From positions 1 through 64,000 of the IMG/VR virus record IMGVR_UViG_3300035193_000030: a stretch of DNA of 64,000 nt. One strand, 5' to 3'. Below, one piece after another: positions 1 to 64,000 of this stretch; position 1 is the first letter of the stretch; every line of letters begins with the position of its first letter. This DNA comes from a virus. The notes under the pieces are model-generated. The model searched no databases. It worked only from the letters and a program-made list of their open reading frames with translations, and had not been told where the DNA came from. A program made the position numbers and the translations under genes.

Positions 1-120
1 AGACCAAGACCCAGACCTAGACCCAGACCTAGACCAAGACCAAGACCCAGACCTAGACCAAGACCTAGACCAAGACCAAGACCTAGACCAAGACCAAGAC
101 CTAGACCTAGACCCAGACTT
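1..120. repeat. Tandem hexamer array AGACC(A/C/T), copy A
   Basis: About 20 hexamer units read directly, varying essentially at one position. Confidence 0.95.
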
Positions 121-147
121 AGTCCCTTCGTATAAAATTGTGATCAT
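1..147 (-). CDS. Ser-X low-complexity peptide, copy A (MITILYEGTK-SG-SR-SR-SW-SW-SR...), truncated by window edge
   Basis: ATG at 147-145, 6 nt after the primase stop; the 10-codon leader is identical to copy B, followed by TCT-(T/G/A)GG hexamers. Confidence 0.6.
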   Translation of the reverse strand, partial: MITILYEGTKSGSRSRSWSWSRSWSWSRSWSRSGSWSWSRSGSRSGSWS

Positions 148-153
148 TTTTTC

Positions 154-1053
154 TTATTTTAATTGTTTTATTAAATAATTAGCTTCATTTTGAGACATTG
201 ATGCAGGGTCATTTTTAATGGAAATTCTTAAACTGTCAATTCCTCTGAAACGTAATTCACTTATTAATTTATTTGCTTGTTCAATAGCTTGTGGATCATC
301 ATCAAATAGAACAAAAACCCTCTTAAATGTTTTTGCAATAAGTCTTAATTGCTGAGGGGTGTACTTAATACCGAATGTTGCAAATGAATCAAATCCCAAT
401 CTCCATACATCCGTAATTCCTTCTACACATATACCTACGTCTTTCCATTTTTCTTGCCGTCCGTAAACAATATGTTTATGTTTAATTATTTCCCTTGTTT
501 CAGGGCATGCTTTATAACGGGTATTACTTTTATTAGTAATATCCCTTCCTTGGAAAGAAACCTGTCTACCCTCCCAAAATATAGGTGCAATTATTCGGAA
601 TTTATAGTCTATTTTATCTAAGAAACTAATAACACCTGTTCCTACAAGATTCCATTCTTTTTCTAATTTGTCAGGATCAAAGTTTCTTTTTATTAAATAA
701 TTTTTGTGTTGTACAGTTAAAGGGGTTACATTACTAGGAAATTTATGAGATTTTATACGTATCTTTGTTTCTATTGAATTATTTTTATACGGTAAGTATA
801 TTTCATAACTTTTTAATAATTTAAAAATCTCCTTTAATTCTATATGCAATAATTTTGAGATTGTTTCACTGATTGGATGAAACCCACATCTCCAACAAAC
901 AAATAAATTATTTTTTATATTATATCCTAAATGGTATCCTGAATGACCTGAACAGAAAGGACATTCACAATTTACCCATCCTGGGCGGCAATGCTTATGC
1001 CCTTCTGTTTTGTATTGGATATTGTAATCAGTATAAATTCTAATAATATCCAT
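154..1053 (-). CDS. DNA primase (Zn finger + TOPRIM)
   Basis: CPFC...H...CWRC zinc-binding region, FQGR motif, CVEGITD and FDDD TOPRIM motifs. Confidence 0.85.
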   Translation of the reverse strand: MDIIRIYTDYNIQYKTEGHKHCRPGWVNCECPFCSGHSGYHLGYNIKNNLFVCWRCGFHPISETISKLLHIELKEIFKLLKSYEIYLPYKNNSIETKIRIKSHKFPSNVTPLTVQHKNYLIKRNFDPDKLEKEWNLVGTGVISFLDKIDYKFRIIAPIFWEGRQVSFQGRDITNKSNTRYKACPETREIIKHKHIVYGRQEKWKDVGICVEGITDVWRLGFDSFATFGIKYTPQQLRLIAKTFKRVFVLFDDDPQAIEQANKLISELRFRGIDSLRISIKNDPASMSQNEANYLIKQLK

Positions 1054-1065
1054 TTTTATATGTTT

Positions 1066-1266
1066 TTAGGAATATATAGACCCAGACCTAGACCTAGACC
1101 CAGACCAAGACCAAGACCTAGACCAAGACCTAAACCCAGACCCAGACCAAGACCCAGACCAAGACCCAGACCAAGACCAAGACCTAGACCAAGACCTAGA
1201 CCAAGACCAAGACCAAGACCTAGACCTAGACCCAGACTTAGTCCCTTCGTATAAAATTGTGATCAT
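1066..1266 (-). CDS. Ser-X low-complexity peptide, copy B, 66 aa (MITILYEGTK + 26 dipeptides + SIYS)
   Basis: ATG at 1266 overlaps the TGA of the upstream gene (ATGA coupling); frame is open through the hexamer array. Confidence 0.65.
   Translation of the reverse strand: MITILYEGTKSGSRSRSWSWSWSRSWSRSWSWSGSWSGSWSGSGFRSWSRSWSWSGSRSRSGSIYS
1078..1239. repeat. Tandem hexamer array AGACC(A/C/T), copy B
   Basis: About 27 units; unit order differs from copy A after the first five. Confidence 0.95.
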
Positions 1267-1604
1267 TTTTGTTTCTGATCTAAAGAATGCAACCAAGGCC
1301 CAAAATCGGTACAAGAAGGCAATATAACAAACCAATTTCCTAAAGGTTCAACTTCTTCTAACGTTCCTTCTTTTATTGCCTGAGTAAATCTTCCTGAATC
1401 AGCTACCCAACTTGCTTTTTCCAATTGTAAAACACCATACGGAAGAACTTTTACTACCTTCCCTATAACATGGTAGGTGACTGTGCGAAAAAAGAAAGAT
1501 TTTCCTACAAAATCCTGTAAAGAATTAATTTCTATTTGTTCTTCCTCTTTTAATTGTTCACGTATTTTTTCATACGTTTCTTCACTAACTTGAATTGTTT
1601 TCAT
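1263..1604 (-). CDS. Small beta-barrel (Sm/SH3-like) phage protein
   Basis: FFRTVTYHVIGKV...LEKASWVADSGRF alternating beta pattern; fold call is inference. Confidence 0.55.
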   Translation of the reverse strand: MKTIQVSEETYEKIREQLKEEEQIEINSLQDFVGKSFFFRTVTYHVIGKVVKVLPYGVLQLEKASWVADSGRFTQAIKEGTLEEVEPLGNWFVILPSCTDFGPWLHSLDQKQK

Positions 1605-1628
1605 AATATTAAAAATTAGGTTAAAAAA

Positions 1629-2072
1629 TCAATTTATTAAATTTAATTCATTAATGGGAGGAAACCTATGCTCCAAGATAGGATCATCAATATGTCTCCC
1701 TAGATTAAAAACTGTTTTGCAATCCTTATCTTTTATGATAAGCAAAACATAACGGCCTTTCCCTTTTTTCACAGAAATATACTTTATATCGATCAAAAGA
1801 TTATTTTTAACAACTTTTTTGTATAATTCTGTGATTAATTTTTCTGGTAATAATTGTACAAATCTTTTCAAAACGTATTTGTCAATTTTTGTTTGAAAAA
1901 AATCAACAATAGATTTACCTATTCTGTTAATAAATTGGGAAGATTTATTTTTTTGAACAGCGGTAATAATTATTTTATTTTCAAACATTTTCGACTTTAT
2001 TATGTCCTTCATCTTTTCCAAAGGAATAATTGTCTGTTTTCTAAATTTGTTACGAATTTCTTTTGTTTTCAT
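1629..2072 (-). CDS. hypothetical protein
   Basis: 147-aa ORF with the typical A/T leader (AAAATTATG), in operon orientation. Confidence 0.6.
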   Translation of the reverse strand: MKTKEIRNKFRKQTIIPLEKMKDIIKSKMFENKIIITAVQKNKSSQFINRIGKSIVDFFQTKIDKYVLKRFVQLLPEKLITELYKKVVKNNLLIDIKYISVKKGKGRYVLLIIKDKDCKTVFNLGRHIDDPILEHRFPPINELNLIN

Positions 2073-2103
2073 AATTTTAATTTTTAGTAAAAATCATATA
2101 TTA

Positions 2104-2952
2104 TTAATAAAAAAAAGATTTAAGTTCAGCAATACCCTTTTTTTCTTCCTCAATCATTTCGTTATAAAGATTAATATCAATAATATGTTCAACTGCATTT
2201 TCAGCCAGTCTTATTAATTCCTTTGGGGGAAGCGCATCAAGTTCCCAACTTGTTTTTCCATATTTTTCAATATACCATTTTGCCCGTGGGTCAGTTATTT
2301 TTGCAGGGTTTGGTGGGGGGTTAAATTCTCTAATTTGCTCCATTGTTAATGCAATAGGTTGCACATTTACATCAATCCCAAATTCATTTAATCTTTCTCT
2401 TACATCCCTAATCATGTCCATTCCGCTTGGATCGTGATCACCAAAATAAAGGATAACATCACCACTATTTAATCTATTGTAAGCATCGTACATCGCAGAA
2501 ACGGAGCTATAACCACGATTAACCATTAATCTAATATGAAATTTTTCAGAAACACGATATAGAACATTAGAAAGGGCATCCTTTTCAACCCATATTTCTA
2601 TTTTCCTATCTTGCCCTTTCATTCTATCAATTCGATATTGTTGTATTGTATCTTTAATAGCTTCTTTTACATCTTTTACCCAATAAGGTAGCTTTGGTAC
2701 TCTTACTCTATCTTCAATTGATGCCCAATCAACAATCCCAGCCATTCTGCCATTTTTGAGAATGTTAGATATTTTGCCGTATTCTTTATCATTATTTGGG
2801 ATAATATCACGGGAAACAAGCTGATAATATAGCTGTCTTAATGTCAATGTGTACCCGTCATTTACATACTCTTCAAGAATCTCATTAATTCTATTGAGCA
2901 TTTCTACGTTTGATTTCGATAATTTTAATTTATCAATAAATTTTTGTTTCAT
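2104..2952 (-). CDS. Topoisomerase VI subunit A / Spo11 / JetD-like winged-helix + TOPRIM protein
   Basis: TLRQLYY winged-helix tyrosine motif, WVEKDAL and FGDHDPSG TOPRIM motifs. Confidence 0.75.
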   Translation of the reverse strand: MKQKFIDKLKLSKSNVEMLNRINEILEEYVNDGYTLTLRQLYYQLVSRDIIPNNDKEYGKISNILKNGRMAGIVDWASIEDRVRVPKLPYWVKDVKEAIKDTIQQYRIDRMKGQDRKIEIWVEKDALSNVLYRVSEKFHIRLMVNRGYSSVSAMYDAYNRLNSGDVILYFGDHDPSGMDMIRDVRERLNEFGIDVNVQPIALTMEQIREFNPPPNPAKITDPRAKWYIEKYGKTSWELDALPPKELIRLAENAVEHIIDINLYNEMIEEEKKGIAELKSFFY

Positions 2953-3136
2953 AATTTTAATTTTTAAATTTACGTAATAAATCTTTAATTTTAAGTAATC
3001 CTTTTTTATTTAAATTTATCCCAAATATTTCTGGGCATGGCAGTCCTGCTTCAAATCCTTTTATGTTTCCTAACCGTTTAAAAGCATGAAGTCGCCTTTT
3101 TATTTCATATTCATTTTTACAAGGTGTGCTCATATT

Positions 3137-4765
3137 CTAATTTTTATATTGATTAATAAGTTCCATTATTAAAGATGAAGAATTTGTTTGTACCCCATCT
3201 AATACTAAGTCTAATATTTTTCTTTTTGAGTCCAATAATGAAGCAATTTTTTCTTCAATAGTTCCCATCGCCAGTAATTGGTATACAGTAACATTATCTT
3301 TTTGTCCAATTCGGTGACATCTGTCTTCTGCCTGTATTAATTCACCAGGGGTCCAGGGTAATTCAATAAATGCAACTTTATTTGCTGCGGTTAATGTTAT
3401 CCCTACACCTGCGGCACGAATATTTCCAACAAATAATTTTACATTTGGATTTCGTTGGAAACGATCTACCATTGCTTGTCTTTGTATCCCTATTATCGTT
3501 CCGTCAACCTTAGCAACTCTACCATAAAAATGTTTACAAAGGTTGTCAATAACAAATTTATGATTGGCAAACACTACTAATTTATTATCCTCTAAAATAT
3601 TTTCAATCCAATTTATTATCATTTTTAATTTACCCTTAATAGCTACCTGTTTTAAGCCTTCTATTTCGGTTAATATTTCTGCATTTGCCGCCCTTTGTGC
3701 GGTATCATTCCCTTTATATTGTTCTAGGTACTCTAAAAAATTATTTTCTGCTTGCTCATATTCCTTTCTATTATCCAATAAAATCGGGACAAAAGAATAT
3801 ATTTTCTCAGGTAATTCCTGCAATACATCTTTTTTTAACCTCCTTAGCATTATATTTTCAGAAAGAATTTTATAGAGTTCTTGTGTATTTGAAGCCCCAG
3901 ACATATCCCACCCAAATCCATTATGATAAGCATTACAAAATCTGTGAGCATATTGCATATAATTTGGGAATAATTTTTTATCTAGTATAGAAATGATATT
4001 GTAAAATTCTACGGGACAATTTAATATTGGTGTTCCTGATAATGCAATAATATGAGGAATTGTTTTACTAATTCTTTTAACCGTTTTTGTCCGCTTTGCA
4101 GAATTATTCTTTATATATTGGCATTCATCAATAATTAAGGCTTTTGGGTTTATCCGCAATAATTCATCTTTCCAATTATTTAAAATATCATAATTAATTA
4201 TTATGAAGTCAGATTGGGAACCCAATCTATACGGGTTTCCCCCTTCTAAGACATTTATGTTTCTGTAATCAATCCATTTAATAATTTCATTCCTCCAATT
4301 ATACTTTAATGAGGCTGGGCAGACAATTATTACAGGGCGTATTTCTTTATGTAATTGAAACCAACCTAATGATTGAACCGTCTTTCCCAACCCCATTTCA
4401 TCCCCAATTAAGCATCTCCCGTTTTTAATATCAATAAAATGAACCCCTTTTTTCTGATATGAAAATAATTGATTTTTCATTCCTGGAATATCTACTTCTG
4501 AAAGTTCTATTAATTTTTGTTTTGTTAATTTCCCTTTCTGAATCCGTTCATAGATAATCTGTAATTTTACATCAAATGAAAATTTATAATCATATAATTT
4601 CTCTATTGCTTCAATTGATAAAGGACAATGCCAAATCTTTTTTTCAACATTCCATTTTCTTCCAGGTAATGTCCGTACAAAATCTAAGGTATTTCTATTA
4701 AACGGGAATTTTATAATAATTATTCTTTCCCCTGATTTATAACGAGCAATTGAAGCAGATTTCAT
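3137..4765 (-). CDS. SNF2-family helicase (HARP/SMARCAL1-like)
   Basis: DEMGLGKT, DECQ, LSGTP, QAEDRCHRIGQ motifs. Confidence 0.9.
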   Translation of the reverse strand: MKSASIARYKSGERIIIIKFPFNRNTLDFVRTLPGRKWNVEKKIWHCPLSIEAIEKLYDYKFSFDVKLQIIYERIQKGKLTKQKLIELSEVDIPGMKNQLFSYQKKGVHFIDIKNGRCLIGDEMGLGKTVQSLGWFQLHKEIRPVIIVCPASLKYNWRNEIIKWIDYRNINVLEGGNPYRLGSQSDFIIINYDILNNWKDELLRINPKALIIDECQYIKNNSAKRTKTVKRISKTIPHIIALSGTPILNCPVEFYNIISILDKKLFPNYMQYAHRFCNAYHNGFGWDMSGASNTQELYKILSENIMLRRLKKDVLQELPEKIYSFVPILLDNRKEYEQAENNFLEYLEQYKGNDTAQRAANAEILTEIEGLKQVAIKGKLKMIINWIENILEDNKLVVFANHKFVIDNLCKHFYGRVAKVDGTIIGIQRQAMVDRFQRNPNVKLFVGNIRAAGVGITLTAANKVAFIELPWTPGELIQAEDRCHRIGQKDNVTVYQLLAMGTIEEKIASLLDSKRKILDLVLDGVQTNSSSLIMELINQYKN

Positions 4766-5136
4766 TTTTTTAAGCGAATTACTGTAATGTTTTCTTTCTT
4801 TTCTTTTCTCCTACGAATAACCTGCGGAAAATTATTTACATGGGTAGATGCTAGTTTTGAAAATTGATCTTTATACCTTGCTTTTTTTCTAAATAAGACT
4901 GAGAAAAATTCTTTATTTTCACTTTTTAAGAATGGGCGACCTTTTATGTTATTAGTACGTAAGAATAAATCTTTTACTGTTTCTTCTTTTACCGGGACAA
5001 CCCAATCTTTATCTTTCGTATGTGTCTCATAGAAAATAATTTTCTTTTCCATTAAACGAGCTTCTAGTATCAAATCGGAGATACTTAGGTAATTTTCGTA
5101 CCTCATATTCGGTTTTGCTTTTGCTAAGACTATCAT
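4762..5136 (-). CDS. hypothetical protein
   Basis: ORF overlapping the helicase start (ATGA). Confidence 0.6.
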   Translation of the reverse strand: MIVLAKAKPNMRYENYLSISDLILEARLMEKKIIFYETHTKDKDWVVPVKEETVKDLFLRTNNIKGRPFLKSENKEFFSVLFRKKARYKDQFSKLASTHVNNFPQVIRRRKEKKENITVIRLKK

Positions 5137-5275
5137 AATAATTTAATTAATTCGATTAATGATTGAAGGACTATTATTAGAAATAATAACCCTACACATG
5201 TAAAAAACAGCCAGCGTTTAAATAATTCTTTACCTGGCTGTTTTTTCATTTTTAAATCCATAGGTAAATAATCCA

Positions 5276-5512
5276 TCATTTCCTAATTATGTAAGGTAAT
5301 TCATTATCAGACTTTGAATCTGAAAAATATTCATCAATTTCTTTTTTGAGAATAGCCGAATGAACCCTTTTTTTGACAGAATTACTATGCAAACGAATAA
5401 CTTTCTTAGAATTGAATGTAAATCCATTCATGTCTAAGAATCGTTTTAACTTCTCCCCACTCATTGAAGGGGGGAGGTAGAGAGTGGTCTCACTAATTTT
5501 TATTTTTTCCAT
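5276..5512 (-). CDS. hypothetical protein
   Basis: 78-aa ORF with typical leader. Confidence 0.55.
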   Translation of the reverse strand: MEKIKISETTLYLPPSMSGEKLKRFLDMNGFTFNSKKVIRLHSNSVKKRVHSAILKKEIDEYFSDSKSDNELPYIIRK

Positions 5513-5540
5513 AATCGCTAAATTTAGAAATTTTTAATAC

Positions 5541-5565
5541 GGGTACTCTACTAAATAGAGTACCC
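5541..5565. terminator. Stem-loop GGGTACTCTA-ctaaa-TAGAGTACCC
   Basis: Perfect 10-bp intergenic stem downstream of 5597..6376. Confidence 0.5.
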
Positions 5566-5596
5566 CGCTTTGAGCTTAAATTCTATTTATACTCGC

Positions 5597-6376
5597 TCAA
5601 ACGAGTTTGTACTTCCCATTTGCAAATGTAATTACATTGAAAGCCACAAGGGCATCCAACATATATTTATTTACATTGGTAGCAGTAGGGTTACTCTTTC
5701 CCCCATTTTGTATATGAATTTCATTACTTTTATCCATTATTTCTTTAAAAGACCCCCCTTTTTTACAAACTAATTTAATGGCATTGGCGACTGAGTCTGA
5801 TCTTTTTATTGTTTTTTTGACTTCTCTTTTTACGGGTGCTTTTTTTGCAGGATATTTTTTACTTTCAGATTTTTTTACGGGTTTCACTTCTTCTTTCTCT
5901 TCTTGTTCTTCTTCCGTATCAGGGGAAAGTAAATCAAGCATTTTTTTACGAAGTTTTCCCAAATCTTTGTCTTTCAATAACCCAATACCTTTGCGAAGTG
6001 GCTTAAAAATATCACTTTCTTTTACAAGTTCTTTTAACTCAAGGATTGATTCTGCATCTTGAACCTCCTCAATTAAATCATACTCATCCTCATCCTCTTC
6101 AATAACTTCTTTGTTTAATTTTTTTGTTTTTGAAACGGGAATTTCATCTTCCTCATCATCTTCCTTTTCAATTAAAATTTCATCAAGGATGGATTGTGTT
6201 TCATCAGAAAATTCATCTTCTTCCTCAATGAAAGAAGCATATTTTTTGATAGAATCAATTAGTTCTTCCGCAGTTGCCTTTTTTGAAACCACCAAAGGTT
6301 CTTTTGTTTTTGCATCTACAAGATCAAGAACTTTAATCATCTCACTGTAAGCATTTTTTAAATCTTTTGTTTTCAT
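5597..6376 (-). CDS. Acidic hypothetical protein with possible C-terminal winged-helix-like domain
   Basis: 259-aa ORF with E/D-rich linkers; N-terminal domain paralogous to 6429..6662. Confidence 0.7.
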   Translation of the reverse strand: MKTKDLKNAYSEMIKVLDLVDAKTKEPLVVSKKATAEELIDSIKKYASFIEEEDEFSDETQSILDEILIEKEDDEEDEIPVSKTKKLNKEVIEEDEDEYDLIEEVQDAESILELKELVKESDIFKPLRKGIGLLKDKDLGKLRKKMLDLLSPDTEEEQEEKEEVKPVKKSESKKYPAKKAPVKREVKKTIKRSDSVANAIKLVCKKGGSFKEIMDKSNEIHIQNGGKSNPTATNVNKYMLDALVAFNVITFANGKYKLV

Positions 6377-6428
6377 AATATTAAAAATTTAATTGTTAAA
6401 ATAAAAAAAAGTTTATTATTTTTTTGTA

Positions 6429-6662
6429 TTATTTCTCAGAAAGCACAAGATCAATTATCTCTTGTGTTTCATCAGAAAATGTATCTCCTGGTTCTATAAG
6501 AACGGCCCATTTTTTAATGAGTGCTTTTAGGCTTTCGGAGTCACTTTGTCGGTAGGATGTCATAGGACTTTTTGTTTCCTTATCTACTAGCAGCATTGTA
6601 TATAACATTTCTAAGACTGCTAATTTTAGATCTTTTACTGTAATTTTTGTTTTTCTTTCCAT
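6429..6662 (-). CDS. hypothetical protein, paralog of the N-terminal domain of 5597..6376
   Basis: Shared KDLK...EM...LVD..TK.P...IKK.A..IE..D.FSDETQ.I.D pattern. Confidence 0.7.
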   Translation of the reverse strand: MERKTKITVKDLKLAVLEMLYTMLLVDKETKSPMTSYRQSDSESLKALIKKWAVLIEPGDTFSDETQEIIDLVLSEK

Positions 6663-6804
6663 AAATAAAAAAATTAATTATTAAATATTCCATAAATTTA
6701 CATTTTAATCTTCAAATAAAAAAATTTAATTTTAGGATTAAATTCAACGTCCATAGCTTTCTTAGCTATCTGAGTTGTTAACGGGTTTGTTTTTGGATTC
6801 ATTT

Positions 6805-7122
6805 TCAAAATGATATGTCTTTATAAGAACCAAACCCCAATAATTTAGCATCTGACCAATTATTCGTTGCCCCAAATTCAAAACCACACATTTCACTATA
6901 TTCTTTTCCTTTAAAATAAACTTTTCTTTTTCTAAAATCAGTGCCAACCTCATATTGTTTCTGTGAATAGAAAAATGCATGTGTTAATTCTTTTTTTGTA
7001 AAAATAAAATAAACCATTGCATATGTTTGCAAAAAATAGCACCTTAAAAATATTTTAAGTTTTGAATGATGGGAACTATTTAGGTAGTCCACTTTTTTAA
7101 ATTTAAAAATTTCTCTTTTCAT
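6805..7122 (-). CDS. hypothetical early protein
   Basis: 105-aa ORF in the early cluster. Confidence 0.5.
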   Translation of the reverse strand: MKREIFKFKKVDYLNSSHHSKLKIFLRCYFLQTYAMVYFIFTKKELTHAFFYSQKQYEVGTDFRKRKVYFKGKEYSEMCGFEFGATNNWSDAKLLGFGSYKDISF

Positions 7123-7148
7123 AAATATAAGTATTAGTTAAACATTTG

Positions 7149-7191
7149 AACCGTTCCCCGAATCGAACGGGGCAAAGTTCCAAAAACGGTT
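7149..7191 (-). ncRNA. tRNA-like minimal element (acceptor stem + T-arm, no anticodon arm)
   Basis: AACCGTT/AACGGTT 7-bp stem, CCCCG-TTCGATT-CGGGG T-arm, GG-containing linker. Confidence 0.65.
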
Positions 7192-7444
7192 ATAACATGT
7201 CATAATTACGAACACCTGTATAATTCTTTTTCAAAGAAAGGGTTTGCCGTACAACATGATTGTCTATGATACCTCTTGATATTTGAATTAATGTATAATG
7301 TGTCAAATCAGTTGAAAAAGTTACTTCAATATCTGGGTATTCTTTACCAAATGCTCTCTTGTATTTTACATTTTTTGCATCTGGTATACTATTAATGAAT
7401 TTAATAGCGTCATTTTTTACTTCTGCTCTAAATTTAAACATCAT
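7190..7444 (-). CDS. hypothetical early protein
   Basis: 84-aa ORF; stop codon overlaps the tRNA-like element. Confidence 0.65.
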   Translation of the reverse strand: MMFKFRAEVKNDAIKFINSIPDAKNVKYKRAFGKEYPDIEVTFSTDLTHYTLIQISRGIIDNHVVRQTLSLKKNYTGVRNYDML

Positions 7445-7636
7445 AATTTTAAAATATTTAATTAATAATTAAGTTATTCATAACATGGCGCCCAGATAGT
7501 ATCTACAGGGATAGTATCACCATTGTATACATTGTATTCGTAATATACGTTATCATAAGGCAGATTAAATGCTTTTTGATGATTAATTTTGTGGGCCAAC
7601 ATCCTGCCGTACATAGCAGGAAACGGCAGGGGTTAA

Positions 7637-7870
7637 TTAAAAGGAATCTGTCAATTCCTTAATTTCATCTAACAATTCTTTGTATTGCTGTTTTAATTCA
7701 ACCCACCTTCCTATATTTATTTGTCTTCCATATTGATTATATCCTCCATTTAAAACAGCAATGCATTCAAGTTCATGAATTATGTCATGTGTTTGCGTTG
7801 CATCTTCATGTTCAAATTTCATTACTGAAACATTTTTATTAACTGTTAATGATTTAAATTTTGTTTTCAT
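7637..7870 (-). CDS. hypothetical early protein
   Basis: 77-aa ORF, MKT start, A-rich leader. Confidence 0.6.
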   Translation of the reverse strand: MKTKFKSLTVNKNVSVMKFEHEDATQTHDIIHELECIAVLNGGYNQYGRQINIGRWVELKQQYKELLDEIKELTDSF

Positions 7871-7890
7871 TTTGCTATATTTTATTTTAA

Positions 7891-8133
7891 TTAATTTAAT
7901 TTAAAACATTCGATAGCTTCATCAATTGGGCAACCCATGTGTTTATCATCTTTTGGTTGCTGATGTTGATTATATTCATATTCATTATCTGAATAAATTT
8001 CGCTTAATGTTTTTATGTTAACATCCTTACAGGCATAAAGCGAACTCGTATCAGTAAACTTAACTACATATTTATAACCTTCTTTTTTTGCTTCGTTTAC
8101 TGAATCTGCTGTTTGACTAATTTCTTTTTTCAT
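7891..8133 (-). CDS. hypothetical early protein
   Basis: 80-aa ORF starting about 24 nt after the predicted hammerhead cleavage site. Confidence 0.6.
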   Translation of the reverse strand: MKKEISQTADSVNEAKKEGYKYVVKFTDTSSLYACKDVNIKTLSEIYSDNEYEYNQHQQPKDDKHMGCPIDEAIECFKLN

Positions 8134-8151
8134 AATGTATTATTTTAGTTT

Positions 8152-8201
8152 GACATAGACCTAATCGTAGGTTTCGATTATTAAAATCTCATCAGTATGC
8201 C
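8152..8201 (-). ncRNA. Type I hammerhead ribozyme (HH1)
   Basis: Minus strand GGCAUA-CUGAUGA-GAUU(uuaau)AAUC-GAAA-CCUA(cgau)UAGG-UC-UAUGUC: full core, three stems, GUC cleavage triplet. Confidence 0.9.
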
Positions 8202-8204
8202 TGA

Positions 8205-8240
8205 GAAAGGAGAAGGGGGGCACTCAAAGAGAATGCCCCC
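8205..8240 (-). terminator. Terminator-like hairpin immediately upstream of HH1
   Basis: GGGGGCATTC/GAGTGCCCCC stem followed by a pyrimidine tract. Confidence 0.5.
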
Positions 8241-8271
8241 AGAATAAACATACTCCCATGACCCATGAAGA

Positions 8272-8796
8272 TTAATTTATATCAGCTAATTGCTCTATTT
8301 CTTCTTCATTATATAATGAGCATAGATTTTTATATTCATTGCATACAGCAATGTATGTTTTTTCTGCTTTACGGGAATCTACATCATACCCAAATTCATT
8401 ACAAAAATCTTCAAACGACCCAACGTCGTATTTTTCCATACAAGCCAGAATGTCATAAAAAGATGGTGGCTTCGGGTAGTCTATTTTATCATTATTATTT
8501 ATTGTAAAATATTTATTGCCGAATAAATATTTCTTCAAAGTGCCATTTTCATGTAATAGTCCTTTCAATTCATTTCGTGTAAATTCTCTAGTTGCAATTT
8601 TGTATCTACTATTTGCAATAGAATTGCCAAATGTAAAAGAAAAAGAACGTAAACCCCTGGAAAGGGTAATATTATAAATATCTCTTTCTTCTTTGTCATC
8701 ATCAAAATATTTATCTGTTTTTAAATATTCTATTGTCATTTTTGAGTTTGTTTTTTTCAAAAATGATTTTGCTTTTAAATTATAATCAGTTTTCAT
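8272..8796 (-). CDS. Conserved-looking hypothetical early protein
   Basis: 174-aa ORF with P..YDILAC....D.GSFEDFC.EFGYD.DSRKA motif typical of phage early proteins. Confidence 0.75.
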   Translation of the reverse strand: MKTDYNLKAKSFLKKTNSKMTIEYLKTDKYFDDDKEERDIYNITLSRGLRSFSFTFGNSIANSRYKIATREFTRNELKGLLHENGTLKKYLFGNKYFTINNNDKIDYPKPPSFYDILACMEKYDVGSFEDFCNEFGYDVDSRKAEKTYIAVCNEYKNLCSLYNEEEIEQLADIN

Positions 8797-8827
8797 AATT
8801 TATAATTTTAGTTAAACATTAAATTAG

Positions 8828-8874
8828 CAGCTTATCAATGAATCGAACATCAATATAAAACACCAGTTAAGCTA
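8828..8874 (-). ncRNA. tRNA-like minimal element
   Basis: TAGCTTA/TAAGCTG stem, TTGATG-TTCGATT-CATTGA T-arm, ACTGGT D-loop-like linker. Confidence 0.55.
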
Positions 8875-8917
8875 AAAAACACCCTCTTACCTAACAAAAC
8901 GAAAGAAAAGAGGGTGT
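8874..8917 (-). terminator. Rho-independent terminator-like hairpin
   Basis: ACACCCTCTT/AAGAGGGTGT 10-bp stem followed by a U-tract on the minus strand. Confidence 0.55.
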
Positions 8918-8956
8918 GAAAGGTTCTTATAATTTTTTCAAATCCCAGCGGATTAA

Positions 8957-9172
8957 TTAAAGAAAAAATTCTTCATTATCATATCCTTCAGGGATTGCCC
9001 AAAGATCATCTTTTTGATACAACGTGTATTTTACACCTGTGTCAGGATCAATTTTATAAGCATTGTTTAAAACATCTTCCCATGTTTCCCAATAGAATGC
9101 ATTTTCAGGGTTATTTAATTCATCTGAATTATCAAAATCCCATATCCAGTAAGAATTTTGAGGGTTATACAT
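8957..9172 (-). CDS. hypothetical acidic early protein (start may lie further upstream)
   Basis: 71-aa ORF; YWETWEDVLNNA...LYQKDDLW pattern. Confidence 0.6.
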   Translation of the reverse strand: MYNPQNSYWIWDFDNSDELNNPENAFYWETWEDVLNNAYKIDPDTGVKYTLYQKDDLWAIPEGYDNEEFFL

Positions 9173-9280
9173 TTGATAAAATGTCTGTGGTATATAAATA
9201 CCGTGATGATTATCAATTAAACAATTGGTTCTAATTTCGTTTCCATAATCTTTATGGTATTAATCCTCTGCATTATTGCA

Positions 9281-9346
9281 TTGTCCCTTCTCCCGGAATC
9301 GAACCAGGAACGCTTATTATTTCACGTTTAACCATATTTAGAAGGG
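9281..9346 (-). ncRNA. tRNA-like element
   Basis: CCCTTCT/AGAAGGG 7-bp acceptor stem, CCTGG-TTCGATT-CCGGG T-arm, 3' ACAA, degenerate D and anticodon region. Confidence 0.65.
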
Positions 9347-9351
9347 TTTGT

Positions 9352-9385
9352 AAAAGAAGGAGAGTAACCAAACACGGCTACTCTC
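9352..9385 (-). terminator. Terminator-like hairpin upstream of tRNA-like element
   Basis: GAGAGTAGCC/GGTTACTCTC stem followed by CTTCTTTT. Confidence 0.5.
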
Positions 9386-9534
9386 AGAATTTAGTTTAAC
9401 CTATAAACTAACAAACCATGAAAAAACTAAATTATTTGTATTGCTTTCATAAAAAACAATATGAACGTACACAAAGTTATAAAAAATAATAACCGGCTGT
9501 GTATAATTCGTAAGTAAATGCGTATTGTTTTCAT

Positions 9535-9762
9535 TTAGTTACAGATTTGTAAATGTGATTCGTTTAATTTAGTAACGACCTTAATTTTCAAATCGTTGAA
9601 AAAGAAAGTTTTCTTTAATTTAAGTCTTTTCAATAATGAAAATCCTGCTAACAATACTTTTGAATGGCTTACGGTTTCAAAAAATGTAATTATTCTTTGA
9701 GGAGGAATAGGTAAGATTTCAACCGTCTCCCATGGGTTGTACGTGTCAAAAATTGCTTTCAT
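9535..9762 (-). CDS. hypothetical early protein
   Basis: 75-aa ORF with typical leader. Confidence 0.5.
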   Translation of the reverse strand: MKAIFDTYNPWETVEILPIPPQRIITFFETVSHSKVLLAGFSLLKRLKLKKTFFFNDLKIKVVTKLNESHLQICN

Positions 9763-9849
9763 AATAATCTTATTTTTTAATTTGACATTTATTTAATTTT
9801 TACTACTGCAAAAACCCGAACACTGCAAGCAGGCCGGGTAATAGAAATG

Positions 9850-9924
9850 TTATTTCGGGAAAGTTACGTTGCGTAATAAGAACGATCCCAAAATAAAAAT
9901 GAGTACAAAAATTAAAATTACCAT
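9850..9924 (-). CDS. Small hydrophobic peptide (about 24 aa, MVILIFVLIFILGSFLLRNVTFPK)
   Basis: ATG follows a 26-nt leader identical to that of 9992..10249; single TM-like stretch. Confidence 0.4.
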   Translation of the reverse strand: MVILIFVLIFILGSFLLRNVTFPK

Positions 9925-9941
9925 AATTGCTAAATTTAATT

Positions 9942-10001
9942 GGTTAAGACAACCAGTTTTTTTACTGGTTGTTTCGGTTACAAAAACCTCATCAGTTAAC
10001 C
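9942..10001 (-). ncRNA. Type I hammerhead ribozyme (HH2)
   Basis: Minus strand GGUUAA-CUGAUGA-GGUU(uuugu)AACC-GAAA-CAACCAGU(A-loop)ACUGGUUG-UC-UUAACC: perfect core and stems, GUC triplet. Confidence 0.92.
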
Positions 10002-10249
10002 TTATAATCTTTTGAAAAATGTTGTTTTAAGGAACAAAAATGAGAAAGATTTAATGGAATTGTAAACCAATGTCCCAATACTTTTAAATGCATTTCATTG
10101 TTATAAATTTGCCCTACGCTATTTCCATTTCCTCCATCACGTATGGATAATATGTGTGATCTTTCGTCTGTCCCCCTTTCGAGTTGAATAAGAAATTTAT
10201 TAATTTCATCAGGTTGATAAATGTAATATCCTTCTTTTAGTGTTTTCAT
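9992..10249 (-). CDS. hypothetical early protein
   Basis: 85-aa ORF; its TGA stop lies within the hammerhead CUGAUGA core. Confidence 0.6.
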   Translation of the reverse strand: MKTLKEGYYIYQPDEINKFLIQLERGTDERSHILSIRDGGNGNSVGQIYNNEMHLKVLGHWFTIPLNLSHFCSLKQHFSKDYKVN

Positions 10250-11536
10250 AATTGCTAAATTTAATTGGTTAATAAAAAATGTAAATAATAATAGTGAAAC
10301 GGCAATAGTTACGACCTACGAATTATTTACATAAAAAATGTAAATACAGACAGTAATTAATATTACTATACCATTCCAAATTTAACCAAAAAATAAAATG
10401 AATTAATTTAATTATGAAAATTACACAACGAACATAGTTTAATGAATGAATGCCTGAAAGTATTTCACACATACCAATTGACATTATAAGTACAAACATT
10501 AATACCGAGTATTTGAGTTACTCGTGTATAGCGCCTTACGATTTTGACTCTTTTCGGTGTACGGTTTGCCGATTCGTGAATTATCAGTATACATACTGAA
10601 TGTACGTTTGCCCGCCTCTACGCTACACAATGTTCATTATTTCAAAGGACATACGAACCAAAGTTGGTTCGGTGGGTAATTGTTACATTTAATTGTGAAT
10701 GAACGTAACTTGTAATTTGTTATGGTAAATGTACGAAAAAAAGGTAATACGTGTCAAGGATTTTAACACTTTTTTTATAAATATTTTATAAAAAAGTACA
10801 TAATGGGGTTGGGCATACTGAAAGCACTGGTAGTGTAGGAGATTGGGTGTCGAATAATTGGGGTAAATTGGTGGAAAAAACGTAAATTTATACTGGTACC
10901 CTTCGCGTCTGAACGCTCGGAAACACTTGTGAACAAAGGCGGAGCGATGGATTGGTAGGGGCAAATGAGGAGAATAGTTAAAAGGGGGTTTAACCAGGTT
11001 GTAAAAAAGTGAGGGAATGGGTGTGAATGTGACAATGAATAAGGTCATAACAGTAACAATAGTAGTTATGTGTAATGTACGAATGACAATAAACAGGGTT
11101 GTAGGGGGTGTGAGACAATGGAGTAGAGAGTGTCTGGATACCGCATGGGTAGGGGGGTGCATGCGTTCGGCGTATGCACGTATACGTGATTGGCTCGGTC
11201 ACGGTATAAAAATCCGCACAAATTTTTTAGGGAAAAAACAAAATCACGGGAAACGGATTAACCTAATATCAGAACCCCCAAACTTCTATATAAATAATAA
11301 ACTAATACACGACCCCCATTTACATACAGTATCAGTAGATATGTTTGAGGGGGTAGATAAAGAAGAATTGAGAAAAAAGATTGAACAGTCAATACAACAA
11401 TCACATACATTTGAATATAAAGGACATGATAATGGATTTTGTGTGTTTGATTTAACAACATGAAAATCCATTTTTTTATTTTATAAAAGGGTGGGAAAAA
11501 TTTTGTAAAAAAATTTAGGTAAAAAATAAAAACAAT

Positions 11537-12145
11537 ATGAGACAGTCTAAAATAGATCAGAAAGTGATGCGGTTAAAAAGAGAAAAAATGGTAAGGGTGC
11601 AGAAACTTGAACCATTGGGAAAGAATCGTATTTTGTTTAAAGGATTACATGATTTGCCTGAGATTACGGATGAGTTTTTGGAAGCGGTACGATATTATGC
11701 TTCATTAGGATATACGGATAGACAATTGGCTAAACATTTCCATATGTCCGTGCATAACGTGGCGTATTTGGTGGATAATAATGTGGATTTTCGTGAGGCG
11801 GTGTTGAGTGGGAGGGATGAAATAAATATGCAGGTTGAGATGTCGTTTGCAAGGTTGGCAAAAGGGTATAAATACCCTGACATAGAATTGTATTATTATA
11901 AAGGGGAGGTTATACAGGTTCCGGTAAAGAAAACGCAGCATCCGAATGCATACGCCGCTTATAAATGGTTAGTGAACCGTTGTCCGGAACGTTGGAAAGA
12001 TAAAAAGACAATTGAGGGTGATATGAATCTGAACGTAATGCGAAATGTAGATTTAAAAGATTTCACGGATGCCGAGTTGCTGGCAATTGAGAAAATAGGT
12101 TTAACAAAGATGATGGGTGAGAATGCAAGTAAACGAGTTAATTAG
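11537..12145 (+). CDS. Terminase small subunit
   Basis: HTH (GYTDRQLAKHF), AKGY and WLVNRCPERWKDK motifs; directly upstream of TerL. Confidence 0.8.
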   Translation: MRQSKIDQKVMRLKREKMVRVQKLEPLGKNRILFKGLHDLPEITDEFLEAVRYYASLGYTDRQLAKHFHMSVHNVAYLVDNNVDFREAVLSGRDEINMQVEMSFARLAKGYKYPDIELYYYKGEVIQVPVKKTQHPNAYAAYKWLVNRCPERWKDKKTIEGDMNLNVMRNVDLKDFTDAELLAIEKIGLTKMMGENASKRVN

Positions 12146-13712
12146 AGAAAAAAGTATTGATGAAGGAAATAAGGTAGCATTAAGCAGTTCGTTCCTTTCC
12201 ACGAAGGAGGAACGTGCTGCTGAAGCTGTTAAAAGCCCGGTGGCGATTCGCCGGGAGTTGAATACACGTTCTTTGTATACGTTTTTGGAGTATTTTTGGG
12301 ATGTGGTGTCAAATGATGAATTTAAACCCAATTGGCATATACGGTATTTGTGTGCTGAGTTGCAGAAAATTGCAGAGAGGGTAGGAGAGAATAAACCGAA
12401 GGAATACGATTTGATTATTAATATTCCGCCTGGGATGACCAAGACAATCATTTGTTCCATTATGTTCCCGGCGTGGTGTTGGACACGGTGGTTTTATATG
12501 CGGTTTATTACGGCAAGTTACGGGGCGATATTATCTTTGGAGTCTGCGGAATACAGCCGTGATCTGATTCGTAGTGACAGATTTAGAATGGTGTACCCGG
12601 AATTATCTATTAAAGAGGATAAGGATACAAAAAGTAATTTTAAAATAGTGAAACTGAAAGATTCGATGAAAGGGAGAGGAGTGGCATTGAGAGGAGTTAA
12701 TGGAGGGAATAGGTATAGTACATCGGTAGGAGGGGCGTTGATAGGGTTTCATGGTCACATTCATATTGTGGATGACCCGTTGGATCCGAAACGGGCAGCT
12801 AGTGATATTGAGTTGCAGAAAGCGAACCATTGGTGTGACCAGACCCTTTCAACACGTAAGACGGATAAGAAAGTGACCACATTAATTTTAATAATGCAGA
12901 GATTACACCAGAATGACCCATCTGGGCATATGTTAGAGAAGAAAGGGAAGAAGATAAAACACATTTGTTTGCCTGGGGAATTGAAGAATTTCAGACAATA
13001 CGTTTCCCCTCCTGAAATGGAATTGAAATACAGGAAGGATTTATTAGATCCAGTAAGATTAGGATGGGATGAATTGAATGAAATGGAAATGGATTTGGGA
13101 CAATATGGATATGCCGGACAGGTAGGGCAAAATCCAGTTCCTCCAGGAGGAGGAATGTTTAAGGTTGACCATTTTCAGATTGTAGATAAAGTTCCTAACA
13201 ATCCATTTTGTATAGCAAGGGTGCGGTATTGGGATAAAGCAGGAACACAAGGGGGAGGGGCATATACGGCGGGAGTTAGAATGGTTCAATTAGTGAATGG
13301 GAAATGGGTTATTGAAGATGTTAAGAGGGGACAATGGTCAAATGAATTGAGGGAGGATATTATTCGGGAAACGGCAGAAGCAGACGGAAAAAGAGTGGAT
13401 ATTTGGATTGAACAAGAGCCTGGTAGTGGAGGAAAAGAAAGTGCAGAGGGAACAATACGAAATTTAGCAGGGTATGTTTGCAATGCGGAATGCCCTACAG
13501 GAAAGAAAGAATTTAGGGCTGACCCGTATAGTGTGCAGGTAAACAATGGAAATGTACTTTTATTACGAGCACATTGGAATAAGGAGTTTATTGAAGAACA
13601 TCGTTTCTATCCATACAGTACGTATAAAGATCAGGTTGATGCCGCAGCAGCAGCATTTAATCATCTTGCAGGAAAAAGGATAGCAAAGGTTTGGAAAAGG
13701 AGAAGAAGGTAA
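12117..13712 (+). CDS. terL: Terminase large subunit
   Basis: INIPPGMTKT Walker A, IVDDP Walker B, IMQRLH, YWDKA and KDQVDA nuclease motifs. Confidence 0.95.
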   Translation: MRMQVNELIREKSIDEGNKVALSSSFLSTKEERAAEAVKSPVAIRRELNTRSLYTFLEYFWDVVSNDEFKPNWHIRYLCAELQKIAERVGENKPKEYDLIINIPPGMTKTIICSIMFPAWCWTRWFYMRFITASYGAILSLESAEYSRDLIRSDRFRMVYPELSIKEDKDTKSNFKIVKLKDSMKGRGVALRGVNGGNRYSTSVGGALIGFHGHIHIVDDPLDPKRAASDIELQKANHWCDQTLSTRKTDKKVTTLILIMQRLHQNDPSGHMLEKKGKKIKHICLPGELKNFRQYVSPPEMELKYRKDLLDPVRLGWDELNEMEMDLGQYGYAGQVGQNPVPPGGGMFKVDHFQIVDKVPNNPFCIARVRYWDKAGTQGGGAYTAGVRMVQLVNGKWVIEDVKRGQWSNELREDIIRETAEADGKRVDIWIEQEPGSGGKESAEGTIRNLAGYVCNAECPTGKKEFRADPYSVQVNNGNVLLLRAHWNKEFIEEHRFYPYSTYKDQVDAAAAAFNHLAGKRIAKVWKRRRR

Positions 13713-13745
13713 TACAATATATTTATTAATTTAATTTTTTATTTT

Positions 13746-13964
13746 ATGACAACAAAGGCAGAATTATTAAAAGGGGTAATTAAATTTTTTAATTATGAAA
13801 AAGGATATGGTTTTGTAATTGATACCATGTCTGCGAAAGAGTTCTTTTTCCACGTAACTGATATAGCAGATAACAATAAGGTATTACAGAAGGATGAAGA
13901 TGTCTTTTTTTCGTTAACAGAAGGAAAAAAAGGTGTGAAAGCAATAAATGTAAAAAGGCAATAG
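13746..13964 (+). CDS. cspA: Cold-shock domain protein
   Basis: GVIKFFN..KGYGFV (RNP1), FFHVTDI (RNP2), KGVKAINV. Confidence 0.9.
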   Translation: MTTKAELLKGVIKFFNYEKGYGFVIDTMSAKEFFFHVTDIADNNKVLQKDEDVFFSLTEGKKGVKAINVKRQ

Positions 13965-13969
13965 AGGTT

Positions 13970-14317
13970 ATGGCATCAGAAATTTTGTATAAAGGAGATG
14001 GTATTTTAAAGTTAACGGCTTCGTTTGCTACAGGGAAAACATGGGGAAGCTATGAAGAAGTTATTGTAGAAGCAATAGATAAGAATGGGGTTGTAATTCA
14101 AGAGGCAGGCTATCCTGCCTCAGTTGCAGATACAGATTTATATGTACCAGATACAACTTCGCCGATTATGTATTTTTACATGTTGTCCTCAAATAGGAAT
14201 TTGTTTAGTGGGGCGGTTACTTGGAAACTTAAATATAAAGAAGCAAATGCAAGATTTACAGATGATTCTTATTACAATCCAACATTTGAATTAAAAGGTA
14301 TATATTTATCACTATGA
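13970..14317 (+). CDS. hypothetical (possible virion Ig-like) protein
   Basis: 115-aa beta-rich ORF in the late operon. Confidence 0.6.
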   Translation: MASEILYKGDGILKLTASFATGKTWGSYEEVIVEAIDKNGVVIQEAGYPASVADTDLYVPDTTSPIMYFYMLSSNRNLFSGAVTWKLKYKEANARFTDDSYYNPTFELKGIYLSL

Positions 14318-14493
14318 TATTAGAAAGTGTAGAAATAGTAGACAGGACGGAATTAATTGGAGTGGAAATAGTAGACAGGACGGAATTAATAGATGTTGAG
14401 ATTGCTTCACCTGATGAAATAGCTTGGATTTTAGATAATGGTGTGTGGAATGATGATGGACAATGGATTGACACAGAAGTTTGGGAAGATTAA
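14314..14493 (+). CDS. Small acidic Trp-rich protein (59 aa) with internal VEIVDRTELI duplication
   Basis: ATGA overlap with the upstream gene; 30-nt-period tandem repeat; W..NG.W.DDG.W.D...W motif. Confidence 0.55.
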   Translation: MILESVEIVDRTELIGVEIVDRTELIDVEIASPDEIAWILDNGVWNDDGQWIDTEVWED

Positions 14494-14505
14494 AAATAAC
14501 ATATT

Positions 14506-14751
14506 ATGAAAAAAGAATTTGAAGAACAAGGAAAGAAGTTTACAATGGAGGTTACTAAATTAAAAGAAGATAAGAAACAGCCATATGTATATTATTCTAT
14601 TAAAACTAAAGGGAAAGATTATGAGGCAGAAGTAACGGTTGCTGAAAAGCATTTGATGATTCAAATTAAGGAGGAAGAAAGAAAGGCTAGAGGAATTGGA
14701 AGTGCAAAATTAGATATAAATGAAGTATTAAAAGAGAAAGGGTTTAAATGA
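14506..14751 (+). CDS. hypothetical protein
   Basis: 81-aa ORF in operon. Confidence 0.6.
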   Translation: MKKEFEEQGKKFTMEVTKLKEDKKQPYVYYSIKTKGKDYEAEVTVAEKHLMIQIKEEERKARGIGSAKLDINEVLKEKGFK

Positions 14752-15083
14752 TGAAGAAATTTATATTGTTCATTTTATTATTGTTTTTTGTGGTATTAGT
14801 AAGGGCACAAGAAAATAGTGAAATTGATTATTACGTTTGTAAGAGTAAGTTTATTGCAAAGAGAGTTGTAAAAAGATTTGATAAGGCGTGTATTGCTAAA
14901 GAATGGTTTTATGAGAATGAGGAATATTATATCGAATTAGAAGAAGGAGAAATATGTGAATATTATAAATTCTTAGGAATTGTAAAAATATTTTGCATCC
15001 CACGTAGGGCAATTTGCAATATACGGGAATTTACGGTTTTTGATGATGGATTTATTTGGGATGACGAAAATATGGAATTATGA
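14748..15083 (+). CDS. hypothetical protein with signal-peptide-like N-terminus
   Basis: MMKKFILFILLLFFVVLVRA-Q. Confidence 0.6.
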   Translation: MMKKFILFILLLFFVVLVRAQENSEIDYYVCKSKFIAKRVVKRFDKACIAKEWFYENEEYYIELEEGEICEYYKFLGIVKIFCIPRRAICNIREFTVFDDGFIWDDENMEL

Positions 15084-16453
15084 AAAGGATAATAATTTTT
15101 TTGGTAATTATTAGTGCAGTTATCTGCCTTGCCCCAATTGCGAATATAGAAAATGGTGAAAGCGGGTTGTCTGTGAGAAATAAATTGAATAAGGTTATAG
15201 ATTCACTTAATTATTCTTTTGCAAGTAAGGATACCCTTGTTAATTTTAATGATGAAGCGGCACAAGATGCAGTAGGAAATATATTAACAGATGGCACGAC
15301 AATAGATTTTACATATAATGATGGTACACCAAGTATTACGGCTGAGGTAATAAACAGTTCTGTTTCCTATTCAAAAATACAGAATATATCTGCTACAGAT
15401 AAAGTGCTTGGAAGAGTAACAGCAGGAGCGGGAGTTATTGAAGAAATAACATGTACATCGGCAGGAAGGGCATTACTGGATGATGCTGATGCTTCAGCAC
15501 AAAGGGCAACACTTGATGTAGACCAGGCAGGAACAGATAATAGCACGAATGTTTCACTTAATGCTTCTGCTACAACGGGAGGATTGTCAATTTCTACACA
15601 GGAAATTAGTTTCAGGGCAGCTACAAACGCACAAACAGGATATGCTACTGCTTCTCATATTACGGCTATTGAAGCAAATACAGCAAAAGAAACAAATGCA
15701 ACTCATACAGGGGATGTAACAGGAAGTGGAGAATTAACTATAGCTTCTGATGCGGTAGATGATACTCATATAGATTGGGGAACAGGAGCAAATCAGGTAA
15801 GTACGGTTGATATTCCGGAAGAAACAAATCTTTATTATACAGAAGTTCGGGTTAGTGCAAATACAGATGTATCTGCTAATACTTCTGCAAGACATAATGC
15901 TGTTACAGTAAGTGGAACACCTGATTATATTACTTTATCAGGACAAGATATTGTGCGAGGACAAGTGGATTTAACTTCTGATGTAACAGGAAATTTATCG
16001 ATTTCTAATTTAAATTCAGGAATAGGAGCTACTTCATCTTCATTCTGGAATGGTAATGGTTCATGGGTAGAAATTCCAGATACGATTCCAATATTTGTAT
16101 TTGGGGCAGGGGTTGGAAATGCAGGAGATACCTTAGCTTTTGATACAGATAATTTTTATGGTGTTTTTTATAATGTAAAAGATACTATTGTTGTAACTGA
16201 AATAAGGGGAGTTCTTCAAGGATCATCCCCAAGCGTTGCTGTTCAGGTTAGCTGGCATGCTACATTAGGGAGCGGTTCAGCAACTAATTTAAATACAGCT
16301 GCTCCAACTTTAACAAGCACAACTACAGGAGATTCTGATACAAGCTTTGATAATAATGAAATACCTCCTAATGTTTTTATATGGTGCAAAACTCCTACAG
16401 TTACGACAAAACCAACTATGATGATATTAACTTTAATAGGATATAGAAAATGA
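15080..16453 (+). CDS. Thr/Ala-rich fibre-like protein with signal-peptide-like N-terminus
   Basis: Fibre-like segments (RALLDDADASAQRATL, HTGDVTG, TNLYYTEVRV) and hydrophobic N-terminus. Confidence 0.65.
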   Translation: MKRIIIFLVIISAVICLAPIANIENGESGLSVRNKLNKVIDSLNYSFASKDTLVNFNDEAAQDAVGNILTDGTTIDFTYNDGTPSITAEVINSSVSYSKIQNISATDKVLGRVTAGAGVIEEITCTSAGRALLDDADASAQRATLDVDQAGTDNSTNVSLNASATTGGLSISTQEISFRAATNAQTGYATASHITAIEANTAKETNATHTGDVTGSGELTIASDAVDDTHIDWGTGANQVSTVDIPEETNLYYTEVRVSANTDVSANTSARHNAVTVSGTPDYITLSGQDIVRGQVDLTSDVTGNLSISNLNSGIGATSSSFWNGNGSWVEIPDTIPIFVFGAGVGNAGDTLAFDTDNFYGVFYNVKDTIVVTEIRGVLQGSSPSVAVQVSWHATLGSGSATNLNTAAPTLTSTTTGDSDTSFDNNEIPPNVFIWCKTPTVTTKPTMMILTLIGYRK

Positions 16454-17112
16454 AAAAACTGTTAATAAGTATATTATTTATATATAGTATAATAGGATCA
16501 TCTCAACTTATCTCAAGATATCCTATGTATATTCCTTATCGAGAATTTGATATATCTGATAAATTATACTTTGATAATTTTGATTCATATGCATTAGGTT
16601 CTACATTAGATGGACAAGGTGGATGGGCATCTGTTTTTAATTCAATACAAGTTCACCCTTCTTATTATTCTTTTCGAGGACTTTCTTCCTATTCACTGCA
16701 TTGGAAACCAGATAGTTTAACTGAAACTGATGATCAAGTAGCTGGAATAGATTTTGAAATATTACAAGCTACTGGGGCTGATGTTGGTATTGCATTAAGG
16801 GTTAACCCGGATAATGGGGGTACTGCATATGTTTATATGATAAATAGCACAACTACTTATTTCGGACGGTGGCTTGAAGGAAGTTATTTAAATTTAGCAT
16901 CTGGGGGTCATTCAGAGACTACAGGTACCCTAAGTATGGAAGTTGAAGGAAATACTATTCGTTGTTATTTAAACGGGGAATTAAATACTGCCCTTACCGG
17001 AGGGACTGGTATTTTTACAAATACTGCTATTCCAACAGGTAAAGGTGTTGGAATTTATGTTTATCAGCTAGGGTATGCTATTGGGGACAATTGGTATGCA
17101 CATGATTTATAA
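16450..17112 (+). CDS. Beta-sandwich (concanavalin/LamG-like) protein with signal-like N-terminus
   Basis: FDNFDSY...LSMEVEGNTIRCYLNG...GVGIY...DNW pattern. Confidence 0.6.
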   Translation: MKKLLISILFIYSIIGSSQLISRYPMYIPYREFDISDKLYFDNFDSYALGSTLDGQGGWASVFNSIQVHPSYYSFRGLSSYSLHWKPDSLTETDDQVAGIDFEILQATGADVGIALRVNPDNGGTAYVYMINSTTTYFGRWLEGSYLNLASGGHSETTGTLSMEVEGNTIRCYLNGELNTALTGGTGIFTNTAIPTGKGVGIYVYQLGYAIGDNWYAHDL

Positions 17113-17127
17113 TTAAAATTTAAAGCT

Positions 17128-17409
17128 ATGAAACTAAAAAATCATTTAGAGTATATGGGAAGTGTTTATTTATTTTTTATTTTGTTTATAGGTTTTATAC
17201 TTCTTACACAATGCACATATTCAGCATTAATTAAATCATCGCTTCCAGAACGTGATAAATACACCATAATTAACGAACGATGTTCGGGTGATACAAACTA
17301 CTATGAAATAAAAGATAATGGCACAGGGCTTGAAATATGGCTTAAAAAGGATAAATTTGATATAGGCTCTGAAATAGGATTAAACGTATCAATAAAAATT
17401 ATGTTATAA
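17128..17409 (+). CDS. Membrane-anchored hypothetical protein
   Basis: N-terminal TM segment. Confidence 0.5.
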   Translation: MKLKNHLEYMGSVYLFFILFIGFILLTQCTYSALIKSSLPERDKYTIINERCSGDTNYYEIKDNGTGLEIWLKKDKFDIGSEIGLNVSIKIML

Positions 17410-17552
17410 TAAAAGAAGTTAACAATTAAAATTTAAAGTTATGTCAAACGGTTCAACAAAACATCCTCCCCCGCCTGGTGGTGGAGGATTAACTGCAAAG
17501 AAAACCGATAATTGGTTACAAAAATTTTATAAATGGTTAAAAGGCTTATTTA

Positions 17553-17966
17553 ATGAGAATAAAAGCGATAAGTGATATACTGTTTTTATTATTTTTATTT
17601 TTATATATGATTTCTGGAAATATCATAAAAAAATATTTTGGATATATTGATGTTTATCATAGTCCTTATTTTTCATTAATTTTTTACGGTGTATTAGCTA
17701 TTTATATAGGGGTAAATAAATTAAAAGACAGCAAATATGCGATAAATGATTTATACAGGTATATTTTTAAAGGTACTGGTTTATTTTTTATGTTTTATTT
17801 TATAACTGAAGGGATTGCGTTTTTTGATATAAAAAATTATGATAAATATATTCCAAAAACAAATCTATTTTTATCAGGAGGTTTGTTTATTATATGTTTA
17901 TTTATATTGTTAACCTTTAAAATATGGAAACATGACAAAAAAAGAATGGGGAGACACAATGATTAA
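17553..17966 (+). CDS. Multi-pass membrane protein
   Basis: About four hydrophobic segments. Confidence 0.6.
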   Translation: MRIKAISDILFLLFLFLYMISGNIIKKYFGYIDVYHSPYFSLIFYGVLAIYIGVNKLKDSKYAINDLYRYIFKGTGLFFMFYFITEGIAFFDIKNYDKYIPKTNLFLSGGLFIICLFILLTFKIWKHDKKRMGRHND

Positions 17967-18255
17967 ATCATTAATTCCGGTAGCTCTATCAATGATGGCA
18001 ACTATATTGGTTTTAGCTTTTAAAGCACCTTTCAATTTTAAAAATAATGTTGAAACAGCTATTGAAAAAAAAGCAGATAAAACAGAGATTGAAAGGTTAG
18101 ATAGAGAAAAAGTAGGGCATACTGAATTTAATGAATATAAAAAGACAGAGAGGGAGTTGACCGATTCAAGATTTGAGCGTATAGATCAAAAACTGGATTT
18201 AATTTTAATAAAAGACGGAATAAAAATACCCGAAAAATTAAAATATAAAGAATGA
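17932..18255 (+). CDS. Membrane-anchored coiled-coil protein (holin/lysis-associated?)
   Basis: One TM plus RFERIDQKLD coiled coil. Confidence 0.55.
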   Translation: MTKKEWGDTMIKSLIPVALSMMATILVLAFKAPFNFKNNVETAIEKKADKTEIERLDREKVGHTEFNEYKKTERELTDSRFERIDQKLDLILIKDGIKIPEKLKYKE

Positions 18256-18385
18256 AAATAATACTATATTGCTCGGATAGTTCTTTTGGGAGTATTGAAG
18301 TATTTCAATACAGTGATTTTGAACCAAATAAACCATATTGTACAGGATTTATAAAAGAACAAATGAATAAATTCAATAAAAGATC

Positions 18386-18940
18386 ATGAAAAAACTAGAT
18401 TTCGAAACAGGTGACAGGTTTCTTATAAAAGGAAATGGATTCCTGGCCAAAGGCATACAAGTTTTTATGGAAAAATATTGTCGTGATAATGGTATTACAT
18501 GTGATTGGATTGGAAACCATGCCGGTAGTATAGTGGTTGAAGATGATCATATTTGGATTTATGAAGCTGTAGCTGAAGGATATGTAAGACATGATTTTTC
18601 GACAGAATATGCCCATAAAAAAGGGTGGATTACTATGCGTAAAAAAGGTGGAATGACTGACAAAGAGAAAAAAAGATATGCTAATAATGCCAGAAAATTG
18701 AAAGTTAAAGTTGTGAGTTACCAATTTTGGAATTTTCCACAGTGGATGGCTTATATTTTAAGTAGAGGAAAAATAGATTTGTTTGGGTTGGGTGATGATT
18801 CATTTGTATACTGTTTTGAGGGGGAAGAGAGAAATTGTAATGCTTCATTTCCCGGACATTTTCCATTGCCTGAAATGGCTACATGGCCTGATTTATATCT
18901 TGACCCGCTTTATGAAATAAATATTGATACTCGAAAATAA
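18386..18940 (+). CDS. Permuted papain-like (NlpC/P60, YiiX/YebB-type) enzyme
   Basis: GD..L, NHAG (His), YEA and downstream YCFE (Cys) in permuted order. Confidence 0.65.
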   Translation: MKKLDFETGDRFLIKGNGFLAKGIQVFMEKYCRDNGITCDWIGNHAGSIVVEDDHIWIYEAVAEGYVRHDFSTEYAHKKGWITMRKKGGMTDKEKKRYANNARKLKVKVVSYQFWNFPQWMAYILSRGKIDLFGLGDDSFVYCFEGEERNCNASFPGHFPLPEMATWPDLYLDPLYEINIDTRK

Positions 18941-18963
18941 ATTATTAATTAAATTTTATAAAT

Positions 18964-19164
18964 ATGAAAACATTAAAAGAGTTTTGGAAATTTTTAGATG
19001 GTAAAAAAGCCATTATAGGGCTTATTGGTACTAACATCTTACAGATGGATTTAGATATTTATAAAACAATGAATCACGATTTATATGTAATTTTATTGTG
19101 GTTATTTGGAGCATTAGCAGTTGGTGGTCTTGGCCATAAAGCAATTAAGGTAGTAAAAAAATAA
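18964..19164 (+). CDS. Putative holin
   Basis: 66 aa, two hydrophobic segments, LDGKK start, basic C-terminus. Confidence 0.55.
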   Translation: MKTLKEFWKFLDGKKAIIGLIGTNILQMDLDIYKTMNHDLYVILLWLFGALAVGGLGHKAIKVVKK

Positions 19165-19205
19165 AAAGGGTTATATTTTTCCAACTCTTACTATAAATTA
19201 CAGAT

Positions 19206-20612
19206 ATGGAAAAACAAGTAATTAGGGGAAGATCAGATACCCAAAAGAAAGATTCTCTAATCAAAGTATTTAATTCTTTGGTTACTAGAATGTCCCTAGC
19301 TGCTAGATTAGGGGCTCAGTATGGCACAAGTAGGGATTTATATGAAGCATTAGGTTACAAAACTGAATTGAAATATGAAGATTATGCAACGGTATATATT
19401 CGTCAAGATATTGCAAAAGCTGTAATTGATCGACCTGCTGATGTTACTTGGCAAGGAAAATTAGAATTACAAGAATCTACTAAGAAAGAAGATACAGAAT
19501 TTGAAAAAGCGTGGGCAATATTAGAGGAAACCTTGATGCTAAAAGATAAATTTTGTAGGGTGGATAAATTAGTAGGAATAGGGACATATGCTGTTATTTT
19601 ATTAGGGTTAGATGATGTGGCAAAGAGAGAGGATTTTATAAAACCTGTAAGTGGGGCGAAGAAAAAATTAAAGTATATAAAAGTGTATGGTGAAGGTAAC
19701 GCAGAAATAGAAAAAAGTGAAGATAAAACTAATTCTGAACGATATGGAGAGCCTTTACTGTATAAACTGAAAACGTATGATGTTAATTCAAAGACTACAA
19801 ATGATATATTAGTACATCATTCTAGGGTTGTTCATATTGTAGATGATATATTAGAATCAGATATTCAAGGATCTTCCAGATTAGAATCTATTTACAATAG
19901 ATTAATGGATTTGGAAAAGATTGTGGGAGGGGATGCTGAAATGTTTTGGAGAGGGGCAAGGCCAGGGTATGCTGGAGTGGCAGATAAAGAATTTACAATT
20001 TCAGATGAAGCAAAAGAAGATTTCATGGATCAGATAGATGAATATGAGCATAATTTGAGGAGAATATTAATTAGTGAAGGAATTGATCTAAAAACATTAA
20101 CACAACAAATTGCTGACCCGATGAACCATGTAGATATACAAATTCAAATGATTTCTGCGGTAACCGGGATCCCCAAAAGAATATTGATGGGTAGTGAGCG
20201 AGGGGAATTATCCTCCCAACAAGATTCTGGTGAATGGAAGACATTTGTAAAAGGGCGAAGGGAAAGGCATGCTGAAAAACATATAATTCGCCCATTTGTA
20301 AATAAATGTCTTCAATATGGCATTCTTCCAAAACCTAGTTCTGGGAGATATTCTGTGAATTGGGATGATTTATTTTCTATGAGTGAAAAAGAGAAAGCAG
20401 ATGTAGGAAGAACGAGGGCAACGGCTATTCGTGAATACACAGCGAACCCTAATGCAGAATATATCATTCCACCAGAAGCCTTTATGGAATTTTGTTTAGG
20501 ATTAAATACTGAACAAAGGCAGGTAATTGAAAATATGATAACAGAACCAATGCGAGAAGAACGGAGAAATTTAGAAGAACAAGAGGAAATTGAAGAAGGG
20601 GACAATGAATAG
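19206..20612 (+). CDS. Portal protein (DUF1073-type)
   Basis: YIRQDIAKAVIDRPA, VHHSRVVH, TGIPKRILMGSERGEL; position upstream of the head genes. Confidence 0.85.
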   Translation: MEKQVIRGRSDTQKKDSLIKVFNSLVTRMSLAARLGAQYGTSRDLYEALGYKTELKYEDYATVYIRQDIAKAVIDRPADVTWQGKLELQESTKKEDTEFEKAWAILEETLMLKDKFCRVDKLVGIGTYAVILLGLDDVAKREDFIKPVSGAKKKLKYIKVYGEGNAEIEKSEDKTNSERYGEPLLYKLKTYDVNSKTTNDILVHHSRVVHIVDDILESDIQGSSRLESIYNRLMDLEKIVGGDAEMFWRGARPGYAGVADKEFTISDEAKEDFMDQIDEYEHNLRRILISEGIDLKTLTQQIADPMNHVDIQIQMISAVTGIPKRILMGSERGELSSQQDSGEWKTFVKGRRERHAEKHIIRPFVNKCLQYGILPKPSSGRYSVNWDDLFSMSEKEKADVGRTRATAIREYTANPNAEYIIPPEAFMEFCLGLNTEQRQVIENMITEPMREERRNLEEQEEIEEGDNE

Positions 20613-21567
20613 AATTCAAACACATATTGAAAGAACGAAGCGGTATGATCCTACAAGAACAATTACATTGAGGAACATGTTTGCTAGAGATATGAAAAGA
20701 CGTTTCAATGAATTGATTGTAGGAATTAATAAAGCTATTGTTCAGCAAGATGTTTTTGGATTGGTTAATAAGATAAATATACAACAGGTTCAAATTCCGG
20801 GGCAGGGAGCTTTTGCATTTCCTAGAAATGATGCAAAATTAAGACAATTTATGAGATGGTTGCAAGAACAGGTGGATAAGGGGCTTTTGGAAATAATAGA
20901 ATTACAACAGGTAGGAACAGGAATTGCACCAGCTTGGACAAATAAATATGTATATGATTCATATAAGAGGGGGGTGATGCGTGCTCGGTATGAAATGAAG
21001 AAAATAGGAATGAATATACCGGGAATAGAAGAAACTGGGGGAATTATAATAGCCTTATCTAATCCATTCCATATTGATCGTTTAGGGGTATTATATACGA
21101 GAACTTTCATGGAATTAAAAGGTATTACAATACAAATGGATACACAGATAAGTAGAATATTAGCACAAGGATTAGCAGATGGAGATAATCCTAGATTATT
21201 AGCAAGAAAATTAATAGCAACTATTAATGGAAGTGGAATGGGTGATTTAGGAATAACAGATACATTGGGGAGGTTTATTCCTGCTGCCCGTAGGGCTGAA
21301 ATGTTAGCACGAACTGAAATAATAAGGGCTCATCATTTAGCTACTATTCAGGAATATAGAAATTGGGCAGTAGAAGGGGTTTTTGTGAAAGCAGAATGGG
21401 CGACAGCAGGTGATGAAAGAGTTTGTCCTAGATGTGCCCCTTTACAAGGAACTGTATGGACATTGGATCAAATAGAAAAAATGATTCCCTATCATCCTCA
21501 ATGTAGATGTATTGCTTTACCTTTTATGCAATCATTAGTAACTAGAAAAGGAATATTAAACGAATAA
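20590..21567 (+). CDS. Head morphogenesis protein (Mu gpF / SPP1 gp7-like)
   Basis: ARTEIIRAH, W.TAGDERVCPRC, PYHPQCRC. Confidence 0.9.
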   Translation: MKKGTMNRIQTHIERTKRYDPTRTITLRNMFARDMKRRFNELIVGINKAIVQQDVFGLVNKINIQQVQIPGQGAFAFPRNDAKLRQFMRWLQEQVDKGLLEIIELQQVGTGIAPAWTNKYVYDSYKRGVMRARYEMKKIGMNIPGIEETGGIIIALSNPFHIDRLGVLYTRTFMELKGITIQMDTQISRILAQGLADGDNPRLLARKLIATINGSGMGDLGITDTLGRFIPAARRAEMLARTEIIRAHHLATIQEYRNWAVEGVFVKAEWATAGDERVCPRCAPLQGTVWTLDQIEKMIPYHPQCRCIALPFMQSLVTRKGILNE

Positions 21568-21579
21568 ATATAAAAAGAT

Positions 21580-23193
21580 ATGCCTTGGAGTGTAAGAGAT
21601 GTAGATAGGTTCAAGAAAGGGCTTACTGCAAAACAAAAAAGACAATGGGTAGCTATTGCAAATACAACCCTTGCAAAATGTAAACAAAAAGGAGGAACGG
21701 AGGAATCTTGCGCTGCTTCTGCGATAAGACAAGCTAATGGGATTACGGGAAATATGGCAATGGATGTTCATACTGTAAGTAATGAAGGATATACAATAAG
21801 AGAGGAAAGACATCAGGGAAGAACTTTTATAGTTGTCCCAGTTGTTATGATGGTAGAAGGAGTACATAATGGAAGTGCAGGCCCTATTTTCCATTCAATT
21901 GAAGAATTAGGAAAAATACCGGGTTCGTGGAATGGGATTCCCATTACAATAGATCACCCACAAATAGAAGATACATATGTGTCTGCCAATATACCTATAT
22001 TAATAGATACAAGAACAGTAGGAAGGGTATACAATACATATGTTGAAGATGATAAATTAAAAGCGGAGGCTTGGATCGATGTTGAACAGATAACACAAAT
22101 ATCCCCTGAGACTTTAGTGCAGATAAGAGAAGGTCAGATATTAGAAGTTAGTGTTGGTGTTTTTACAGATGATGAAGAAGTAGAAAATGAAAATTGGAAT
22201 GGGGAATCATATAATGCTATTGCCAGAAATCATAGACCTGATCATCTTGCTCTTCTGCCCGGCGGAGTAGGGGCATGTTCTGTGGATGATGGATGTGGCA
22301 TTCGTAATAACAATAAAAGGAAAGGAGGTAGTAAAGTGGAAAATAATTCCATTGAGTTGATTAAAAATTTGAAGAAAGATGATTCTTGGTATTTAGAAAA
22401 TATCATTAGTAATCTTTCTCAAGGGTTGGTGGGGAGGCTTGATAATTTACGCAGAAAAATAGATAGTCTTGATACGACGGATGTTGTCCATTATTTGCGA
22501 GAAGCTTTTGATGATTATATAATCTATGAAACAAGCATGAGAGTAGGGGGGAGTAAATTGTATAGACAAGCCTATACGATTGAAGATAATGGAAATGTTG
22601 TGTTTGTAGGTGAATCTGAGGAAGTATACAAGAAAGTGGAATATCTAAAAGTACAAAACAATGTGATTAGATTTAATACTAATAAAAAGGAGGTTAAACG
22701 TATGAGTGAAAAACCAAAATGTCCTTCTTGTAAAGAGAAAATAGATAAATTAGTTGCAAATAATAGCAGCAAGTTTATTGAAGAGGACAGGGAATGGCTT
22801 GAGACTTTGGAGGAAGCTAATTTGGACAAGATAATAGAAGCTTCCAAAGTTGAGAAAAAAGAAGAAAAACCTGTAAAAACTAATTCAGAAAAAATTAACG
22901 TTCTTTCTGATGAAGACAAGGCTGCTTTGGAGTATGGGAAACGTCAATTAAAAGAACGTAGAGAAAAATATGTAAAAGGCATCCAAGATAATGCAGGAAA
23001 AGAACTCTGGCCAGATGATCAATTGGCTACTATGTCGGATAATATGCTGGAAAGACTTTACAATTCAGTAGTGAAGGAGGAACAAGAAATTGAACAGGTA
23101 GACTATTCATTGAATAGTGTAGGCATTTCCAGGATACAATCTAATGAATTTGAACCATTGTACCCAACTGGGGTAGAAGTTGAAACAAAATAA
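21580..23193 (+). CDS. Prohead protease/scaffold (DUF2213-like) with ChaB-like N-terminus
   Basis: WNGIPITIDHP, EVSVG, PDHLALLP..GACS; N-terminal MPW...WVAIAN. Confidence 0.8.
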   Translation: MPWSVRDVDRFKKGLTAKQKRQWVAIANTTLAKCKQKGGTEESCAASAIRQANGITGNMAMDVHTVSNEGYTIREERHQGRTFIVVPVVMMVEGVHNGSAGPIFHSIEELGKIPGSWNGIPITIDHPQIEDTYVSANIPILIDTRTVGRVYNTYVEDDKLKAEAWIDVEQITQISPETLVQIREGQILEVSVGVFTDDEEVENENWNGESYNAIARNHRPDHLALLPGGVGACSVDDGCGIRNNNKRKGGSKVENNSIELIKNLKKDDSWYLENIISNLSQGLVGRLDNLRRKIDSLDTTDVVHYLREAFDDYIIYETSMRVGGSKLYRQAYTIEDNGNVVFVGESEEVYKKVEYLKVQNNVIRFNTNKKEVKRMSEKPKCPSCKEKIDKLVANNSSKFIEEDREWLETLEEANLDKIIEASKVEKKEEKPVKTNSEKINVLSDEDKAALEYGKRQLKERREKYVKGIQDNAGKELWPDDQLATMSDNMLERLYNSVVKEEQEIEQVDYSLNSVGISRIQSNEFEPLYPTGVEVETK

Positions 23194-23208
23194 AAGGAAG
23201 GAGAAATA

Positions 23209-23709
23209 ATGTCGTACAATACAGTAAAATTAAAAAAGTATTCTAATGTAATTGAGGAATACGCAGCGGCAGCATCAATTACTCCAGGTATGTTACTTGA
23301 ACTCACAAGTTCTGATACGGTGCAAGCACATTCTGCTCAGGGAAGAAATATATTACCTATGTTTGCACTAGAAGATGAATTACAAGGTAATGGACTTGAG
23401 GATAATTATGTTGCAGGGGATAAAGTGCAGGTATGGATCCCTAATAGAGGGGATCAGGTTTATGCTGTTCTTGTTGATGGGGAAAATATTGCTATAGGTG
23501 ATTTTCTTGAATCTAATGGGGATGGCGCTCTTAGAAAACACGTTCCTGATAGTTGGGAATCGGCAGAGGATCAAGTAGCAAATACAATCTACCAAAATGC
23601 CATTGTTGGAGTAGCGGTGGAAGCTAAAGATTTATCTGATTCTAGTGGGGTAGATTCTAGTGTAGGTGTATTAGGGTATAATAAACGAATAGCTGTAAGA
23701 ATTTATTAA
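23209..23709 (+). CDS. Capsid decoration/cement protein
   Basis: ITPGMLLE...GENIAIGDFLESNGDG; lies between the protease and the MCP. Confidence 0.7.
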   Translation: MSYNTVKLKKYSNVIEEYAAAASITPGMLLELTSSDTVQAHSAQGRNILPMFALEDELQGNGLEDNYVAGDKVQVWIPNRGDQVYAVLVDGENIAIGDFLESNGDGALRKHVPDSWESAEDQVANTIYQNAIVGVAVEAKDLSDSSGVDSSVGVLGYNKRIAVRIY

Positions 23710-23729
23710 AATAAGAAAGGAGAAAAATT

Positions 23730-24869
23730 ATGCCAGATGCAATTGTTGATCTGATTTCCTCAAGTGGGAAAGAAGCAAGAGGAGAAATCGCTAATGGAAT
23801 TGTTATGAGTGGGAGGTTAAATGCAGGAATGATGCGTCCATATTTAGCGGTTAACTCCAGGGGATTAATTGTTCCATGTGTGACTGTTTTTAAAGGAGGG
23901 GATCCTAAGAACCCCAAAAATTATGTCACAAAACAAATACAAGCTAATGCCACTCTTCGTAGAGATGAGTGGAAACAGTTAGATGATGCCATAATGGAAG
24001 TATCTCGTCAGCGTTTAGGAGGGATTGATGATTTAATTAGTAAAGGATTAACGTATAATCTCGGAAATGCGATGGGGACTACTGTGCTTGAATGGCATGA
24101 CGTAGATGATCCTGGTGAGGCTGTACTTACAATGGATGGTGTTACTAGAGGGAAAAATGACAGGCCTAATTTCCAACATAATTATTTACCAATTCCTATA
24201 ATCCATTCTGATTATGAAATTAATGCAAGGGTTTTAGCTGCTTCACGGAATATGGGGAATCCATTGGATACTACATTGGCTGAAAGAGCAGCAAGAAGGG
24301 TAAATGAAAAGTTGGAAGATATGTTATTTACAAATACTTCTTACAGTTTTGGTGAGAAAGATTCTCGTGAAGTAAATACAATCTATAGTTATATTAATTT
24401 CCCAGATCGTAATACTGTTACATTAAGTACAAATTGGGATGATCTTGATTTTGATTCATCTACAGCCAATGGAGGAGGAACAATAGTAGAAAATGTAATG
24501 GATATGAAACAAGCGTCTATAGATGATTACCATTATGGACCTTGGATGTTATACATTCCTACAAATTATGAAACAACATTGGATAAAGACTATGATCGAA
24601 CTACTCCAGGTACGACAATTCGTGAAAGGATTATGAAAATTGATGGTATTACTGGAATTAAGGTGATAGATCGTTTACCTGCTGATAATGTATTATTAGT
24701 ACAGATGACTAGCGATGTTGTTCGTTTAGTTCGTGGAATGGGCTTAACAAATATTGAATGGCAAGAAGAAGGAAGATTTGTTAGTAAATATAAAGTTCTT
24801 ACTATACAAGTCCCACAGATTCGTTCTGATCAGAATAAAAGATGTGGTATTGTTCATCTTGCAGCTTAA
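23730..24869 (+). CDS. Major capsid protein (HK97 fold, Linocin-M18/encapsulin-related)
   Basis: TLRRDEWKQLDD, PIPIIHSDY, YGPWMLY, GIVH; AAGGAG SD; position. Confidence 0.85.
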   Translation: MPDAIVDLISSSGKEARGEIANGIVMSGRLNAGMMRPYLAVNSRGLIVPCVTVFKGGDPKNPKNYVTKQIQANATLRRDEWKQLDDAIMEVSRQRLGGIDDLISKGLTYNLGNAMGTTVLEWHDVDDPGEAVLTMDGVTRGKNDRPNFQHNYLPIPIIHSDYEINARVLAASRNMGNPLDTTLAERAARRVNEKLEDMLFTNTSYSFGEKDSREVNTIYSYINFPDRNTVTLSTNWDDLDFDSSTANGGGTIVENVMDMKQASIDDYHYGPWMLYIPTNYETTLDKDYDRTTPGTTIRERIMKIDGITGIKVIDRLPADNVLLVQMTSDVVRLVRGMGLTNIEWQEEGRFVSKYKVLTIQVPQIRSDQNKRCGIVHLAA

Positions 24870-24924
24870 TATAAAAACACTAATCATGTGTTTTATTTTT
24901 TATATAATTTAAAAAAGAATAATC

Positions 24925-25248
24925 ATGGAAGATCAAAAAAGACTTTGGAAAAAAGTAGGAGGGGGTTCATTTCGTTTAGGAAAGCGAATTATCAAACCTA
25001 ATGAAAAATTTTATGCTGAGGAACATGAAATTCCAAAAGCATTTCGTGATGTTATTATTCCATTAGATGGTGAACCAACTCCAAAAATTGACATTAAAAA
25101 AGTTAAGGAACAGAAGCATAAATATAAAATGGAGGAAACAAATAGAAAAGGGTATGTTCACATTGTAGATAATAATGGAAAACAAATAAGTGAAAAACCT
25201 ATTAAAGAAGAGGAAGCAGAAAAATTAATTACAGATTTGGAGGAATAA
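24925..25248 (+). CDS. hypothetical head-associated protein
   Basis: Follows the MCP. Confidence 0.6.
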   Translation: MEDQKRLWKKVGGGSFRLGKRIIKPNEKFYAEEHEIPKAFRDVIIPLDGEPTPKIDIKKVKEQKHKYKMEETNRKGYVHIVDNNGKQISEKPIKEEEAEKLITDLEE

Positions 25249-25253
25249 AAAAA

Positions 25254-25946
25254 ATGCTTTGGCAAGTTCCTAAAATATGGCAGGATGGGGAAGTATGGAT
25301 TATTGGGGGAGGCCCAAGTATTTTTAAACAATTTGAAATACCGGAAGAGGTAGTTCAGAAGGTTATAAATAAGGAAGCTTCTCCTGAAATATACTCCCCG
25401 TACATGTCATCAATTCACAATAAGCATGTAATTGGTGTAAATGTTGCTTTTAAGATTGGACAATGGATTGATATGGTTTTTTTCGGTGATAGTAGTTTTT
25501 TATTAAGATACGAAAAAGGGTTGGCAGAATTTCCTGGTTTGGTAATTAGTTGCCATCCAAGAGTTGACAGGTATGGATGGATAAAACATACAGCAAGGGA
25601 TAATAATAAAAGGTATGGATTGACAAATAATCCTAAAAAAGTTTGTTGGAATGGGAATAGTGGAGGGGCCGCAATTAATTTAGCTGTTCATACAGGTGTT
25701 AAGAGAATTGTCTTACTTGGATTTGATATGGTATTGGACGAAACTAAGAAACAACATTGGCATTCTGAATACCCACAGAGAGTAGGAAAAAAAAACAGAC
25801 CTGTCCCATTGCCATTTAATAGGCACCTGAAAGGTTTCCCTCAGATTGCAAAGGACGCAAGAATGATGGGAATTGAAATATTAAATTGTTCTGGAATTAG
25901 TGCTATAAAAGATTTTAAACGAGTTAATTTAAAAGATTTGGTATGA
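25254..25946 (+). CDS. MAF/DUF115-like (GT29/42-related fold) transferase
   Basis: IIGGGPS, IGVN, GNSGGAAINLA, IVLLGFDM. Confidence 0.7.
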   Translation: MLWQVPKIWQDGEVWIIGGGPSIFKQFEIPEEVVQKVINKEASPEIYSPYMSSIHNKHVIGVNVAFKIGQWIDMVFFGDSSFLLRYEKGLAEFPGLVISCHPRVDRYGWIKHTARDNNKRYGLTNNPKKVCWNGNSGGAAINLAVHTGVKRIVLLGFDMVLDETKKQHWHSEYPQRVGKKNRPVPLPFNRHLKGFPQIAKDARMMGIEILNCSGISAIKDFKRVNLKDLV

Positions 25947-26713
25947 ATGTCGTAAAGTTAATGGGAGGAATGGGGAACCAATTATTTCAATATGCCTTTG
26001 CGGAAAGACAACGTAGAAATGGTTTAACTGTATGTTTTGATGATTCTTGGTATTATTTGAAGAAAGCACCGTTAGATCGCCCGTATGTTTTGGATAAATT
26101 TAATTTGGATGTTGATATTATCGGATTTGATGAAGCATTAAATACGATAATAGAGCAAGGACTTAATTTTGAATATCTTACAGCACAAGGGTATAATTTT
26201 AGAGGGTATTGGCAGTATCTCCCTTATTACAAAGATATGATTCCGGAATTACAAGAAATGTTTACGGTCAAAGAAGAATTTCTAACTAAAGATTATTATG
26301 AAAAGTTAAAATTATTTGATAAGAAGATAATAGGGATGCACGTTAGAAGAGGGGATTATACATCTAAAAAACTGACTTTGAGTATTTTTTACTATAAACA
26401 GGCTTTAGAAATTTTGAAAGCATTAGTACATTATGATGATATAATTATTTTTAGTGATGATTACGATTTCTGCAAAAGGAATTTTCCTGATTATATCTGT
26501 CTTAGTGGGAAGAAAGATTATCTTGATTTTGAGTTGATGAAACATTGTACACATAACATAATATCAAATAGTACGTTCAGTTGGTGGGGTGCTATTTTAA
26601 ATAAAAATAAAGGGAAAAAGGTTATTGCTCCAAAAGTTTGGGTCGTTCCAAAAGGACAAGAAAAATTATATAACCCCAATAATCATTATCCAGAAGATTG
26701 GATTTTAATATAA
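25943..26713 (+). CDS. GT11 alpha-1,2-fucosyltransferase-like
   Basis: GGMGNQLFQYA, GYWQ, HVRRGDY, FSDD, NSTFSWW. Confidence 0.92.
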   Translation: MNVVKLMGGMGNQLFQYAFAERQRRNGLTVCFDDSWYYLKKAPLDRPYVLDKFNLDVDIIGFDEALNTIIEQGLNFEYLTAQGYNFRGYWQYLPYYKDMIPELQEMFTVKEEFLTKDYYEKLKLFDKKIIGMHVRRGDYTSKKLTLSIFYYKQALEILKALVHYDDIIIFSDDYDFCKRNFPDYICLSGKKDYLDFELMKHCTHNIISNSTFSWWGAILNKNKGKKVIAPKVWVVPKGQEKLYNPNNHYPEDWILI

Positions 26714-26719
26714 TTTAAT

Positions 26720-27469
26720 ATGAGAGAATTTGATATTTTAATAACAACAGCACCGAAGGATTATAATAAATTACCGTTTGTTATAGATTCTGTACGTAAA
26801 AATATATGTGGGTTTGATACGATATATTGTGTATCCCCTACTGAGATAAAAAGGGAAAATAAGTTGGAAGGAGTAGTGTATGTGCTTGATTCTGATTTTG
26901 TATCTTTTGATTATTCAAAATTAATAAATAAGAAAAGAAAAGGATGGTACACACAGCAATTTATAAAATTATTCCAATGGATTACAAATGATAATTATCT
27001 TGTAATTGATTCAGATGCAATTATTTTGAAACCTTTATCAATTTTTAACAGACAAGGGATGCCCTACTTCTTTTTAGGGGAAGATCAAAAACATCTGCCT
27101 TATTTTGACTTTATGAGGCAAATGTTTGGTTTTGGGAGAACGTTTGATCATTCATTTATTAATGAGATAATGTTTTTTAAAAGAGAATATATTATAGATA
27201 TGGTCAATTCTATAGGAATGGGGGTAATTGATTTTATGGATAAATCAATTGATCTGATTAATAAAATAAATCACAAGACATCTAGTTTTTCTGAGTATGA
27301 AACTTATGGAAATTGGATTGTTGAGAATAAACCTGAATCTTATGATTTTAAAGTCCTTAAATGCAAGACGATGGGAAAATCAAGTCAGTATTCAATTACT
27401 GATATAGAACGACTTATTAAACAGTATAAAAAGGATTATGATAAATTAAGTTTACATACATGGCTATAA
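26720..27469 (+). CDS. GT-A fold glycosyltransferase-like (DUF6492-type)
   Basis: GWYTQQFIKL, YLVIDSD (DxD), FSEYETYG. Confidence 0.75.
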   Translation: MREFDILITTAPKDYNKLPFVIDSVRKNICGFDTIYCVSPTEIKRENKLEGVVYVLDSDFVSFDYSKLINKKRKGWYTQQFIKLFQWITNDNYLVIDSDAIILKPLSIFNRQGMPYFFLGEDQKHLPYFDFMRQMFGFGRTFDHSFINEIMFFKREYIIDMVNSIGMGVIDFMDKSIDLINKINHKTSSFSEYETYGNWIVENKPESYDFKVLKCKTMGKSSQYSITDIERLIKQYKKDYDKLSLHTWL

Positions 27470-28344
27470 ATATTGTTTTATTTCATTTAGGAAAGAAATT
27501 ACCTGAATACTTAGAGTGTACTTTTAAGCAATTGCGATTATTCAATACAAATGCAATCGTATGGTTTCTTACAGATGAGAAGCATATGTCTTGTTCATTA
27601 TTTGAAAAGTATAATATAAATGTTGAAAATGCAGAAGATTATTATACTGATTATATTCCGTTGTTTGAAAAATTGTACAAAAGAAAACATAATGATTTTT
27701 GGAATATAACGGCTGTTAGATTTTTCTATATACAGAAGTTTTTAGAAGTGAAAGGTATTAGAAATGTATATCATTTTGAGAATGATGTATTGATTTACTA
27801 TTCTTTTGATGAACACCATGAAAAGTTTATGAATCTATATGATACTTTGGCTATTACTGTGGGAGGTGAAGATAAGGCAATGACTGGATTAATGTACATA
27901 GATGGGTGGGCTTCGTTATTCTGGTTAACTCATTTTTTTATACGTTCATTGAAATTATACGGGAAGGAAGGAATAAAAAACGTATTTGATTTAGATATGG
28001 TAAATGAAATGACATTGATACGAGCTTTTATGAAAGTTTCCCCCGAACAAATAAAGTCTATCCCAACAAATCCAGTAGGAAATAATCCTACAATATTCAA
28101 TTCAGTATTTGACCCCGCTAGTTGGGGTCAATTTGTAGGAGGAACAACAGATAAATTGCCTGGGGCTAAACCAGAAGATCATTATATTGGTCAAATGCTT
28201 AGAAAATGTCCTGAATATACAGTGATTTGGAAAAAAGATGAAGAAAATAGAAAAGTTCCATATTTTAAATGGGATGACCAAGAAATAAAAATTAACAATT
28301 TACATATTCATTCAAAGGAATTACATAAATATATGAGTGTATGA
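27460..28344 (+). CDS. Putative glycosyltransferase
   Basis: RFFYI, HFENDVLIY, NEMT, FDPASWGQ, NLHIHSK motifs in a glycan cluster. Confidence 0.6.
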   Translation: MAINIVLFHLGKKLPEYLECTFKQLRLFNTNAIVWFLTDEKHMSCSLFEKYNINVENAEDYYTDYIPLFEKLYKRKHNDFWNITAVRFFYIQKFLEVKGIRNVYHFENDVLIYYSFDEHHEKFMNLYDTLAITVGGEDKAMTGLMYIDGWASLFWLTHFFIRSLKLYGKEGIKNVFDLDMVNEMTLIRAFMKVSPEQIKSIPTNPVGNNPTIFNSVFDPASWGQFVGGTTDKLPGAKPEDHYIGQMLRKCPEYTVIWKKDEENRKVPYFKWDDQEIKINNLHIHSKELHKYMSV

Positions 28345-28973
28345 GTTCAACATATTTACATAAACGATTTATGGATAGAATAGATAAGGATTCTATAAAA
28401 GTAATTGTAGAATGTGGAAGTAGAGATTGCTTGGATGCTATTGCACTGCATGATTATTACAATCCAAGAATAGTATATTCTTTTGAGTGTAATCCTGAAT
28501 GTATCGTATTGTGTGGGGAGAATTTGCAAAAAAATGAAAGAAAAAATATTAAATTAATTACGAAAGCTATTTATGATAAAGATGCTAAAGATGTAAATTT
28601 CTATGCAACTGATATGATTAACTCAGAGGATAAAAATATAGGGGGTTCTTCTTTACTTTTTCATAGGGATCAAAAGAAATATATTCAGAAAAAGATACTG
28701 GTTAATTGTATGCGATTGGATACTTTTATGACAATAGAGAAGATAAATAAGATTGATTTATTGTGTATGGATTTGCAAGGGGCTGAATATCTTGCTATAC
28801 GAGGATTTGGTGATAGAAGTAAAGATATTAAATATATAATTACAGAAATTTCATATCATAGTTACTATCATGGGGATAGAAGTTTTTGGCATATGAAATC
28901 TTTATTAGAAATTATTGGATTTGTTTTCTTAGTGAGAATTGGAAATAATGCTTTGTTTAAAAATAAGAGGTAA
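28341..28973 (+). CDS. FkbM-family methyltransferase
   Basis: VECGS, SFECNP, RLDTF, IDLLCMDLQGAE. Confidence 0.85.
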   Translation: MSSTYLHKRFMDRIDKDSIKVIVECGSRDCLDAIALHDYYNPRIVYSFECNPECIVLCGENLQKNERKNIKLITKAIYDKDAKDVNFYATDMINSEDKNIGGSSLLFHRDQKKYIQKKILVNCMRLDTFMTIEKINKIDLLCMDLQGAEYLAIRGFGDRSKDIKYIITEISYHSYYHGDRSFWHMKSLLEIIGFVFLVRIGNNALFKNKR

Positions 28974-29797
28974 TGATAGATTTTATTACAGGGGAAAAGT
29001 TTATTAGTATTGCAGATCATGTATTCTCAATCGATGATCAAAAGGAATGTAATTATATAAAAAATACTTTTGGGAATAAGAGAGTAATGCAGAATGATAT
29101 TATCTATACTCATACTAAATATGTAGGTGAATTGTTTAAAGAAATTGGAAAACTTTTAGTAGACGTTATTGTAATTACCCATAATTCAGATACAAATGTA
29201 GGGTATCAATTTGTTGTGCCGGAAAATGTAAAAAAGTGGTATACAATGAATGTTATCTGTGTAAATGATAAAATACAATCTATCCCTATTGGTTTGGAAA
29301 ATGATAAATGGTTTCCAAGAATAAAGAAGAAAGAGAAGATGATTGAGAAGATGAAAGAAAGAAAACAAACAAAAGGATTATTGTATGTAAACCATAATAT
29401 CAATACTAATCCAATTGAACGAAAAAAAGTGTATCATGTGTTTGAAGGGAAATGTAAATGTTGGTGTACAATTGAACATGGGGTAAATGGGAAAGGGTTT
29501 GAAGGATATATAGATAACGTATATAATCATTATTTTGTAGCTTGCCCGGAAGGAAACGGCATAGATACGGTTCGTTTGTGGGAAACATTATATATGAATA
29601 CTATTCCGATTGTTAAGAAAAATATAAATACAGATTACTATAAGGATTTTCCAATTTGTTTTATTAATAATTGGGAAGATGTTAATGAAGAATTTCTTAT
29701 AGGCGAATATAGTAAGATAAAGGGTAAAACGTGGGACTATAATAAATTATTATTTAATTATTGGAAAAAATTGATACAGGATGAAAAATATAAATAA
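28973..29797 (+). CDS. Exostosin/GT47-like glycosyltransferase
   Basis: THNSD, IPIGLEN, CPEGNGIDTVRLWETLY..TIPIV. Confidence 0.75.
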   Translation: MIDFITGEKFISIADHVFSIDDQKECNYIKNTFGNKRVMQNDIIYTHTKYVGELFKEIGKLLVDVIVITHNSDTNVGYQFVVPENVKKWYTMNVICVNDKIQSIPIGLENDKWFPRIKKKEKMIEKMKERKQTKGLLYVNHNINTNPIERKKVYHVFEGKCKCWCTIEHGVNGKGFEGYIDNVYNHYFVACPEGNGIDTVRLWETLYMNTIPIVKKNINTDYYKDFPICFINNWEDVNEEFLIGEYSKIKGKTWDYNKLLFNYWKKLIQDEKYK

Positions 29798-30371
29798 CAC
29801 ATATATTGATTTAATTCCAGATGAATCTAAAGAGTCTTATTTACTTTGGGAAAAAGGAAGAGATACAATCGCTTTTAGTTCACATCAACCCGTACTTATT
29901 CATTTACTGAATACAATAAAGAAAGGAGATGTTTTAGAATTTGGGATGGGGGAAAATAGTACAAGAATACTACATACTATATGTGGGATGCAAGGAAGAA
30001 GATTGATTTCAATTGATACGAATAAGAAATGGTTTTCTAAATTTAAAAAGTATGAGAGGGAATGGCATGAAATGAAATTATTTGATGTTGATGATTTGAA
30101 GACATGGGAAGATTTATTATTTAAAACATATTACTCAATAGTATTTATAGATGGGGCTCCTGCGGAAGTTAGACAGCCATTTATAGAACACATAAATGCA
30201 GATTATTATATTGTACATGATACAGAAGGTGTAGTGAAAGGAAAAATGGATGCATATTTATATAATTTTTCAAAATTTAACCATGTGTTCCATTTTAAAA
30301 CAAAACCGCCAATGACTTCTGTTTTATCAAATTTAGAAGAGATAAATAAAGAAATTTTAAATATTTTTTAA
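29781..30371 (+). CDS. Class I SAM-dependent methyltransferase-like
   Basis: VLEFGMGENST, VFIDG, IVHDTE. Confidence 0.7.
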   Translation: MKNINNTYIDLIPDESKESYLLWEKGRDTIAFSSHQPVLIHLLNTIKKGDVLEFGMGENSTRILHTICGMQGRRLISIDTNKKWFSKFKKYEREWHEMKLFDVDDLKTWEDLLFKTYYSIVFIDGAPAEVRQPFIEHINADYYIVHDTEGVVKGKMDAYLYNFSKFNHVFHFKTKPPMTSVLSNLEEINKEILNIF

Positions 30372-30373
30372 GA

Positions 30374-31627
30374 ATGAAAACAATTGTATTGGTTCTGCGA
30401 AGTGGAGGGGATTTTAAATTTTGTGATGTTTTACTAATTAAACACCACATTTTAAAAAATTGGGGAAAAGGTAAACCGAGAATAATTTGTTTCTGGGATA
30501 AAGCTTCTATAAAATATGATTTAGGAGATATAGAAATAATACCATTAGAAACAAAATTACGAGGGACATGGTCTAGGATGTTATTATATAGCCCTGAAAT
30601 GGAACAATATAAACCATTTCTGTATTTAGACTTAGACACAGCCGTTTTTGGAAAATTACAAGATTTAATAGGATTTGTTGAAGCTCATTATAAAGATAAA
30701 TTTATTGCATTAGAAGATTTTTATCAGAAAAATAGATTAGCTACTGGAATTGTTTGGTTTCCCGCAAATTGCAGTAAAACAAAAAAAGTTTGGCAATTTT
30801 GGTGTAAACGAGGAAATGCTGCAGGAAATAGAATGGATTATTTTCTGAGGAAGATACTAAAACCAGATTTATTTTGGCAGAATATAACAAACAGAATCTA
30901 TGATTTTAAACCACACAATACGATATTAAAGGTATTACCAGAGGATACTTTATTAATTTGTTTCCATGGAAAGCCAAGAATATTTAATGCTAATGTAGAT
31001 TGGGTAAAGAAATATGTGGATGATTGTTTTATTAGTTATAAGATAACTGTAATAATCCCATATAAAGAAGATAGGGGGTGGTTGGAAGCAGCAATAAGGA
31101 GTGTCCCTGCCAATGTTCAATTATTAATATCACAAGGAGAAGGAAATTGGCCTGAAAATTTTAATAAAGTTCTACCACAGGTACAAGGGAAATATGTTAA
31201 ATTCTTACATGAAGATGATATGCTTACTGAAAATTGTATTGAGGATTCTGTGAGAACTATTGAGGAACAAGATGTAGATTTTATACATGGGAATGCCGTA
31301 GAAAAGTATATGAAAGGGGGGTATGGGAAATATATTCCTTCTATTAAACGGCCTACTATTTCTGATCTTATGAAAAAAAATGTAATTCATAGTGTTACTT
31401 TAATGTATAAGAAAGAGATCTTTGACAAGATTGGAGGATTTGATGAAACATTAAATACACAAGAAGAATATGAGTTTAATTTACGATGCTTAAAAGCAGG
31501 GTTTAAAATAGGATATTGTGATTGTGAATTGGGTATTTATCGAAGACACCCAAAGCAAAAAGTACGGATTGTGTCAAAACAAGATAAGGTAAAAGAAAAA
31601 GAACTTGTAAATGAAAAATATTCGTGA
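30374..31627 (+). CDS. Two-domain glycosyltransferase (GT8-like + GT2)
   Basis: LVLRSGG, LYLDLDT, FHGKPR; then TVIIP, FLHEDD, IGGFDE, EEYEFNLR. Confidence 0.85.
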   Translation: MKTIVLVLRSGGDFKFCDVLLIKHHILKNWGKGKPRIICFWDKASIKYDLGDIEIIPLETKLRGTWSRMLLYSPEMEQYKPFLYLDLDTAVFGKLQDLIGFVEAHYKDKFIALEDFYQKNRLATGIVWFPANCSKTKKVWQFWCKRGNAAGNRMDYFLRKILKPDLFWQNITNRIYDFKPHNTILKVLPEDTLLICFHGKPRIFNANVDWVKKYVDDCFISYKITVIIPYKEDRGWLEAAIRSVPANVQLLISQGEGNWPENFNKVLPQVQGKYVKFLHEDDMLTENCIEDSVRTIEEQDVDFIHGNAVEKYMKGGYGKYIPSIKRPTISDLMKKNVIHSVTLMYKKEIFDKIGGFDETLNTQEEYEFNLRCLKAGFKIGYCDCELGIYRRHPKQKVRIVSKQDKVKEKELVNEKYS

Positions 31628-32324
31628 GAAATTACATATGCCTATATTGGTTACAGGAGTAGAACGATCAGGTATTTCTATTGTTGCGAGGATATTGCAT
31701 AGATGTGGAGTATTTACGGGGGGGGTAACAGAAATGTTTGAAAATAATGAATTACGAAAGTTGACAAATAGATATTATGAGCATATGCAGATACCGATAG
31801 AAGGGCAATATCCATTACCAGATACTAATAATGTATTGATTCCTGTAAATTGGGAAGAAGATGTTTTAGAATCTATGATAATGCAAGGATATGATACATC
31901 TTCTTATTGGATGTATAAAAGTTCTAGAATTTGTCAAATATGGCCTATTTGGAATTATGCTTTCCCAAATGCAAAATGGGTTATAGTACGAAGAAGAACA
32001 GGAGATATTATCAATTCCTGCGTTAGAACTGGTTTTATGAAAGCATTTAAAGATGAACGAATAAGAAATAAAATAAATGTAAAAAAAGAAGAAGAAGGTT
32101 GGTTATGGTGGATACACAACCATGAAAAATTATTTGTAGAAATGATTGAAGAAGGTGTGAATTGTAAGATTGTGTGGCCTGAAAGAATGTTATATGGAGA
32201 CTATTCTCAGATATATGACTTGCTGGATTGGGTGGGGGTTCAATGGAAGAAGGAATTAATAGAAGAAGTAGAATCATTATTATGTAAAACAAAAAATAAA
32301 AAGAATAAATCATGGCACGGGTAA
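31611..32324 (+). CDS. Sulfotransferase-like P-loop protein
   Basis: ILVTGVERSGIS (PAPS-binding-like), W.YK, FPNAKWVIVRR...IINS. Confidence 0.7.
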   Translation: MKNIREKLHMPILVTGVERSGISIVARILHRCGVFTGGVTEMFENNELRKLTNRYYEHMQIPIEGQYPLPDTNNVLIPVNWEEDVLESMIMQGYDTSSYWMYKSSRICQIWPIWNYAFPNAKWVIVRRRTGDIINSCVRTGFMKAFKDERIRNKINVKKEEEGWLWWIHNHEKLFVEMIEEGVNCKIVWPERMLYGDYSQIYDLLDWVGVQWKKELIEEVESLLCKTKNKKNKSWHG

Positions 32325-32683
32325 CAACAGAAGAAGTAAAAGAAATTATTAGTACAGATTTAGAAGATATTATAATTGATGTATATATTACTGGGGCAAA
32401 TCAAATCGTATCTTCCAAATTAGCTAATAGTGGTTTATCTACAGCAACGTTGAAAGAAATAGAACGCTGGTTAACAGCACATATGATTGCTAATACAAAG
32501 AATAGAATGACCGTGAAAGAGAAATTAGGGGAAGCTTCTATAGAATATATAGTAGGAAAATATGGAAGTGGTTTATCTTCCACTCCTTACGGTCAGACAG
32601 TTTTATTGTTAGATACTTCTGGAATATTGGGTTCTTCGGGGAAAAGAGCAGCTTCTATTACTGCAATACGTAGTTTTGATTAA
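32312..32683 (+). CDS. Head-tail adaptor
   Basis: EIERWLTAH, LSSTPYGQ..LLLD.SG. Confidence 0.75.
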   Translation: MARVTTEEVKEIISTDLEDIIIDVYITGANQIVSSKLANSGLSTATLKEIERWLTAHMIANTKNRMTVKEKLGEASIEYIVGKYGSGLSSTPYGQTVLLLDTSGILGSSGKRAASITAIRSFD

Positions 32684-32695
32684 AAATTTGAAATA

Positions 32696-33085
32696 ATGAG
32701 TATAATAGATTTTATAGCAGAAAAATGTGTCCAAACAGCCGTATATTGGGGAAATCCTCAAAACGATGGTAGTGGAGGATTGATATTTGATGATCCTATA
32801 GAAATAAATTGTATGTGGGAGGATGTTATACGACAAGTGGAAGATAAATCTGTAAAGGATACAGCAGAGATATTTGTATCAAAATCTCAGGTATTTGTCT
32901 TACAAGATGTAGATGAGGGGGGGTACTTATATCTTGGTACTCTTGATGACTTGTATGATGTTGCAGAAAGCAGTACTACTACATTAGATCCATTAGGGAT
33001 AAAAGAAGCGTATATGATACGAAAAAAAGGGAAGATTCCCAGATTAGGTTCTTCTACTGAATTTATAAGAATGGCTTATTTATAA
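32696..33085 (+). CDS. Head closure protein
   Basis: QTAVYW...D.PIEI.C.WED; synteny. Confidence 0.65.
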   Translation: MSIIDFIAEKCVQTAVYWGNPQNDGSGGLIFDDPIEINCMWEDVIRQVEDKSVKDTAEIFVSKSQVFVLQDVDEGGYLYLGTLDDLYDVAESSTTTLDPLGIKEAYMIRKKGKIPRLGSSTEFIRMAYL

Positions 33086-33099
33086 AAAAGAATAAAAAG

Positions 33100-33510
33100 A
33101 TGGCATATACAAATATAAAAGGATTTGATAAGGTGCTTAGAAATTTAAGTAGGGAAATACAGCAGATAAAAGGCAATTCTATGCAAGGGTTAATTGAATC
33201 TGCGGCACTTATTCGTAGAGATATGGATAAAACTCCCCCAGTGATTCCGGTAGATACAAATCATTTGCGAGGATCATATTATTCCCAACCTATTTATAGT
33301 GGAAGAAGAATGGGGGTGATAATGGGGTTTACAGCAAATTACGCAATGATTGTACATGAAAGAGTAGAAGGGGCTAAATGGGGAAGTGGTGTTGTGGGTG
33401 TTGTTCGTTGGAGCAGGCCAGGAAGTGGGCCTAAATTTTTTGAAGCATCAATAAAAAGAAATAAAGGAAATATTTTAGCTATAATTGCAAAAAGGGCAAA
33501 AGTTAGATGA
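33100..33510 (+). CDS. HK97 gp10-like neck/tail completion protein
   Basis: PVDT..LRGS, YA..VHE, KFFE. Confidence 0.75.
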   Translation: MAYTNIKGFDKVLRNLSREIQQIKGNSMQGLIESAALIRRDMDKTPPVIPVDTNHLRGSYYSQPIYSGRRMGVIMGFTANYAMIVHERVEGAKWGSGVVGVVRWSRPGSGPKFFEASIKRNKGNILAIIAKRAKVR

Positions 33511-33905
33511 ATGCAACAAGTGTAGATATAAAAGATATATTGGAACAAGATAGTTTTTTAGGTTTAGTATATGCAGATAATCTTTTTATAGGGTTAGAAC
33601 CTAATGAACCGATTAATTGTGTTGTTATTTTTGATACACCTGGATTTCCCCCTCAATTAACACTAGATAAGGTTGCAACAATTTATGAGTACCCATCTGT
33701 ACAGGTGAGGGTAAGAAATTCAAATTATATTGATGGTTGGAATTTGATACAAAGCATAATGACTTCATTACATGGCCGGGCGCAAGAGACATGGAATGGA
33801 ACATTATATTCTGTTATTTACTGCTCTAGTGGCCCTGCCTTGCTAGATTGGGATGATAACAGACGTCCACGTTTTATTGCTAATTTTAATATACAAAGGA
33901 GGTAA
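33507..33905 (+). CDS. Tail terminator protein
   Basis: PSVQVRVR, D.N.RP.F..NF; synteny. Confidence 0.7.
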   Translation: MNATSVDIKDILEQDSFLGLVYADNLFIGLEPNEPINCVVIFDTPGFPPQLTLDKVATIYEYPSVQVRVRNSNYIDGWNLIQSIMTSLHGRAQETWNGTLYSVIYCSSGPALLDWDDNRRPRFIANFNIQRR

Positions 33906-33908
33906 AAG

Positions 33909-34349
33909 ATGAGTACAAATGCTTTTGCTGGTGTTGGAACTAAGTTTCGGAGATGGAGTACAAGTGAAGGAGAATGGGAAGACATTGCCGAGATCAATTC
34001 CATTACCGGGCCTGGCATGTCCAGGGATACGATAGATGTAACCTCTTTGGATTCAACAGGGGGTTATCGTGAATTTATCACAGGGTTTCGTAATCCAGGA
34101 ACAATCACTTTGGCTATGAACTTTTCACGGGTTACATATGATCTGATGAAAGCGGATTTTGAAAGTGATACGTTGCAGAATTATGAGATAATTCTACCTG
34201 ATGTTGAAGAAACTACATTGGAATTTGAAGGCTTAGTTACTGAATTGCCTTTAAGCATCCCACCAGATGATAAGGTGACGGCTGATGTGACAATTCAGAT
34301 AAGTGGTCAGGTGACAATCAATAGTGGTTCTGCAGCATCGGTTGTTTAA
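33909..34349 (+). CDS. Major tail tube protein
   Basis: ITGPGMSRDTIDVTSLDS.GGYREFI.G.R.PG. Confidence 0.85.
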   Translation: MSTNAFAGVGTKFRRWSTSEGEWEDIAEINSITGPGMSRDTIDVTSLDSTGGYREFITGFRNPGTITLAMNFSRVTYDLMKADFESDTLQNYEIILPDVEETTLEFEGLVTELPLSIPPDDKVTADVTIQISGQVTINSGSAASVV

Positions 34350-34418
34350 AATTTTAATATGCCTAATCAGGGTATATCTTTATAAAAATAATTATTAATA
34401 ATTAAAAAAATTAATTAA

Positions 34419-34862
34419 ATGGTATTCATGTCAAAGCAAACAAAAGGTATTTTGAATAGGGAACAACTATTGCAAAAGAGAGTATTAAAAATTGAAAAAG
34501 TAAGTTTAGAAGATGGTAATTTTATTTATGTAAGACAGATGACCGGGACTGAACGAGATACTTTTGAACATTCCATTATGGAAGTGAAAAGGGAAAACAA
34601 TAATATTCGTATAGAACAGAAGACAGAATATTTTCGTTCTAAGTTGGCCGTAGTTACGATATGTGATGAAAAAGGAGAATTATTATTAAAACCGGATGAT
34701 TATAAAACGCTGAGTGATAGTATTAGTGCAAAAGATTTAGAATCTATTGTAAATGCTGCTCAAAAATTGAATAAAATTTCTCCAGAAGATAAGGAGGAAA
34801 TAGTAAAAAACTTAGGAGCCGGCCTGACCGGCAATTCTACTTCCGTCTCTGTAGGGAATTAG
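34419..34862 (+). CDS. Tail assembly chaperone (G)
   Basis: Lies between tube and TMP; contains the slippery heptamer. Confidence 0.8.
   Translation: MVFMSKQTKGILNREQLLQKRVLKIEKVSLEDGNFIYVRQMTGTERDTFEHSIMEVKRENNNIRIEQKTEYFRSKLAVVTICDEKGELLLKPDDYKTLSDSISAKDLESIVNAAQKLNKISPEDKEEIVKNLGAGLTGNSTSVSVGN
34805..34811 (+). other. Programmed -1 frameshift site A-AAA-AAC
   Basis: The -1 frame reads KKLRSRPDRQFYFRLCRELGIIHPDFLLDVLTAEQLAEW, continuous with 34892..35215. Confidence 0.85.
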
Positions 34863-35215
34863 GAATAATACACCCTGATTTTCTATTAGATGTGCTTACG
34901 GCAGAACAATTGGCTGAGTGGGAGGCTTATGATAAGATTGATCCAATTGGTATGTGGCGTATAGAGTATAATGTTGCTAATTTGTGTGCTAACATGATAA
35001 ATATTGCAAATGCTATTTATACTAAGAAAGGGCACAAACCTAAAATAAGTTCCCCCGTTGATTTTATGCCTGACTGGGCGGGGGATTTAGCAAGATTTAA
35101 AGAAAGAAAGAAACAAACGGTAGAAGAGCAAAAAGCAATATTATTAGGAATTGCAGCAAATAGTAGAAATAATAAGACGTTTAGGAGCAGAAAAGAACTA
35201 AAAAAAGGTAAATAA
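34806..35215 (+). CDS. Tail assembly chaperone frameshift extension (T part of GT)
   Basis: Open -1 frame from the slippery site; EWEAY..IDP motif. Confidence 0.8.
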
Positions 35216-35216
35216 A

Positions 35217-38200
35217 ATGAATCTAGGGACTTTATATGCCTCATTAGTGGTAGACGCAACTGGGTTGTTGAAAGCTGAACAAAAGATGAAACAATTCCAA
35301 CAAAGTGCCATGCAGAATTTTAATATGGTACAGAAAAGGTTGGAAAGCACATCTCAAAGTCTTAAACAATTTGGGCATGAAGCTACCCGTGCTTTCACAT
35401 TACCAATAGCATTGGCCGGTGGGGTTGCTGTAAAAACGTTTACTAATTATGAAACAGCACTAGCACATATTGTTGGATTAACAGGAACATCTGCTAAATT
35501 GACAATGCAATGGAGTGAGGAGCTGCAAAAATTAGGTTCGTCAATGGGACAGACCCCTCAGAAATTAGCAGATGCCCTTTATTTTATTGCCTCTTCTGGT
35601 ATTGAAGATGCTTATGCAATGGATGTACTTACGGAATCAGCTAAAGCTGCTACTGCCGGATTAGGGGAAGTGGCGGATATAGCTGATTTGGTTACAGGGG
35701 CTTTGAATGCTTACGGGCCTGAAAATATTACGGCTGCACAAACAGTAGATGCTTTAACAGCAGCAGTAAGGGAAGGGAAGGCAGAAGCAACAGAAATGGC
35801 TCATGCTATTGGTTTTGTTATTCCAAATGCGGCACAGATGGGAATTTCATTTGATCAAGTTGCGGCTTCATTAGCTGCAATGACTGCAGTTAATATTAAA
35901 ACAAATACAGCAGCATGGTATCTGCGACAAATATTAATGAATTTGTTGAAACCTTCACAACAGGCTGAGGATGCTTTATCATCATTTGGGACTAGTAGTG
36001 CCCATTTACGAGATGTAATAAAAGAACCAAATGGTTTATTGAAGGCTTTAGGGGAAATAAATGATCTTACTGTAAAATTTGGGGAAGATGCAGTTGCAAA
36101 AGTATTTCCAGAGGTAAGGGCATTAACTGGATTTCTAGCTTTAATGGGAAAGAATTTAGAACATAATAAACTTATATTTGATTTGGTTGCTAATTCGGCA
36201 GGTGATACAGATTATGCTTTTAATGTGGTTTCAGAAACTTTAAAATTCCAATTTAATCAAGCTGTAAGTGATTTACGAATTGGATTAATTGCATTAGGGA
36301 AAAGTATGAAAGAATCTCTTATTCCAATAATACAAGGATTTAGAGAGCAAATAATGAAGCTTACGGAATGGTATACTAATTTAACTGAAACACAGCAAAA
36401 ATGGATTTTACGAATAGGCGCATTATTAGCGATTATAGGACCCGTTTCTATTGCTTTAGGCACATTACTAAGTATTTTTGCACGATTAATTCCTGTTATC
36501 AGTGCTATAACATCTACAGTAACTTTATTAATTTCTACATTGGCTGTGAATCCTTTTGTAGCTTTAGGTTTAGCTTTAGCAACTTTAACAGCATATATGA
36601 TTTCGTATAAAGGAAGTTTATTTTCTGCAAGAGATGCTCAAAAAGAGTTTAATAATGAAATAGAAAAGTTTCAAAAACAAAGACAAGATATTACATATAA
36701 TAAGAGTGCAGAGCAGATTAAAAAATTGATAGGTGTTTATACAGAATTAGGAAAAACGCAATTGGAAATTCTTTCAACAAATATTAAAAAACAAATAGAT
36801 TTATTTCAAAGTTCTGGAGCTGATATTATTGCCTTAAAAAAAGCAGAACAAAAAAAATTAAAAGAATTAGAAGAACAGTATACAGTTGCATTAGGTATTG
36901 AAAATAGTTTACGATTTAGTGATAGACGTAAAGAATTTCGTGAAGCTGAGGAAATAACAAAAAAATATGTGGCTAAAATAAATGAACAGAAAAAACAGTT
37001 ATATGAAATAGGGTATCAACAATTTGCAAATGATAAAGAATTACAAGAATATGAGAATGCTTACAAAAGGGTCATTGAAAGAATAGAAAAGTTACAAAAA
37101 AATATTTTGTCTGAAGGGGGAAATATAAAACCAATATATACAGAGGCTCAATTAGACGTATTAAAAAAATTAGAGGAAGGAGAAAAGACACTTTCAATTT
37201 TAAGTAGATTATTAGGTAGTGATTTTGATTATTTGACAGAACGTAGCAATTTATTGAATGCTATTCTTAGAGAGATGGCTGAAGCAAGATTCCCTGAATT
37301 AGATAAAAATATGGTAAATACTAAAAATGAGATTAAAGATTTAAATAAACAAATAAGTATAGAATATGAAACATTAAAGAAATTAGGAAAAGAATTACAA
37401 GGGTTACAAACAGTTGAATTTGTTACAGGTAAAAGTACAGGGGCAGAACAATTACAAGCTTATAAAAAAACATTGGAAGAATTGGCTGTAGCTGGTAATC
37501 TTTCCGTATGGTCAATGATATATTTGTCAAACCAAATAGCAATGTTGGAATCACAATTTGGGGAAACGGCACAAGCACAAAAAGAATTAAATGAACAATG
37601 GAAGAGAGTTGGGTTAGGGCTTGGTACTTCATTAGCAGATCAATATCAGATAATCTATGAGAAAATACAATTAATAAATTCCCAAATTGATCTATTGAAA
37701 AGTAAAGAATTTATTACTACAAAAGATATTGAGGATATAGAAAAATATAATAGTCAGCTTAAGAATTTGGAGGCACAATTACAAGCATTAGATTTACAAA
37801 AGCAAGTATTTCAGATAATTGGACAATCTATTGTGCAGATGACAGATCAGATGGGGAGTGCCCTTGCTGAGGGGGCTAGTGTTTTTGATGTTTTTGCTGA
37901 ATCAATTTTAAGTACAGCACAGAAAGTAATACAAACATTACTTATGGAAGCAATAGCTACATTATACCTTACAGGAGCATCAAAAGGATTGCTCGGATTA
38001 GCTGCTGCTTCTATAGGAGTTAGTTTTCTATTAGCATCATTTAAAAAGTTGAGGTCACAAACACAAGAAGTTGCTAAAATGGCTGGTGGAGGAAAAGTTC
38101 CACCGGGATATCCAAATGATACATATCCAGCATTATTATCTTCTGGTGAGGTGGTAACCCCCCCTGACAAATTAGATTCACTTATTGGTAGGGCTCATAT

Positions 38201-38288
38201 TACGGTGGAAGTTGTAGGGGTGGCTAAAGGGGAAGATTTACATTATGTAATGAAACAGGTTGAAAAACGTTATAAAAATAGCTTCTAA
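35217..38288 (+). CDS. Tape measure protein
   Basis: 1023 aa, Ala-rich helical TP901-type region plus coiled coils; follows the chaperones. Confidence 0.9.
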   Translation: MNLGTLYASLVVDATGLLKAEQKMKQFQQSAMQNFNMVQKRLESTSQSLKQFGHEATRAFTLPIALAGGVAVKTFTNYETALAHIVGLTGTSAKLTMQWSEELQKLGSSMGQTPQKLADALYFIASSGIEDAYAMDVLTESAKAATAGLGEVADIADLVTGALNAYGPENITAAQTVDALTAAVREGKAEATEMAHAIGFVIPNAAQMGISFDQVAASLAAMTAVNIKTNTAAWYLRQILMNLLKPSQQAEDALSSFGTSSAHLRDVIKEPNGLLKALGEINDLTVKFGEDAVAKVFPEVRALTGFLALMGKNLEHNKLIFDLVANSAGDTDYAFNVVSETLKFQFNQAVSDLRIGLIALGKSMKESLIPIIQGFREQIMKLTEWYTNLTETQQKWILRIGALLAIIGPVSIALGTLLSIFARLIPVISAITSTVTLLISTLAVNPFVALGLALATLTAYMISYKGSLFSARDAQKEFNNEIEKFQKQRQDITYNKSAEQIKKLIGVYTELGKTQLEILSTNIKKQIDLFQSSGADIIALKKAEQKKLKELEEQYTVALGIENSLRFSDRRKEFREAEEITKKYVAKINEQKKQLYEIGYQQFANDKELQEYENAYKRVIERIEKLQKNILSEGGNIKPIYTEAQLDVLKKLEEGEKTLSILSRLLGSDFDYLTERSNLLNAILREMAEARFPELDKNMVNTKNEIKDLNKQISIEYETLKKLGKELQGLQTVEFVTGKSTGAEQLQAYKKTLEELAVAGNLSVWSMIYLSNQIAMLESQFGETAQAQKELNEQWKRVGLGLGTSLADQYQIIYEKIQLINSQIDLLKSKEFITTKDIEDIEKYNSQLKNLEAQLQALDLQKQVFQIIGQSIVQMTDQMGSALAEGASVFDVFAESILSTAQKVIQTLLMEAIATLYLTGASKGLLGLAAASIGVSFLLASFKKLRSQTQEVAKMAGGGKVPPGYPNDTYPALLSSGEVVTPPDKLDSLIGRAHITVEVVGVAKGEDLHYVMKQVEKRYKNSF

Positions 38289-38290
38289 AA

Positions 38291-41200
38291 ATGGCATATG
38301 AACAGAAATATTATTTCGGATTTGATGATAGAGGGGGGAATACACATCAATTATATATCTACCAAGATGGGTATAGTGGTTCTGTGATAGATATAGATTA
38401 CGGTGCGGAAGAACCTATAGAAATAAATTCATTAGGTGGGGATAAAGATAATTGGGAAGAAACTGCAATTTTACCTCAAGAATTAATATTTAGATTTTAT
38501 GTTTCACAAGATGATTTGCCAGATTTTGAAGATATTTTTGATGCACAATTTCGTGAATACAAAGTTATTTATTACCTTTCTGGGAATGATGTACCTATTT
38601 ATGAAGGATTTTTAAAACCTGAAAATCTCACCAAAATATACGATACAAACCCTCCATTTGTTGAAATACAAATGCCATTTACGGACGGGTTATCTGATTT
38701 AAAGGGAATTGATTTTACAGATGATGATGATAGAATAATTGTAGGACAAACAACATTGTTACAAATATTAAAATATGCGTTGACAAAAACGGGGATAATA
38801 GGAGGGGCATTTTATGTTTCAATTCCATTTTATCCGGTTGGTGGTACATTATACCGTGTATTGGAACAAGTAACAATTGATGCAAGAAGATTTATACAGG
38901 ATAATGGGGTTCCTATGAAATGTTGGGATGTTATAGAGGCTGTATTACTTCCGTTAAGTGCTAAATTATATCATAAAGATGATGCTTATTATATAATAAG
39001 ATATACTCGTTTTGATTCGCAATCAATATATGCTTATTTATGGACAACATTAGCACTGTACAGTACTACAGGTATTGATTTTACAAAGGAACCTGCCTTG
39101 TTTGAAGCAGGAATTGAACATCAAAGGGTACAACCTTTGAAAGAGGTACAAACGATATTCAGAAATAAGGATTTTGGAGGGGACGTAACAGGCATTACTA
39201 TAATGAATACTGTTAATTGGGATGACACATGGGATGAATTTAATCAGAATGGGACTGCTTTTGAGTTAATAGATTACGATGCATGGAGTACTAACACAGA
39301 TTATATCCAATTAACAAGCGATTTCTCAGTTACAAAAACAACCGATAGTGATTATTTAAAAATAAATTTTGAACATAGGGGTAGATTAGTTAGGGATAGC
39401 GCAACCCCTACTCCTAATTATAATATTCCATTTCAGGTATTTGTTTATATAAGAAAAGATGCAGGGGCATGGCAATATGTAAGTATGGGGGTTGGGGATA
39501 ATCGTAGTATGTACTATCAGTCTCCTATAATTGATCTACTAAAGATAACAGAAGATGCAGATTATAATGTAAGAATACAATTTAGGCCATATGGGACTGC
39601 ATGGACATATGCTATATTCGATGTAAAGAATATAACTATTAACAAGATAATAAATACTACAAATCCTGATGAATCTCAGGTTGCTGTTCTCGATAAAGGA
39701 TATAGACAATTTAATTTGAATGGGGATGGATATATGGTTCTGGAGAGTGAAATTTTAATTGGTGACGGGAATTCAATAACTGAAATAGGGGCATTATTAA
39801 TTTCTGGTGGGGTGACTTCTAATTGGTATATTATTGCTCCTGCTGGGCCTACCGGAAAAAATGGTAAATTTTTGGATTTATATATGCAGTCTATTCTTGA
39901 TAATAGAATATCATTCAAAAATTATTTAAGATTAGGTATAATTGATAAAACGTTTGACCATTCAATTATAGATGTAATAAAGATTGGGACTAGATATTAT
40001 AATATCCTTTCATTTAAACGACTAACTAAACAATGTATTGTTAGATTAGAATTGATTGAAAGAGACCCTGAATTTAATAGGGAGTACCCCCCAGCAATTG
40101 AGTTTGTACTTGATACAATGAATGGGAAGTCTATAAATAATTATATAGTAAACCCCAATCCAATTTCTGATAAATATCTATATAATACAGGAGATACAGG
40201 AAATGGCAATTATAATTTTAGTAGCGGATTGCTTTACATAGATGATACAAATTCTCGTGTAGGAATAGGAACAGCTTCGCCTGGTGCATATAAATTAGAT
40301 GTTAATGGTACGGTTAGAATGAATAATACGGTAACATTAACAGGAATAGGGGTAGGTACAGATAACACAGTATTAGTATTAAATTCCAGTAGCCAAATTG
40401 TTACAGATGAGATTGATAGCAGAGTTTGGGGGTCTAGTTTAGTAGATTATACAGGGAGTACAGCTAATAGACTTGCTAAATTTTCAGATACAAATACAAT
40501 AACAAATTCTGTTATTTATGAGAATAGTGGGAATATTGGGGTGGGGGATTCTCCTTCTGTATTGTTTCACATACAAGGATCAACTCCTATATTGTACTTA
40601 ACAGATACGGATACAGGGGCAGATTGTTCAATTTCTGCAAGCTCAACAACAGGATCATTAACCATACAAGCTGATGTAAATAATGAGGTAGGGGATTCCT
40701 CATTAAATTTTGGGGTAGATAATACAGTATATCTTTCTATAACTTCAACAGGGTATTTTTATTTTCCACAAGGAATTCTCACTAGCACAGATAATACAGT
40801 GTTAATATTAAATTCTAGTGGGTTCTTAGCTACAGATGAAATAGATAGCAGGGTGTGGGGTTCTAGTTTGGTAGATGCTTCTGGAAGTTCTACAAATTAT
40901 GTACCTAAATTCAGTGATGCAAATACAATAACCAATTCACCAATACAAGTAAGTGTTGTAGATTATGTTGGGATAGGTGGAGCTCCTTCAAACAAATTAG
41001 ATGTATTTGGAACATTTGGGTGCAACAATACGGTAACATTTAGTGGTACCCCAGCTAGTACAGATAACACGGTATTATTGCTAAATTCAATAAATCAAGT
41101 TATTCAGGATGAAATAGACCCTAGAGTTTGGGGGAGTACACTGGTGGATGCTTCTTCTGGAACAGGAAACTATATACCTAAATTCAGTGATGCAAATACA

Positions 41201-42184
41201 ATTGTAAATTCCACAATGCAAGATGATGGTAGTAGGGTATATGTAGGTTTAAAAATGGGAGTGGGTGATCCTACACCAGATAGTAGATTAAATGTATACC
41301 ATAATACTACGGCTGAATATGCTTGTACTATTGATCAAGACCATGCTACGGGATATGGTTTACGAATAAATGTAGATGGTACTACAGCAATTCCAGCATT
41401 AATTGTATATGATAGTAGTTCAAATTCATTATTACGACTTAATCAGGATGGTAAATTAGGAATAGGAACAGCATATCCAGATCCCTCTGCAAAACTTCAT
41501 GTAATTGATAATACAACTGCTGTATATGCCTGTACTATTGATCAAGACCATGCTACGGGATATGGTTTACTTATTAATATAGATGGAACTACGGCAATAC
41601 CTGCATTGAAAATACAAGATGCAACACCTACTACTTTGTTTATAGTAGAACAAGGGGGAAATGTGGGGATAGGTGTTTTACCTTCATATAAATTAGATGT
41701 GGAAGGGGGGATTCGATGTACAAGTGAGGTAATAGATGGAGGAAGTTTATTTATAGATCATAATGGGGATTCCCCTTTAATGGTACATTTAACATCTGAT
41801 TCCTCTTATTTTGATTCTAATATATATACTTATCTAGTATCATATAGTACTAGTACAGCAGCTCCTACAAATATATTTACTTTTGCTGTTACTAATTATA
41901 GAGTATATCAATGTAAAGCTCGTATAATTGCAGGGGATTCTAGTGCCGGAGGGACTTATGCTAGTTATGAAATTGTATATACTTTTACAAATAGTACAGG
42001 GGAAGGAATTATACAAAGAGGGGCAACTGCATTAGCAACACATGAATCTTCTGCTAGTTTTAATGCTATATTTACATCATCTGGTAGTAATATTTATCTA
42101 CAAGTGACAGGTAGTGGATCATATACAATGTATTGGAATGCATTGGTAGAGATTATTGAAGGAGTATATACAGCCTCAGTATAA
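38291..42184 (+). CDS. Large tail tip / fibre protein
   Basis: 1297 aa; GNVGIG/KLDV fibre motifs and internal repeats. Confidence 0.8.
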   Translation: MAYEQKYYFGFDDRGGNTHQLYIYQDGYSGSVIDIDYGAEEPIEINSLGGDKDNWEETAILPQELIFRFYVSQDDLPDFEDIFDAQFREYKVIYYLSGNDVPIYEGFLKPENLTKIYDTNPPFVEIQMPFTDGLSDLKGIDFTDDDDRIIVGQTTLLQILKYALTKTGIIGGAFYVSIPFYPVGGTLYRVLEQVTIDARRFIQDNGVPMKCWDVIEAVLLPLSAKLYHKDDAYYIIRYTRFDSQSIYAYLWTTLALYSTTGIDFTKEPALFEAGIEHQRVQPLKEVQTIFRNKDFGGDVTGITIMNTVNWDDTWDEFNQNGTAFELIDYDAWSTNTDYIQLTSDFSVTKTTDSDYLKINFEHRGRLVRDSATPTPNYNIPFQVFVYIRKDAGAWQYVSMGVGDNRSMYYQSPIIDLLKITEDADYNVRIQFRPYGTAWTYAIFDVKNITINKIINTTNPDESQVAVLDKGYRQFNLNGDGYMVLESEILIGDGNSITEIGALLISGGVTSNWYIIAPAGPTGKNGKFLDLYMQSILDNRISFKNYLRLGIIDKTFDHSIIDVIKIGTRYYNILSFKRLTKQCIVRLELIERDPEFNREYPPAIEFVLDTMNGKSINNYIVNPNPISDKYLYNTGDTGNGNYNFSSGLLYIDDTNSRVGIGTASPGAYKLDVNGTVRMNNTVTLTGIGVGTDNTVLVLNSSSQIVTDEIDSRVWGSSLVDYTGSTANRLAKFSDTNTITNSVIYENSGNIGVGDSPSVLFHIQGSTPILYLTDTDTGADCSISASSTTGSLTIQADVNNEVGDSSLNFGVDNTVYLSITSTGYFYFPQGILTSTDNTVLILNSSGFLATDEIDSRVWGSSLVDASGSSTNYVPKFSDANTITNSPIQVSVVDYVGIGGAPSNKLDVFGTFGCNNTVTFSGTPASTDNTVLLLNSINQVIQDEIDPRVWGSTLVDASSGTGNYIPKFSDANTIVNSTMQDDGSRVYVGLKMGVGDPTPDSRLNVYHNTTAEYACTIDQDHATGYGLRINVDGTTAIPALIVYDSSSNSLLRLNQDGKLGIGTAYPDPSAKLHVIDNTTAVYACTIDQDHATGYGLLINIDGTTAIPALKIQDATPTTLFIVEQGGNVGIGVLPSYKLDVEGGIRCTSEVIDGGSLFIDHNGDSPLMVHLTSDSSYFDSNIYTYLVSYSTSTAAPTNIFTFAVTNYRVYQCKARIIAGDSSAGGTYASYEIVYTFTNSTGEGIIQRGATALATHESSASFNAIFTSSGSNIYLQVTGSGSYTMYWNALVEIIEGVYTASV
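40357..41610 (+). repeat. Intragenic repeats: 3x TDNTVL.LNS...DEID.RVWGS.LVD...KFSD.NTI.NS and 2x TTA.YACTIDQDHATGYGL.IN.DGTTAIPAL
   Basis: Read from the translation; DNA-level identity, e.g. tgtactattgatcaagaccatgctacgggatatggtttac twice. Confidence 0.85.
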
Positions 42185-42214
42185 TTTATTATTAATCAAA
42201 TAAAATTCAAAATT

Positions 42215-42502
42215 ATGAAATTAAAATTAGACACAGTACTATTTCTAGCAGATGATAGTACACACATTAAGAATGAACAAGGAAAGCCATTAACATTAAA
42301 AGATGTTTGTATTTCCAGTATATTAATGCCTACGCAAGAAGATGACGAAAAGAAAAAATTCGAAAAATGGGAAGTATTTAAAAAACTTAGAAACGAAGAT
42401 GACTTATCTATAGAGGATGTAGCATTAATAAAAAAATGTATAGGCAAATTTCAACCACAATTAATTATGGGACAGTGTTTTGAATTGTTAGAGAATTCGT
42501 AA
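42215..42502 (+). CDS. hypothetical (tail fibre-associated) protein
   Basis: Last plus-strand gene after the fibre. Confidence 0.6.
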   Translation: MKLKLDTVLFLADDSTHIKNEQGKPLTLKDVCISSILMPTQEDDEKKKFEKWEVFKKLRNEDDLSIEDVALIKKCIGKFQPQLIMGQCFELLENS

Positions 42503-42510
42503 GAAAGGAC

Positions 42511-43446
42511 TTATATATTTTTGGGATTAATAGGGGGTGTTTCATTTAGGCCCTCTATTTTTTTTATCTGTGAATAATTAATCAATATTTCCTTCTTAAA
42601 TTGACTATATGCAAAAACAATATTCAATGATGTACATGCTCGTATTCTTCCAGTTACAGAATTAGGAACATTCCCTTTTGCTGTTTTTACACTATATTCT
42701 ATTCTTATTAATTCCCCTATTCTTCTATGTACTGTTTGTTTATTATATAAAACATCATTACCTTTTCCCATAGTTCTAAATTTTATAAAATTAAATACTT
42801 CATTTTTCAATATTTGTCCATCTTTATTAATGTCAATAAATGGGTTTACATTGGCTGTTTTTTTACCCCCTATTTTACAAAAGTCTTCTTTGTTTAGTGC
42901 GGCAGGATAGAATATTGCAAGGTATAACTGCTCTTTTGATTTATATGTATTTCTTGGTTCAGGGGTATATATATTATTATATTTTATTTTAGAATTTAAT
43001 TTCTTATTTTTAAAAAACCTTAGATAAGCATATACTTTATTTAATTGTTCGTATTTTGTCATTTTACTAAGTTCATATGTAGATGTTCCTAACCAACGTG
43101 CTGTAAGAGGAATAAATTGGATAAGCCCAATTGCATTAGAATATGGATTAGGTAAATGATGATCATGCCTACATTCTATGAAGAAAATATCATATAACCA
43201 TTGTTCGGGAATAAATAACTTATCTGCTATTTCCTTTACTTTTAATTGTGTTCTTTCGTCATACCCCCATTCTAAACGTTGCTGTATCAGTAATACTGAA
43301 TTTTTCCATTCTTTTATTTCTGTGTCTGTTTCTATAATTGATTGTAATTTTGTATCAATTATAGGTAAATCTTTCCTTAAATCTGATGTTGTCAATTTTC
43401 CTAATATAAGGAAAGATACAATAATACTAATCTTTAATGTTTTCAT
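42511..43446 (-). CDS. Lytic transglycosylase-like protein with N-terminal anchor and extra C-terminal domain
   Basis: FIEC catalytic Glu, AIGLIQFIP.TA, LY.AIFYP, NP..D.NKDG. Confidence 0.7.
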   Translation of the reverse strand: MKTLKISIIVSFLILGKLTTSDLRKDLPIIDTKLQSIIETDTEIKEWKNSVLLIQQRLEWGYDERTQLKVKEIADKLFIPEQWLYDIFFIECRHDHHLPNPYSNAIGLIQFIPLTARWLGTSTYELSKMTKYEQLNKVYAYLRFFKNKKLNSKIKYNNIYTPEPRNTYKSKEQLYLAIFYPAALNKEDFCKIGGKKTANVNPFIDINKDGQILKNEVFNFIKFRTMGKGNDVLYNKQTVHRRIGELIRIEYSVKTAKGNVPNSVTGRIRACTSLNIVFAYSQFKKEILINYSQIKKIEGLNETPPINPKNI

Positions 43447-43450
43447 AGCA

Positions 43451-44083
43451 TTACGTTTTTAATTTATGCGATTGATCAGTTAATATCCTTGTTACTCCTT
43501 TTCTTATTTTTGTCTTAAATATCTTATCAGCATATTCAGTCAGTCTTTCTTCATGCGTAATAATGATAAATTGTATTTTTAATTTTTCACTAAGTTTCTT
43601 GATCATTTCTGATGCCTTTTCTTGCAGATCTTCACTTACAAATCTCATTGGTTCATCAAGTATAATAATATTTCTTGTACGAGGAATCTGCATATACCAT
43701 GATGCAATACGAAGTGCAAAAGAAGCTATATCTATAACCCCCCCTCCGCTACCTTCTAATGGGTCTAAAGTTTTCCCATCTTTTCTTACAAAAAATAAGT
43801 CACATTCTGTTTTGTTTCTTCTTTCTACAAATTCAACTTTCAATTCGTAAGGATTATCAAAAACGGCTTCCAATGCTAATGTGGTTATATTTCCTATTTG
43901 AAATTGTAATTGTTGTTGCGTTTTTAGTCCTACTTCTTTTATTATTTCTAATGCCTGTTCATGTTTATGGAAACTTATGCGTTTTTCACGTATTTCCTTA
44001 CGCAGAGTTTCAATATCCTTCTTAAGTTGTATTTGTTGTCCTTTCCGTTGTTCTAATATGTTTCTTAGTTGATATAATTTCAT
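43451..44083 (-). CDS. sbcC: SbcC/Rad50 C-terminal half
   Basis: SGGG signature, IILDEP Walker B, ITH H-loop; no Walker A. Confidence 0.8.
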   Translation of the reverse strand: MKLYQLRNILEQRKGQQIQLKKDIETLRKEIREKRISFHKHEQALEIIKEVGLKTQQQLQFQIGNITTLALEAVFDNPYELKVEFVERRNKTECDLFFVRKDGKTLDPLEGSGGGVIDIASFALRIASWYMQIPRTRNIIILDEPMRFVSEDLQEKASEMIKKLSEKLKIQFIIITHEERLTEYADKIFKTKIRKGVTRILTDQSHKLKT

Positions 44084-44538
44084 TTCAAATCTTTTAATAT
44101 TTTCCTTATCCTAAATAATCTCGCTTTAACAGTTCCTATTGGGCTTCGTGTCATTTCTGCAATTTCCTTATACTTGAACCCTTTCATAAAAAGTAATATT
44201 GTTTTTTTATGAAGGTAATCTAATCTTTTTAATTCTGTAATAAAATCTTTTTCTAAAAATGAATACAATGCTTTATTTAAAGCAGGTTTTTTTTCCGGTA
44301 ATGTTACACTTTGCCTAACTATCTTTTTTCGGTAATTATTAATATATAGGTTTTTTAATATTATGTATAACCATGATTTTAAATTTGAATTAGAATCTCC
44401 TTGGAACATATGTTTTTTTCTTAAAGCTCTTATTATAGTATCTTGTACTAAATCATTTGCTTTTTGTTTATCTTTAGTAAAAGACATAGCATAACCAAAT
44501 AGGTTATTGTAATATTTTAACACATCTTTTTCTATCAT
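44080..44538 (-). CDS. ECF sigma-70 factor
   Basis: DLVQDT...LKSWLYII.KN.YIN; YKEIAE....IGTVKARLFR. Confidence 0.9.
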   Translation of the reverse strand: MIEKDVLKYYNNLFGYAMSFTKDKQKANDLVQDTIIRALRKKHMFQGDSNSNLKSWLYIILKNLYINNYRKKIVRQSVTLPEKKPALNKALYSFLEKDFITELKRLDYLHKKTILLFMKGFKYKEIAEMTRSPIGTVKARLFRIRKILKDLK

Positions 44539-44775
44539 TTATTCTAAATTATATTTTCCTTTTAACCCGTTAATTGCTTCTTGTATTTTGAAAATATATT
44601 TTTCTTTCCTCTTTGATAAATTTTGTAATTTGTTTATTGCCTGTTCTAATGAATCACAATCAAACTCTTTTTTTAATTGCTTCATCAATGCAGTTTGTTC
44701 CCCTGTCAACTCTGATACTTTTATTTTTGCTTGTTCAGTATCTTTTTTTAATTGTAATAATTGTTGTTCTGTCAT
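44539..44775 (-). CDS. Small coiled-coil protein (possible SbcCD-associated piece)
   Basis: Heptad pattern; lies between SbcD and the SbcC C-terminal half. Confidence 0.6.
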   Translation of the reverse strand: MTEQQLLQLKKDTEQAKIKVSELTGEQTALMKQLKKEFDCDSLEQAINKLQNLSKRKEKYIFKIQEAINGLKGKYNLE

Positions 44776-45632
44776 AATTCAATTGCTTTATAAATTATAT
44801 TCATTACTGAATTTCTTATATTATTTATGTTTTCAAACTCTTTCAAGTTTTCTTCAAAACTCAAAGTTGTAATATAATCATTATCAAGACTTGATACAAA
44901 ATTTTCAATTCTACTATCCTTTTTCTTTTCAATTTCCAAATGTTCTCTACTAATTACATTCTTTTCTATTGGGATATAAATCTGTTCAATCATATTATTA
45001 CTTGCATCCCAAAGAAAAACACAAGGTTTATGTTCCATTTGGAGGGCTTTCTGGCGTGTCAATGAACCGGGATTTACTAATATTCTTCCTTTATATTCTT
45101 CTATAAATGTCTCATGGTTATCGCCTGTGACAATTAAATCGAATTGAGAGTATTTTTTTAACAATCGTCTTGCGGTAAGACTTGTGCATCCTGGATAAGG
45201 CAATACATTCTTATAAGTCATTGTATGCCATAATAAAATATTATCATCTTCATTTTCAAATGGAATCATATTCCAACTTAAGAATTGAATTCCCAGAGGC
45301 GGTATTCTATTTAATACCCCTGCTTTTTCTAATGTATAAATTCCACTTTTATCCCTTAATTCAAAATTATGTTGAGGTAAATCGTGGTTTCCATATACTG
45401 TATAGAATTTATTCGGTAGAAAATTGATTGTCTTTGATAATAATGAAGGACTAGGCTTCCAATGGTCAAATAGATCCCCTGCATGTAAAACAGGGCAATC
45501 ATACCGTTTCTGTAATTTTTTGATATAATTTACTTTTGCCCATTGATTTGCTTCAAAGTCATCTATTCTACAAATAGGTGAATCTTCTCGTAAATGCCAA
45601 TCGGCTGTTAATATAACTGATATTGTTCCCAT
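44772..45632 (-). CDS. sbcD: SbcD/Mre11 metallophosphoesterase nuclease
   Basis: ADWH, AGDLFD, GNHD, GDNH, NPGS. Confidence 0.88.
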   Translation of the reverse strand: MGTISVILTADWHLREDSPICRIDDFEANQWAKVNYIKKLQKRYDCPVLHAGDLFDHWKPSPSLLSKTINFLPNKFYTVYGNHDLPQHNFELRDKSGIYTLEKAGVLNRIPPLGIQFLSWNMIPFENEDDNILLWHTMTYKNVLPYPGCTSLTARRLLKKYSQFDLIVTGDNHETFIEEYKGRILVNPGSLTRQKALQMEHKPCVFLWDASNNMIEQIYIPIEKNVISREHLEIEKKKDSRIENFVSSLDNDYITTLSFEENLKEFENINNIRNSVMNIIYKAIEL

Positions 45633-45633
45633 A

Positions 45634-46686
45634 TCATTTTTTTAAGTTTGTATTACAAAGGGGGCATATATCGGGCATTTCTGCATCAAATTTTTCTTTT
45701 AATTTATTATACCTCACAATATGAAATTCAAGTTCTGATATATTTTGTTCAATTAAACCTATTTTTTCTTTCAACGTATTAATTTCCTTTTCTATTTGTT
45801 TTTTTTCTTCAATTAATTGTAATATCTTATTTACTTCCTTTTCTGCATTTAATAGGTGTTCATAATTTTCAATTTCTTTCTTATTTTGTTCTATTGGTGT
45901 AATATAAAGTCCTATAGTATCTATAATTGAATCTAATTCATTTCTTTTTCCAATCAATAATAATATATAATCTATTTCATCAGACATCTTTGTTTTTTCT
46001 TGGTATTGTAAAAGCTTTTCATTAATTTTCTCAATTTGATTTGTAATTCCCATTAATTTAACTAATGCAATTTCAATCTTGTTTTTTTCATTTTCCATCC
46101 CTTCTAAAACGTCCACATCAACTTCAAATTTTTCAAGATAATCATATTCTTTTAATTGCTCTTGTTTTATTTCCAATTGTTCTTTTTTGTATCTCAATTC
46201 TCTATTAATGTCATTTCCCCAACTTTTCACATTTTTTATAGCTTTCCCTATATTATCAATCCTTGCTATTTTATTAAAATGAGAGGCGACCTCTCCCGGT
46301 GTATTGGAAATTAGAAAAGGTTTATCAAATTGTTGTTGTAAATTTATTTCATTCATATTCAGAAAATCATTAATCTCTTTCGGAACTTCTGTTTTTGTTG
46401 CTTCAAACAACATTTTCGTACCAATGTCCAATTCATACCCATTAAATTCCTTTCCTCTTTTTCTTGATACTTTCCCATTATTAAAATTAATAGTTACATT
46501 GGAATCACCTCCCCAATCCGATCTAAAAGATACATGCAACCGATTATATAATAAAGAACGCAAAGATCGAATGATAGCGGATTTACCGCTATCAGACGTA
46601 CCTTGTATAATATTTACCCCTTCAGTTAATTCTAACTTAGAGTATTTATGGCTTTGGAAATTTTTTATTTCAATGCTTTCTATCAT
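45634..46686 (-). CDS. sbcC: SbcC/Rad50 N-terminal half ending at the zinc hook
   Basis: IKNFQSH, G.SDSGKS Walker A, Q-loop, coiled coil, terminal CPLC. Confidence 0.85.
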   Translation of the reverse strand: MIESIEIKNFQSHKYSKLELTEGVNIIQGTSDSGKSAIIRSLRSLLYNRLHVSFRSDWGGDSNVTINFNNGKVSRKRGKEFNGYELDIGTKMLFEATKTEVPKEINDFLNMNEINLQQQFDKPFLISNTPGEVASHFNKIARIDNIGKAIKNVKSWGNDINRELRYKKEQLEIKQEQLKEYDYLEKFEVDVDVLEGMENEKNKIEIALVKLMGITNQIEKINEKLLQYQEKTKMSDEIDYILLLIGKRNELDSIIDTIGLYITPIEQNKKEIENYEHLLNAEKEVNKILQLIEEKKQIEKEINTLKEKIGLIEQNISELEFHIVRYNKLKEKFDAEMPDICPLCNTNLKK

Positions 46687-46689
46687 CTT

Positions 46690-47151
46690 TTATCTTAACA
46701 ATTTATATCTTCTATTATATATTCTTTGCTTTGTCGTGAAATCATAACCAATTCCAAACATAAAATCCCAATTCAATAAATCCGTTGAAAAAATAAACCA
46801 TGTTCTTTTAACAATTCTCAATGATGCAATAATATCCATATCTAATTTATACAATTTTAAATTTTCAATTTGATCTTCATTCCCCCAACGGTGATTATAC
46901 GCCATACCTAATGAAACATACCCCCTTTGCTTTTCTTGAACTATTCTTCTTCCTATCCCAATTTTAAACTTATAAAATGAATCATCTTGGACATATCTTT
47001 TTCCCATTGATGAATAAGCACACCATCCGGTGTAAGGACTTGAATACAATCCACATATCTGCTTAAAGTAGATATCACTTCCCAAATAAGCTTGACTTTT
47101 TCCAATTGCACATAGTAGTGCAAAAATTAATACTACTATTAATTTTTTCAT
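46690..47151 (-). CDS. Exported, outer-membrane beta-barrel-like protein
   Basis: Signal peptide MKKLIVVLIFALLCAIGKS-Q, alternating beta strands, FGIGYDF. Confidence 0.5.
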   Translation of the reverse strand: MKKLIVVLIFALLCAIGKSQAYLGSDIYFKQICGLYSSPYTGWCAYSSMGKRYVQDDSFYKFKIGIGRRIVQEKQRGYVSLGMAYNHRWGNEDQIENLKLYKLDMDIIASLRIVKRTWFIFSTDLLNWDFMFGIGYDFTTKQRIYNRRYKLLR

Positions 47152-47678
47152 TTTTTTAAAAATTTTAATGTTGGTGATTGTTTACTGGCAATAAAATGAA
47201 TAGCTAAAGCATCGGCAATAGCCTCATTGTGATACTTGAATTTACTCCATTGTATCTTATATAATGTGTCTATTCTTTCAATCATTTCTTGTTTTGTGGC
47301 TGAACGTTTTCCTAAAACAAGTTTTTTAGAATCACCTTCACTATACCATTCTATCCCTATACCTAATGTATCTGAGATTGTTTGTATTATTCCCGTTACA
47401 ACTCCAATCATCACAGCAGCATCAGCATTTTGACTTCCATGGGGGAGTTCTGCTAGTATATACCTAACATCATATCTTTTTATTACTTCTAATAATTCTT
47501 TATTAATTTCACTTATTCTTCTAACTGTACTATCCCCTTTTCTAATCCTATTTTTTTTAAGATCAGGTTTTGTCTGAATACAATTATGAATAATAATTCT
47601 TCCTCTATTCGAAAGAACTACATATCCCCATTCCGTCATACTTGGATCGTTTGTTAATATATTAAATGTATCTATCAT
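47148..47678 (-). CDS. ruvC: RuvC-like Holliday junction resolvase
   Basis: NDPS..WG, AE, K..V.G..SATKQEM, ADALAI. Confidence 0.8.
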   Translation of the reverse strand: MIDTFNILTNDPSMTEWGYVVLSNRGRIIIHNCIQTKPDLKKNRIRKGDSTVRRISEINKELLEVIKRYDVRYILAELPHGSQNADAAVMIGVVTGIIQTISDTLGIGIEWYSEGDSKKLVLGKRSATKQEMIERIDTLYKIQWSKFKYHNEAIADALAIHFIASKQSPTLKFLKK

Positions 47679-47847
47679 TCTTAATTTCTATATTTCTTAC
47701 CTCGTCCAAATTAATCATATGTATTATTTCATTTTTATTATTGTAAAGTTGAAGTATCCGTATTTTATTTATTATCACCCAATTATCAAAAATATAATCA
47801 TCATATCTAAATGAAGGTTCCTTTTTATAATAAACTCTGAACACCAT
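47662..47847 (-). CDS. hypothetical protein
   Basis: 61-aa ORF in operon. Confidence 0.45.
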   Translation of the reverse strand: MVFRVYYKKEPSFRYDDYIFDNWVIINKIRILQLYNNKNEIIHMINLDEVRNIEIKNDRYI

Positions 47848-47868
47848 TTTCTTTTATTTTTAAATATT

Positions 47869-48933
47869 TTATATTTTACTTTTTCTCAGTGATCTAAATT
47901 TATTTTCAATTTCTTCCCACAAATCAATGACCTGTTCTTTTAATTTATATTCTAAATTATCTGCCTCAACCATACTGATAGCTTCATCCATTGAATTAGA
48001 CAATTTTTGGTTTCCTACACAATATACAGTATTATAGGTATGTGTTTTAATAAATTGTAAATTTGTACGAACATCATCTATACCATAATCAAATAATATT
48101 GTAAGGTCAGCTGTACGATAAGGTTTCCAAATACTGTTTTTAAAAACCTCGATTTGTGTGTTTACTCCAATTGTACGGGTTACGTCTTTCCTTGCAATCT
48201 TACGCTTTTCTTTTATTTTTTCCGGTTTTGATGTACGCAATCGTAAAGAAGAATAAAAACCAATTGATTCCCCCCCTGGGGAAATATATTTCTGACCATA
48301 AAGTCCAGCATCCATATTTACACGAATTTGGTTACTACAAACTATCAAATAGTTTTTTTGTGACAAGATACGACAAGTCTTACGTAATTCTTCACTAAAT
48401 TCCTTCGCCCTTTTCATTCCCATCTTGTCTCCTTCATTTTTTTCCATTTCCATATCTGTACTTAAGGCAGCTAATGAATCTGCAAAAACACCATGTATTA
48501 TATTTTTCTTATTGTTTTCAGGAATCCATTCTCGAACCTCCTTAAATACTTCCGTAACTGTATTTGGAATAGCATAATTCTTTTCTTTTATTTCTAATCC
48601 AAACATTTTTGCAAACTGCTTATTCAGACGTGCTTCTGGATCTTTAAACATGACCTCACCACCTTGTCTTTGCACATTTCCAGCAATTTCGCTCAGCAAT
48701 ACTGTTTTGCCACTACTGGCAGGCCCAAAAATCTCTACTAATACACCACCAGGCAATCCCCCTCCTCGTATCCTTCCTCCTGATATTGCTAAATCTAATA
48801 ATGTTGACCCTGTACTTATAATAGTTCCAAAATTGCCATCATATTCTTTTACTTCTTTCATTTCTTTTTTTGAAAGCTTCTCTTTCATTTGATCTGACAA
48901 TTTTTTTGGTTTATTCCCTCGTATCACTTCCAT
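47869..48933 (-). CDS. recA: RecA/UvsX-like recombinase
   Basis: ISTGS..LD.A, GPASSGKT, DPE, DSLAAL, NQIR, PGG...FYSSLR. Confidence 0.92.
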   Translation of the reverse strand: MEVIRGNKPKKLSDQMKEKLSKKEMKEVKEYDGNFGTIISTGSTLLDLAISGGRIRGGGLPGGVLVEIFGPASSGKTVLLSEIAGNVQRQGGEVMFKDPEARLNKQFAKMFGLEIKEKNYAIPNTVTEVFKEVREWIPENNKKNIIHGVFADSLAALSTDMEMEKNEGDKMGMKRAKEFSEELRKTCRILSQKNYLIVCSNQIRVNMDAGLYGQKYISPGGESIGFYSSLRLRTSKPEKIKEKRKIARKDVTRTIGVNTQIEVFKNSIWKPYRTADLTILFDYGIDDVRTNLQFIKTHTYNTVYCVGNQKLSNSMDEAISMVEADNLEYKLKEQVIDLWEEIENKFRSLRKSKI

Positions 48934-49286
48934 TATTTTATCGTTTCTATAATTATACTTACATAATGATCATTTAATCCTCTTAATTTTAATTCTTTCT
49001 TCATTTTCATTTTGAATATAAATAGATCAGCTCTTTTATTATTTACTTTTTCATAAGCCCATCTTCTTTTCACTAGATCAACAATTTCTAATACTAATTC
49101 TTTTTCATCAATTCCTTCTTCTTTATTTTCCTTAATCCACGCATCAACTAAAGGCTTAAATATAGATGTCTTTGTTGTTCTCTTAGCAAGAGCATAAAGA
49201 GTTATGTATTGGAAGGTATATTGGGGAATCATAGCCCCAATATACACAACTTCATTTCTCTCTTTAGATCTTTTAAGTAAAGGCAT
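48933..49286 (-). CDS. hypothetical protein
   Basis: 117-aa ORF in operon. Confidence 0.6.
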   Translation of the reverse strand: MPLLKRSKERNEVVYIGAMIPQYTFQYITLYALAKRTTKTSIFKPLVDAWIKENKEEGIDEKELVLEIVDLVKRRWAYEKVNNKRADLFIFKMKMKKELKLRGLNDHYVSIIIETIK

Positions 49287-49288
49287 AA

Positions 49289-50542
49289 TTAATTATTTTC
49301 TGCTTCGTCAATACAATTTTCCCATACCGTACATGTATCACAATCATCATAACGATTTACATCTTCCCCAAAAGTATGTCCATGAGGACATTTATCTTTT
49401 GATGTTGAAGTTTTCCCTTTTTTTGCTTTTGTCTTAATTTGTTCTTCCTCATCCTCATCTTCCTCATCCTCGATTTCTACAATTTTCTTTTTATTTTTAC
49501 CTCGTCTTACAGGTTTTTCCTCTTCTTCTTCCTCTTCTATTATAACCTTCTTTTGTTTTTCTTTTGGTATTGATATATCAAGTTCCTTTGCTATTACTTT
49601 CCTTAAGGTAATAATATCATCGTCATAATCTTCTGTATCAATTTTTAGATCAAATTCTTCAATTATTCCTTCTAATTTAATAAGGCTTTTTCCTTTAATA
49701 TCATCCCATGTTAATGAATTATCAGTAGATGTGTCTTGTCTTTTTGTTTTTCTTTTTCGTACTGACCTTTCTTCTTCCTCCTCTTCAATTTCTTCCTCTT
49801 GTTCTTCTACCTCATAAAATTTTGCATTTATTTCTTCGTATGATAAAATTTTTAATACTTCATCTAAATTAGGAACATCTTCTAAAATAGATTCATCGTA
49901 TGAATCTGTTCTTTCAACAAAATCAATACGACTAGCTTCTGGATAAGGTTTTGCAGTTTTCATCTGACCAGGAACAAATCGCACTTTTAATGTTAGCCCA
50001 TCTTCTAAGTCAGGAAATACTTCATAATCAGAATTTTCTTCAATTTCATCATTTAATAAGTTTTGAAACAAATGCTGAGACATATCCCAAATGTGTGGGA
50101 TTTCTTCAAAATCTTTCATTCCTTTAGGTATTATAATATAAAGATTTCTTAATGATGCCTTTAAAGAATCTAATTCTGTTTTTTCAGCTTTTTCTAAAAT
50201 CCTTTTTGAACGATACTCACAAACAGGACATTTTTTACCTATTGTTGTAGGACAGACAATTGTATCATTGTCTACTCCTACATTCCTGTGAATCTTAAAC
50301 GGTTTTTTGTACCATAAGCTTTCTTCGAGTGCAACATCATTTTCTTCATTTCGATCCATGTGTTTAGGATCTGTAACTTCATAAGGAATAATATCGAAAG
50401 TGGCCTTTCCATTAGGATTTACTGAAAAGACATTTATTCCTTTAGGTAATTGAAGATAACCATAAGTGGAAGCTGCACGTTTCTGATTCTGTACATTACT
50501 TCCTACTTTACCTGCAAACTGACTTTTTCTTTTTTTACTCAT
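49289..50542 (-). CDS. Single-stranded DNA-binding protein (T4 gp32-like) with long acidic tail
   Basis: H...CP...KKCPVCE zinc motif, acidic C-terminal region; next to RecA. Confidence 0.7.
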   Translation of the reverse strand: MSKKRKSQFAGKVGSNVQNQKRAASTYGYLQLPKGINVFSVNPNGKATFDIIPYEVTDPKHMDRNEENDVALEESLWYKKPFKIHRNVGVDNDTIVCPTTIGKKCPVCEYRSKRILEKAEKTELDSLKASLRNLYIIIPKGMKDFEEIPHIWDMSQHLFQNLLNDEIEENSDYEVFPDLEDGLTLKVRFVPGQMKTAKPYPEASRIDFVERTDSYDESILEDVPNLDEVLKILSYEEINAKFYEVEEQEEEIEEEEEERSVRKRKTKRQDTSTDNSLTWDDIKGKSLIKLEGIIEEFDLKIDTEDYDDDIITLRKVIAKELDISIPKEKQKKVIIEEEEEEEKPVRRGKNKKKIVEIEDEEDEDEEEQIKTKAKKGKTSTSKDKCPHGHTFGEDVNRYDDCDTCTVWENCIDEAENN

Positions 50543-50559
50543 TTGTATTTCATTTTAAA

Positions 50560-51051
50560 TTAAACATATCTTGGGTTTCTTTTTTTCATTTTGTTTGCTA
50601 TTTTTTCATCTGCGTTTTCTTGTCTTAATTTACGTTCATCAGTTAAAATTCTTGGAACTTTTGGGCCTGCAAAGTATTGCATACCATATAATTTAACCAT
50701 ATTCTCCAAAGCGTCTTTTCTTTGGTAAACAGCATTTAATGCTGCCTGAGCCACATCCAATTCGTATTTTGACTGGATGTAGGTTTCGTTTACTTCTTTA
50801 AACTTGGATTGTCTTAGTATTGTGGCTTGGATAACCCCTTCTGTTATTTTTTCTATGTCATATTTTTCTGGATTTTTCCTTATTTTTCTATCAATTTCAG
50901 CCTTAATCAAATCTAATTCTTCTTTTATTTCATCGAGTGTTTTTCTACATCCAGCAACATGTTTTGCGTAACGAAGTAATAATGAAGGTTGTTCTAACCA
51001 TTCTACATCTAATGCAGTTTCGTCAATTCTAATGTCTTGTTCATAATTCAT
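50560..51051 (-). CDS. UvsY-like recombination mediator
   Basis: D..IDE..LD.E...QP, KITE, helical, QRKD.L. Confidence 0.6.
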   Translation of the reverse strand: MNYEQDIRIDETALDVEWLEQPSLLLRYAKHVAGCRKTLDEIKEELDLIKAEIDRKIRKNPEKYDIEKITEGVIQATILRQSKFKEVNETYIQSKYELDVAQAALNAVYQRKDALENMVKLYGMQYFAGPKVPRILTDERKLRQENADEKIANKMKKRNPRYV

Positions 51052-51201
51052 TTTTGTTCAATTTTATAGTTATACCCTAATAAAAAATATTTAGCACATT
51101 TATTATGTTCCATTATAATGGACATCTTATGACATCGTGTCATTTTGTCTAATAACACAAAATCATCTTTTATTATTTCTTTAGCATGTTCAATATCCAT
51201 T

Positions 51202-52116
51202 TTATTCTGATTTATAGATTGAATAACAAGCAAAAGTCAAACCTGGAAATCCTGTATTATAAAATGGCTCTATCATTTGTTCCATTATAAAACCAGCCTG
51301 AACATTATCTGATTTTAATAATACTGACTGCATATACCCAAGTATAATTCTACGAATTGTTTCCGGTTCTTGATCTTTTAAATTAAGCAATACCTTTGAG
51401 ATTAATTTCCAATTACTTCTTTGTAATAAAGCTCTGCATAATTCAATTATTTCAGATTGTTCCTCAGCGGCTTTTAAAGCTACTTCTGCTCTTTTTTCTA
51501 AAGGTACACTTAACACCTGTTCAAGAATTTGTATGGCGTTTCGTGGGTGTCCTAATGAATTTTGTGAAATTTGTTCTAATATTTCTAATGGAATTCTTTC
51601 TTTTTCACCTCTTGAAATATTTCGCAATAGCCCCACCATTTGCTGTTCATTTAATGGCTTCACCTGGAATTGTTGACAACGACCCCTTATTGTAGATAGT
51701 AATTTTTGTGGGTCGGTTGTACAAAGTATAAAATAGGCATGAGAAGGAGGATCTTCAAGAATTTTAAGTAAAGCATTTTGTGCATCATTTGTCGCTTTAT
51801 GAACCTCATCCAATAACCATACTCTACAATCACCTTCTAACGGTTGGTAGGTTGCATTTTCACGAATTTCTCGTATTGTGTCAATTCCTCTGAATTGTCC
51901 TGAATCAACCTCTCTAAAATCATAGCCTTTGCATCCTAATTCTTTTGCAATAATTCTTCCTATTGTAGTTTTCCCACAACCTGTTTCACCGTAAATTAAA
52001 AAACTATGTGGGCATTTTTCCTTAGTTAAAAGCATGTTCTGTAATGAAAGAATAATGTCTGTATTCCCTTTTACTTCTTCTAATGTTTGTGGGCGATATT
52101 TGTGATATAAGCTCAT
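51202..52116 (-). CDS. dnaX: Clamp loader (DnaX gamma/tau-like AAA+)
   Basis: KYRP, GETGCGKTT, LDEVH, NALLKILEDPP, TIRGRC. Confidence 0.9.
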   Translation of the reverse strand: MSLYHKYRPQTLEEVKGNTDIILSLQNMLLTKEKCPHSFLIYGETGCGKTTIGRIIAKELGCKGYDFREVDSGQFRGIDTIREIRENATYQPLEGDCRVWLLDEVHKATNDAQNALLKILEDPPSHAYFILCTTDPQKLLSTIRGRCQQFQVKPLNEQQMVGLLRNISRGEKERIPLEILEQISQNSLGHPRNAIQILEQVLSVPLEKRAEVALKAAEEQSEIIELCRALLQRSNWKLISKVLLNLKDQEPETIRRIILGYMQSVLLKSDNVQAGFIMEQMIEPFYNTGFPGLTFACYSIYKSE

Positions 52117-52118
52117 AT

Positions 52119-52439
52119 TTAATTTGAATTAAACTTATTGATTTGTCCTACTAATATTTCTTTTTCTTTATCTGCATATCCTTTTTTGTAGAAACTAAAT
52201 AATAATTCTGTTAATGTATTCATAAATTTATATAAATCTATAAAATTTGTAGGTTTAGCAATGTTCGTATTTTGTTCAAGAAAAAGTTTATACTCATTTA
52301 TTAGTTCAGCTTTTATTCTTATTTCTTCGTCTTTTGTTTTCATTTTCTTTAATTTTTTATTAGTAAAGTTACATTTTATTTTTATATTTAAAACCAATCC
52401 ACGAACAATATAACCTTGTAAGTGTCTTATCATTATCAT
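52119..52439 (-). CDS. hypothetical protein (likely starts at internal MKTK)
   Basis: ORF in operon. Confidence 0.45.
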   Translation of the reverse strand: MIMIRHLQGYIVRGLVLNIKIKCNFTNKKLKKMKTKDEEIRIKAELINEYKLFLEQNTNIAKPTNFIDLYKFMNTLTELLFSFYKKGYADKEKEILVGQINKFNSN

Positions 52440-52539
52440 TTGGTTTAATATTAGAATGTCTTATTAGTTCTTCTGCCGCAGTACATCTATTCTTCCAATA
52501 CTCAATTTTTTCATCGTTTGTCCTCATATTATTATATTT

Positions 52540-53976
52540 TTAAATTAAACATTTTTCTCTATCAGCCCAACTGGCATCAATCGGACATATTTCAGCTTCA
52601 ATATTTAAAGGCACAATAATCCAATCCCAAGTCTTCGGTAGTAAAATACAGGTAATTTCTTTTACTCTTTCTTTTACCATGTCTAACTCTTTTGGGTAAA
52701 CATCAAATATAAGTGAATCATGTATCTGCCCAACAATTTGTGTTCTCCAATTTTCTTTGATCATCATCTTATCAATTTCAATAAGAGACCACAGTAAACA
52801 ATGGAAAGCAGCTCCCTGCACAGGGTAATTAATAACATCGTTTTTCCCCATCACACCACTGCAATGAAACCCTGTTTTCATTACAAAATATCCATATTTT
52901 TGGTACGTGTGATACCAATCAATTTTCCATTGATTATATTCATAGAATCTATTGTTCCAAAAATCATTTTCAATTTCCTTTATATGATCAACAAATTCAT
53001 CAAAACTCAGTATACTTCTACACAATAAATGATTGGATATATACTCTTTTGTACCTTTGTCTGTTTCATTCAAAATAATACCTTCATTTGTTTTCCATCT
53101 TCTTTGTGGAAGTTTAACCCATTCAGCGATATTTATTGCACAATTCTTATAATAATCACCATAAAATTGAGGGAACACAAATCCATTTTTTGCAGCTTGC
53201 CTCATTACGTTATGAGAAGGAATTGATTTATCTATTTTATCAAATCCAAAAATTTGTTTTGCTATATCTGCATGCATATCGGAGGTAGGATTATTAATAT
53301 AATTTATCATGTTTTCATCTTTATGATAGCAAGCTGATACACGAACCTCTATACCTGAAAAGTCAATTTCTAATAATTGGTTTCCTTTACTTGGGTATAA
53401 TGCTTTTCTACACATCTGCATTGCTTCTTCATCACGTTTCGGAAGATTCTGAAAATTTGGACTATCAGAACTTGATCTAAAGGTACGAACTAAATGTAGA
53501 TTAAAAAATGGATGTATTACACCTTTTACCTGTTCCCTTTCAAATGAAGATAAGTAAGTGTCCCTTATTTTTTTTAATTTTCTCATTTCTAAGATCATAT
53601 CTAACTCAGGAATATTTAATTGTTTTAGAGTTTCTTCATCTGTTGATCCTTGCCCTGTTTCTGTAAATTTTACAGGTTTTAATTTACGTACGGTATAAAG
53701 GTAATAAGCTAATTGTGCGTTTGAATTTATATTTATTGTTGAATTTGTAGAATATTGCCAACGTTTATAAAATTTTGTATTATAAAATATTTTTTCCATT
53801 CGTTCAATACGACGGGTAATATGTGGTTTCTTTCTCCTGATGTAATCTAAATCAACACGTATACCATGTTGTTCTGCTCGTATAAGAGCTAATGTTCCTT
53901 CATGCAGTAATTTGTAAGCTTCGTGCGTTCTAGGATTTATTATCATTATTTTATTCTTTATTTTTAATTTTGTCAT
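52540..53976 (-). CDS. polA: Family A DNA polymerase, polymerase domain
   Basis: RSSSDSPNFQNLP, DFSGIEVR (motif A), RQAAKNGFVFPQFYG (motif B), NYPVQG, QIHDS (motif C). Confidence 0.92.
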   Translation of the reverse strand: MTKLKIKNKIMIINPRTHEAYKLLHEGTLALIRAEQHGIRVDLDYIRRKKPHITRRIERMEKIFYNTKFYKRWQYSTNSTININSNAQLAYYLYTVRKLKPVKFTETGQGSTDEETLKQLNIPELDMILEMRKLKKIRDTYLSSFEREQVKGVIHPFFNLHLVRTFRSSSDSPNFQNLPKRDEEAMQMCRKALYPSKGNQLLEIDFSGIEVRVSACYHKDENMINYINNPTSDMHADIAKQIFGFDKIDKSIPSHNVMRQAAKNGFVFPQFYGDYYKNCAINIAEWVKLPQRRWKTNEGIILNETDKGTKEYISNHLLCRSILSFDEFVDHIKEIENDFWNNRFYEYNQWKIDWYHTYQKYGYFVMKTGFHCSGVMGKNDVINYPVQGAAFHCLLWSLIEIDKMMIKENWRTQIVGQIHDSLIFDVYPKELDMVKERVKEITCILLPKTWDWIIVPLNIEAEICPIDASWADREKCLI

Positions 53977-54140
53977 TAATTAGTTATAAATTCTGGGTAA
54001 ACCCAATATATAATTCCTTTTTCTATATCTTTTATTACATACCATATATCATAAATCCAACCTATTATAATTCCTGGTTTCTGTACTAATTGTTCTGTCT
54101 TAAACCAAACTAATTCATCTTTGTTAAAATGGCAGATCAT
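53976..54140 (-). CDS. Small 54-aa protein between the two polymerase halves
   Basis: MICHFNKDELVWFK...YWVYPEFITN; its TAA overlaps the PolA ATG. Confidence 0.45.
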   Translation of the reverse strand: MICHFNKDELVWFKTEQLVQKPGIIIGWIYDIWYVIKDIEKGIIYWVYPEFITN

Positions 54141-55362
54141 GGTATATTATATCTTTTAGTTTTTCCGCTAATCTGTATTCGTAAATTGAATCCCATGCAC
54201 AATAAGTTAATAACTTTTCTTTTCCTGACTCTGTTTTAATTAAATCAATTATTCTGTTAAATTCATTTGCATTTTTTTCATCTCCTACTGATTTCAAATA
54301 AGGTTCTATTTCACTTGAATAGTCAATAATACCAAAATTCACATATACTTGAAATTTCAATCCTGTAATACTTTGTCTGTTATCCATAATATGAGATGCT
54401 AACATTGTATCAAAATTCCAACCTTTCACTTCTGTTCTCAACCTAACTTTACTCCATGTATGTTCAAATTTCATATTTTGAGCGACCTTCTCTATATTAT
54501 TATTTTCTAATACACGTATAAAAGGAGCTATTTTACTTCTCTCATTTGGTATCATAAATACGTAGCATAGTTCACTACTTACAGCAACCGAAGCACAAAT
54601 TATTCTGTGTCCAATTCCATGTGGTTTTATTCCTGTAGTTTCAAAATCAAAGGCAATTACTTGCCCTTCATTAATATTATCTAAAATAGATAAATCTTCG
54701 ATTATTTTTATTTTTGCTTTCTTCTTTTTTTTCACAGGTATATCTATTTTACTTATTGCTAGTTCTAAATCTTGTTTCCAAATTAATTTGACTACGGGCA
54801 TATCTTGTGAACGTTCAACATAACTAGGGTGAAATGTAGGAATGATCCAACTATTAAAATCTTGATCAGGAATTGCCCAACCTCTCCATTTGGAAATACC
54901 ATCCATATTCTTTTTCCATCTGTGTCCTATTATACTATATAAAGCACTTTTCCCAAGTAATATTATTATATTTGGTTCATACTGTTTAATTGCTTTTAAA
55001 ACCTTTACCGATCTACAACATTCTATTTCAGCATTTGTAGGGGTTCTGTTATATCCTTGTTTATCAGTTGGTCTACAATTTACTGCATTTAAAACAATAC
55101 AATCTTCAAATAGGTTAATATTTAAATTAGATAAAGTATTTCTTAATAATATCCCGGTCTTCCCTTGGAAAGGTTTTCCTCGTGCATCTTCAATTTCCCC
55201 TGGGGCTTCGCCAATAATCATAATTCCTTTACCAAACGTGCCATATGGTTGCATTCTTGCGGACTTACAAGTTCTATATAACCCGCAAGAAGAACAACTG
55301 TGTATTCTCCCATCTGGACGTGTTATTGAATCTGTTTTCTTTTTATTAAAAAATCCGTTCAT
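54124..55362 (-). CDS. Family-4 uracil-DNA glycosylase fused to a PolA-type 3'-5' exonuclease
   Basis: C..C.L, GEAPG, PFQG, CRP, HPS; then DFETTG (ExoI), QNMKFE, DTMLA, YCAWD (ExoIII). Confidence 0.88.
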   Translation of the reverse strand: MNGFFNKKKTDSITRPDGRIHSCSSCGLYRTCKSARMQPYGTFGKGIMIIGEAPGEIEDARGKPFQGKTGILLRNTLSNLNINLFEDCIVLNAVNCRPTDKQGYNRTPTNAEIECCRSVKVLKAIKQYEPNIIILLGKSALYSIIGHRWKKNMDGISKWRGWAIPDQDFNSWIIPTFHPSYVERSQDMPVVKLIWKQDLELAISKIDIPVKKKKKAKIKIIEDLSILDNINEGQVIAFDFETTGIKPHGIGHRIICASVAVSSELCYVFMIPNERSKIAPFIRVLENNNIEKVAQNMKFEHTWSKVRLRTEVKGWNFDTMLASHIMDNRQSITGLKFQVYVNFGIIDYSSEIEPYLKSVGDEKNANEFNRIIDLIKTESGKEKLLTYCAWDSIYEYRLAEKLKDIIYHDLPF

Positions 55363-55365
55363 TCT

Positions 55366-56364
55366 TTAAAATTTTTTTGCTAAAGCTACATTATATTGAA
55401 ATTCCCCTGGCATTTCAAATTTAATCACTCTTTCCCCAATTATTCCTTTTTTCGTAACTGATAGAATATCTTTAAATAATTCAGGTGTAATGGAAATGTC
55501 TATCTCATTTTCATAACGAATATTCAATGTTTCTTCAAACCAGGAGGTTTCATTAGAACTTTTTATTCTTATTTTATTTTCTTTAATATGAATGTCTACA
55601 CAAGTATTTGTAAAAATAGTAGCTCGCTCTAATGTATCTAATATTAAATTTGGGAAAACTATTTCTTCCCCTTGTACTTTCAATAGATCGTCAAAATTAA
55701 CATACGTATCATCTTGAAATATTCTACATGATAAATTACAACCTTCCTCATTCATAAAATGAATCCATCCTTTTCCTTTTGCAACATTAGATGGATTCAT
55801 TTTTATTACTTCTTTTACATTGTTTACTGGGATTAATGTATTATCTAGTACCCAATTTCCTTTCAATTCATATTTACATATTCGAAAATTATCTGTTGCT
55901 TCAACATATCCATCTTTATTAATATGGATACAGGTGAGTAAAGGACGAGAGTAATCATTCGATGCTGCATGACTTGAAAAGGTTAATGCTTTTATAAAAT
56001 TTTCAGGTAATGTCCTCCATCTACCTATATCTTTTATTTCTTCCAAAGGTAATTTTATTTCGTCTTGGATAGCCAAGCCAGCTTTTATTCTTCCACATTT
56101 CAACAAAATCTGTTTTCCTTCTAATTCCAATTCAATTTCATCTTTTCTTAACCGAGTAAGAAGTTTATACAATTCATCTGCTTTTATAGCCCCAGTAATA
56201 TCTAACCCTTCAATAGGGTATGAAAGACTTATCTCATTATTATATGTAACAACTTTATCCCCTATGAAAGCAAACGAGGTTGTTTGTTCAATTAATTCCC
56301 TATCAGCCAAACCTGGTTTAACTGCCTCTAGGGCTTTTACTAATTCGTTTCTACTTATTTGCAT
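55366..56364 (-). CDS. dnaN: Sliding clamp (DNA pol III beta-like)
   Basis: 332 aa, SRPLLTCIHI...ATDNFRI, LSCRI pattern; near the clamp loader. Confidence 0.75.
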   Translation of the reverse strand: MQISRNELVKALEAVKPGLADRELIEQTTSFAFIGDKVVTYNNEISLSYPIEGLDITGAIKADELYKLLTRLRKDEIELELEGKQILLKCGRIKAGLAIQDEIKLPLEEIKDIGRWRTLPENFIKALTFSSHAASNDYSRPLLTCIHINKDGYVEATDNFRICKYELKGNWVLDNTLIPVNNVKEVIKMNPSNVAKGKGWIHFMNEEGCNLSCRIFQDDTYVNFDDLLKVQGEEIVFPNLILDTLERATIFTNTCVDIHIKENKIRIKSSNETSWFEETLNIRYENEIDISITPELFKDILSVTKKGIIGERVIKFEMPGEFQYNVALAKKF

Positions 56365-56421
56365 ATAATTAAATTTTAAAAAATCCTTTTGTTATATTAT
56401 TTAAAAATTTATCAAATTCCA

Positions 56422-57921
56422 TTAAATATAAAAATTATTTTTTATTTTCTTCATATCCCCTTTATAAAAAATCAATATATTTTGATGTGATTTTCCAATT
56501 TTTCTTGATATTTTAAAAGTATTCCCTGTTCTTAAAAAAAGTGATCCAATAGGTGTTTGGTATACAATATCATTATAAAAAACCATTCCATATCTTTTAA
56601 ATATTTCTATCGTATCCCCTACGAAATTTCGCAATTCCCCCGTTTTTTTATCCCTAAAATTACTTACAACTACGCAAGCAAACCTATTTTCTTTTAATTT
56701 GTTAATAGCTTTTTGTAAAATCCGACCATACATAAATATAAAACGTTCATATGTCATATTACTAATATCTTCTTTTAAATCACTATATTTTTCCATATTA
56801 CCATACGGGGGGCACGTAAAAATAAAATCTGATTCTGGTGCTTTTTTTAATGTTTTATAAGAGTCACCACATACCCAAATTAAAAATTGTATGCTTTTGT
56901 CTTTATTTACATGATCATTCCATTTTAAAATATCATATTTTTCATGATCAATTTCACAATATAAGTCATGGTCATATATCCCATCTTTTATATACTTAAT
57001 TATTTTATCTGTTTGCACATTTCCAAATAAAAATTGTAAACTTTGCTTGTGTGTTTCATAAATAGGCAATTTTCCTTCTTTAACTTTATAACACTTTAAT
57101 AACCTATATCTATTTCGTACAATTAACGTATCATTGTTATTTATTGTAAATGGGCTAATTATACATCCAAATGGTTTATTGTTATTATCATGTAATGAAC
57201 ATAAGTTATCATTTCTCTTAAAAGGGCATTTATTATTTTCATTAGGTGTAAGTAAATTATCAACTATACCCCCCCCTAATTTAATTATTTTCTCTTGTTC
57301 AGTTAAATATATTGGAACGATTACCCCCTTATTTTTATCACTACTTTCACAACATTTTGCAAAACATATATTTTTTATAAAATTCTCTGTACACGGATGA
57401 AACATTCGTTTTAGATAGGCAGGGCTTATTTTTATCTTTTTTTTGGCGGTGAGCCTGTTTTTAAATATTTCTTGTGCATTGTCATAATTAGCTTGAACTT
57501 GTTCCCCCCTTAACTCACCACCCCAATAACTATAACCCATACTTTTTGCAACTACCCCCCTTACTGAACCCCCAGCAAACGGGTCTAATATAACCCCATT
57601 GGCAATACAAAACCAAGAATACATTAATTCACACAGTACGGGGTCAAATACTGATGTACTATTATTAATCCAAACATCAGACCCTCCTGTATACCCTTTA
57701 TTTGTAATTCTTCCATCTGCATCTCTTCTTAATAAATTCCCTTTCCTTCCCCTTTCACTTTTTATACCTAAATTTAACCATTGTCGTTTCCTGTCCAACC
57801 AAATTTTATCAAACCCACGTAATACAGAAAAAGGGGGGAATATAAATTTTCCTGATAACCCTATTTTTGTTAATTCTTTTACAGTAATGCCTAAGTTATT
57901 ATTTAATTCTAATTTTTTCAT
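56422..57921 (-). CDS. DNA amino-methyltransferase-like protein with inserted Cys-rich domain
   Basis: DPFAGGSVRG SAM motif, FTCPPY catalytic motif; about 185-aa insert with C..CC...CPF...C.LH..KP..C...PF. Confidence 0.8.
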   Translation of the reverse strand: MKKLELNNNLGITVKELTKIGLSGKFIFPPFSVLRGFDKIWLDRKRQWLNLGIKSERGRKGNLLRRDADGRITNKGYTGGSDVWINNSTSVFDPVLCELMYSWFCIANGVILDPFAGGSVRGVVAKSMGYSYWGGELRGEQVQANYDNAQEIFKNRLTAKKKIKISPAYLKRMFHPCTENFIKNICFAKCCESSDKNKGVIVPIYLTEQEKIIKLGGGIVDNLLTPNENNKCPFKRNDNLCSLHDNNNKPFGCIISPFTINNNDTLIVRNRYRLLKCYKVKEGKLPIYETHKQSLQFLFGNVQTDKIIKYIKDGIYDHDLYCEIDHEKYDILKWNDHVNKDKSIQFLIWVCGDSYKTLKKAPESDFIFTCPPYGNMEKYSDLKEDISNMTYERFIFMYGRILQKAINKLKENRFACVVVSNFRDKKTGELRNFVGDTIEIFKRYGMVFYNDIVYQTPIGSLFLRTGNTFKISRKIGKSHQNILIFYKGDMKKIKNNFYI

Positions 57922-58689
57922 TTATTTTCCCCATAACATTATGTGTTCTCTCGATGTATAACGAACATTATGTTTAATAGCCATTTCAACGGTCATTTGT
58001 TGGTTTGCAATTAATTCTTCTCGTGTAGAACCGCAAGGCATTAAAACAACCTGATCTTGTTTTATTAAACCATTTATTATAAAATTTAACCCTATCTCAT
58101 CCCAATCATCTTTACTTGTAATTACAAATTTGAACCATGAATTTTGTAAAGATGATAATTTTTTTAGGACAGATGTTATGTAACGTCTTTTTGTTAGATT
58201 TCCACTTGATGAAAGTTTTGGGGAATTATTCCATATATTAACGAAAGAAATCATCTGAGGCATAGGCATTATAGTACATTCGTTTTCAATTTCTATAAAT
58301 GGTTTAAAATGATATAATGCTTGGAATTTTTGGATAAATTTTATTATCATCTCTTGTTGTAATAATGGACTTCCTCCAGTAAATACCAAATGTTGCCCTT
58401 CCCGTAAATTTGAAATAACATCATATTCTTTCATTAATTCAAATAATTCATCTAATGTGTATGGATTTCCATAACGCCATACCTCTTTCGTATCACACCA
58501 TACACAATTTAATGTACAAGATTGAAGTCTAAGGAAAGTACATGGATATCCTACAAAGTTTTCCCCTTGTATTGTATTACAAAAAAATTCAGATACCTTT
58601 AAAAAATCTGTACTTCCAACATTCCTTTTAAAATTGGGATTCCCTTTAATTATTGTTGTCGGAAATTTCTGTGTCTGTAAATTGTTCAT
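57922..58689 (-). CDS. queE: 7-carboxy-7-deazaguanine synthase (radical SAM)
   Basis: TIQGE, FLRLQSCTLNCVWCDT, FTGGSPL, SPKL; start placed at the second Met. Confidence 0.88.
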   Translation of the reverse strand: MNNLQTQKFPTTIIKGNPNFKRNVGSTDFLKVSEFFCNTIQGENFVGYPCTFLRLQSCTLNCVWCDTKEVWRYGNPYTLDELFELMKEYDVISNLREGQHLVFTGGSPLLQQEMIIKFIQKFQALYHFKPFIEIENECTIMPMPQMISFVNIWNNSPKLSSSGNLTKRRYITSVLKKLSSLQNSWFKFVITSKDDWDEIGLNFIINGLIKQDQVVLMPCGSTREELIANQQMTVEMAIKHNVRYTSREHIMLWGK

Positions 58690-59032
58690 AACGTGCCATT
58701 GTTTTAGGTGTTTCACAAACTTCTATTGCATATAATAATGGGAATTGTTCTTTAAATATAGCATATAAATGCAATGCTATATTTTCAGCAGTGGGATTAA
58801 ATGTACAAAAATCATTTAAGAATTTATGATCAAATGCTTTATCTAAATACTCTTTAATTGTATCTAGATCACGATAATCCATTACAAATCCAATCTTGTC
58901 CAAAGCATTTGCCCGTAGTTCTACAATTACGACATAATTATGTCCATGATTTCTCACACAAGGATGATCTTGTGGTAAATTCAGCAAGCAATGCCCTGCT
59001 GAAAATGAAAATTCTTTTCTTATTATAAACAT
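58646..59032 (-). CDS. queD: 6-carboxy-5,6,7,8-tetrahydropterin synthase
   Basis: FSAGH, C.R.HGHNY, DH..LN, PTAENIA, ETP. Confidence 0.92.
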   Translation of the reverse strand: MFIIRKEFSFSAGHCLLNLPQDHPCVRNHGHNYVVIVELRANALDKIGFVMDYRDLDTIKEYLDKAFDHKFLNDFCTFNPTAENIALHLYAIFKEQFPLLYAIEVCETPKTMARYEQFTDTEISDNNN

Positions 59033-59271
59033 GGGAATAAAGGTATTAATATTGTTAATAAAAAGAAAGCGTGATAAACAGAATACAAAAAAATTACGTA
59101 ATAAGGGTAATTTATGCTAACATCCATTACCCCATTAAAAAAATAAGAAAATTTTGTTTTCTTTTTAAATCCGCCTAATATATCAAAAGTAAGGACAGCA
59201 AAAAAGCATAAGAACATAAACCCAATTCCAACGTAAGGAATCCATTCTAAAATTCTAAATATTGTTTTCAT
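59023..59271 (-). CDS. Membrane protein
   Basis: Two TM segments. Confidence 0.5.
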   Translation of the reverse strand: MKTIFRILEWIPYVGIGFMFLCFFAVLTFDILGGFKKKTKFSYFFNGVMDVSINYPYYVIFLYSVYHAFFLLTILIPLFPCL

Positions 59272-59458
59272 TCTCCTTTATTATTTTACTTTTTGAATTG
59301 TAAATGATGTATTTGAATACTCAAAGTTGATTATTTCACCGTTTACTTCTATTATTTTTGGGGAAATGTTAATTTCTGTAATAATTACATTATTATTAGA
59401 ATTGTATTCTTTAATCAATTCTTCTATTTTATTTATAAAATCACATGCGTTCATATAG

Positions 59459-59959
59459 TTAAATAATTTTAAAAGTTTTTGTTTCCATATCAGGCCATAA
59501 ATATTTCCCGTTGTTAAATCCTTTATCCTCAGGCCAAAGTGGTTCGTAAAATTCAGGTTTTTTTTCTATCAATCTCGCTCGCATTGCACGATGGAAATCT
59601 TCGTTTCCCATCCACCAAAGGGGTTCTACGCATCCTTCAAGGTAATTATCTAATTGAATTGGTGAGTATGGTTTATATTTTGTATTTATTTTATGTTTTT
59701 TTATATTAACCAATAAGTAACAATTGAAATAATATTTTAAAGCTTCAATATCAGCCCCCCACATTTTAACAGCAGGGTGATTCTTCCATGGGAATTGTTT
59801 TAATTTAAAGGGTTCTGATAATTCTTTATAAGAATCAGATTGCATACCTATAAGAGTGTCTATGATTTGCTTTGCTTCAATAACTTGTTTCCAGCAACGT
59901 TTTTTGTCTATTGCTTGTGCTGACCGTAAAAAATCTGCGTAAGGTAAGAATGTTTGCAT
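59459..59959 (-). CDS. Pyrimidine-dimer DNA glycosylase (DenV/MSMEG_6728-like)
   Basis: MQTFLPY.DF..SA..ID.KR..KQ..E..QI, W.NHPAVKMW. Confidence 0.75.
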   Translation of the reverse strand: MQTFLPYADFLRSAQAIDKKRCWKQVIEAKQIIDTLIGMQSDSYKELSEPFKLKQFPWKNHPAVKMWGADIEALKYYFNCYLLVNIKKHKINTKYKPYSPIQLDNYLEGCVEPLWWMGNEDFHRAMRARLIEKKPEFYEPLWPEDKGFNNGKYLWPDMETKTFKII

Positions 59960-60002
59960 AATTTATAAATTCACGAAACAAATGTATAAAAAATATTTTA
60001 AA

Positions 60003-61541
60003 CTACCAAAAACTACCAATAAATGGGCGTCCACACCGAAGGTTTTGCAATACATGAATCTGATTCCGTATATTAAAATCCCCTTCTCGAATTACAATTT
60101 CATTTATTCTCATTATCCCAATTTCTTTTTCTCGCCCGTGTGCATCTTGATTTAATCCATACATTGCTGTAACGTGCCCGTATTTTCTTTTATCTTCACT
60201 AAAATTAGTCATTCTTAACGTATCCTTTGCATAACTTTCCGCATCAGCTTGTGTTGCAGTTAAGATTAGACAATGTTTTTCCTGACCTAATCCTCTCAAT
60301 TGCTTCCATATATGGTTTTGTTTATGTCTTTCCTCTTTATAACTATTATCTTCTAATAAATCAGCATAATCTATTATAATCACATCAGGAACAAAATTAT
60401 CTTGTTTTTCCCAAATTCCTAAAATTGCTCTAATTTCATTGACACCTAAAGAACCATTAACGTGAGTAGAAAGACGAAAGGATCGTTTATTCTTAATAAA
60501 AAACTTTTCTATTGCTTCTTTTGCTTCATCTTCGGTTAAAGGCTCTTTTATTTTTATTTTCTTAATAAAAGGTGTTCCCCAAGGATTTTTATTAAATTCC
60601 TTGCAATTAAAACAATTCTTATAATCTTTATTATTTTTATAAACTTCTTTCAATTCTTTCATTGTAATCTTATAACGGTAATTTTCATCCTTATTACGAA
60701 ATAAACCGAAAGAACATTCACGTTCTTCCTTATCACAATTATCCAATTGATTATGTATACAATCTATTACAGGAATATAAAACTCCCCTGTATATTTTTC
60801 ATTATCTGACTTTCCTTTCAATGAAATGCAAATTCTTTTTAATTGTTGGTGTTCAGTCATATCACCTGCCTGGAAAAAAGCGACCTTCCTTTTTTGTGTA
60901 CATGCCTTCTTAGCACATTCAAGTAACCACCAGGTTTTTCCTCTTTTTTCAGGGGCTAAAAACGCTACAAATCCATCCCTTACAAATTGATCATTCCAAA
61001 AACGTCCTAATTCTTTTGGGAATTGTATTAATACCTCAGTTGATTTATTAAATACCTGCCCTATCTTATTCATCACATTTTCTTTATCTTCAAAATTAAT
61101 ACAATTCCCCATTTCTTTTGATAATGGACGATACCCTGATGCCATATTTTCTGCTTCATAAAGTAAACCTTGTTCGGCTAACCCTTTTATTTTGTCAGAA
61201 AAACGAATTAAATTTCTTTCATTAAAGAATTGTAATGCTTTATCCGTATAATATTCTACATTAAAATCATCATTTACATATTCTTCTGACAAGCCAGGTA
61301 ATATATCTTCTTCTATTTCTTGTATTATTTCTTTTTGCAAGCCTTTACCTGCCTTTGCGTAAAGTATAGATTCAATTTCTCTCCCAGGAGCTTTATTGTA
61401 TTTATTAAAATAATCTAAACACCAACTAGCTAATCTTTTTGCAATACTACTTTCAAATAATGCAACATCCCATTTACCTTTTATACGTTGATTAAATTCT
61501 GTGGAAACTATTAATCCAATTACTATCTTTCGTTCTATCAT
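60003..61541 (-). CDS. Replicative DnaB-like helicase
   Basis: APEKRGKT Walker A, IIIDYADL Walker B, TATQ, SEDKRK. Confidence 0.85.
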   Translation of the reverse strand: MIERKIVIGLIVSTEFNQRIKGKWDVALFESSIAKRLASWCLDYFNKYNKAPGREIESILYAKAGKGLQKEIIQEIEEDILPGLSEEYVNDDFNVEYYTDKALQFFNERNLIRFSDKIKGLAEQGLLYEAENMASGYRPLSKEMGNCINFEDKENVMNKIGQVFNKSTEVLIQFPKELGRFWNDQFVRDGFVAFLAPEKRGKTWWLLECAKKACTQKRKVAFFQAGDMTEHQQLKRICISLKGKSDNEKYTGEFYIPVIDCIHNQLDNCDKEERECSFGLFRNKDENYRYKITMKELKEVYKNNKDYKNCFNCKEFNKNPWGTPFIKKIKIKEPLTEDEAKEAIEKFFIKNKRSFRLSTHVNGSLGVNEIRAILGIWEKQDNFVPDVIIIDYADLLEDNSYKEERHKQNHIWKQLRGLGQEKHCLILTATQADAESYAKDTLRMTNFSEDKRKYGHVTAMYGLNQDAHGREKEIGIMRINEIVIREGDFNIRNQIHVLQNLRCGRPFIGSFW

Positions 61542-62338
61542 ATTGCTAATGGTAATTTATTTAATATCTTCATACTAACATGTGTATAAATTTCAGTTGT
61601 TTTGCTTGAGGAATGCCCTGCAAGTTTCTGAATTATTCTTAAATCCACTCCCTGATCAGTCAAATTTGTAAAACATGAATGTCTAAGAAGATGAAAATGA
61701 TATTCTTCTCCCAAATATCGTTTAACTATTTTATTACAACTTCCGGCAGAATATTTTAAACAATTTTGCCCATTAAACAAATATTTCTTTGGTTTATATT
61801 GTTTGTAATATTTTCTTAATAATTCCAATAAAGTAGGGGTTAATGGGACTATTCTATCTTTGTTACCCTTCGCTTGTCTTACATTTATTATCATTCTTTT
61901 ACTATCAACATCCGTAATTTTTAAATTTATTACCTCTGATACTCTTAATCCTACTGAATAAGATAATGATATTATGGCTTTATGTTTTAAATTTTTTATT
62001 TGTTTTATTGTATTTAATAAATAATCTTTATTAATAACCTGTGGCAAATGTTTTTCTTTCCTTGGGCGTTTAAAATCAATTTTGTTATATTTTTTACCCA
62101 AAACTTTTTCCCACCCAAATTTTATGGCATTTATGATTTGATTTTGCTGTGAAATGGAAGAATAATCAAAATTTAATAAATAATTTTGTATATCATTGGC
62201 GTTTAAATGTTGAGGATATTTATTAAATGACTGTAAAAATTTTTCAAAATAATGTCTATATATTTCAATTGTTCTTTCTGAATAATTGAAATATTTTAAT
62301 TTTTGAATATAAATTTTTAAAAAATTAGTATGTAACAT
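61538..62338 (-). CDS. Tyrosine recombinase, integron-integrase-like but lacking the IntI-specific insertion
   Basis: YSERT..Y, QNQ.INAIKF, LPQV, GLRVSE (R), KG.KDR (K), HLLRH (H-x-x-R), GH...TT.IYTH (H, Y). Confidence 0.9.
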   Translation of the reverse strand: MLHTNFLKIYIQKLKYFNYSERTIEIYRHYFEKFLQSFNKYPQHLNANDIQNYLLNFDYSSISQQNQIINAIKFGWEKVLGKKYNKIDFKRPRKEKHLPQVINKDYLLNTIKQIKNLKHKAIISLSYSVGLRVSEVINLKITDVDSKRMIINVRQAKGNKDRIVPLTPTLLELLRKYYKQYKPKKYLFNGQNCLKYSAGSCNKIVKRYLGEEYHFHLLRHSCFTNLTDQGVDLRIIQKLAGHSSSKTTEIYTHVSMKILNKLPLAI

Positions 62339-62391
62339 ATTTAGTACAAATTAATTAGCATTACAATTTTATATATAATAGTTCAAGTCAA

Positions 62392-62706
62392 TTACGCTTC
62401 GCTTAGAAATTGTTTAAGTGTGCAATCACATTTATTTGAACCAGCAATACTTCCATTAAAGTTATAATACGGAACTTGCCCAGTATCTCCACACTTAAAA
62501 CATTTCACACTACGCTTGACGGTAGCTTCATTTAAAATTTTTATAGCTTTTTTTAAGTTACGAATATTCCTTCCATTCTCAATTACATGTTTGTGCCCTA
62601 TTTCTTTTACAATTCTCTTATCAGACTTAGCCCATTCTTTAGAATCAGAATATTCTTTTTCTAATTCTTTAATTTTTTGTTCTAATAATTCTATTACATA
62701 TTTCAT
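62392..62706 (-). CDS. Cassette protein: coiled coil + CxxCxxxG zinc finger
   Basis: CFKCGDTG...CDC; stop codon inside the terminal repeat. Confidence 0.7.
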   Translation of the reverse strand: MKYVIELLEQKIKELEKEYSDSKEWAKSDKRIVKEIGHKHVIENGRNIRNLKKAIKILNEATVKRSVKCFKCGDTGQVPYYNFNGSIAGSNKCDCTLKQFLSEA

Positions 62707-62743
62707 AATTAAAATTTTAAATTCTCACTACCTAATTGACTTG

Positions 62744-62887
62744 AACGGGCGCGGTGTGTCCGCTCTTATCATTCTTTTCCCGAGCGAAGCGAACGTGCCT
62801 CGAACAAGGTGTAAACTGAATTTAATACTTTTCTCTTGCTCGTTCCTCACAAGCGGTATTAAACTACAGTTTCACACCGCGCCCGTT
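62744..62887. repeat. attC-like hairpin 1
   Basis: Perfect 15-bp IR AACGGGCGCGGTGTG/CACACCGCGCCCGTT plus an imperfect IR 62808-62828 / 62856-62878. Confidence 0.8.
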
Positions 62888-62905
62888 ACCAACAATAAAA
62901 AATTA

Positions 62906-63283
62906 TTATCGGTGTAAGTAAACATTAGTTCTTTCGGTGTCGCCGTCTCGCTCGAACCATCCAAAATAAACCTTTTTCTTCCTGCCTAGTACGTGTGGTG
63001 CTATCCAATCAATAAATGTATTTAATTCTTCGCTCTCGTAGTTAATATCGGTATGTATGGCAAGTTCCCATCCATTTTTTACCTCTTTTACATAAGGTTT
63101 ATCATACCCACCATACCCCATTGTTGCAAACATCTGGTACCATCTTTGTGTGTCAAAAAATGGATTCTTCTCGTATGGGGCATCGTGGTTATTTTCAATA
63201 CATTTATTTAGCCACTCTATCAAACTTTCGGGAGTATTCCTACCAAGGTTTATTTTTAACTTTATCTCAGTTATGTAGCTCAT
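62906..63283 (-). CDS. Cassette protein, hypothetical
   Basis: 125-aa ORF filling the space between 19/22-bp inverted repeats. Confidence 0.75.
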   Translation of the reverse strand: MSYITEIKLKINLGRNTPESLIEWLNKCIENNHDAPYEKNPFFDTQRWYQMFATMGYGGYDKPYVKEVKNGWELAIHTDINYESEELNTFIDWIAPHVLGRKKKVYFGWFERDGDTERTNVYLHR

Positions 63284-63300
63284 AATTTTTAAAAGTTGGT

Positions 63301-63420
63301 AACAATGTACATAGGTAATTTGCCGTGTTTCATTGTTACAGTTGTTTGTAATTCAAATTTATCTCTTTGTTGTTACTTAATGCGTCAAGCAGGGGCAAAC
63401 ATACCCATGTACTCAACGTT
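63301..63420. repeat. attC-like hairpin 2
   Basis: AAC-aat-GTACATAGGTAATTTGCC ... GGCAAACATACCCATGTAC-tcaac-GTT, imperfect stem with bulge. Confidence 0.75.
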
Positions 63421-63679
63421 ATGGCAAATGCGAGAGCATTATTTTACAAAGTTCATCTGCATCTAATCCATAAACGCTTATTAGTTCACTACTGTAGTAT
63501 TCGTTTTTATTATATATCTGGTAAAACTTATCTTTCTCATAGTTATAGTCAATATTATCTAATGTAGGCGAAGCACTTACCATAACACTAAATAAATTCC
63601 ATAACTCAGTTTGTGCCTGTTCGGGGGTCAGTTCTCCGTTTGCAACTTTTGTAAGTAATTCTAACTGTTGTTCTTTCAT
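63419..63679 (-). CDS. Chimeric cassette protein spanning a recombination site
   Basis: Start and first ~31 codons lie in hairpin 3; the remainder lies in cassette 63418-63586. Confidence 0.7.
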   Translation of the reverse strand: MKEQQLELLTKVANGELTPEQAQTELWNLFSVMVSASPTLDNIDYNYEKDKFYQIYNKNEYYSSELISVYGLDADELCKIMLSHLP

Positions 63680-63706
63680 ATCGTTACGGTATTTATTATT
63701 TTCGTT
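63584..63706. repeat. attC-like hairpin 3 (coding)
   Basis: AAC-acta-AATAAATTCCATAAC ... GTTACGGTATTTATT-attttc-GTT, 13/15 match. Confidence 0.75.
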
Positions 63707-63765
63707 GTAATTAAAACGAAACTACAACACATTATATAAATAATGCGCTGTAGCTCGTATCAACT

Positions 63766-63987
63766 TTATTCCTCTCCCACGCACCATTCTAAAGTTTCAA
63801 TCTTATAACCATATAAAGCCAAATGCCTTGTTACCATATCAGCATACGGTGGCAACATAGGTACTTTACCGCTTTCAATATCTTTCCATTGGTCATCCCA
63901 AGTCTTTTTTTCAGCCTTTAGTTCGGCAATTTTGTCTTTAACTTCTTGTTCGCTTTTCATTTTATTAAGTAATGCCCACGCTCGCAA
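63766..63987 (-). CDS. hypothetical protein in the array (probable start MKSEQ at 63960)
   Basis: MKSEQEVKDKI...KIETLEWC small helical phage protein. Confidence 0.6.
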   Translation of the reverse strand: MRAWALLNKMKSEQEVKDKIAELKAEKKTWDDQWKDIESGKVPMLPPYADMVTRHLALYGYKIETLEWCVGEE

Positions 63988-64000
63988 ACGTGGAGGTTTA

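Follow-up and report, generated by a model that had tools for sequence, protein, structure and literature searches.

The locus described here raises the question of whether a phage can run integron-type gene capture with a recombinase of its own. The window is the entire analyzed stretch of 64,000 nt from the IMG/VR virus record IMGVR_UViG_3300035193_000030, and the region in question lies at its end, where small genes enclosed by inverted repeats adjoin a tyrosine recombinase gene. We assign a probability of about 0.7 to the view that this region belongs to an integron-like gene-capture array in a 72-kb phage and forms the end nearest to the recombinase. The array continues beyond the window, which holds only its recombinase-proximal part, to approximately position 67,400 of the phage genome. 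Its features are as follows:

60003-61541: DnaB-like helicase gene, the start of which overlaps the recombinase stop
61538-62338, minus strand: tyrosine recombinase of 266 aa, Xer-type and lacking the IntI-specific segment
62360-62380, minus strand: putative docking site (attI-like), GAAC directly followed by TATTATATATAAAATTGTAAT, with the recombinase ATG 42 nt after the AAC
62381-62746, minus strand: unit A, a 104-aa ORF (62392-62706) within a perfect 14-nt inverted repeat, GTTCAAGTCAATTA / TAATTGACTTGAAC
62747-62884, minus strand: G+C-rich hairpin of 138 nt that separates unit B from unit A and directly abuts TAAC and GTTC
62381-62884, minus strand: cassette 1
62885-63303, minus strand: unit B, a 125-aa ORF (62906-63283, phrog_4334) within a 19/22 repeat, GTTACCAAC... 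/ ...GTTGGTAAC
63304-63417, minus strand: hairpin of 114 nt between units C and B, TAAC-N5-stem...stem-N3-GTTA
62885-63417, minus strand: cassette 2
63418-63682, minus strand: cassette 3, an 86-aa ORF (63419-63679) between two TAAC borders
63704-63753, minus strand: two overlapping small hairpins without a gene
63766-64000, minus strand: 3' part of the next array ORF, which runs to genome base 64038
64056-64564, outside the window: DUF5662 unit with the arms GTTAGCAAC/GTTGCTAAC
67295-67367, outside the window: hairpin of 79 nt, followed by a 78-aa unit ending at 67020

The minus strand is the coding strand, and each cassette on it consists, in this order, of a hairpin, a few bases, a left arm starting with GTT, one small gene, and a right arm ending with AAC, with the two arms of a cassette being complementary to each other and the cassette borders lying at AAC. 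The cassette ORFs share their strand with the recombinase gene and point towards it. A preliminary description of this DNA had listed four inverted repeats, and inspection of the window recovered all four. In unit A, 14 of 14 positions pair (62381-62394 with 62733-62746), and the stop codon lies inside the right arm; a similar GTTCAAG arm pair is found immediately upstream of the recombinase in a related locus (L005). In unit B, 19 of 22 positions pair (62885-62906 with 63282-63303), and the right arm ATTGTTGGTAAC fits the family motif ATTGTTnnnAAC, which also occurs at the cassette ends of the Freya phages considered below. In cassette 3, GTTATGGTAAGTGC (63573-63586) pairs with GCATTTGCCATAAC (63418-63431) at 12 of 14 positions. 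On the minus strand, each of the two mismatches is a wobble (G·T or T·G), and one falls on arm position 11, as is typical of the family. The left arm of this cassette is located inside the 86-aa ORF, a position that is kept in the homologue found in another array (L080). The first small hairpin, GTTGTAGTT-N7-AATTACAAC (63704-63728), has the arm form of the family but is empty inside; it pairs at 8 of 9 positions, and the mismatch is a G·T on the minus strand. The second (63722-63753) has a 14-bp stem with two G·T pairs. The array of this genome is partially degenerate, as unit A lacks a G·T pair, an arm of another cassette is located within a gene, and some intergenic stretches contain no clear site. 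For a chance control, the best complementarity between upstream and downstream flanks was scored over 113 crude gene calls and compared with 4,000 non-cognate flank pairs. The two adjacent ORFs of 104 and 125 aa scored 14 and 13, and a score of at least 13 was reached by 5 of the 4,000 non-cognate pairs.

The intervals between AAC and GTT had been regarded as imperfect hairpins that share no sequence apart from the AAC/GTT triplets. The lack of a common sequence was confirmed, and folding bore out the hairpins on both strands for 62744-62887 and on the minus strand for 63300-63422, the latter with G·U pairs allowed. The first of these stretches is closed by a perfect 15-bp stem that includes AAC and GTT, and its DNA fold gave z values of -5.9 on the minus and -5.5 on the plus strand, with 0 of 200 shuffles being as good. 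The hairpin within it (62747-62884), which gave -6.8 (minus) and -5.2 (plus) with RNA parameters, is read as the inner stem of the folded site of cassette 1. With G·U pairs allowed, 63300-63422 gave -4.0 on the minus strand (0/200 shuffles) and a non-significant -1.2 on the plus strand; the nearly identical stretch 63296-63425, folded under different parameters as DNA, was not significant (z -1.45, 18/200 shuffles as good). The hairpin at 63304-63417 falls in the size class of 112-120 nt that is described below for the family. The RNA-parameter fold of 63700-63765 gave -6.5 (minus) and -4.2 (plus). The stretch after the last unit (62340-62394) had no fold (z 0.0) and is regarded as the docking site and not as a hairpin. 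An Rfam search gave no match to the array sites. The sites are bounded by AAC and GTT and have a two-stem layout, and no bulged bases were seen in them. The motif GTTRRRY, to which the boxes had been said to fit poorly, is not kept, and the actual form is GTTA[T/G]nnnn.

The recombinase had been described as a non-canonical IntI-like enzyme. It is indeed non-canonical, but the second part of the description does not hold, as the protein is below both curated cut-offs and lacks the IntI-specific segment, the additional I2 alpha-helix. Pfam recognized Phage_integrase (3.9e-35) together with Phage_int_SAM_4. The NCBIfam model XerA scored 181.7 bits (cut-off 220), XerC 135.4 bits (335), XerD 134.9 bits (330), and the integron integrase model TIGR02249 139.9 bits in two stretches (265). 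The matches to the XerA-type structures 4a8e (2.7e-33) and 5hxy (9e-30) are contiguous; in the comparison with IntI4 (2a3v), in contrast, query residues 177-215 (38 residues) span chain residues 180-266 (86 residues), and about 48 residues of the extra segment of IntI4 are absent. R132, K157, H216, R219, H242, and Y251 are invariant in 16 aligned relatives and correspond to the catalytic R-K-H-R-H/W-Y. The enzyme is more Xer-like than IntI-like, and the contiguous PDB matches make its resemblance to XerA at the level of the fold clear.

The array ends at a conserved sequence, (T/G)AAC followed by TATTATATATAA, which precedes the recombinase start by 42 nt. The junction AAC-TAT-TATATA-TAA was present in most of the 22 loci listed, and 41 of 73 loci contained AAC(N0-6)TATATA, in most cases at a distance of 42-43 or 52 nt from the downstream ATG. 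Three contigs start exactly at the TAAC of this motif, and the homology between otherwise unrelated contigs extends from the docking AAC to the recombinase stop. These aspects suggest that the site beside the recombinase gene is a docking site comparable to attI; the corresponding AAC of the Freya phages is exactly where blocks are inserted.

The scan for further members of the family covered 92 distinct IMG/VR loci (1.03 Mb). At a threshold of 14 paired positions out of 15, the recombinase strand yielded 198 GTT...AAC units and the opposite strand 5 independent ones, while reversed or complemented control sequence gave 20-21 units. All four Watson-Crick pairs occur at arm positions 5-9 of the 198 units, a covariation that is partly built in by the pairing requirement, which does not apply to the G·T position: arm position 11 is a G·T wobble in 178 of the 198 units. 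Compensatory arm changes were seen in one homologous unit pair. The recombinase-adjacent unit was paired at 14 or more of the 15 positions in 20 of 31 loci, compared to 1 of 150 control AAC sites. Where the gap between units was 30-200 nt, 51 of 53 folded as one enclosing hairpin. These inter-unit hairpins measure about 80 or 115 nt, with 31 of 61 short gaps being 112-120 nt and 8 being 76-86 nt long, and the loops of the 115-nt class have a common motif in related loci. Start codons lie just after or inside the left arms and stop codons inside the right arms. The same architecture is found upstream of the recombinase family in dozens of viral contigs, and the cassette content is almost never common to two arrays. 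One locus (L029) speaks against the proposed system, as it has retained units although its recombinase gene is reduced to a 25-residue remnant.

Cassette mobility is demonstrated in relatives, rather than in this phage. Among seven cultured Polaribacter phages of the Freya group, which are nearly identical, the only differences are blocks inserted exactly after AAC upstream of the integrase gene. Freya_1, 5, 6, 9, and 10 are about 100% identical elsewhere, and the differing blocks range from 296 nt to 4.9 kb. They are joined exactly at ...AAC/ACCCCTATAAC, 47 nt before the integrase ATG, the indel junctions falling inside AAC or beside it (GTT when read on the opposite strand), and Freya_10 lacks a block that Freya_6 has at this position. 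Identity between the Freya integrase and the recombinase of the window is only 35%, and the Freya array is less regular. In addition, cassette 3 (63418-63682) has a homologue in a different array, L080, with TAAC at both borders; identity is 67% inside the block (170/253) and drops to 51% and 40% in the flanks. The earlier proposal of a cassette array on integron logic, in which the GTT start complements the cassette's own AAC end, therefore gains support from related loci, the Freya insertions, and the L080 cassette. In this phage itself, no recombination event was seen in the one run holding it, which was kept as contigs and showed a single form, and exact-match scans gave no lineage variants.

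As a mechanism, we suggest that the recombinase would cut at AAC or immediately beside it (GTT on the opposite strand), and that the freed cassette would be a circle in which right arm, hairpin, and left arm are joined. The joined arms and the hairpin could fold into one long two-part stem, which would correspond to an attC site and its R and L boxes. If this folded site recombined with the docking site, new cassettes would enter beside the recombinase gene. As the G·T pair at position 11 is an A·C mismatch on the plus strand, the minus strand folds better than the plus strand, and this pair may mark the strand to be recombined, which is the role of the extrahelical bases in attC. We infer that the cassettes move as single-stranded hairpins. 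Qi et al. (2023; PMC9892861) reported that IntI1 recombined the bottom strand of attC2 of the Polaribacter phage P12002L, one of three virulent phages tested, but not the top strand; together with the strand-asymmetric folding, this assay is indirect support for such a movement. The P12002L genome contains sites of this family beside methyltransferase genes (ATTGTTGCTAAC, AATTACTGCCAAC, and hairpins with TATATAC stems), which are compared here as a class. An RNA structure would account just as well for the G·T wobble and for the fact that the units are oriented along with transcription. One hairpin with the arm GTTAGCAACAGT precedes at least five different genes, counting six matching IMG/VR loci and this genome. 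Identical arms with different cargo are unexpected under a simple model in which each gene moves together with its arms, although chromosomal integrons, with their uniform attC sites, show such a combination of one site type with many cargoes.

It is rather unlikely that the cassette platform works on double-stranded Xer/dif-type sites instead of folded single strands. Joined cassette ends would then form a near-palindrome, ...ATTnnnnnTAAC joined to GTTAnnnnnAGT..., resembling two recombinase-binding arms around a central TAACGTTA, and exchange at duplex sites has been proposed for the pdif modules of Acinetobacter plasmids. The best matches of the enzyme are indeed XerA-type recombinases, a duplex site could take its polarity from the one asymmetric position, number 11, and the recombinase lacks the extra segment that, according to the abstract of Escudero et al. 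(2020; PMC7790495), let integron integrases shift from double-strand to single-strand DNA recombination. However, the arm sequences vary by cassette and are kept only as pairs, which is expected for recognition of structure but not of sequence. Moreover, hairpins of 80-140 nt separate the two arms of a junction, so that the array contains no duplex core site unless the hairpin is extruded, and the plus and minus strands fold unequally.

A role of the stems in RNA appears improbable to us. In this reading, they would act on a long early transcript, in its processing, its termination or the control of its translation, and the recombinase would be an ordinary phage integrase or dimer resolvase that happens to border a hypervariable early region. 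The restriction of G·T (G·U) pairs to the coding strand, units that are all co-oriented with their genes, the placement of start and stop codons at the arms, and the loop motif of the 115-nt class would agree with it, and the Freya integrase can be taken simply as a sign of a temperate lifestyle, as was done by Bartlau et al. (2021; PMC8776804). It nevertheless leaves unexplained the invariant GTT/AAC ends, the docking sequence that accompanies the start of the recombinase gene in unrelated contigs, the Freya insertions exactly at the AAC beside the integrase, the TAAC-bounded cassette common to L080, and the reported IntI1-mediated recombination of a P12002L site. RNA and recombination roles are not mutually exclusive. 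That the repeats are chance matches in A+T-rich DNA or the ends of unrelated miniature transposons is highly improbable, and this reading is already contradicted by the controls: although many A+T-rich inverted repeats across the genome score 9-10 and a loose scan gives many weak GTT...AAC pairs, few non-cognate pairs reach the scores of the array, and the units are about 10 times commoner than in null sequence and keep to a single orientation and a single wobble position. As the unit contents are mutually unrelated, they are not copies of one transposon.

In the literature, we found no published description of this phage cassette system, yet several known systems resemble the proposed integron-like array in part. 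In T4-type phages, the PeSL cassettes, reportedly described by Arbiol and co-workers in 2010, are likewise small phage genes separated by stem-loops; they are said to lie in hyperplastic regions and to be shuffled as units, with repeated elements alike in sequence and homologous recombination being invoked. In contrast, the stems of our array are unique, its borders lie at AAC/GTT, and a gene for a site-specific recombinase is linked. Among Xer systems (archaeal XerA, XerC/XerD), the XerA-type enzymes provide the closest sequence matches, and pdif modules are genes bracketed by inverted recombinase sites. The sites described here, however, are cassette-specific pairs with hairpins and not one conserved 28-bp dif-like sequence, and the recombinase gene travels with docking site and array.

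Clusters of attC sites without an integrase (CALINs) have been found in phages, with two sites per phage detected by classical attC models, and in that study no cognate recombinase was seen and the sites were interpreted as pieces of integrons that phages had acquired (Qi et al., 2023; PMC9892861). The sites of the present family differ in being parts of arrays that have a docking site and an Xer-type recombinase of their own. With integrons, the array shares the recombinase gene beside a docking site at the array start, one gene per cassette, the imperfect hairpin bounded by AAC and GTT between cassettes, and a cassette start complementary to the end of the same cassette, the trace that a circular intermediate leaves. 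As in sedentary chromosomal integrons, the content is highly variable, and one site type occurs with many cargoes. It differs in being phage-borne, in a recombinase that lacks the extra segment and stays below the integron-integrase cut-off, in complementary ends of 14-22 nt instead of 7, in a conserved G·T wobble where integrons have extrahelical bases, in its departure from GTTRRRY, and in genes that point towards the recombinase, whereas integron cassette genes read away from intI, starting at the promoter Pc. We see roughly even odds that phages of Bacteroidota-like hosts run their own integron-type capture with a short Xer-like recombinase and composite hairpin sites, in which G·T pairs and not bulged bases choose the strand. 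In that case, single-strand cassette capture either has two separate origins or is older than the integron integrase, and the orphan 'CALINs' of flavobacterial phages would be parts of this system rather than stray integron pieces. The layout of an integron would then exist in a phage, apparently run by a different and simpler enzyme.

The whole virus record comprises 72,076 bp with 31.6% G+C, of which the window covers bases 1-64000, and between about 72 and 54 kb nearly all genes are located on the minus strand. The final 2.5 kb of the window are taken up by the cassette array, which was also followed beyond it, in the rest of the phage genome (64001-72076, locus L002). In this phage, the array is more worn than the arrays of the viral loci L003 or L008. 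Its elements in the window are as follows:

61538-62338, minus strand: gene of the 266-aa tyrosine recombinase
62360-62380, minus strand: attI-like motif, 42 nt before the recombinase ATG, which does not fold
62381-62394 and 62733-62746, minus strand coding: 14/14 inverted repeat around a 104-aa ORF (unit A)
62885-62906 and 63282-63303, minus strand coding: 19/22 inverted repeat around a 125-aa ORF (unit B)
63418-63431 and 63573-63586, minus strand coding: 12/14 inverted repeat, both mismatches being G·T or T·G on the minus strand
63704-63728, minus strand coding: 8/9 inverted repeat, the sole mismatch being G·T on the minus strand

The four inverted repeats claimed in the preliminary description are thus all present. 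As a control for chance, each of 113 crude gene calls was scored for the best complementarity of its 60-nt upstream flank to its 60-nt downstream flank. The two recombinase-proximal ORFs reached 14 and 13, and values of at least 13 were found in 5 of 4,000 non-cognate pairs. A loose genome-wide scan with 12-of-14 pairing was set aside, as its output was mostly noise.

The family to which these sites belong was first seen with a repeat finder and then quantified by targeted scans of 92 distinct loci (1.03 Mb), in which a unit consisted of a left arm starting with GTT and a right arm ending with AAC, with 15-nt arms and at least 14 paired positions. The recombinase strand contained 198 such units, the opposite strand 5 independent ones, and reversed or complemented null sequence 20-21. 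Arrays beside homologous recombinases, for which the preliminary description had suggested a search, therefore do exist, and the controls rule out that the repeats arose by chance. All four Watson-Crick pairs occur at arm positions 5-9 of the 198 units, indicating that the arms are maintained as pairs and not as sequence; this covariation is partly built in, as the scan demanded pairing, whereas the single orientation and the fixed wobble, a G·T at arm position 11 in 178 of the 198 units, are not. At least 14 of 15 positions were paired in the recombinase-adjacent unit of 20 of 31 loci, in comparison to 1 of 150 control AAC sites. Start codons are found inside the left arm or a few to 60 nt 3' of it, and stop codons within the right arm or just upstream. 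The short gaps between adjacent units have 112-120 nt in 31 and 76-86 nt in 8 of 61 cases, and 51 of the 53 gaps of 30-200 nt fold into a single hairpin that starts at most 8 nt past AAC and closes at most 5 nt before GTT.

A first IMG/VR scan for relatives of the recombinase resulted in 27 loci, and a profile scan of IMG/VR gave at least 479 relatives, from which 80 loci were taken. Only four loci have the phage backbone in common, with entirely different small genes 5' of the recombinase; most of the other loci share nothing but the recombinase. Homology between loci starts exactly at the closing AAC of the last unit and ends at the recombinase stop codon. Directly 3' of this AAC lies TAT-TATATA-TAA, and 41 of the 73 loci contain AAC(N0-6)TATATA, usually 42-43 or 52 nt upstream of the ATG. 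We read the motif at 62360-62380 as the docking site for incoming cassettes. A resembling sequence, TAAC-TAATAATTATATGAA, follows the right arm of the unit encoding a DUF5662 protein (genome 64040-64055, L002 4040-4055) and may be a relic docking site within the array. Three metagenome contigs (L051, L052, and L079) start exactly at the docking-site TAAC (position 1 each), as would be expected if assemblies break where populations differ in their first cassette. When 107 IMG/VR loci were checked for near-identical pairs, these were mostly one contig present twice, and the difference between the near-identical loci L051 and L052 lies 3' of the recombinase and not at a site. In the backbone relative L029, the docking sequence is followed by only the first 25 recombinase codons (10001-10075) and then directly by a helicase gene; this locus still has units, two of them far downstream at 18264-18846.

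The recombinase carries Phage_integrase and SAM-like domains, and its catalytic residues are invariant across 16 aligned relatives. Its best curated match is the archaeal-type XerA with 181.7 bits, under the cut-off of 220, and the integron-integrase model matched in two stretches with 139.9 bits, under the cut-off of 265. The preliminary description had called the enzyme IntI-like, of which the assignment to the tyrosine recombinases holds, but the kinship is closer to XerA. In agreement with this, the alignment to the XerA-type structures 4a8e and 5hxy is unbroken, whereas 38 residues of the recombinase span 86 chain residues of the Vibrio integron integrase 2a3v, so that roughly 48 residues are missing in that region. 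The missing region of 2a3v is presumably the location of the extra helix of the integrase. A passage in PMC7790495 credits the I2 helix with the shift of integron integrases to single-strand recombination.

Evidence for cassette movement came from the cultured Polaribacter phages of the Freya group, whose integrase is 35% identical to the window recombinase and whose integrase gene starts at position 83 in the Freya_1 and at position 4180 in the Freya_10 record. The genomes of Freya_1, 2, 5, 6, 8, 9, and 10 are about 100% identical except for blocks between 296 nt and 4.9 kb in size, and all block junctions read ...AAC|ACCCCTATAACAACAATAAG, 47 nt upstream of the integrase ATG. The phages form a nested series, with no block in Freya_1, a first block in Freya_5, more in Freya_9, and one further cassette adjoining the integrase in Freya_10, while in Freya_6 this point is occupied by another block. 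At the ends of the Freya cassettes, ATTGTTGCTAAC, ATTGTTACCAAC, and ATTGTTTACAAC match right arms of the window array. As the junctions have AAC alone in common, ordinary homologous exchange is unlikely. A term search found neither "cassette" nor "integron" in the text of the Freya description paper (PMC8776804).

A second line of evidence is the window block 63418-63682 with its 86-aa ORF, which is homologous to a block in the array of the viral locus L080. In both genomes, TAAC is found on both sides, and identity is 67% inside the block (170/253) and 51% (39/76) and 40% (23/57) in the flanks. L080 retains both arms, including the one inside the gene. Breakpoints at the triplets, on which the preliminary description had staked its reading of related phages, were thus found in the Freya blocks and at the borders of this shared cassette. 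For the lineage of this phage itself, the sole public run with the stretch, which is stored as contigs, is possibly the record's own source, and contains one form, showed no rearrangement; exact-match scans for lineage variants found nothing, neither in IMG/VR with the docking stretch nor in metagenome contigs with the 5' end of the recombinase. A weak joint in the contig run (27-nt side, 85% likeness) was taken as spurious. A search for cultured backbone relatives in a phage collection via the helicase gave weak partial matches and no relative.

The two gaps between units in the window are 138 and 114 nt long. The hairpins proposed for such gaps were partly supported by folding. A perfect 15-bp stem, AACGGGCGCGGTGTG / CACACCGCGCCCGTT, closes the stretch that separates units A and B, and the DNA fold of this stretch gave z -5.9, but 63296-63425, with the 114-nt hairpin, was not significant with DNA parameters (z -1.45), and neither were the small hairpins. 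With G·U allowed, the minus strand of the nearly identical stretch 63300-63422 reached z -4.0 (0 of 200 shuffles as good) and the plus strand -1.2, and in each of the four elements tested folding was stronger on the minus than on the plus strand. Such a strand bias agrees with stems that act at the RNA level, which may coexist with a role of the DNA. An RNA role, however, leaves the docking site, the Freya junctions, and the cassette shared with L080 without an explanation. A search for tRNAs and Rfam families gave no match.

On the coding strand, a cassette consists of the hairpin, then the left arm, the gene, and finally the right arm. Most likely, a cassette is excised at AAC and circularized, whereby right arm, hairpin, and left arm would become neighbors and could form a stem of two parts that would correspond to the attC R and L boxes. 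At the junctions in the array, a right arm would meet a foreign left arm, with only TAAC and GTTA being pairable, which would explain why every gene has a long inverted repeat of its own around it. The G·T wobble would leave the helix intact on the minus strand and produce an A·C mismatch on the plus strand, and could thereby set the strand choice. Sites of this array family are present in the genome of the Polaribacter phage P12002L, which has no annotated integrase. In an assay reported in PMC9892861, attC2 of this phage was recombined by IntI1 on its bottom strand only, which may be seen as indirect support for the proposed folding, with attC2 not necessarily being a site of this family. 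Exchange of double strands at these borders, as in Xer/dif systems, would agree with the kinship of the enzyme but fits poorly with arms that are conserved as pairs only and kept apart by hairpins.

The contents of the units are almost never related to each other: in an all-against-all tblastx of 66 units, there was one homologous pair only, with arms that differ by compensatory changes. Conversely, a 79-nt hairpin and the following GTTAGCAACAGT arm (in this genome at 67295-67367) are more than 90% conserved between contigs and precede at least five different genes, most with a ATTGTTGCTAAC end. Chromosomal integrons likewise have uniform attC sites with different cargo. Most cargo had no functional match; the matches obtained were phrog_4334, DUF5662, and a radical-SAM/UPF0004 protein. 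The cargo of unit A (62392-62706) and a 98-aa ORF 7 kb upstream (genome 69679-69975, L002 9679-9975) are distant paralogues with 26% identity over 93 residues (E 6e-6), a MKYxIELLE start, and Cys-rich tails in both. Beyond the window, a stretch of 468 nt without a long ORF (genome 67857-68324, L002 7857-8324) contains a G+C-rich structured segment and has the gapped arms GTTATAAAC...AAAGCGGAA / TTCCGCTTT...TTTTTATAAC on its two sides; it had no match in Rfam and may be a cassette with RNA instead of protein. A perfect 17-nt inverted repeat, TAATGAACCGCGAATAT, surrounds a 60-aa ORF (genome 64696-64712 and 65063-65079, L002 4696-4712 and 5063-5079) with a GAAC/GTTC polarity opposite to the other units, and this unit may be inverted or of a different kind.

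Some aspects of the genome outside the array are also of interest. The ends of the record (window 1-130 and genome 71860-72076, L002 11856-12076) overlap in one hexamer repeat, AGACCN, and the genome is therefore circular or terminally redundant; on the minus strand, the repeat would translate to a long Gly-Leu or Gly-Ser run and may be part of a gene. The products of three neighboring minus-strand genes (56422-59032) are a DNA methylase-domain protein of 499 aa, a protein of the radical-SAM/4Fe-4S type (57922-58716), and one that resembles 6-pyruvoyl-tetrahydropterin synthase (58646-59032); to judge from the Pfam matches, this trio recalls queE/queD-type 7-deazaguanine DNA modification genes. 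A single 412-aa ORF (54124-55362, minus strand) combines a uracil-DNA-glycosylase-superfamily domain with a 3'-5' exonuclease domain.

A full-text literature search for an integron-like system run by a Xer-type recombinase of this family found no description, and the nearest literature is Qi et al. 2023 (PMC9892861) on attC clusters without an integrase in phages. The "cassettes" of epsilon crAss-like phages are not comparable, as they are diversity-generating retroelements. The window contributes the fixed-wobble signature of the arms, the size classes of the hairpins, the borders of the recombinase-gene module, and a TAAC-bounded cassette in two arrays. If our reading is correct, it would account for the integrase-less attC clusters observed in phages, provide a mechanism for the rapid turnover of small early phage genes, and be a source of compact new recombination sites and enzymes. 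Direct tests of the idea are feasible, since the phages of the Freya group are available in culture together with their Polaribacter host. Integrons are the textbook device for gene-cassette capture, defined by one enzyme family and regarded as bacterial. The arrays described here would be a widespread phage counterpart with a simpler Xer-type enzyme, for which the extra IntI segment would be dispensable for cassette capture. The plus-strand geometry is like that of an integron, with a recombinase gene pointing left, the putative docking site, and then cassettes that start with GTT.

Follow-up and report, generated by a model that had tools for sequence, protein, structure and literature searches.

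The 86-aa reading frame at positions 63419-63679 (minus strand) of the window, that is, of the whole stretch of 64,000 nucleotides that was analyzed, begins within an integron-like recombination hairpin. Judged by comparison with related loci, it appears to be one cassette in a phage-borne array of integron-like type, with the recombination site at its 5' end and a predicted cut at TAA|C, a reading to which we assign a probability of roughly 0.6. The anatomy of the site, the covariation in its stem, the complementarity of the boxes around the gene body, the conserved positions of the recombinase gene and of the terminal junction, the coding constraint on the N-terminal module (N-module) and the occurrence of this module in front of around 100 unrelated bodies were all shown. 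The phage genome, of flavobacterial type, measures 72 kb; over its final ~10 kb small co-directional genes are separated by attC-like sites (yTAAC, spacer, stem, loop, stem, spacer, GTTA), and the array ends at the recombinase gene. At least five such hairpins were found at 62.7-65.5 kb, with no IntI gene; they resemble attC in architecture and cores. The coordinates of the features are collected in Table 1.

The reading frame and its hairpin

According to the sequence and the list of open reading frames, the ATG of the 86-aa frame occupies 63679-63677. An RNAalifold consensus of 29 related sequences, given here in window coordinates, has a 14-bp stem in which 63697-63691 pair with 63597-63591 and 63689-63683 with 63605-63599, so that the ATG lies 3 nt into the loop; folding the window strand alone returned the same stem. 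The order of elements in hairpin 3 is AAC (63706-63704), a 6-nt spacer, the 5' arm (63697-63683), the loop with the ATG and codons 1-24, the 3' arm (63605-63591), a 4-nt spacer and the GTT, which constitutes codon 32; the next codons are ATG GTA AGT GCT. The motifs GTTATGG and CCATAAC form an inverted repeat that flanks the body of cassette B, and their complementarity grows to 14 pairs when two G.T pairs are allowed. An earlier reading of the sequence only had proposed that the frame opens in the loop of hairpin 3, crosses the GTT in frame and ends on a TAA inside the closing CCATAAC, and all three observations were borne out.

Table 1. Positions of the cassettes, boxes, hairpins and adjoining features in the window
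Feature	Position	Strand	Basis or remark
Xer/XerA-like tyrosine recombinase, short (266 aa)	61538..62338	-	Downstream end of the cassette array
attI-like terminal sequence (TATTATATATAAA...)	62339..62380	-	Adjoins the last AAC of the array
R'' box of cassette C (TAATTGACTTGAAC)	62381..62394	-	Perfect 14-nt complement of 62733-62746; contains stop TAA of ORF 62392-62706
Cassette C body: 104-aa coiled-coil and Zn-ribbon ORF, own ATG	62392..62706	-	ORF list; no Pfam family at cutoff
R' box of cassette C (GTTCAAGTCAATTA)	62733..62746	-	Complement of 62381-62394
Hairpin 1 (attC-like)	62744..62887	-	15-bp perfect G+C-rich stem taking in the AAC and GTT cores
R'' box of cassette A (GTTGGTAAC)	62885..62893	-	Inverted-repeat pair with 63295-63303
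Cassette A body: 125-aa ORF, own ATG 18 nt past GTT	62906..63283	-	ORF list; Pfam none
Hairpin 2 (attC-like; CATAAC-GTTGA-stem ... stem-ATT-GTTACC)	63301..63420	-	Hairpin scan -15 kcal/mol
R'' box CCATAAC of cassette B	63418..63424	-	Contains stop TAA (63421-63419) of the 86-aa ORF; proposed crossover TAA|C here
Cassette B body: C-terminal 54 aa of the 86-aa protein, function unknown	63419..63583	-	Homologues only P0001-P0004; Pfam none
R' box GTTATGG of cassette B	63580..63586	-	GTT 63586-63584 is codon 32 (Val); similarity among relatives stops here
SHOCT-like N-module coding sequence, residues 1-32	63584..63679	-	Frame, dN/dS, Pfam likeness
Hairpin 3 (attC-like, 'N-module' hairpin)	63584..63706	-	Alignment fold and covariance model R1, 143.5 bits here
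Terminator-like hairpin, then T-rich run	63721..63754	-	3' of ORF 63766-63987; read from sequence and fold

Taken by itself, hairpin 3 of the window is energetically ordinary (-9.2 kcal/mol, z -0.99, with 30 of 200 shuffles as stable). Across the relatives 98% of 406 cells were paired, four of the 14 pairs had changed on both sides and the covariation score was matched by none of 500 shuffles; slid controls paired in just 32-46%. One G.U pair of the stem is conserved in 28 of the 29 sequences. A chance reading frame or chance hairpin at 63419-63706 was ruled out by the covariation together with the coding tests.

The N-module and the bodies behind it

The frame of the N-module was open in all 29 distinct relatives, while the other two frames contained stops in all 29, and the median dN/dS was 0.56. 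These comparisons indicate that the N-module is translated and is under purifying selection at the protein level. With respect to domain affiliation, 18 of 30 N-modules matched the SHOCT-like family PF22746 at E<=10 (best E 1e-6), and the window's own copy scored 13.2 bits (E 0.069), below the gathering threshold of 27, so that the relation reads as a likeness and not as certified membership. Both have a helix-Gly-helix motif of ~32 residues; the phage module differs in being N-terminal and in having its codons within a recombination hairpin, in the loop. By the same likeness one might guess that the N-module oligomerises.

A match to the N-module at E<=1e-3 was found in 212 representative proteins. 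Among the 129 small proteins that were examined, the module starts at residue 1 in 111, residue 32 is a valine in 105 and similarity stops at this residue, the GTT. A methionine follows at position 33 in just 20 of them, from which it follows that most bodies lack a start codon of their own. For the small proteins from metagenomes, 120 bodies behind the module fell into 97 families. The check set by the sequence-only reading thus came out as predicted: the N-terminal ~32 residues recur on unrelated C-termini, with a break at the valine codon. In a set of 73 hairpins, those with an ATG whose reading frame continues past the GTT used the GTT as a codon in 15 cases and the other two frames in 4 and 4; around one fifth of the attC-like sites encode a start codon and an N-terminus.

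Another candidate origin for the N-module unit is a small, selfish palindromic element inserted into genes in frame, in the manner of the Rickettsia palindromic elements or MITEs. The unit measures ~120 nt with imperfect terminal inverted repeats of ~20 nt, and otherwise unrelated loci have no other sequence in common. Yet it occupies the extreme N-terminus in 111 of 129 proteins, is single-copy in the window's genome, shows no target-site duplication, is constrained at the protein level and belongs to a broader family of sites that are arranged as arrays, which together make such an origin highly improbable. As a separate candidate, a repeated promoter motif was dismissed, since the 5' UTR motif is also single-copy in this genome.

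When the body of the 86-aa protein was searched alone, its only homologues were P0001-P0003, plus P0004 among longer proteins. GenBank phages contained no close relative at the DNA level and no match to the 86-aa protein at E<=1, and none of the other genes of the window's array was recovered by tblastn in 37 N-module loci. Peptide patterns of the N-module gave no matches in species-representative bacterial genomes, and the corresponding DNA pattern occurred in bacterial genomes only on four MAG contigs, which are possibly phage DNA themselves. The hypervariable small proteins, plausibly host-takeover or counter-defence factors, form a large pool, and the shared module provides a handle for their discovery and study.

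Arrays, recombinase and the position of the crossover

The recombinase matched Pfam Phage_integrase (3.9e-35) and Phage_int_SAM_4, and its best NCBIfam match was XerA, with 182 bits under a cutoff of 220. Against the integron integrase model TIGR02249 it reached 140 bits in two stretches (cutoff 265), and against NF011946 it reached 91 of the 435 required. In the PDB, it matched the XerA-like structure 4a8e (2.7e-33), and IntI4 (2a3v) aligned only over residues 16-177. Profile and PDB comparisons alike show that the insertion characteristic of integron integrases is missing from it.

Homologues of 51-70% identity occur on 19 viral contigs, where hairpin arrays lie directly upstream of them (in this recombinase-anchored set L067 is a duplicate of L066). 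Among cultured phages, Cellulophaga phage Ingeline has a recombinase of 37% identity and a single hairpin of this kind. The 5 kb upstream of the recombinase contained 76 AAC-stem-GTT hairpins versus 8 downstream, in a scan with ad hoc thresholds, whose background amounts to ~7-8 matches per 60 kb. The cores of these hairpins were TAACG in 55 and GTTA in 61 of 84, and the R' part of the sites is GTTR and seldom the full GTTRRRY. Covariance model R1 picked weaker elements on the same strand of the same loci, composed of yTAACG, a spacer, a 16-20 bp stem, a loop of 11 to >100 nt and GTTA. The hairpin density in genomes G002 and G003 equalled the background only, and a tyrosine recombinase and a hairpin cluster are both absent from a complete 58.7-kb phage that has an N-module.

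The gene bodies in the arrays are bounded by complementary boxes of 9-14 nt (GTTRnnnnnn ... nnnnnnYAAC), a pattern that marks circular integron cassettes. Complementarity that extends 6 nt or more past the core, between the bases after the GTT and those before the next AAC downstream, was present in 18 of 34 N-module loci; the controls gave at most 4 nt for the upstream comparison and 0-3 nt for the hairpin's own AAC, where the row of L025 is invalid. It holds for cassettes A, B and C of the window and for a DUF5662 cassette, and many of the neighbouring box pairs in the recombinase-anchored arrays are exactly 7 nt. In this respect the cassettes resemble those of integrons, in which the bases that follow the crossover at the start of a cassette complement the R'' box of its own site.

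At the recombinase the array ends in a specific way. The R'' box of the last body (..YAAC) is joined directly to a conserved non-hairpin sequence, the junction AAC|TATTATATATAA, and in 13 of 16 loci this terminal box is complementary to the R' box of the final cassette, with no hairpin between it and the recombinase gene. The 15-mer AACTATTATATATAA just upstream of the gene recurred with <=2 mismatches in 13 of 20 loci and with <=4 in 18. This attI-like motif is A+T-rich, has nine further occurrences in the same loci at <=2 mismatches and may be a promoter only; likewise, the segment 62339..62380 may hold the recombinase promoter too. The recombinase itself could be a plain lysogeny integrase in a neighbourhood conserved by chance. 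Box complementarity, hairpin arrays at the recombinase and the terminal junction all have an integron-like character, in line with the earlier suggestion that hairpin 3 is part of a recombination system.

Isolated mismatches in the stems of 60 hairpins, read on the gene-sense strand, comprised 64 G.T, 5 A.C and 10 others. An excess of G.T is equally expected from RNA structure.

T4-type phages possess promoter-stem-loop (PeSL) cassettes, in which a stem-loop and an early promoter are repeated between small genes as patches for homologous recombination. One could suppose by analogy that the hairpins studied here are RNA elements, i.e. 5' stem-loops for translation, stability or processing, that double as such patches between phages, and that the recombinase is an ordinary integrase. 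The mismatch bias on the transcribed strand, the nearly invariant G.U pair and the start codon at the base of the stem would fit this, as would the fact that sharing between arrays at the DNA level is restricted to the hairpins, the existence of N-module genes in phages without the recombinase and an exchange by homology in locus L009 (see below). It leaves unexplained, however, why the AAC and GTT cores are invariant, why the boxes are complementary across whole coding bodies and why the sequence that adjoins the last AAC is conserved and holds a constant place ahead of a tyrosine recombinase gene. Moreover, no known RNA family was found in the region using Rfam (two matches of E 0.83 in L002 were dismissed), and a tRNA search returned none. 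We therefore regard the RNA explanation as unlikely.

Within an integron-like array, two positions for the crossover can be considered. The polarity of the array, the attI-like junction and the 64:5 bias of G.T over A.C would place it at TAA|C, by which hairpin and body become one cassette. The sequence-only reading had put it at G|TT of codon 32, such that the hairpin moves with the upstream gene and bodies without a start are fused to whichever leader hairpin precedes them, making domain shuffling routine. That similarity stops at the GTT, that valine 32 is frequent and methionine 33 rare, and that leader hairpins favour one frame relative to the GTT are all compatible with such a cut, and there are at least three cases of a conserved body with a replaced N-module. 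Classical integron attC sites, as far as described in PMC9892861, follow the gene and are cut at G|TT. The attI-like end of the array speaks against a cut at G|TT, given that the AAC box of the last body there runs straight into the recombinase-proximal sequence and no hairpin intervenes. Four body families in independent loci kept their own N-module subtype and differed directly after the terminal AAC, and among 128 pairs with homologous bodies the median identities of N-module and body ran parallel (89.5% and 86%). In addition, the G.T bias puts the 5' AAC at the cut position on the folded strand. Considering these points, the crossover is probably not at the GTT of codon 32, and the cut proposed there is a rather remote prospect.

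Exchange between N-module and body was rare, with at least three independent cases among the 128 pairs. In L009, the sole case for which the DNA was examined, the break had occurred by homology ~45-50 nt inside the body and not at the GTT. P0004 and P0087 likewise combine a conserved body with a replaced N-module. N-module and body thus seem to be usually co-inherited and exchanged only occasionally. Of the domain shuffling proposed earlier, the part that stands is the presence of the module on ~100 unrelated bodies and its rare exchange; a routine swap at G|TT is not supported. Across long divergence, the hairpins on both sides of a body change, and the shared bodies outside the N-module set were too few to show which flanking hairpin moves with the body. 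The evidence is comparative throughout: none of the data contained a recombination event or product. The contigs of one public DNA run, which is probably the source of the sequence itself, showed no recombinant joints, and no RNA run matched.

From these comparisons we infer that recombination takes place and that it follows the course below. In gene sense a cassette would consist of C-G, a spacer, a long imperfect stem, the loop, the stem, a spacer, GTTRnnnnnn, the body and nnnnnnYTAA. Upon excision as a circle, the two boxes that flank the body would pair and thereby complete the base of the hairpin to an attC-like site, with the coding strand as the folding strand. The adjacent Xer/XerA-like recombinase, as the presumed enzyme, would then cut at TAA|C and recombine this site either with a second hairpin or with the attI-like sequence beside the recombinase gene. 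A site at the 5' end of a gene has room in its loop for the 5' UTR, the start codon and N-terminal residues, and in the N-module family the loop would encode a translated, SHOCT-like mini-domain of 32 residues in which the GTT core is always read as valine. The occurrence of one hairpin family at the head of many bodies is suggestive of cassette genesis or of rare exchange near the GTT.

Comparison with integrons and other modular systems

Gene capture is usually exemplified by integrons, which have been tied to one clade of integrases with a special insertion; the route by which a gene gains an attC site is, to our knowledge, unsolved. The phage array shares with them, and especially with the homogeneous attC sites of sedentary chromosomal arrays, the separation of small genes by imperfect hairpins with AAC and GTT cores, the complementarity of the first bases of each cassette to those ahead of its own terminal AAC, the preference for folding one strand, the tyrosine recombinase gene with a unique non-hairpin site at one end, and conserved hairpin families combined with hypervariable cargo. 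It differs in its recombinase, which has 266 residues, is closest to XerA and is devoid of the IntI-specific insertion. The array genes lie on the folding strand and point towards the recombinase, co-directional with it, which puts the site at the 5' end of the gene; integron cassette genes instead occupy the top strand and are read away from attI from a shared promoter. Furthermore, the phage R boxes measure 10-16 bp and the stems 14-20 bp, and they have G.T pairs where integron attC has extrahelical bases, around a fifth of the sites encode a start codon and an N-terminus, and the host is a phage.

The combination of an integron cassette signature with a plain Xer-like recombinase bears on the origin of single-strand hairpin recombination from Xer enzymes. 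It also makes the recombination site a part of the gene: ~100 unrelated small proteins owe their 5' UTR, their start codon and a small helical domain, all in one conserved frame, to a single hairpin family. Two questions become testable in this way, the assembly of proteins from modules by site-specific recombination and the birth of cassettes. We tentatively propose, at somewhat less than even odds, that flavobacterial-type phages own an integron analogue, with a short Xer-like recombinase without the IntI insertion, a folded coding-strand site at the 5' end of every cassette that serves as translation start and N-terminal domain, and a convention of reading GTT as valine that makes start-less bodies and leaders interchangeable. 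If true, this would represent natural site-specific domain shuffling and offer a view of cassettes gaining their sites.

Shufflons and invertible tail-fibre segments combine a constant N-terminus with switchable C-termini by inversion between inverted repeats in one genome. The similarity lies in the constant N-terminal part, the alternative C-terminal parts and the recombination site within a reading frame; in contrast, the phage array has one body per module and the variety lies between genomes. Xer/dif modules (IMEX, pdif modules) are bordered by double-stranded dif-like sites of 28 bp, with two 11-bp arms and a 6-bp centre; the phage recombinase is Xer-like, and the boundaries found in its array are hairpins with AAC/GTT cores.

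As regards parts that are known already, attC clusters without an integron integrase (CALINs) have been described in virulent phages, including a Polaribacter phage, and were recombined by IntI1 (Qi et al. 2023, PMC9892861). These clusters share with the present array attC-type sites and cassettes in a phage, among them a phage of a flavobacterium, and differ in having 2-3 sites recognized by standard attC models; the portions of that paper accessible to us report neither a dedicated recombinase nor a coding function of the site. Frames that open inside a site, cross the core and help to express cassettes without an initiation region are known as well, namely ORF-11 and ORF-18 in attI1 of class 1 integrons and short ORFs in attC, and occasionally these yield fusion proteins such as gcuF1-OXA-28 (the accessible part of the review PMC8876359). 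According to the same source, such site peptides act by translational coupling and their sequence hardly matters, whereas the phage site encodes a conserved domain within the product. Among open-licence papers and preprints, no account was found of N-terminal domains encoded by attC, nor of arrays in phages that come with a Xer-like recombinase.

Other features of the window

Hairpin 1 folds at -33.9 kcal/mol (z -5.09, none of 200 shuffles as stable; -20 kcal/mol in the hairpin scan). For hairpin 2 the minimum-energy fold is a competing local hairpin (GTAACAATG..CATTGTTAC; z -1.4). It had further been suggested that a VKRSV junction in ORF 62392-62706, between the coiled coil and the zinc element, is a decayed example of the GTT junction. 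No GTT codon is present there; a different GTT..AAC repeat (62406-62422 / 62490-62506) does flank the Zn-ribbon part. In the terminator-like hairpin near the end of the window, the motif GTTGTAG is nearly complementary to TTACAAC ahead of hairpin 3. Finally, the sole Rfam match in the window was a Pistol ribozyme at 5535-5606.

Conserved head and unrelated tails of the 86-aa ORF

The 86-aa ORF starts within the loop of a hairpin that encodes its first 32 residues (the head, or N-module) and reads through the GTT of codon 32 into the rest of the protein (the body, or tail). The sequence-only reading had located the ORF, the hairpin, the GTT and the CCATAAC correctly. A protein search with this ORF yielded 11 proteins, in which the first ~33 residues are conserved and the remainder belongs to four or more unrelated groups; one of these proteins (P0004) has the tail of the query and a diverged head. 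A scan of contig collections recovered 37 loci, one viral and 36 metagenomic. In 34 of the metagenomic loci only residues 1-38 were matched, and the translations of the loci showed 18 unrelated C-terminal families in 48 proteins. A profile of 30 N-modules was also compared with 1.84 billion representative proteins, which gave 212 matches at E<=1e-3. The tails were surveyed in the best 150 of these 212 and the 11 earlier proteins, leaving out 17 larger proteins that matched only via internal repeats of a similar motif; the module reached the junction in 129 small proteins. Among the matches listed, the module begins at residue 1 in 111 of the 129, residue 32 is Val in 105 and residue 33 is mostly Ser (61), Met (20), Gly (10) or Arg (10), while the 120 tails that measure 25 aa or more group into 97 families. 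The predicted pattern, one N-terminal part on unrelated C-termini with the break at the Val (GTT) codon, is thus real and large in scale.

The head of the 86-aa protein is translated. In 29 distinct sequences its frame is open and the other two contain stops, with a median dN/dS of 0.56, and over KVANGELTPEQA the window and locus L005 show six third-position differences and no amino-acid change. Most bodies lack an ATG at the junction, so that the start codon comes from the hairpin. The Pfam family PF22746 (SHOCT-like domain) was matched by 18 of the 30 modules (best E 1e-6); the window's own module stayed under the cutoff (E 0.069). Several large cellular proteins (P0012, P0022, P0036, P0056 and others) hold 3-13 internal copies of a motif resembling the module (..L..VA.G.LTPEEA..L), and the mini-domain therefore also serves elsewhere as a repeat unit.

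The attC-like sites and their boxes

When the loci were stacked at DNA level with the ATG as anchor, a conserved block emerged that starts ~29 nt 5' of the ATG at yTAAC|G and stops at the GTT, with flanks that all differ. Taken singly, the window copy of the hairpin is thermodynamically ordinary (z -0.99). Its 14-bp stem is kept across 29 related sequences (98% of cells paired, against 32-46% in slid controls), four pairs being preserved via two-sided changes (one, for instance, is A-U in 15, G-C in 9 and U-A in 1), and the covariation score was matched by none of 500 shuffles. A covariance model of the block found weaker same-strand elements in those loci, plus another two in this genome, with loops of 11 to over 100 nt. 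In all of them yTAACG is followed, 3-8 nt on, by an imperfect 16-20 bp stem whose two arms enclose the loop, and 1-4 nt separate the return arm from a GTTA; this common plan is also the R''-L''...L'-R' plan of integron attC sites. The scan for AAC-stem-GTT sites was home-made and has a background of ~7-8 matches per 60 kb elsewhere in the genome; besides the N-module hairpin it placed four sites on the minus strand.

Coordinates of the features in the virus record
Feature	Position	Strand	Remark
ORF	63419-63679	-	encodes 86 aa
Start codon ATG	63679-63677	-	3 nt into loop of 14-bp stem
Stem	63697-63683 / 63605-63591	-	5' UTR pairs with codons 25-30
Codon 32 GTT	63586-63584	-	
CCATAAC	63424-63418	-	contains the ORF's stop TAA
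AAC-stem-GTT site	62887-62744	-	hairpin scan
AAC-stem-GTT site	63420-63301	-	hairpin scan
AAC-stem-GTT site	64651-64562	-	hairpin scan
AAC-stem-GTT site	65462-65344	-	hairpin scan
Box pair GTTACCAAC / GTTGGTAAC		-	
Box pair GTTATGG / CCATAAC		-	14 pairs with two G.T allowed
Box pair, 14-nt	62746-62733 / 62394-62381	-	
Tyrosine recombinase, 266 aa	61538-62338		best score against XerA

In integrons, a cassette opens, just past the crossover, with bases complementary to the R'' box of its own site and not to the adjoining hairpin. Here, the bases following the GTT (R' box) complement those preceding the next downstream AAC (R'' box) for at least 6 nt past the core in 18 of 34 N-module rows, against at most 4 for an equal-size upstream control and 0-3 for the hairpin's own AAC, where the row of L025 is invalid for want of upstream sequence. 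Three successive cassettes of the window carry this signature. The stop codon mostly lies inside the R'' box, as ...TAA|C, which accounts for the tail endings that recur in proteins of otherwise unrelated sequence.

Many cassettes have a common TCGTTGCC (Ser-Leu-Pro) 9-17 nt past the GTT, after a variable 6-nt R' part (e.g. loci L005, L008, L011 and L004, and about 69.5 kb in the own genome); as it is imperfectly complemented before the R'' box, the boxes may be 15-16 nt long. Around ORF 64823-65005 there is a perfect 17-nt inverted repeat (~64700 and 65060-65076) in which AAT/ATT replace AAC/GTT, a compensatory change of the cores themselves. Two intergenic regions, 64523-64822 (300 nt) and 67958-68324 (367 nt), fold strongly (-97.5 and -76.2 kcal/mol) and gave no Rfam match; the former holds a 50-nt 'empty cassette' between perfect 14-nt inverted repeats, followed by an attC-like hairpin. 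A further 17-nt inverted repeat with GTT/AAC cores (62406-62422 / 62490-62506) bounds the Zn-ribbon part of the 104-aa ORF 62392-62706, whose paralogue at 69679-69975 has the same coiled-coil N-terminal start (MKY.IELLE...) and another Cys-rich tail. These two may form another head/tail mosaic, with the GTT out of frame. On the minus strand of the MAG contig L049, two full N-module hairpins (239-390 and 1435-1586) share one array at a spacing of 1.2 kb, with further hairpins between them, and one cassette carries two ORFs and a promoter-like motif of the TAnnTTTG type.

Probable position of the crossover and exchange of heads

Recombination had been proposed to occur at G|TT of codon 32 and thereby to swap N- and C-terminal modules. 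Array ends, stem mismatches and the behavior of body families point instead to a crossover at the gene-sense AAC. The arrays stop 35-150 nt before the recombinase ATG, where an R'' box directly abuts a conserved non-hairpin sequence, AAC|TATTATATATAA, found in 13 of 20 loci when up to 2 mismatches are tolerated and in 18 of 20 with up to 4. Since in 13 of 16 loci this terminal box is complementary to the R' box of the last hairpin, the last unit consists of hairpin plus body, and the array closes with that body. The abutting attI-like sequence may serve solely as a promoter. Isolated stem mismatches in 60 hairpins were G.T in 64, A.C in 5 and other in 10 cases on the gene-sense strand, which argues that this strand folds; in classical attC sites the folded strand is cut at AA|C, 5' of the hairpin. 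The excess of G.T over A.C would fit equally well with an RNA structure of the hairpins. Finally, four body families in independent loci act as units (THRTSPN..., VSLPIES..., that of L035/L038 and that of L025/L036), in that they keep their own N-module subtype and differ in the sequence directly after the body AAC and directly before the hairpin AAC. Within 128 pairs with homologous bodies, heads are 89.5% and bodies 86% identical at the median. The 86-aa gene is most likely a single cassette, running from 63704 to 63419, with the recombination site at its 5' end.

The suggested domain shuffling stands in so far as heads and bodies are indeed exchanged, but such exchange is rare. In 13 of the 128 pairs the bodies are more similar than the heads by 25 points of identity or more; these pairs represent at least three independent cases (P0004 versus the query family, P0087 versus the L016 family and L008 versus L009/P0013). 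In the one case for which DNA was available, L009 follows L005 from the hairpin over the R' box to ~45-50 nt into the body and L008 from there on, which is a homologous crossover within the body. Cuts at TAA|C alone leave unexplained how ~100 unrelated bodies came to lie behind one hairpin family with breaks always at the GTT; this arrangement may stem from cassette genesis or from rare reactions at the second core.

A start codon within the hairpin is a general feature of recombinase-anchored arrays. Counting hairpins with an ATG whose ORF extends 30 codons or more beyond the GTT, the GTT is a codon in 15 of 73 distinct hairpins, versus 4 and 4 for the other two frames, and in a further 37 an ORF starts at most 60 nt downstream. 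At L039 (4027-4178), the N-region of a lipoprotein-like signal peptide is encoded by another such hairpin, and the signal peptide extends past the GTT into the segment that follows.

Recombinase, known systems and phage context

Integron integrase models matched the recombinase in two separate pieces and under the cutoffs, and its alignment to the solved IntI4 structure covers the first 177 residues only, so that it lacks the IntI-specific insertion. Homologues (51-70% identical) occur in 19 viral contigs (L067 duplicates L066), with 76 hairpins upstream and 8 downstream within 5 kb of the gene. The hairpins of these arrays are very regular, neighbouring boxes are often complementary by exactly 7 nt past the core, and the arrays share hairpins but not bodies at the DNA level. 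One complete phage with an N-module has neither recombinase nor array. The cultured Cellulophaga phage Ingeline_1 (MT732435.1; L053, 6501-6863) has one hairpin of this class, whose loop contains an entire annotated 71-aa gene, directly upstream of its 'integrase'; it could serve as an experimental system.

Integrase-less attC clusters have been reported in 17 phages, including a Polaribacter phage, with recombination of 5 of 6 tested phage sites by IntI1 at G|TTRRRY (PMC9892861). A review describes reading frames that begin within attI1 and run over its core (ORF-11, ORF-18), as well as short ORFs inside attC and accidental cassette fusions (PMC8876359). The open literature searched, supplements aside, yielded no account of a recombination hairpin encoding a conserved protein domain or of a phage array with a Xer-like recombinase at its end. 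The integron-like reading of the phage array is drawn wholly from comparative evidence; the contigs of the one public run with this DNA, which is probably the source of the sequence, contained no recombination product.

The virus record measures 72,076 bp, of which the window covers bases 1-64000; a second segment, 61001-72076, took in the remainder. Its large terminase shares 37% identity with the terminase of Croceibacter phage P2559Y, and its recombinase 35-37% with 'integrases' of Cellulophaga and Polaribacter phages, pointing to a phage type that infects Flavobacteriia; judged from these relatives, its hosts would belong to that class. From ~62.3 kb to the contig end the ORFs are nearly all small, on the minus strand and without Pfam families, except for a DUF5662 protein and a radical-SAM/UPF0004 protein. 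The contig ends in ~220 nt of hexamer-like simple repeat of the AGACC/AAGACC type (71856-72076), which marks the end of the assembly or represents a terminal repeat. A full-length Pistol ribozyme (Rfam RF02679; 68.1 bits, gathering score 34.5) lies at 5535-5606 on the minus strand.
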